Source: a virus. From it: 21,724 nucleotides of DNA. The stretch is taken from IMG/VR virus record IMGVR_UViG_3300017963_000233. The stretch is one strand, 5' to 3'. Shown piece by piece: positions 1 through 21,724 of the stretch. The position numbers were made by a program, and so were the translations under genes. How positions within the stretch are numbered: position 1 is the stretch's first letter; every line of letters starts with the position of its first letter. Under the pieces are notes generated by a model that did no database searches, was not told where the DNA came from, and saw nothing but the letters and a program-made list of their open reading frames with translations.

Positions 1-69
1 ATCCTCATCCGTCCTGTTCTTTGGCCTTTTGGTTCGTATATGCCAATCGCCAGTAATCAGTGGTTTCAT
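1..69 (-). CDS. sbcD: SbcD/Mre11-like (gp47-type) metallophosphoesterase nuclease, 5' end only (runs off the window)
   Basis: Not in the ORF track. Manual translation from ATG at 69 gives MKPLITGDWHIRTKRPKNRTDED..., which has the N-terminal DxH metallophosphoesterase motif I. It lies just downstream of the SbcC-like gene. Confidence 0.75.
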   Translation of the reverse strand, partial: MKPLITGDWHIRTKRPKNRTDED

Positions 70-80
70 AAGTGATGCTC

Positions 81-566
81 TCAATTGTCTGGGTTGGATA
101 TGACGTGGGGATATTTGTAGTTCAACAAATGTTTTATCTCATGGCCAAGTGTATCAAGGCTGAAATTGTTTGTGACCCATATCTGCCCATCCCTTCTTGC
201 AACGCCAATCGGATGATCGAATTGCGGGAATAATTCTTGAAGCTCTTTTGCAGATACGATGTGGATTTTTACATCTTCAAGGTGTAGTGTTTCATCGGTT
301 TTGTTTTTGTACACTTTATATGGCTCTATTTGTTTTTCATTCTTTTCCCTTTTCTCCTTTCGATCACGGATGTGAATGTACATGTTGAGTCTTTGCTCCA
401 TCTCACCTGCATAATTTTCGACATTGTGGTTTGGAGAAAGCCAATCATTCGAATCTCTGATGCCGTTGAATGTCAGCACTTGCCCCGTATTCCCTATCGA
501 TACCATACATACAGCAATGATGATGATGAGGCAAAAAAAGAATAGAATTATTTTTACAGCATTCAT
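81..566 (-). CDS. Membrane-anchored or exported protein with a C-terminal HExxH motif (possible zinc metallopeptidase)
   Basis: Hydrophobic N-terminus (IILFFFCLIIIIAVCMV) and LGHEIKH near the C-terminus. Sits between sbcC and sbcD. Confidence 0.5.
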   Translation of the reverse strand: MNAVKIILFFFCLIIIIAVCMVSIGNTGQVLTFNGIRDSNDWLSPNHNVENYAGEMEQRLNMYIHIRDRKEKREKNEKQIEPYKVYKNKTDETLHLEDVKIHIVSAKELQELFPQFDHPIGVARRDGQIWVTNNFSLDTLGHEIKHLLNYKYPHVISNPDN

Positions 567-569
567 TTT

Positions 570-1646
570 TCATCCCCCTTTCAGACCGCGAGTCGATTGG
601 CCGCATATTGGACAAATTTCGATCTCGATTAATGTCTGATTGTATCGTTCTTTCAACTTTTTTGCTCTAATCCGCAGCATTTCAGAACGTCCAGATAATG
701 ACTCTATATGTTTTAGTGCATTTTTTATCTGGACAATTCTTTGTTTATTCTCTGTGACGTTTTTTATCAAAGAAAGGACGTGTTTTGCATCGTCTTCCAT
801 TTCCAAAACGTCTTTCAATGCTTTTTGCTTTTCCAAAAAAGCATAGTACTTTTTTAGTATTCCATTCAATTCCTCGAACTTCGATTTCAATTCAAGGTAT
901 TTATCGAGTTTGGACTTCACGGAAAGAAATATGTTTTCGACAGTGAGCCAATCTTTTATCTCATCGAGAATTTCCTCATTCTCCGTTATCACATCAATGA
1001 TTGTTTTGAGTTCTTCTATTTTGGATTTCTTTGCATCTACGGAATCGAACAGCTTCTGGACTTTTTCGATGTCTTCGTTTGCTCTATTCACCCATCCCAG
1101 AAGATCATAGTTCTTTTGATTTTCCTCAATGTCTTCCTCAATACTCGCTTTTCGCCTCTTCGTATCGCTTATAATCTTATCGACCCTTTTGAAATAGATA
1201 TCGATTGCTTCATTGCCTACTGCCTTGTTCAGCATTCTTGCCACTTCGCCAGGCGATTTCTGAAAGAACAAATAAGGATCGTCTTGCGATTTGATATTTA
1301 TGTCATTCATCCTTGTGACTGATTCGACATCTTCAGGCAGTCCTTTTCGAAAAGCCTCAAGTGTCCCTTCAGTTACGGAAGTCGTGTAATAATTTTTCGA
1401 CTTCGATTTGAATCTAACAATAAAACCGTCATCGAATTGAATCGCTACACTGCATCCCTCACCCCTCTTTGCATCCCAGTTTATGAGATCGATATCCGAG
1501 TCGTTCCTTATTGCGAATTTAGCGCCTCTGATGATTGCCGATTTGCCGTGATCCGATGTGCCAACGATGATATTGAATCTCGGATGGGGTTCTATGATTG
1601 CGGACTTTATGTTTTGAATGTTTTCAAGTTCAATTGCTTCGATCAT
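570..1646 (-). CDS. sbcC: SbcC/Rad50-like (gp46-type) ATPase, N-terminal half: Walker A, coiled coil, zinc hook
   Basis: IELENIQ...FNIIVGTSDHGKSAIIR (Walker A), Q-loop-like SQDDP, long coiled coil, ends in CPICGQ. No signature motif or Walker B. Confidence 0.85.
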   Translation of the reverse strand: MIEAIELENIQNIKSAIIEPHPRFNIIVGTSDHGKSAIIRGAKFAIRNDSDIDLINWDAKRGEGCSVAIQFDDGFIVRFKSKSKNYYTTSVTEGTLEAFRKGLPEDVESVTRMNDINIKSQDDPYLFFQKSPGEVARMLNKAVGNEAIDIYFKRVDKIISDTKRRKASIEEDIEENQKNYDLLGWVNRANEDIEKVQKLFDSVDAKKSKIEELKTIIDVITENEEILDEIKDWLTVENIFLSVKSKLDKYLELKSKFEELNGILKKYYAFLEKQKALKDVLEMEDDAKHVLSLIKNVTENKQRIVQIKNALKHIESLSGRSEMLRIRAKKLKERYNQTLIEIEICPICGQSTRGLKGG

Positions 1647-1978
1647 AATTTTTTGACCTCTTCCAATGCTATTTCAGCACGTTGTAATTGTTTTTTCACA
1701 ATTCTTATCTGACTTGTTTTCCTTTTAATAAATGATTCTTTTGCCTCTTCTATTGTGGGATATGCAAATTTTTTTCTTGCTCTAAGAAGGACAAATCGTT
1801 TGTCTGAACAAAAATCAGGAAACAATTGGTTTTCTTCGTATTTTTGTACCCAAGCACCACAATCAGTTTTTTTAATAACCTTAAATTTTTTGAGTATAAT
1901 CTTTACTACCGGGATTAAATGGTAATAATCATAATGTTCCAAATAATCATCGTATCGATAAAAATAGGTATCATTCAT
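1643..1978 (-). CDS. Phage hypothetical protein
   Basis: 111 aa with 4-bp ATGA-type overlaps to both neighbours. Basic motif KKTDCGAWV...RFVL..ARKKFAYPT. Confidence 0.7.
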   Translation of the reverse strand: MNDTYFYRYDDYLEHYDYYHLIPVVKIILKKFKVIKKTDCGAWVQKYEENQLFPDFCSDKRFVLLRARKKFAYPTIEEAKESFIKRKTSQIRIVKKQLQRAEIALEEVKKL

Positions 1979-2187
1979 ATCAACCCCTCTTTTTCAGCAA
2001 ACCAGATCGGAAGGTACACAAAAACATAAGTATCCTCCTCAACTATGTTTTCGTCTTCAGGGTCCAATAGAGAACGTGGAATCCAATAGTAATTATCCTC
2101 AATTCTGAAACACATTGCATCTTTTGATGGAGTATCATCATAAATTGAATCAAATTCTACCCACTCTCGTTCTCCATAATCTCTCAT
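1975..2187 (-). CDS. Small acidic phage hypothetical protein
   Basis: 70 aa, AGGAG RBS upstream, WIPRS...LPIWFAEKEGL pattern, coupled to the downstream gene. Confidence 0.7.
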   Translation of the reverse strand: MRDYGEREWVEFDSIYDDTPSKDAMCFRIEDNYYWIPRSLLDPEDENIVEEDTYVFVYLPIWFAEKEGLI

Positions 2188-2190
2188 TTT

Positions 2191-2547
2191 CTACTCCTTT
2201 TCCTTCTTTTTGATTTCAATGTTTGGAATTATTTCATCCGCCCATTTCACCGTGCTGCAAAAAGACTTCCAGAATACATTTTTAATAATAAAGCCAATCA
2301 TCAACAAGAAAAGTATTATAGGCCAACAAGTATAAATAAAGAATAATATAATAAATAATAAAATCCAAGTTGGGATGGTCATCGTGTCTTCCATTCCTGG
2401 ACATATCGTTGATTGTTTCCCTGTAACAAAAGCAAAAGTATTCCTTGCTATTCGCTTTAAAAGCAAAGTCCCCATAAAAAATCCAACAATAAAAAAGCAG
2501 ACCCAAAATAAAATAGATCCTAATACTCCAAACATAAAACTAATCAT
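2191..2547 (-). CDS. Hypothetical membrane protein (2-3 TM segments)
   Basis: Two long hydrophobic stretches; AAGGAG RBS upstream. Confidence 0.65.
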   Translation of the reverse strand: MISFMFGVLGSILFWVCFFIVGFFMGTLLLKRIARNTFAFVTGKQSTICPGMEDTMTIPTWILLFIILFFIYTCWPIILFLLMIGFIIKNVFWKSFCSTVKWADEIIPNIEIKKKEKE

Positions 2548-2591
2548 TTCACTTCTCCTTGGTTATTAATTTCCAATTAATCCCTATAATT

Positions 2592-3164
2592 TCAATAGCA
2601 TGGCATAGTGTACCAACATTCATAGGGCCATATACTGACAATGTTTTCAACAATGACCAAATCATCCTTCGTCACTAAAACATAGCAGTATTCTAATATT
2701 CTACCCAATAATCCTAAATCCTCTGTCAAGCCTGTAAACAGCACATTGAAATCTTTGCTATGATCAAAATTGTGATTCGCTTCTTTGCATAGAAGATCTA
2801 TTGTTTCTTTCATAGTGGGTTTTAGAAAATAGCATAGAGGTTTTATACCGTCTTTGGTTCCAAAACTCCATCCTATATCTTCTTTCATTGTGGTTCTTAC
2901 CAAGGTTCTTAAAGCAAGACTCTCGCATTTTATATCTTTTTTCTCTATGCCAAATGAATTCGTTACATTTATACCGAGTATGAGCCTATCTTCCGTGAAC
3001 GCATAATACCTCTGATACCCAGCCTCATCCCCTATTCTCAACAGTCTACCTGGATACCATCTACTATGCCATCTTTCGTACCAAGGATCGGTTTTATCGA
3101 CGGCGTAAGATTGTGTGCAAATGAGAATTAAACATATCGACAGTAATATTTTCTTTTTATTCAT
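2592..3164 (-). CDS. Hypothetical exported protein
   Basis: Signal-peptide-like N-terminus MNKKKILLSICLILICTQSYA; 190 aa. Confidence 0.6.
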   Translation of the reverse strand: MNKKKILLSICLILICTQSYAVDKTDPWYERWHSRWYPGRLLRIGDEAGYQRYYAFTEDRLILGINVTNSFGIEKKDIKCESLALRTLVRTTMKEDIGWSFGTKDGIKPLCYFLKPTMKETIDLLCKEANHNFDHSKDFNVLFTGLTEDLGLLGRILEYCYVLVTKDDLVIVENIVSIWPYECWYTMPCY

Positions 3165-3372
3165 TGAAAAATTCTATTTCCTTTGAAAGTTTTGCTATCA
3201 AATTTTGTTGTTCATTTATCCAAGTATTAATTAATGCTTTGAACTCTGAAATTGACATATCCTCCTCAATTGGAGGTTTCGCTTTTGTAGTGACAAAATC
3301 AAGTTTGCATTTCAGGTCATTTAGAAAATCTGCCCACATCTTAGTAACATTTAAAATCTCTGTATGTGTCAT
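3157..3372 (-). CDS. Hypothetical protein
   Basis: 71 aa, overlaps both neighbours in operon fashion. Confidence 0.6.
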   Translation of the reverse strand: MTHTEILNVTKMWADFLNDLKCKLDFVTTKAKPPIEEDMSISEFKALINTWINEQQNLIAKLSKEIEFFNE

Positions 3373-4031
3373 CGTTTTATTTCCTCAATAAATGTTGGAT
3401 GTACTTTTGTTATGAATTCCTCGAATCGAAATATGACTGTAAGATCGTCGCCCATACATAATGAATTCATTTTGTTTGGAATGAAATCCACAATAATCAT
3501 CCATAGATCCATATGAACCATCATGCAAATATGTTTGAGATCCCGCTTGAAAATCAGAATAGAATGTTTTCTGTTTGTTTCTTCTCTTTCTTTTTCCAGC
3601 TTCTTCCACCACTTCATCAACACGCTCTCTTTGTCGGAATCAATGTAATCAAGCGCGTCGATTGTTTCTCCTGATCGCTTCAACCGCCCTGCCGTATACC
3701 CTCTCAAGGCTTTCTCGATAGGTTGTTTTTTCGCTTTCGCTTTCTCTATAATGCTTTTGATGTCTTTCGTTCTGATTCTGCCAGTCGTCGTGTACCCTGA
3801 TTTAATCTCCACAATGAAGTTTCGAATGAAAGGCTCTCCTGCATCATCGATGAACATCAGATCACCAGCCGCATTGGCCGTTGTCTTTTTCTTTTTCATT
3901 CTCGATGTATGCCGTGATCCGCTGCCATGCGTTCTATAAAATATATCATCACGGGGATAATCTTCATCTTGAGTCCACCAAAAACTCAACATCTTTGCAA
4001 CATGCTTTTCGAATTCACTGCCTTTAGACAT
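3369..4031 (-). CDS. Holliday junction resolvase (Hjc-like PD-(D/E)xK nuclease)
   Basis: KGSEFEKHVAKMLSFWW...RTHGSG...AGDL...FIVEIKSG matches the Hjc-type motif order. Confidence 0.75.
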   Translation of the reverse strand: MSKGSEFEKHVAKMLSFWWTQDEDYPRDDIFYRTHGSGSRHTSRMKKKKTTANAAGDLMFIDDAGEPFIRNFIVEIKSGYTTTGRIRTKDIKSIIEKAKAKKQPIEKALRGYTAGRLKRSGETIDALDYIDSDKESVLMKWWKKLEKEREETNRKHSILIFKRDLKHICMMVHMDLWMIIVDFIPNKMNSLCMGDDLTVIFRFEEFITKVHPTFIEEIKR

Positions 4032-4902
4032 TAAGAATCGATCTCCATTCTATCCATTTTTCAGGATCAAGGAATGACTTCATATCCAAGTCCTCGAAAA
4101 CATCCAGTATCCTTTGCTCTGTCAATTCATCTTCGACAAGATCAACGCCGCTGAAAGAGGGGTGCGGGAGTACGACAAGAGGTGTATTTTGTTCTGATAT
4201 ATCATCAAAATGATCCCTTATTTTTTGATATGCTTTGTAATGACTCGGTAATATCCCTTTTATGTATTTGATTGCTGTTATAGTTCCAACACCTTGGATG
4301 CCTTTCACATTATCCCCATCACATCCCGCAATTACTTTAACTGTCCTCCATTTCTTTGGATGGATGCCATACTTTTCCATAAACGAATCGATAGTGATTG
4401 TGCGGAGACGGCGTGGATCTGGATCATACATGGAGACGTTATCCCTCAAGCACTGATACAGATCATTATCAGCAGTAACCATTACAAAATCGGCATCATA
4501 GTGCATTGCAATGTAAGCAATTATATCATCCGCCTCGAAGCCCTTCACTTGAAATATGTTTCGAAATCCCATAGCAGGTAGAATATTTTTTCTAAGTCTG
4601 TTCAACTGCTCATGCATCGCCTCTCTTATTTGTCGTTCACCATCCGACAGATCATCCCTTTTCTCTTTATATTTTGGATATGCTTTTTTCCTCAGCGAGT
4701 ATTTCCTTGGAGAATCAAAGCAGAATACGAATTTGCCGCTTCCATGTGTGATGCCAAGACTGTACATTCTCAATAAAAAATTGTAGATGATCCCAGTCCT
4801 TATTCCATCATGATTTGTGAGATCAACATCCCGCATTGAAAACATCGCCGCATACCCAAGCATACCCCCATCAATCAGTAGATACTTTTCGTTTGATTGC
4901 AT
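4024..4902 (-). CDS. 5'-3' exonuclease / flap endonuclease (T4 RNase H / T5 D15-like)
   Basis: LLIDG, FCFDS, RKKAYPKYKEKR, FEADDIIA, TADNDLYQ, GCDGDNVKGIQGVG (H3TH motif). Confidence 0.92.
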   Translation of the reverse strand: MQSNEKYLLIDGGMLGYAAMFSMRDVDLTNHDGIRTGIIYNFLLRMYSLGITHGSGKFVFCFDSPRKYSLRKKAYPKYKEKRDDLSDGERQIREAMHEQLNRLRKNILPAMGFRNIFQVKGFEADDIIAYIAMHYDADFVMVTADNDLYQCLRDNVSMYDPDPRRLRTITIDSFMEKYGIHPKKWRTVKVIAGCDGDNVKGIQGVGTITAIKYIKGILPSHYKAYQKIRDHFDDISEQNTPLVVLPHPSFSGVDLVEDELTEQRILDVFEDLDMKSFLDPEKWIEWRSILNV

Positions 4903-4959
4903 CCCATATTCCAGTCTCTTTAAGCAAGTTGTAGGACTTTCTCAATTTCTCAAGATCGA

Positions 4960-6045
4960 TCACATCCTGATCTTTGGCTTTCTCTCCACTTCCAATTCTT
5001 TCTGTATCTTGTACCATAATTTTATGGTTCTCTTTCTGACTTGTTTTTCAAGTTCTTTATCCTCGACATATTTGACAGCATCGAACATAGAAACATAAGA
5101 TTTGCCGTCCGTGCATTCATATTTCGTTGCGCTTGTGACATCTTTGTTGAACTGCAAATTCGCTCTGATATCATCGATTCCATATCCGAATGTAATAACG
5201 ATAGGGGCTTTTCGATAAGGAGGATCGCAGGAATTCTTGATGACTTGGCATTCTGTTACGATTCCGATGCTCTTTGAAAATGTGCCAGATATGCTGTCGG
5301 GATCATCTGGATCAGTCTTTTTGATCTGTCTTTCTTTGTCGATCACTTTATTGATTTTCATTCTGATTCTTACGGATGAATAAAATTTGACAGCATTTCC
5401 GCCTGTCGCATAATCTCCATATTCTCCCTGCCTCATCTGATTCGAACATGCTATGACAAGGCGTTTGTCGGGTATCTCTCTTGCAACATGAGTCATCCCT
5501 TGACTGAATGCCTTTGCCCTCGCTTGGCCCCTCTTGTCTTTGCCGTCCATCCCCATCTCTGTCGTAAAAGCAGCGAGTGAATCTGGTGCAACGATATTCA
5601 CGACATCTTTGCGTTTTGGTATTGCTGTTCGAATACAATCGAATATTTGTTCGACGGTATCTGGTCTCGAATAATTGGTACCTTCTGCTTTTATATTGAC
5701 TCCATATGTTTCCATATATGAAGCATCCATCCGTGCTTCTGGATCAAGCACCCATGCTTGCCCTCCCCTTATCTGTGTGCTTCTTATCATCTCAACAAGC
5801 AATGCTGTTTTGCCGCAACCAGGAGGTCCAAAGCATTCCATTATGATCCCCGATGGTATACCACCTCCTTTCACCCTGTAGCCAGACACCGCAAGATCAA
5901 GCAACGTAGAGCCAGTGCTTATCATTGCATCGAAGTTGCCAGATGGTGCGGTGAACTTGAATTCTTGAGGATCAGGTTGCTCTATCGCCTTACGCACCTT
6001 ATCTTCATGCTTGGGTTTTTTGCCTCTGAGAACTGGTTTAGGCAC
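4960..6045 (-). CDS. recA: RecA/UvsX-like recombinase
   Basis: ISTGSTLLDLA, GGGIPSGIIMECFGPPGCGKT (Walker A), DPE, DSLAA, NQMR, TGGNAVKFYSSVRI, IKNS. GTG start with AAGGAG RBS. Confidence 0.93.
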   Translation of the reverse strand: MPKPVLRGKKPKHEDKVRKAIEQPDPQEFKFTAPSGNFDAMISTGSTLLDLAVSGYRVKGGGIPSGIIMECFGPPGCGKTALLVEMIRSTQIRGGQAWVLDPEARMDASYMETYGVNIKAEGTNYSRPDTVEQIFDCIRTAIPKRKDVVNIVAPDSLAAFTTEMGMDGKDKRGQARAKAFSQGMTHVAREIPDKRLVIACSNQMRQGEYGDYATGGNAVKFYSSVRIRMKINKVIDKERQIKKTDPDDPDSISGTFSKSIGIVTECQVIKNSCDPPYRKAPIVITFGYGIDDIRANLQFNKDVTSATKYECTDGKSYVSMFDAVKYVEDKELEKQVRKRTIKLWYKIQKELEVERKPKIRM

Positions 6046-7249
6046 TTTGTTTTCTCCTTACAACAGGACGCCTCTTTTGTTGAGGTTTTTCTTTTGGTTT
6101 TTCGCTTTTGACTTTTGGCTTTTCAGCTTTTTTCTCCGACATCAGACGATCTTCCTCTTTGTTGCATTCATCCCATTTTGCACATGTACCGCAATCATCG
6201 GGATATTTCTCTAAGTCAACTCCAAAAACGTGACCATAAGGGCATTGATTTCCCTCGTCAGTATGTCCGCTTCCCGTATCACCATCTTCACTTTGCTCTT
6301 GTTTACTTTTTCTTGTGATAGGAGGTCTACGCACTTGTCGAGTATTTTGTTCAGTTCTTTCCTCTTCATCTCCGCCTCTCTCACTATCTTCAGTTTCTTG
6401 TTCTGTTTCATGTGGCACATCGTCTTCCATCGGATTTTCATATTCTTCATTGTGTGAGGATGCGGAAGGGTATGAAGTGTATCCTTCTTTTGGCGGCTTT
6501 TTGCCGTGAAATGCAATGTACAATTCCTCATAGGGTACATGCATTTTTATTGCTTCATCAAGCGGGAATGTTTGATCGAGTATGCTTTCTGGTATTGGCT
6601 CTTTGCGGTCAAGAAACTTGCAATGGCTTATCTTTCTGCCCTCCCTCTCAACACCTCTCGCATCTTTGTATGAACCCGACTTCTCAAGTTTGAAATAAAA
6701 AGTTTTGCCCTTGTCAGGATCAGCGAAAGGAATATGTCCTCCGCCCATTGGCATCTCTGATTCCTCTTTCATTTTCTCGTAGGACCATGAGAAAGAGGAC
6801 TCATATATGTGAATCCCCTTAGCTTCTTCCTCACTCGTATTGTGGGGCCATATCAAAAACACGCATCGATCTTTGGCGGCTACTTTTTTGAACTCGTCCT
6901 CTGGCAATCTGCCCCGTGCGATCATGTATTCTTTGATGGGGTCTGGCTTATTCCAATTGTCGAATGGGGCAACATAGGGGATTCCATTATTGCATGAATT
7001 CTGATATACCCAAAGCCTAACCATAAAATGCAGTTCATCTTTTTTCACTGTTGGATGCTGTGATCCTGCAAAAAAAGGAATAACATCGAAACTGTTGTCA
7101 CCAATTCTGGGACTCCAAAAACCGATACCTTTTGGAATCTTTTCAGTAATGAAAATACTTCCAAAGTTCCTCTGCCCTTCATTCGTTGCCTCTTTGTGTC
7201 TTTTGCTCAGATCTTGCTTGCTTTTCTTCATTTTGTCTCTAAAGCCCAT
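6038..7249 (-). CDS. gp32-like single-stranded DNA-binding protein with a long C-terminal extension
   Basis: Aromatic-rich N-terminal domain (FDVIPF, FADPDKGKT), acidic linker, Cys-rich module. Located directly before recA, as in T4-type recombination modules. Confidence 0.65.
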   Translation of the reverse strand: MGFRDKMKKSKQDLSKRHKEATNEGQRNFGSIFITEKIPKGIGFWSPRIGDNSFDVIPFFAGSQHPTVKKDELHFMVRLWVYQNSCNNGIPYVAPFDNWNKPDPIKEYMIARGRLPEDEFKKVAAKDRCVFLIWPHNTSEEEAKGIHIYESSFSWSYEKMKEESEMPMGGGHIPFADPDKGKTFYFKLEKSGSYKDARGVEREGRKISHCKFLDRKEPIPESILDQTFPLDEAIKMHVPYEELYIAFHGKKPPKEGYTSYPSASSHNEEYENPMEDDVPHETEQETEDSERGGDEEERTEQNTRQVRRPPITRKSKQEQSEDGDTGSGHTDEGNQCPYGHVFGVDLEKYPDDCGTCAKWDECNKEEDRLMSEKKAEKPKVKSEKPKEKPQQKRRPVVRRKQSA

Positions 7250-7251
7250 AA

Positions 7252-7509
7252 TTAATTCTCCTCATTGTATTTTAGCCTTTTGTTGTCAAGCCAGTACTGT
7301 AAATGATCGATGAGTTCTTTAACTTCTTCCCTGTTCAAATGATAATCCCCATCAACCCACAAATACGAGCTACCTGGATTGGATATTGCATCTTCATAAT
7401 CGCCAACTGCTGAGGATTCTTGTATCAAGATCCCTTCAGTTCCTTCTTTTGCGGTATAGATTGGATGTGCTATCCTGATGAACCCCCTTGGCGTCTTGAT
7501 CGTTTTCAT
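7252..7509 (-). CDS. Phage hypothetical protein
   Basis: 85 aa, AAAAGGAG RBS; TPRGF...IQESSA...LWV...HLNREEVKELI pattern. Confidence 0.7.
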   Translation of the reverse strand: MKTIKTPRGFIRIAHPIYTAKEGTEGILIQESSAVGDYEDAISNPGSSYLWVDGDYHLNREEVKELIDHLQYWLDNKRLKYNEEN

Positions 7510-7535
7510 AGACTCTCCTTTTGAATTTTGCGGTT

Positions 7536-7615
7536 GCGGGAAGGCGACGGATGGCCGGTGGGTCCGCCGCTTTGTATCCCCGTTGTCCGACCTTGATCCC
7601 TTTCAGGCTTCCCGC
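7536..7615 (-). ncRNA. Putative ~80-nt structured RNA (closed 8-bp stem, abutting 8-bp hairpin, possible pseudoknot)
   Basis: Minus strand: GCGGGAAG...CUUCCCGC; GCGGCGGA/UCCGUCGC; GGUCGG is complementary to loop CCGGCC. The G-U pairs form only on the minus strand. GC-rich island in AT-rich DNA. Confidence 0.55.
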
Positions 7616-7626
7616 GTATTTCTGTG

Positions 7627-7913
7627 CGCGGAGGCAGGATTCGAACCTGCAAGTTGGTTATCGTTTCAGCCTATCCCATCGAGTGGTAATCAATGTTACC
7701 CGCCCATACCGGAAGGATAGGTTTTCGCATGGGCAACGCTCTGCTTATGCTGGCCTTGTCCAGCAGCAATTCTCCTTCTGTACTCTTCAGTTGCCTGAAG
7801 CTGAGAATACTCCCATACCAACAGCGCCATGTAACCGCGTCTACCAATGGCAAGCCTGTTTTTATCAAAACAGGGTGGGCCTCACCAATACTTGCCAATT
7901 CCGCCACTCCGCA
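7627..7913 (-). ncRNA. tRNA-like RNA (~287 nt) with large insertions in the D-loop and anticodon loop
   Basis: Acceptor UGCGGAG/CUCCGCG; D-arm GGCGGAA..UUGGUAGACGC (Leu-like); anticodon stem GGUUA/UAACC; T-arm GCAGG-UUCGAAU-CCUGC. No encoded CCA and no readable anticodon. Confidence 0.75.
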
Positions 7914-7932
7914 CATAATTATTCATTCCAAC

Positions 7933-8192
7933 CCACTTTAAATTTCTTTGTTATATCTATTCACGCTCTCTTTGTTCTCTTTGATATGACAGATCATTTT
8001 CTCTCGCAAACAATAAACCTCTTGTTACTGCTGCGAGCATTTGAATCTCAGGATCTTTATGTCCCTGACCTATTTTAATTAAAATTTCATTTAGATCTAT
8101 TCCGCGCTCATCTATTGATGATGCAATTTTGTTCATCTTCTCTATATTCATTTTTCTACCTCCATAGATATAAGTCCACTTTAAATTTCTTT
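7933..8192. mobile_element. Putative 243-bp single-gene cassette bounded by 17-bp direct repeats and inner 10-bp inverted repeats
   Basis: CCACTTTAAATTTCTTT at 7933-7949 and 8176-8192; TTATATCTAT at 7951-7960 and ATAGATATAA at 8164-8173. Confidence 0.55.
7957..8151 (-). CDS. Hypothetical protein (cargo of the repeat-bounded cassette)
   Basis: 64 aa, GGAGG RBS at 8159-8163; stop codon lies inside the left inverted repeat. Confidence 0.65.
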   Translation of the reverse strand: MNIEKMNKIASSIDERGIDLNEILIKIGQGHKDPEIQMLAAVTRGLLFARENDLSYQREQRERE

Positions 8193-8504
8193 AACTCTGA
8201 TAGTGATCCCGACATTCCTCACATACTCCGATGACGGAACATTCCAAGCGATAAATTCAAGTTCCAAAACACGGCCATTGTCCATTTTATCTGCAAAGGT
8301 CTTTGAATACAGTTTTGGTATGTAACCAAGTTTTTCATCACCATATACGACTTGTATTGCGTTTTTGTCGAATGGATTTGTAGGTTCGCGTACAAGTTTT
8401 AATTTTTGAGGATTGAATTCCTTATTACTTTTGTAGAGTTTTAAAATGGCATCTTGATAGAAACTGACACCGGCTACTTTCAAAGTGTAATCGATTTTAC
8501 TCAT
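8181..8504 (-). CDS. HIRAN domain protein
   Basis: VAGVSFY...LVREPTNPFDKNAIQV...LGYIPK is the HIRAN signature. Likely start is ATG 8504 (MSKIDY) with AGGAG RBS, not 8624. Confidence 0.88.
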   Translation of the reverse strand: MSKIDYTLKVAGVSFYQDAILKLYKSNKEFNPQKLKLVREPTNPFDKNAIQVVYGDEKLGYIPKLYSKTFADKMDNGRVLELEFIAWNVPSSEYVRNVGITIRVKEI

Positions 8505-9006
8505 TTCTTTTTCTCCTTTGATTGTACCCCTCTTGCAATTGTTGTAGATGATCCGATTCTGCCAATTTTGTTCTAGCTTTATCCAACTTGTGTTGTTCAA
8601 TGAAATCAGGCACAGACCAAACATTTTTCGATATTAATTCAGTCATGTATTTGAGCATCGATCTTCTATGATCGCATCCGCTTAATGCTTGAGTCCAAAC
8701 ATTAAGCTCCTTCTGCACCTTTTCCATTTCATCACCAAGTTCAATCAATTGTCTGTCTGATTGGATGGTTGCTTTAATTGCGGCTTCTTTGACATCTTCA
8801 ATACCGTAATCACTCGGATTTTGTCTTATTTTCAGTTCTACATCACTTTCAAGGAGTTTTATTTTTCTTTGGAGTGATAACTTTTTTGACTGACAATCGG
8901 CATATTTCTTTGCGTATTTCGCAAATATATCGGTTTGTTCCCACATACTCTTTAGAATGTTGTTTGGATTGATTCTTATATCTTTTGTCCAATCATATTC
9001 ATTCAT
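8497..9006 (-). CDS. UvsY-like recombination mediator (coiled coil)
   Basis: Helical 169-aa protein (DIRIN...WEQ...YAKKYA; KEAAIKATI; DHRRSMLK). Context next to the clamp loader and SSB/RecA. Confidence 0.5.
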   Translation of the reverse strand: MNEYDWTKDIRINPNNILKSMWEQTDIFAKYAKKYADCQSKKLSLQRKIKLLESDVELKIRQNPSDYGIEDVKEAAIKATIQSDRQLIELGDEMEKVQKELNVWTQALSGCDHRRSMLKYMTELISKNVWSVPDFIEQHKLDKARTKLAESDHLQQLQEGYNQRRKRNE

Positions 9007-9050
9007 GAAAGCCCCTCTCTTGTTCGAGTATATCAGATATAGAATTATCC

Positions 9051-10019
9051 TTAGAATGGAGTATCGTTTTCAACACCATCGTAAACAGCAAGCCAACACG
9101 CCATCGACAATCCGAATTTGCCTGTATCATAAAAATGATCAGTAAAAAATTTCATCATTTCAGTGATATCGGATGCAGTATTGTATTGAGTGTTTTCATT
9201 CAAAAGTACCTTATCGAAGTAGGCAAGAATCATTCGCCTTACTCCTTCAGCATCACCGCTGAATCCGCTCAAGATTGGTCTTAGTTCATTCCATTTATCG
9301 TTTGCATTTCTTTTCGTTTTTACAAGTATTCTGCAAATTTCGATCACTGCCGTTTCGCCGTATGATGCCGATTCGATGCCTTTTATAATTGCATCGTAGT
9401 CGTCAAGATCTATGATGGAGTCGAGAATCTTCAGTGCGATACCTGGAGCACCATTGCTGACTTTGGCGATCTTTTGTATTGCTTCTTCTGGGTATTCATC
9501 GAAACCTTCAGCTTCTATGATACCACCTAAAAACTCTACCATCGTTTCATCGTCAATCGGTTCAAGATTGACAATGTGGCATCTTCTTTTGATTGTGGGC
9601 TTTAATTTCTCTGCTTCAGTCGTGCAAAGGATGATTGCGGAGTCTGGTGGCGGGTTTTCAAGCATCTTCAGCATTGCTTCTTGTGCGGGACCTGTTACCC
9701 CGTGCACCTCATCGAACAACACTGCTTTGATATCGCCGTTTGGCACAAGACCAAGCATCTCTTTAACATCTCTTATGTTCTGAATGCCTCTTTCGCTTGA
9801 GGCGTCGAGTTCAATAAAGTCGAGATCGGAACATCCCAACTTTTTCCTTATGATGTATGCAAGTGTTGTTTTCCCGCATCCTGCAGGTCCAACAATCAAG
9901 TATGCGAACGGTCTTTTTTCTTTGTGTCTGTTCAGTTGCGCTTGCAGTTTTCGAATTTCGTTATCATTGCCAAAGAATGAGTCAAGGTCGTCTGGTCTAT
10001 AATCGTGTTGCAGCGGCAT
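9051..10019 (-). CDS. Clamp loader AAA+ subunit (DnaX gamma / RFC-like)
   Basis: LQHDYRP, FFGN, AYLIVGPAGCGKTTLA, ELDASSERGI, LFDEVH, MLKMLENPP, IILCTTE, IKRRC. Start moved to ATG 10019 (GGAGG RBS). Confidence 0.88.
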   Translation of the reverse strand: MPLQHDYRPDDLDSFFGNDNEIRKLQAQLNRHKEKRPFAYLIVGPAGCGKTTLAYIIRKKLGCSDLDFIELDASSERGIQNIRDVKEMLGLVPNGDIKAVLFDEVHGVTGPAQEAMLKMLENPPPDSAIILCTTEAEKLKPTIKRRCHIVNLEPIDDETMVEFLGGIIEAEGFDEYPEEAIQKIAKVSNGAPGIALKILDSIIDLDDYDAIIKGIESASYGETAVIEICRILVKTKRNANDKWNELRPILSGFSGDAEGVRRMILAYFDKVLLNENTQYNTASDITEMMKFFTDHFYDTGKFGLSMACWLAVYDGVENDTPF

Positions 10020-10020
10020 T

Positions 10021-12669
10021 TCATCCCTCCAGTATCTTTGAAATTTTATGATCGTCAATCGGTTTTTTCGTAGACCATGCAGCATCTATTTCCGTATCTT
10101 CAAAATCGATCACAAGTGGTACATTGATGAAATCGAATCTTTCCCTTATCTGTTTCGTTCCAATGTCATTGATCGTTTTTATGATATGGGATTGTTCATC
10201 TGGTACTTGATCCTCAAGCCCGCTGTCATGAATTTGTGCAATCGACTTTGTTTTCCACCCCTCTTCTCGCCTTACATCTGCTACTCTCAATTTCGTCCAT
10301 AACAAAATATGAAAAGCAGTACCTTGTATCTGATGATTCGTACAATCATTTTTACCGAGTATGCCGCAATGTTCGAATCCAAGCAAAGACTCGATATACC
10401 CTTTTTTTCTGAATTCTCGATTGACTTCCTGTTTCCATTCATTGTAAACACCAAACCGCTCTTGCCAAAACTTCTGTTCAACCTTTTTGCAGTGTTCAGT
10501 AAAATCCTCAAGCGTTTTCAATCCTACCTTTGTAAAATGCTCCTTGAGATGTTTGCCTGATTTTGTTTCGATCACTTTTTTCCTCAGTTCTCTCCACATT
10601 GCCAATGCACAATTCCCGTAATAATCTCCATAAAATTGAGGAAACACCCAACCATTTTTCCCAAATATGAATCTTATTTCTTTTGTGATTTCTTCAGGGG
10701 GCAGCATTGTGATATCGACAGCGGAATCCCTGTGCATGTCGGTTGATTTGTCGGTGACGTATTTGATCATCTGTGGATCTTTGTGATAAAAGCACCCCGC
10801 ACACACTTCAATTCCGCTGAAATCCCACTCCATCAGCTTGTTGCCGCGCGACGGTACGATGCCCGATTTGCATATTTTTTTCGCATCTTCATCATGTTCA
10901 GGTATGTTCTGCCAATTTGGGTCTGAACTGGAAGATCTATAACTCCTCACTCTATGCAAATGGTAGAAGGGATGAATTTTGCCGTATGTGACTTCCCTTA
11001 AGAATTGAGCGATATATTTATTGTCGATGTCAAGCCAAGAATTCATCTTCTGGTAGAGTCTTATGTAGTTTGAATCTTTGGTTCCAAGTGCTTTTTTGCT
11101 GATCGACACGTTTCCCTTCTGCGTCTCCTGTTTTTCGATTCCTATTATTTCGAAAAACAGTTTCTTCTTGTCGTCATCTTTTTTCAAACTCAATGTGTAG
11201 CCGTACCTCTCCTTGAACTGCTTCGCATATTGATGCTCTACCTCAAGCTCCCTTCTCCTTTCTTCGATTTTCTTTCTCAAATCTTGCCTCGACTCCGCAT
11301 ACAGATCTTCCTCGATATGTATGCCGTTTATCGTCATCTCTGAAAAATCAACAGCACCTTCCATCAACAATTCAAGTGCTTCGATTATTTTTGGATTTCT
11401 CTCTGATCGCCTTTCAAATTCAAGATCTTGCTTGTGATAGTTTTTGAGTGCCCATTTAGAATCAAGTCCACCATATACCAGCAATTTATCAATCGGACAT
11501 CTTGTCATGTTATTGAATGCGTTTGAATTTTCCGCTTTCTTGTACTGTTCGATCTCACTGCCGTATGGGTATATTCCAAAATTCTTGTAATTTTGAAAGT
11601 CGAGTGAAGTAATCCCGCTTCTTGAATCGAGTACATGGGCTCCAAGCATTGTGCAGTGGTACCAATTGGAGACTGGTGTGTTCATAATGACGCTTGACCA
11701 TATCTCCTCGAACTGTATATTCTGCGCCACTTTATAAATATCGCTTTTGAGGAATCGTTTCCACTTCTTTCTGATCTCTGAAATTTCCGACTCTGAAAAG
11801 TGGTTTGGATATTCGAATGGAAAAGAATAGGATGCTCCGTTGTCTATCGCAAATGATATCGAAACAATCTTATGCCCCTTAACAAATGGTTTTATCCCTG
11901 TCGTTTCGTAGTCGAATGCAGCAAGCGATACGTACCCGTTGTTCAGAAGATCGAGTGCATCATTCACATCACCGAATTTGTAAAGGCAATGCACATCTTG
12001 TTTTGAATCGATAGGGTCGAAATCTTTTTTGTCAAGGCACTTTACTGCATTCTTCAAATCTCTTTTCCATACCGCCAATTCATTCGCTTTCCTCTCATTT
12101 TCACATCTCATTGCGAAACTTGGATGGTGCATCGGCAAGATATAGGCATTGTAGCGGGTGTCTGGAATGCACCATCCCCTCCAAGTAGACATTTTGATAT
12201 GTGAAAAGTAGTCCATAAAAAAGGACTTCAATGCTGCCCTGCCAAGAAGCCATATGAATTTTGGCTTTGTTTCTTGAATGGCTTTTTCAACGAAAGGTCT
12301 ACAGTATTTTATTTCATCGTCTTTGGGTTCTCTGAAGCTGTTGAGGTCTGGGGTATAGGGGCAACAGTTTACGGCATTGATTTTGAAGAAGTCTCTGTCA
12401 AGCTCAACCCCTTCATCCTTCAACTTCGATCTGAAATAATTACCGACATCACCAACGAGCTGGTATCCAACTTCATCTTCCTTTCTCCCGTTCGCCTCTG
12501 CGACAATCAAACACCCCCTTTTCCCCTCCCCCGTATAAGACAGCTTCGGATTCTTGTTTGTCTTGAACATGCCGCACTGCATACAAGACACATCCGCTTC
12601 CATCCTCGTGTAATCATAATGACATTGCTTGTCGAATTCCTCTTCATCAATTCCAAAAAATCCAGGCAA
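10021..12669 (-). CDS. polA: Family A DNA polymerase with an N-terminal family-4 UDG-like domain and a 3'-5' exonuclease
   Basis: UDG: CMQC, AEANGRKED, NAVNCCP, YC, HHPSFAMR. Exo I: FDYETTG. Pol: RSSSSDPNWQNIP, motif A WDFSGIE, motif B K..WVFPQFYG, motif C QIHDS. Confidence 0.92.
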   Translation of the reverse strand: MPGFFGIDEEEFDKQCHYDYTRMEADVSCMQCGMFKTNKNPKLSYTGEGKRGCLIVAEANGRKEDEVGYQLVGDVGNYFRSKLKDEGVELDRDFFKINAVNCCPYTPDLNSFREPKDDEIKYCRPFVEKAIQETKPKFIWLLGRAALKSFFMDYFSHIKMSTWRGWCIPDTRYNAYILPMHHPSFAMRCENERKANELAVWKRDLKNAVKCLDKKDFDPIDSKQDVHCLYKFGDVNDALDLLNNGYVSLAAFDYETTGIKPFVKGHKIVSISFAIDNGASYSFPFEYPNHFSESEISEIRKKWKRFLKSDIYKVAQNIQFEEIWSSVIMNTPVSNWYHCTMLGAHVLDSRSGITSLDFQNYKNFGIYPYGSEIEQYKKAENSNAFNNMTRCPIDKLLVYGGLDSKWALKNYHKQDLEFERRSERNPKIIEALELLMEGAVDFSEMTINGIHIEEDLYAESRQDLRKKIEERRRELEVEHQYAKQFKERYGYTLSLKKDDDKKKLFFEIIGIEKQETQKGNVSISKKALGTKDSNYIRLYQKMNSWLDIDNKYIAQFLREVTYGKIHPFYHLHRVRSYRSSSSDPNWQNIPEHDEDAKKICKSGIVPSRGNKLMEWDFSGIEVCAGCFYHKDPQMIKYVTDKSTDMHRDSAVDITMLPPEEITKEIRFIFGKNGWVFPQFYGDYYGNCALAMWRELRKKVIETKSGKHLKEHFTKVGLKTLEDFTEHCKKVEQKFWQERFGVYNEWKQEVNREFRKKGYIESLLGFEHCGILGKNDCTNHQIQGTAFHILLWTKLRVADVRREEGWKTKSIAQIHDSGLEDQVPDEQSHIIKTINDIGTKQIRERFDFINVPLVIDFEDTEIDAAWSTKKPIDDHKISKILEG

Positions 12670-12679
12670 CTTTACCTCC

Positions 12680-13735
12680 TCACTCCAACACCCTTACAGG
12701 CATAACATACCAGAAGTTACCAGCATTGAAAACTGCCTTTCTATGTTCTTTGTCGATTTCCATTTCATTCGTCACACCAAGTATGTACTTGATTAGAGTG
12801 GAATTGATGCGGAAGCTGAATTTATCCCCTTCATATTCGATGATCGATTCATATTCTCCCTCTCCCATTTCAGACTTCGCCTCGAATTGCATGAGGTTGT
12901 TGCTGACGGTGATAAGGATCGGGAAATCTTCATCGTCCGCAAAGATACCAGTCGTCTCGATTGCTTCTGAAATGTCTGGCGGCATCTTTATGGAAATAAG
13001 ATCTGGAGAAGTATCTTCCAATTGCTTGAAAATTGCATCGTAAGGAAACGCGCCTTCTATCTTCCTTATACTGAAGATGACTCCATCTTCAGTTGCGAAG
13101 TGGATCCATGCTTTGGTGATGAACATCAACTCCACTTTCGCATTGATAATTGACAGTGCATCTTTCGCTATGATCATGAACTCTGGAAATATAGATTCAT
13201 CATCCAAAAAATGAAATCCTACTTTGCCCATGTGGATGTCGGCAGCTATGATGTATCCGTATTTCGAATGGATGCAGCATTGTGTTTGTTTCGTTTTGTC
13301 GGTACTTGCCGCAAACGCCACATTCGCTACCGCTTTGGTGAAAACTTCAGGAACTTCTACCCATTCATCTTTCGCTGATCCCTCCTCTATCTCCTTCATT
13401 ATTTGTTCGATTATATCACTCACTATTTTAATATCGGCATCAATGTTGAACTTCGTTCTGATGCGTCCAGATTTTAAGACCAACTGATTACCCTCGATTT
13501 CCAAATGGACGTCTGGTTTCTTCAATCTGTCAATGGTTTTGATGAATTCAGATGCGTTTATAGAACATGAGAAGTCTGTTTGGAGCGGGTAGTGAATGCA
13601 TTCTTGCCCGTTATACGTTACGATAAACTCACCCGTCAGAATAAGCCGCGTCATTCCAGGCACCAAATGCTTCTGCGATAAGCCAGGCTTTACGACATTG
13701 ATAATCTTTTTCAATTCCTTCGTTTGAAGAATCAT
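12680..13735 (-). CDS. dnaN: DNA polymerase sliding clamp (beta-clamp/DnaN-like)
   Basis: ~351 aa (beta-clamp size), VAFAAS, RKIEGAFP, FRINSTLI, C-terminal YVMPVR. Start moved to ATG 13735. Confidence 0.72.
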   Translation of the reverse strand: MILQTKELKKIINVVKPGLSQKHLVPGMTRLILTGEFIVTYNGQECIHYPLQTDFSCSINASEFIKTIDRLKKPDVHLEIEGNQLVLKSGRIRTKFNIDADIKIVSDIIEQIMKEIEEGSAKDEWVEVPEVFTKAVANVAFAASTDKTKQTQCCIHSKYGYIIAADIHMGKVGFHFLDDESIFPEFMIIAKDALSIINAKVELMFITKAWIHFATEDGVIFSIRKIEGAFPYDAIFKQLEDTSPDLISIKMPPDISEAIETTGIFADDEDFPILITVSNNLMQFEAKSEMGEGEYESIIEYEGDKFSFRINSTLIKYILGVTNEMEIDKEHRKAVFNAGNFWYVMPVRVLE

Positions 13736-13739
13736 CCTC

Positions 13740-14744
13740 TCAACCCTCCACTTTGTATATTGTCCTTTTGACATCGATTACCGATTCACAATCATCTTTG
13801 AACCAAAACGATGCAAGTCGATTGTAAATGTTGTTGTTGTGGTTGCAAACGATGATGAAGCATTCTGTTTCAAGATATGGATCTTTCATCTGCGGGAAAT
13901 TACCAGACACATAGAAGTGACACTCTGCTTCTTTACATGCATCCACATAAAACATCAGATTTAAAAGATCTCTCATTCTATGATTCGTCATGACACCATC
14001 ACGGACCACGACTTCTTCACCATCTTGAATATAGGATTTGCCCATTTTGAAGCCCCTGCTATGGACATATCTCGCAATCGCTTCTTTCATCTCTTTTGGC
14101 ATATTGTCGAAATGATTCAGGGAACTCGTTTTCCTCGATGCAGCCCTTTTTGTCGATTGGATTTCATGGGGTGGTTTTGTGTAAATAAAGTCACCATTCG
14201 TATTTATTTTTGGTATCAACATCGTTCCATGTCTGCTGAACGTCACCCAACTTGAACTGTCTATCGAGTAGAAGGGATATCTTTTCATGATCTCTGTCGA
14301 TGTGATACCAAAACCGTGAAACTTGAGATCTGGTTCGCCATTCGTACAAACATAGTTCATGCATTCATCCAAGAATCTTATCTTGGATTTGGTGGGGCAA
14401 TCGTTTGCAGGGGATAGACCTATGTAATCCATTTTGCTGATCGCTTTTTTAAGCCATTTGAAACTTTCGCCTTGATGGAATACATGAATAACCTTATCAG
14501 CAGCCACACCCCTTTCAATTGTTGCGAGATAGTTATGCCATCCTTTTCGAGCCGCTTCCTCTTGCTCCAACGATGTGACACTTTCAGCGCCGTAGGTCGA
14601 GGGAATAACATCCAGACCAACAACATAATCAATATCATCATCGTGTTTAAGAATGAATTCGATATATGTTTCAAGATCGACCTCCTTCTTCCTCATCCAA
14701 GCAGAAAACGCCCCGCTGTCAAGCATCAGATTGAATTCTCTCAT
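13740..14744 (-). CDS. dpdA: DpdA-like 7-deazaguanine DNA transglycosylase (TGT superfamily)
   Basis: MLDSGAFS, GLDVIP, HVFHQGE, YIGLS, FHGFG, YPFYSIDSSSW. Immediately downstream of folE/queF/queC. Confidence 0.8.
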   Translation of the reverse strand: MREFNLMLDSGAFSAWMRKKEVDLETYIEFILKHDDDIDYVVGLDVIPSTYGAESVTSLEQEEAARKGWHNYLATIERGVAADKVIHVFHQGESFKWLKKAISKMDYIGLSPANDCPTKSKIRFLDECMNYVCTNGEPDLKFHGFGITSTEIMKRYPFYSIDSSSWVTFSRHGTMLIPKINTNGDFIYTKPPHEIQSTKRAASRKTSSLNHFDNMPKEMKEAIARYVHSRGFKMGKSYIQDGEEVVVRDGVMTNHRMRDLLNLMFYVDACKEAECHFYVSGNFPQMKDPYLETECFIIVCNHNNNIYNRLASFWFKDDCESVIDVKRTIYKVEG

Positions 14745-14754
14745 TCGATCTCCG

Positions 14755-14961
14755 TCACAGAATAAGACTCAAGGCAATGTCTACGAATACTTTACCATCT
14801 TTCCACATCTTCTTTGTGTTCTTATTCAAGGCTTTTATTTCTCTTTTTCTCCAAGCTATTCTTCCTCTTTCGCCTAAAAGAGGTTCATCTGCACAAAGCG
14901 TTTTCTTCACTTCACCAAACAGCAGTACATAGAGAAAATTGACAATGCGTAAATCGATCAT
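14755..14961 (-). CDS. Hypothetical protein between folE and dpdA
   Basis: 68 aa, ATGA overlap with the folE stop. Confidence 0.5.
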   Translation of the reverse strand: MIDLRIVNFLYVLLFGEVKKTLCADEPLLGERGRIAWRKREIKALNKNTKKMWKDGKVFVDIALSLIL

Positions 14962-15545
14962 AGCATCCCTTTACTTATTTTGATTAATTCGTATCCTTTC
15001 AATTCAAGTTCTTTTTCAGTCGCAAATGCACCACGCACCGCACTCGTGCCCATACCCGATTGATATTGCTTCACCCCTCTGCATCCCATACACTCATGCC
15101 TTGCATACATCACAAGCATTGTACCTGTCGGACCAACATTAGAATCGAAAAAATCCACAATCTCATTGCAAAGTGTTTCTTGGAGTTGCGGTTTTCTGCT
15201 GAAAAAGTCTATGATCCTGCTTGGCTTGCTTGCACCGATCAAATAATGTTTTGGAATATAAAGCAAATGTGCGTACCCTGAAAAAGGCAGCATATGGTGG
15301 GCACAGCATGAAACAAATCTGATGTTTGGAAAATGGATAATACCACTTGCTATGTCTTTGTTTTTACTGAGAAATATATCATCGCATATTTTATCGACGC
15401 TTCTGAAAAATTCCCTGCTCCACATTTTCACTATTCTTTGTGGTGTATTTTCTGTTTCTGGAAATTTCTCGGTTGTGATCGACAACTGCTCAAGGGCCAA
15501 TTGAATTAATTTTACGGCTTTTGCTTCAGATGCTTTGAATTTCAT
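14958..15545 (-). CDS. folE: GTP cyclohydrolase I
   Basis: NTPQRI, SCCAHHMLPFSG, GASKPSR, RKPQLQE, HECMGCRGV. Confidence 0.92.
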   Translation of the reverse strand: MKFKASEAKAVKLIQLALEQLSITTEKFPETENTPQRIVKMWSREFFRSVDKICDDIFLSKNKDIASGIIHFPNIRFVSCCAHHMLPFSGYAHLLYIPKHYLIGASKPSRIIDFFSRKPQLQETLCNEIVDFFDSNVGPTGTMLVMYARHECMGCRGVKQYQSGMGTSAVRGAFATEKELELKGYELIKISKGML

Positions 15546-15546
15546 T

Positions 15547-15975
15547 TTATCCTCTATTGTCGGAACTACAAAAATATTTCTTGTTTACAGTAATATCTAT
15601 TCCACCTCTCGCATTGAATATCCCGACCACCTGCATGTAACTTGGATCACATTTAGCAATCAAATCATCTGCTATTTTATTCACTATCGATTCCATAAAC
15701 GATTTATAATTCCTGAATGCGAACATGTACAATTTGAAACTTTTGCTTTCGATGCATAATCTTTTTGGTGCGTAGTCTATGATTATTTGTCCAAAATCGG
15801 GTTGACCCGTCTTTGGACACAGTGATGTGAACTCTTTCGTTTCAAGTTTAACAAGGTATTCAGAATCTGGATAATTGTTTGGGAATACTTCGATGATGTC
15901 TCTGTCTGGCAAATCGTACTTGTAAATTGTTTTACTTCCAAGTGCTTTCAGATCTTTTGCTTGATCTTCCATCAT
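15547..15975 (-). CDS. queF: NADPH-dependent preQ0 nitrile reductase (unimodular QueF)
   Basis: EFTSLCPKTGQPDF, intact QueF motif ESKSFKLY, FNARGGI. Confidence 0.93.
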   Translation of the reverse strand: MMEDQAKDLKALGSKTIYKYDLPDRDIIEVFPNNYPDSEYLVKLETKEFTSLCPKTGQPDFGQIIIDYAPKRLCIESKSFKLYMFAFRNYKSFMESIVNKIADDLIAKCDPSYMQVVGIFNARGGIDITVNKKYFCSSDNRG

Positions 15976-16009
15976 TGCTCCTTATCGATTTTGGAAATTG
16001 TCCAGACAT

Positions 16010-16717
16010 TCAAAACTCCGCCGCCTCATTCTTGTATCGTTGCAGGAGAGGATCTACGACACCTGCCTCCTCAAAACCTTTGGCTCTGAGTTTGCAGGCT
16101 GGACATTTTTCACAGGGCGGGTATTCACCCTCATAGCATGTGTGGGAAAAAGACAAAGCATAAAAACATTTCTTTGCTAATTCAGTTGGAAATCCCCTTA
16201 CCATTTCAATCGACTCTTTCTTGTTGAGATACATTAGAGGTGTTATTATCGAAAATTGATAATCCATTCCATAAGATAATGTATCTTCCAAAGACTTTAT
16301 TGTTCTGTGTCTGCAATCTGGATACCCTGAATAGTCCGTCTCACAAACACCGGTAATCATATAATGCGCTTTGTATTTGTATGCATTGATCGCTGCTACA
16401 GTCAGAAATAAAATGTTTCTACCTGGAACAAAAGAAGCAGGCAAATTCTTTGCGCTGTGGTGCTTTACATTGATATCACCGTTCCCTACCAATGCAGAAT
16501 CCTTTGCAATTTTGAAAATATCGATTGGTATTATGTGAATATCGATATCAGCTATCGATGCTATTCTCTTTGCTGATTGTATCTCGATTGAATGCCTCTG
16601 CCCGTAATCGAAAGTGACGGCATGGATAACATCGTAACCCTCCGCCATTGCAGAAAACATCGATATCGTGCTATCCATGCCGCCGCTCAATACGACAATC
16701 GCTCTTTTCAACTCCAT
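16010..16717 (-). CDS. queC: 7-cyano-7-deazaguanine synthase
   Basis: LSGGMDS, FDYGQRH, VPGRN, YPDCR, CYEG..PCEKCPAC..R. Confidence 0.95.
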   Translation of the reverse strand: MELKRAIVVLSGGMDSTISMFSAMAEGYDVIHAVTFDYGQRHSIEIQSAKRIASIADIDIHIIPIDIFKIAKDSALVGNGDINVKHHSAKNLPASFVPGRNILFLTVAAINAYKYKAHYMITGVCETDYSGYPDCRHRTIKSLEDTLSYGMDYQFSIITPLMYLNKKESIEMVRGFPTELAKKCFYALSFSHTCYEGEYPPCEKCPACKLRAKGFEEAGVVDPLLQRYKNEAAEF

Positions 16718-17343
16718 GATATGATGCCTTTTTCATTAACCTTCGCACGTTTGCCAAATATTTTTACACCATATTTTTCACTCAATGCGTCAGTGATATA
16801 AGTCCGTGCAGTGGATTTCGCTTTTTTGGGAAATTTCGCAACCGCTTTGTCAAGGACTTGCTTTCTTGTCCATTTCCCCTGATCGATCAGTTTGATGATA
16901 TATTCCTTCATCTCCGATTTTCTTGAACTCTTTCTTGGCTTTTTGATTTCAGGTTCAGGTTCAGCTTCTTCAGGTTCTTCCTCTTCTTCATCTTCTTCAT
17001 CAATCTCATCATCGGCTTCTTCCGCTTCAGCTTCTTCAGCTTCTTCTTCATATTCAGCTTCAGCTTCAGCAGCTTCTTCCTCTTCGCCGCCCTCCAATTC
17101 ATCCTTAAACAGCATAGTGTAGAAATTGACGACATGTTCTGGAAATTCAAGTTCTTCAGCATCGGTTCTGTTCGCAAATGCTTCATACGCTTCCACGAAT
17201 GTTTTGACTCTATCCTCTTTCGTCACACCAATATACCGCAAATTCTTTTCGAGAAGTTTGTTTCCCGCCGCATCACACATGTCATTCAAACCCCTGATTG
17301 CAACATTCAAATGCCCATTCTCTAATTCTGCAACTTCTTTCAT
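16708..17343 (-). CDS. Hypothetical protein with an acidic low-complexity linker and a basic winged-helix-like C-terminus
   Basis: Strong AGGAGG RBS; E/A/D-rich central tract; basic helical C-terminal domain. Confidence 0.75.
   Translation of the reverse strand: MKEVAELENGHLNVAIRGLNDMCDAAGNKLLEKNLRYIGVTKEDRVKTFVEAYEAFANRTDAEELEFPEHVVNFYTMLFKDELEGGEEEEAAEAEAEYEEEAEEAEAEEADDEIDEEDEEEEEPEEAEPEPEIKKPRKSSRKSEMKEYIIKLIDQGKWTRKQVLDKAVAKFPKKAKSTARTYITDALSEKYGVKIFGKRAKVNEKGIISWS
16949..17093. repeat. Low-complexity (GAA/GCT)n coding repeats encoding the EEEAAEAEAE linker
   Basis: Repeated ttcagc/ttcttc units on the + strand. Confidence 0.7.
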
Positions 17344-17392
17344 TTTGTTCCTCCTATTGAATTGATTTGAAAATTTCTCACCGTCTGCTTGT

Positions 17393-17401
17393 ATGATAGC
17401 A
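17393..17401 (-). promoter_or_regulatory. Possible extended -10 promoter (TG-C-TATCAT) upstream of the acidic protein gene
   Basis: TGCTATCAT on the minus strand in the 85-bp intergenic gap; no good -35. Confidence 0.35.
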
Positions 17402-17428
17402 CCGCATTAAAATTCCATAAAAATGAAT

Positions 17429-18088
17429 TCAAGGCAATTCGATAAATTTGTGGATTTGGATATTCATCACAACATCATGCAATGAATCTTTGATCATCTT
17501 GTCGAAAAGTATTGCAGTATTGCAATGTGGAAAGACAGGTGAAAAGGCGATTCTCGATTTGAATCCTAAGTCCTTGATCAATCTGTAGCACTCTACTGCC
17601 TTTTTATAATCTTCATCGTCGCACAAAACAAATTTGAACCAATCATTCGAGTTCAAATCTTCTGGTAATTTTTTTACCCACATCGGATCATAATGCCCCG
17701 ATCTTGGCATCTTCACATCAATTACCCATCCAATTCTATTCCTCATCTTTGGAAGTTCTGGTATTTCTATTGATCCGTTCGTCTCGATAGAGATCTTTAC
17801 ATTTCGATTTCTGTACAAGTTTTCAAGCAAGGGGATAAGATAGTGTTTTTGAAGCAGAGGCTCGCCCCCAGTCACGACAATATTCGTAAGCCCTTTACTT
17901 TTCACTCTTTCAGCAACGACAGGGACGGGCATCAATATTCCCGACTTGGATGAAATATAATTTTTCGTATCGCAATAGCCACATTGGTAATTACATCCCG
18001 CAAGTCTTAAAAAAGTGCAGGGAATACCTTGGGGAAACAAGCCCACTTCCCCGCTTATACTGTTGAATATTTCGCCAACTAAAAGCAT
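17429..18088 (-). CDS. queE: 7-carboxy-7-deazaguanine synthase (radical SAM)
   Basis: EIFNSISGE, FLRLAGCNYQCGYCDT, VTGGEPLLQ, IETNGS, IQIHK. Confidence 0.93.
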   Translation of the reverse strand: MLLVGEIFNSISGEVGLFPQGIPCTFLRLAGCNYQCGYCDTKNYISSKSGILMPVPVVAERVKSKGLTNIVVTGGEPLLQKHYLIPLLENLYRNRNVKISIETNGSIEIPELPKMRNRIGWVIDVKMPRSGHYDPMWVKKLPEDLNSNDWFKFVLCDDEDYKKAVECYRLIKDLGFKSRIAFSPVFPHCNTAILFDKMIKDSLHDVVMNIQIHKFIELP

Positions 18089-18093
18089 CTTTT

Positions 18094-18483
18094 CTACCTC
18101 ACTACCTGAGCGAATGCACCGTCTGTTTCATAGATTGTTATTTCCTCAAGGACAAGAGGATTGTATCTCTGATACGTTTTATTCAATTCCTGCAATCTAT
18201 TGTCGATCTTCTCAAAGGCGAATTCACAAAGATTCTCTACGGTGGGAGGCTTTTTGATTTCATCGATGTCATTGAGGTTGTTGTGATCGACAGTGCAGAG
18301 GACTTCTTGATGGACGATTTCTTTCAAATGTGCAAAGTCGATTATCATTCCATGATCACCTATCTTACCGCTCACCTTCACAAGCATTCTCGCATTGTGC
18401 CCATGTTGGTTCTGACATGTGGGGTGGCCAGGCAAAAAATGGCCATAAGAGAACTTGAATTCTTTGCATACGCTCAGTTTCAT
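18094..18483 (-). CDS. queD: 6-carboxy-5,6,7,8-tetrahydropterin synthase
   Basis: HFLPGHPTCQNQHGHN, GMIIDFAHLK, DHNNLND, PTVENL, YET. Confidence 0.93.
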   Translation of the reverse strand: MKLSVCKEFKFSYGHFLPGHPTCQNQHGHNARMLVKVSGKIGDHGMIIDFAHLKEIVHQEVLCTVDHNNLNDIDEIKKPPTVENLCEFAFEKIDNRLQELNKTYQRYNPLVLEEITIYETDGAFAQVVR

Positions 18484-18497
18484 TTTACCTCCTCGGG

Positions 18498-18536
18498 AAA
18501 AAAGATGAGGGGGCGACTTTTAAGGGCCGCCCCCTC
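18498..18536 (-). terminator. Intrinsic terminator-like hairpin immediately before the queD RBS
   Basis: GAGGGGGCG (18507-18515) / CGCCCCCTC (18528-18536), followed on the minus strand by ATC-TTTTTT. Confidence 0.6.
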
Positions 18537-18600
18537 GCAAGGCTTAGGGGGGAAACACTGTGAAAGGAGACGCCTTGCTGAATGAGAATCGGTCATTATC

Positions 18601-18629
18601 AATATAACACTTATTTTAAGATCCTTCAA
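18601..18629 (-). promoter_or_regulatory. Sigma70-type promoter facing the que cluster
   Basis: TTGAAG - 17 nt - TATATT with extended TGn and an upstream A-tract. Confidence 0.65.
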
Positions 18630-18637
18630 CATTTTTT

Positions 18638-18742
18638 TTATTTACTCGGTTTTCCAATGGGCCCTTTTCCTTTGCCCCTGCCTTTACCTTTTCCTTTACC
18701 TCCCGATCTGATCTTGCCTCCTGGACACTTCGCCAACACCAT
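18638..18742 (-). CDS. Unannotated small basic Gly/Lys-rich peptide (32-34 aa)
   Basis: MVLAKCPGGKIRSGGKGKGKGRGKGKGPIGKPSK*, preceded by AGGAGGTGAT (18741-18750). Below the ORF-track length cutoff. Confidence 0.6.
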   Translation of the reverse strand: MVLAKCPGGKIRSGGKGKGKGRGKGKGPIGKPSK

Positions 18743-18774
18743 CACCTCCTCTCTCTGATGGAATAGCGATTTTA

Positions 18775-18829
18775 AGCGCATGGACTTTAAATATCCTACT
18801 ACCCCACCGACCCTACAAATCCATGCGCT
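18775..18829. repeat. 10-bp perfect inverted repeat with a 35-nt spacer
   Basis: AGCGCATGGA (18775-18784) / TCCATGCGCT (18820-18829). Confidence 0.6.
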
Positions 18830-18862
18830 CTCTGTTGAAATGAGCTGTGAAATTTTCGATTT

Positions 18863-19060
18863 TTAAACGTCATCATTGACCAAAAATCTTTCAGAAGTTG
18901 GAATATCGAAAAATGGAAACATTAATTTAAAATTTTCGTATGATGCAAAATGAATCTTTCCGCTTTCATCATACCACTGCACCGCTCTATATCCCACTCT
19001 CGAATCATATCGATTTTTCTTTTTGCGGAACTCAAGATATTTCACGTTATGAGGTTTCAT
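18863..19060 (-). CDS. Hypothetical protein
   Basis: 65 aa, starts 2 nt after the helicase stop. Confidence 0.5.
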   Translation of the reverse strand: MKPHNVKYLEFRKKKNRYDSRVGYRAVQWYDESGKIHFASYENFKLMFPFFDIPTSERFLVNDDV

Positions 19061-19062
19061 AG

Positions 19063-20586
19063 TCAGTTTACCCAGCTATCCAAATGGAATTGTCCTAAAT
19101 TCAAATTTTGCGTAAGATAGCACCGCCTCTCCTCATCGAAGTCGAGATGGCGATGATCAATACACCCTATCCTCGTAAATCCTATCCTCTTCTCATGAGG
19201 TGTTTGGTTGATCGTGAACATTGCATCGACATGCCCCAACTTGCCTACCCATCTTGCCGTATGCTTCGTGCCAAGATCCGAGGCGTCCTGCGCTTCCTTA
19301 TTCACCTGTGTCGGAGTCACAACAACACAATGCCTTTCAGATGCCATTTTCGCAAGCGCCATCCACGCCTCATCCTCTTTCTCTACTCCATGCAGTCCTT
19401 TGCGCTCTGGTGCCGTGATGTCTACCATATCAACGACAATGAGTTGAGGGACAAAGTTTTCTCGCTTCTCGAGGATGTCCAAATCTCTTTGCATATCTTG
19501 TATGTTGGCAGTGAAGCGGGGATAGCATCTGAGTCGGTAATAATCGTGGTACAACTGTTCATACGCTTTCAGTTTGCTTTTTACGCTGTAGCGATCAAAC
19601 CAGTCGTCGTATTCGATACTTACATACCATATCGCAAATTGATAATTGTTTCTTCTGTTGGTTCTGCATACGGAGCAGGGCTTGTAGAGTTTGCACAATT
19701 TCGAATGTGGATTGAATTCAGGTAGCGCACCTCCTTCCTCTTCCACCAGTCCCACACTACTTTTCCTTTCCTGTAAATCACACCTGTTGTATTGATTGTG
19801 GGCACAGTCGAAGACAGGTATTATTACATCTTTCCCTTTGTCTGGCAGGGCGGTGAGTCTTCTGAAAAGGCGATTGAGGTTTTGAGGCCTATTCATCTCA
19901 AGGGAGAACTTTGCGACTTTTTTAAAATCGATCAACGCTGAAAATCCCCATTCATCCGCAAACCATGTCTTCCCTCTTTTGAACGGTCCCATAATGCCTA
20001 TCAACCACCCTGGGACCGCTTTGACGACAAACTCACCAAGCCCTTTGCCAAAAGTGAAAAGAGTGCCAGTCTCATCGAATGCCTCATCTGCTCTTTTGCT
20101 GTCGAGTGGATTGATCCATTCAGATGCGACGCGGCTGACTTTGTGGAAATCGAGAACTTCTTTTTCTGCGGCATCTACATCTCCCTTTTCAAGGAGTATC
20201 TGGATGTTGCTTGAGGTTATCTCAAGCTCCCTCTTTTTGAAATAGAAAAGAGTCTGGTCAAGAAGGTAGTCAACATTGATAGACTCGGTTGTGGCATATC
20301 TGTCGGAAATTGTTTTAAGCAAAGTTGATAGTATATCAACTTCTTCCTGTTCGAGGTCACCTTTTCTTGCGTCAAAGATATTTTCGATATCTTTAAACGG
20401 AGCTTTTTCATAGTTATCGAAGTATTCAGCGCACCAGATGGCGACAGTTTTAGCATATTGGTTCTGGAAATAATCAGTGTTAAAAGAATTCTGGATCTCT
20501 GTGAGGTATTCATCGGATACGATCATTCCTGTTATGATTCGATTTTCAATTGTGGAATCAATCTTTTTGATTTTTATTTCAGGCAT
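19063..20586 (-). CDS. dnaB: DnaB-like replicative helicase with a Cys-rich insertion
   Basis: Walker A GPFKRGKT, FSLEM, IVVDMVD, VVTPTQVNK, HVDAMFTINQ. Likely start ATG 20586 (MPEIKI). Confidence 0.82.
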   Translation of the reverse strand: MPEIKIKKIDSTIENRIITGMIVSDEYLTEIQNSFNTDYFQNQYAKTVAIWCAEYFDNYEKAPFKDIENIFDARKGDLEQEEVDILSTLLKTISDRYATTESINVDYLLDQTLFYFKKRELEITSSNIQILLEKGDVDAAEKEVLDFHKVSRVASEWINPLDSKRADEAFDETGTLFTFGKGLGEFVVKAVPGWLIGIMGPFKRGKTWFADEWGFSALIDFKKVAKFSLEMNRPQNLNRLFRRLTALPDKGKDVIIPVFDCAHNQYNRCDLQERKSSVGLVEEEGGALPEFNPHSKLCKLYKPCSVCRTNRRNNYQFAIWYVSIEYDDWFDRYSVKSKLKAYEQLYHDYYRLRCYPRFTANIQDMQRDLDILEKRENFVPQLIVVDMVDITAPERKGLHGVEKEDEAWMALAKMASERHCVVVTPTQVNKEAQDASDLGTKHTARWVGKLGHVDAMFTINQTPHEKRIGFTRIGCIDHRHLDFDEERRCYLTQNLNLGQFHLDSWVN

Positions 20587-20588
20587 CG

Positions 20589-21724
20589 TCAATCCCATTT
20601 GTATTGCAAAATGAACCCGCACTTGTCGAGATATGTGGGAACTCTCTCTTTAAGCGTTTTGTTGGACAAGAAGAAGCCAGGTGTTATCCTCATCGTGCCG
20701 TTCACATCCTCCTTTATCGCATTGTAAAATATTTCAGCCATCTCCTTGTATGAAAAATGAAATATGCCTCTATTCCAATACCTGTCCTTTTTTGGATCTT
20801 TGAAAAAGGCATAGATCGCATAACTCGCCATTATGAGCTTATCCATCTCAGGTTGCGTCTTTGGCTTTTCAATGTGTTTCAGTATTTCTGCAAGGATTTC
20901 AGGCTTACCTCTATTGCCGGCAACAGGTTGTCCAGGTTTCTTCTTTGGCTCACTGTGAAGGCATTTAATGAAACTGCTTTGATTGACTTTCGAATAAGGG
21001 CAAAAGAGGAATCGTTCAAGGTAAATGCTTAGATTGTTTTTATTGGCAGGATAGTATTCTGGGTCGAATTGCAACGCATACCGGCTAATCGCTAATTTGA
21101 TTTCATCAACGGAATATTTTCTAACGTGATCTTCAAATCCAGAATGCCCTTTGAATAGTGAACCGTTCAACGCCATTTTGATTCGTTCAACATCTTTCGT
21201 ATATTGTTTTGTTCCTTCCGCAGGGCATTTCTTAATGTAATAATCTTCATAATAAAAATCCAGGATTTCTTTTACGGCAAAAGGTAGTTTAATTTCTTTT
21301 GTTTCAGGTCGATGCTTTTTGTTGAGCAAGAGATGATCGTTTTGGTGGGGATTTTTAGAACCCATACGGGATCGAAACGAAGTTTCGTTAATAGTTTTAT
21401 TTATAAAACTATTATCAGAAAATGTATTATATTTATTATATACTTTAATCTCAGAGTGATCCAGGTTCACCCGGGGGGTGAACCTTGAACACTCCCCATC
21501 CCCATTATTGGGTAATTCTGGTTTACCCGGGGGGTGAACCACATTCACCCCCCTATCACCTTGGTTTTCTTCTTGCGGGGTATGAGATTTATCTAATTGG
21601 GGTGACATTTTGTCTGGTGTCTGGGATTCACTGGGTTTATCAGTGTTTTTTTCTTCATTTGAAAATTCATTATAATATTCGATTATCCATCTCTTTTTAA
21701 TTGTATAAGTGTTACTGCTATTCC
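20589..21724 (-). CDS. Putative phage replication initiator (frame open to the window edge)
   Basis: The frame stays open upstream of ATG 21608 to 21724 (...NSSNTYTIKKRWIIEYY..., resembling the wing of a wHTH). Contains internal palindromic repeats and an AT-rich tract, and directly precedes the helicase. Confidence 0.55.
   Translation of the reverse strand, partial: NSSNTYTIKKRWIIEYYNEFSNEEKNTDKPSESQTPDKMSPQLDKSHTPQEENQGDRGVNVVHPPGKPELPNNGDGECSRFTPRVNLDHSEIKVYNKYNTFSDNSFINKTINETSFRSRMGSKNPHQNDHLLLNKKHRPETKEIKLPFAVKEILDFYYEDYYIKKCPAEGTKQYTKDVERIKMALNGSLFKGHSGFEDHVRKYSVDEIKLAISRYALQFDPEYYPANKNNLSIYLERFLFCPYSKVNQSSFIKCLHSEPKKKPGQPVAGNRGKPEILAEILKHIEKPKTQPEMDKLIMASYAIYAFFKDPKKDRYWNRGIFHFSYKEMAEIFYNAIKEDVNGTMRITPGFFLSNKTLKERVPTYLDKCGFILQYKWD
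21385..21553. other. Putative replication origin (palindromic iterons plus AT-rich unwinding tract)
   Basis: GGTT(C/T)ACCCGGGGGGTGAACC at 21464-21484 and 21520-21540, inverted half-site TTCACCCCCC at 21544-21553, AT-rich tract at ~21385-21450. Confidence 0.6.

Follow-up and report, generated by a model that had tools for sequence, protein, structure and literature searches.

We identified a 243-bp unit in the recombination operon of an uncultured tailed phage, which we interpret with moderate confidence as the footprint of a recent insertion of one small orphan gene, made through the phage's own recombination or replication and now a fixed scar. The unit consists of a 226-bp insert that carries a 64-aa open reading frame (ORF64), ends in perfect 10-bp inverted repeats and lies between two copies of a 17-bp direct repeat. 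The window (the whole analysed stretch of 21,724 nucleotides, IMG/VR record IMGVR_UViG_3300017963_000233) represents the minus-strand UvsY-HIRAN-SSB-UvsX recombination operon of this phage. Nothing shows that the cassette is still mobile or that it is part of a new gene-capture system.

The phage has a genome of about 86 kb; the ENA assemblies ERZ27256783 and ERZ27256798 contain it as contigs of 68-86 kb, and the Logan run SRR6963591 in pieces. The part of the genome that was inspected comprises 40.5 kb joined from three loci, which corresponds to 47% of the 85.7-kb contig k141_217507. The phage encodes UvsX, UvsY and SSB, together with a FEN-type exonuclease, a PD-(D/E)XK protein and a 7-deazaguanine pathway. 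GenBank phages contained no same or similar DNA to the window, either near or distant. All genes in the part of the window considered here lie on the minus strand and are given in the order of transcription in Table 1. The start of the HIRAN-domain gene overlaps the end of UvsY, and its last three codons and stop lie within the right repeat. The 403-aa protein encoded downstream is, judged from a 46%-identical homologue that is so named and from its constant place, probably the gp32-like ssDNA-binding protein of the phage; in relatives its homologues are always found between UvsY/HIRAN and UvsX. Searches of this protein against Pfam, PHROG, NCBIfam and PDB sequences gave no match.

Table 1. 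Features of the recombination operon and of the ORF64 cassette, in the order of transcription (positions in the window).
Feature	Position	Strand	Remarks
UDG-PolA	10021-12669	-	
Clamp loader	9051-10085	-	
UvsY	8497-9006	-	
HIRAN-domain gene	8181-8504	-	107 aa as called on all contigs; Pfam HIRAN, E=2e-11
Direct repeat, copy A	8176-8192	-	K-E-I-stop and 5 nt of HIRAN; TAA at 8181-8183
Insert proper, 226 bp unique to the cassette	7950-8175	-	no similarity to the flanks
Inverted-repeat arm, 5' end of insert	8164-8173	-	2 nt inside copy A, directly upstream of the Shine-Dalgarno sequence
Shine-Dalgarno sequence GGAGG of ORF64	8159-8163	-	7 nt before the ATG (8149-8151)
ORF64	7957-8151	-	64 aa; called on 5 contigs
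Inverted-repeat arm, 3' end of insert	7951-7960	-	holds the ORF64 stop TAG (7957-7959), then an in-frame TAA
Direct repeat, copy B	7933-7949	-	HIRAN 3' end duplicated, non-coding; the tRNA-like RNA follows after ~20 nt
GC-rich tRNA-like RNA	about 7627-7913	-	GC 51.6% vs 40% for the window
ORF85, accessory gene between HIRAN and SSB	7252-7509	-	phrog_3849, E=2.4e-5
Probable gp32-like SSB	6038-7249	-	403 aa; homologue named T4 Gp32 ssDNA-binding by UniRef
UvsX/RecA	4960-6045	-	

Three further observations were made on the surroundings of the cassette and on the window end. The tRNA-like RNA has tRNA-type ends (acceptor and T-arm) with large internal insertions; it received no ARAGORN or Rfam call, and gene callers placed an 81-aa ORF (7671-7916) across it. 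The 68-kb assembly of the phage (L021/L062, contig k141_1309612) stops at ~7584, between this RNA and a second structured stretch at 7536-7615, which may reflect a break in coverage or variation or may be a mere assembly end. Close to the end of the window lie two 42-nt units (21456-21497 and 21512-21553) that are 76% alike and 56 nt apart, each of them containing a GC-rich palindrome around a G run.

The layout of the cassette agrees in every detail with an earlier note on this DNA, which had been made from the sequence alone. The two 17-mers are in direct orientation, are identical at 17 of 17 positions and have a start-to-start distance of 243; neither the window nor the 40.5 kb contains a further copy when up to three mismatches are allowed. 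The two 10-bp arms just inside the 17-mers are exact reverse complements of each other, and the gaps that separate them from the 17-mers, 1 nt on the left and 2 nt on the right, are unmatched. The right 17-mer represents the last HIRAN codons and stop followed by 5 nt, and between the arms there is only a GGAGG ribosome site and ORF64, whose stop falls within the left arm. On the coding strand this gives the succession copy A, 2 nt, arm, GGAGG, 7 nt, ORF64, second arm, 1 nt, copy B. The description as a one-gene promoterless cassette was likewise borne out: the unit is discrete, and neither repeat has a promoter-like or terminator-like site on the coding strand. With 10/12, the best sigma-70-like match in the region (7892-7919, plus strand) lies within the RNA gene and points antisense toward ORF64; the total of such sites in the region equals the shuffle expectation, so that this match carries no weight. 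A perfect 14-nt AT-only palindrome at 8072-8085, within ORF64 and off the centre of the cassette, is probably compositional.

The combination of 17-mers and inverted arms was confirmed to be neither chance nor misassembly. Identical cassette sequence was present in independent ENA and Logan assemblies, which excludes an assembly artefact. That the repeats have no common origin and merely coincide in AT-rich sequence is scarcely credible. The window is indeed AT-rich, and exact direct repeats of at least 17 nt arose somewhere in 9% of the windows simulated with a second-order Markov model; however, they arose within 3 kb in 4% of the simulations and within 500 nt in none of 300. The inner inverted repeat adds to this, as an inverted repeat of at least 10 nt that starts no more than 10 nt from two arbitrary boundaries has p = 1.7e-4 in the 40.5 kb of the same genome, and the boundaries of the cassette match exactly a gene that is missing from relatives. 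In the 40.5 kb, 164 direct-repeat pairs of at least 11 nt were found and the inner inverted repeats of the longest 40 of them were compared. Among these 40 pairs the next-best inner inverted repeat was 5 nt, and the other ORFs bounded by direct and inverted repeats for which the earlier note had proposed a search, or a second cassette of the same architecture, did not appear. An exact 15-nt direct repeat (16937-16951 and 18248-18262), with its copies 1311 nt apart and no inner inverted repeat, is within chance for a window of this size. Past the right end of the window, the early operon of the phage (L060:800-9000) contains many intergenic direct repeats of 14-64 nt that bound small genes; these are composed of hairpin halves and a box with a Shine-Dalgarno sequence, and their sequence is unrelated to the 17-mer or the arms.

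Searches with UvsY, HIRAN and SSB in IMG/VR and in JGI metagenomes yielded only one relative at 76% and more distant ones. The closest relative consists of three short JGI/Logan contigs (L025-L027), whose UvsY is 76% identical to that of the window. Its HIRAN protein is 51% identical overall and shares the last nine residues (GITIRVKEI) with the window, indicating that copy A belongs to the native coding sequence and that copy B duplicates it without coding. The ATG of SSB in this relative lies 3 nt past the HIRAN stop (MGFREKM, compared to MGFRDKM in the window), and ORF64, the tRNA-like RNA and ORF85 are all missing. As HIRAN thus abuts SSB in the closest relative, the three are lineage-specific insertions at one junction, and the span of roughly 930 bp from HIRAN to SSB in the window is lineage-specific. 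With perfect repeats on both sides, ORF64 appears to have been added last at this junction. The ORF85/SSB boundary is the best match in the 40.5 kb to the junction of the closest relative; its interpretation as a third, older junction copy was dropped, because generic sites of Shine-Dalgarno sequence, spacer and ATG score 13/18 against 14/18 for this boundary.

A relative at 58% likewise has a large gene at +7 after HIRAN, and in still more distant relatives UvsY, SSB and UvsX are tightly arranged, with HIRAN located elsewhere and small ORFs occasionally intercalated. One of these (L064) contains a 54-aa ORF between UvsY and SSB (3837-4001) and a 60-aa ORF between SSB and UvsX (5321-5503). Flanking repeats longer than 7 nt were not found at either of the small ORFs of L064, indicating that repeat-bounded insertion is not the rule in this family.

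ORF64 itself was searched for extensively. A word-indexed search of 5.8 billion proteins returned only ORF64 itself, and an exhaustive search of 1.84 billion representatives gave three weak matches besides, none of them real: they are long, repeat-laden proteins and were rejected as spurious. No match was obtained in Pfam, PHROG or NCBIfam, tblastn against GenBank phages and PLSDB plasmids returned nothing, and there was no usable atlas feature match. The possibility raised in the earlier note that the ORF occurs at other loci thus found no counterpart in the protein sets, phages or plasmids searched. An AlphaFold2 model made with no alignment predicts three helices (pLDDT 92.8), and this model has no significant fold match in the PDB. 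By these sequence comparisons ORF64 is an ORFan. Its GC content of 34% is close to the 35% of HIRAN and UvsY, and its Shine-Dalgarno sequence resembles the strong ones of the small early genes of the phage. ORF64 is therefore not foreign-looking, which is consistent with the same phage gene pool as its source. The 226-bp insert aligns to its flanks with a local score of 10, against a null of 10.4 +/- 1.5, ruling out a decayed tandem duplication of the 3' part of HIRAN, and no similar sequence was found elsewhere in the 40.5 kb.

The earlier note had proposed that the unit is an excisable mini-circle. In one part this holds, since recombination between the repeats could release 243 bp and would restore the HIRAN end; in the other it found no support, as the predicted circle junction was absent from IMG/VR and from 185,579 species genomes. 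Five contigs of the phage, 99.96-100% identical to the window, all carry the cassette and show no difference within 7900-8200. The suggested empty-site allele was not encountered among contigs with identical ORF64, HIRAN or RNA region, a near-clonal sample of low power. Given this lack of population variation, neither gain nor loss of the cassette has been observed. The 17-mer has 17 scattered single matches in IMG/VR, in unrelated contexts and all without arms. Both arms occur at cassette-like spacing at 26 places in IMG/VR, which is the chance expectation in AT-rich contigs, and none of these 26 pairs has flanking repeats longer than 7 nt or similarity to the cassette. The arms together with the inner ends were absent from the 185,579 species genomes, and a family with the ends of the cassette was found neither there nor in IMG/VR. 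In line with the earlier statement for the window, the Pfam matches recorded for the called genes there and in the 40.5 kb include no integrase, transposase or other site-specific recombinase family.

As predicted, the junction of the circle is a site of 40 nt in which a perfect 10-bp stem carries a 20-nt loop made of the core. Folded as ssDNA, it has a dG of -3.1 and -2.9 kcal/mol for the two strands (z about -1.9 and -1.6), and its inner halves have no dyad symmetry. The att-like ssDNA hairpin that had been suggested is thus a weak one.

Three routes could lead to the observed footprint: errors of the phage's own machinery, cut-and-paste by a transposase with a long staggered cut, or Campbell-type entry of a circle. 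In the first of these, the 226 bp would have entered the operon, bringing ORF64 with its own strong ribosome site and ending in the 10-bp inverted repeats, and the target, made up of the three final HIRAN codons with the stop and 5 nt, would have been duplicated to give 17 bp on each side. HIRAN stays intact in this way, and ORF64 would be read from the operon transcript. We infer that short-homology recombination or template switching by UvsX/UvsY-type machinery may have been the route, in which case a dedicated recombinase would not be required; the process would be of the kind that shuffles ORFan cassettes and gives rise to mini-circles in T4-type phages. Irrespective of the route, the 17-bp repeats make the cassette deletable, as recombination or slippage between them would leave one copy of the core, restore exactly the end of HIRAN and possibly release a 243-bp circle. 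This route is favoured because the element is unique, has only a Shine-Dalgarno sequence of its own and is phage-like in composition, and because the phage has a full UvsX/UvsY/SSB system. It is further favoured by the finding that short repeats flanking ORFans form mini-circles in T4-type phages without a dedicated recombinase (PMC2839356), and by the early operon of the same genome, where other small genes lie between repeated linkers.

What plain homologous or illegitimate recombination leaves unexplained are the perfect 10-bp inverted ends, placed symmetrically within the duplication (p about 2e-4). Inverted ends inside a duplication are a classic mark of transposase-type or att-type insertion, and a 17-bp target duplication seems to need a staggered cut or a circle that carries the core, which also speaks against general recombination. 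For this reason a reading of the unit as a MITE-like element and one as an att-type cassette stay alive. According to the former, a non-autonomous element of 226 bp was pasted in by a transposase acting in trans, from the host or a co-infecting element, with the 17 bp as target-site duplication. The succession of direct repeat, inverted repeat, cargo, inverted repeat and direct repeat is the canonical layout of such elements, the position of the inverted repeat has the low probability given above (p = 1.7e-4), and phage genomes do contain MITEs; the size falls within the 50-800 bp of prokaryotic MITEs, and with 10 bp the ends just reach the minimum of 10-15 bp (PMC11602168). Nevertheless, we consider this origin unlikely: the duplication of 17 bp exceeds the 2-10 bp of MITEs (PMC11602168), one and two unmatched nucleotides separate the inverted ends from the duplication, and the element is coding, with ORF64 and its Shine-Dalgarno sequence. 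It is also single-copy, with only the chance arm pairs in IMG/VR and no match of its ends in the species genomes, and the 40.5 kb contains no transposase.

An att-type cassette, in which a 243-bp circle of arm, core and arm enters at the 17-bp core at the HIRAN end and can be excised again by a recombinase encoded elsewhere, is in our view quite unlikely, more so than the MITE-like origin. The arrangement does correspond to the attL/attR of a Campbell-type insertion, with an identical direct core and arms on the inner sides only, and the copy of the target 3' end borne by the element keeps HIRAN intact. Integrative elements at tRNA genes likewise restore the 3' end of their target gene. The att cores of tyrosine integrases, such as that of SXT/prfC, moreover span a range of lengths that includes 17 bp, and two other lineage-specific inserts are present at the same junction. 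On the other hand, no recombinase family was recorded for the called genes in the 40.5 kb, the arms are 20 nt apart compared to the 6-8 bp overlap of tyrosine recombinases, and the core is without dyad symmetry. The site does not resemble attC, and the hairpin it forms (-3.1 kcal/mol, z = -1.9) is weak. The absence of the circle junction from IMG/VR and the species genomes, the scattered single core matches without arms, the lack of an empty site among contigs with identical HIRAN or RNA, and the restriction of ORF64 to this one locus also count against it. An extended form of the same idea, which we find very unlikely, is that the HIRAN/SSB junction is a dedicated insertion site where ORF64, as a minimal att-type cassette moved as a small circle by a recombinase of the phage or host encoded elsewhere, followed the RNA and ORF85 as earlier captures; were it true, the phage would have a gene-cassette system distinct from integrons and PeSLs (promoter-early stem-loops).

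A role at the RNA level is very unlikely as well. Here the arms, together with self-complementary hexamers of the 17-mers, would pair in the operon transcript to form a long-range helix that encloses the ORF64 cistron and could serve as a processing site or in translation control upstream of the tRNA-like RNA. Both the minimum-energy and the centroid fold of 7925-8200 (minus strand) hold the 10-bp helix, extended by pairing of the 17-mers, and repeats made of hairpin halves are seen in the early operon of the same phage. However, the fold is no better than those of shuffled sequences (z = -1.08, with 33 of 200 shuffles at least as stable), and the helix is AU-rich and spans 203 nt. The pairing furthermore uses 6 of the 17 repeated bases, so that the perfect identity over 17 nt is left unexplained.

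The closest published analogue is the PeSL cassette, although the ORF64 cassette is not a member of that group. PeSL ORFan cassettes and mini-circles were described in the T4-type phages RB49 and phi1 (Arbiol et al., 2010; PMC2839356). The mini-circles arise by recombination between the short repeats that flank the ORFans, with no known site-specific recombinase, and the authors compare PeSLs with integrons (PMC2839356). Shared with the present case are single orphan genes framed by short direct repeats, a phage whose recombination genes are of the T4 type, and the presence or absence of the ORFan between relatives, since ORF64 is missing in the 76% relative where HIRAN abuts SSB. PeSLs differ in being multi-copy, in carrying a sigma-70 promoter and a terminator hairpin and in lying in hyperplastic regions (PMC2839356). 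The repeat of the ORF64 cassette, in contrast, is a two-copy duplicate of the last 17 bp of a coding gene in the core recombination operon, and the cassette has neither promoter nor terminator but does have separate 10-bp inverted ends inside its repeats. Circles have been demonstrated by inverse PCR for PeSL (PMC2839356), whereas the ORF64 cassette is known from its sequence alone.

The integron analogy that had been proposed is not supported. Like an integron cassette, the unit is promoterless and contains a single ORF, its first bases are the inverted complement of the bases just past the ORF, and its circular form would bear one palindromic site. Unlike in integrons, IntI is not among the Pfam matches of the called genes in the 40.5 kb. 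Whereas attC sites measure 57-141 bp and have R''/L''-L'/R' boxes and extrahelical bases, the site of the cassette is 40 nt long and has none of these, and its boundary heptamers each have a base off the GTTRRRY/RYYYAAC consensus. The duplicated part is 17 bp that lie outside the arms, in the would-be loop, instead of a 7-bp core that contains the crossover, and there is one cassette and not an array with varied attCs. Clusters of attC sites without an integrase (CALINs) have been described in phages (Qi et al., 2023; PMC9892861). Lambdoid morons are also solitary accessory ORFans between conserved genes (Hendrix et al., 2000, as cited in PMC2839356); as far as they are described there, morons have their own promoter and terminator and no defined flanking repeats, and the ORF64 cassette is the reverse.

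With regard to the other two systems discussed above, the cassette resembles MITEs in being a 226-bp unit with terminal inverted repeats and a flanking direct target duplication, and departs from them in the length of that duplication, the 1-2 nt gaps, its gene cargo and its single copy. Compared to Campbell-type attL/attR, the identical direct core that restores the end of the target gene and the element-specific arms on the inner sides agree, whereas a 243-bp element without integrase does not; the arms are too distant for a simple recombinase core, and an attP-like or attB-like (empty) sequence was not found. As PeSL cassettes, phage attC clusters and phage MITEs (PMC11602168) have already been described, the earlier note goes too far where it says that the cassette may reveal a gene-capture route not yet described in phages. 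The unusual point is that three things occur together: a duplicated end of a coding gene, inverted termini and a place inside the core recombination operon. That a genuine site-specific cassette system stands behind the unit is, in our estimation, very unlikely.

As one instance without variation or relatives, the ORF64 cassette is an anecdote and not a system. Its interest lies in the fact that accessory ORFans are the main source of gene novelty in phages, while their insertion is seldom observed with its traces preserved. The junctions of the ORF64 cassette have remained perfect, and the insertion took place in the middle of a conserved recombination operon instead of a hyperplastic region. 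Should precise circles or empty sites prove to be real, the PeSL mini-circle idea would extend to another type of repeat and another phage lineage, and the cassette would provide a defined substrate for studying how gene cassettes enter and leave phage genomes.
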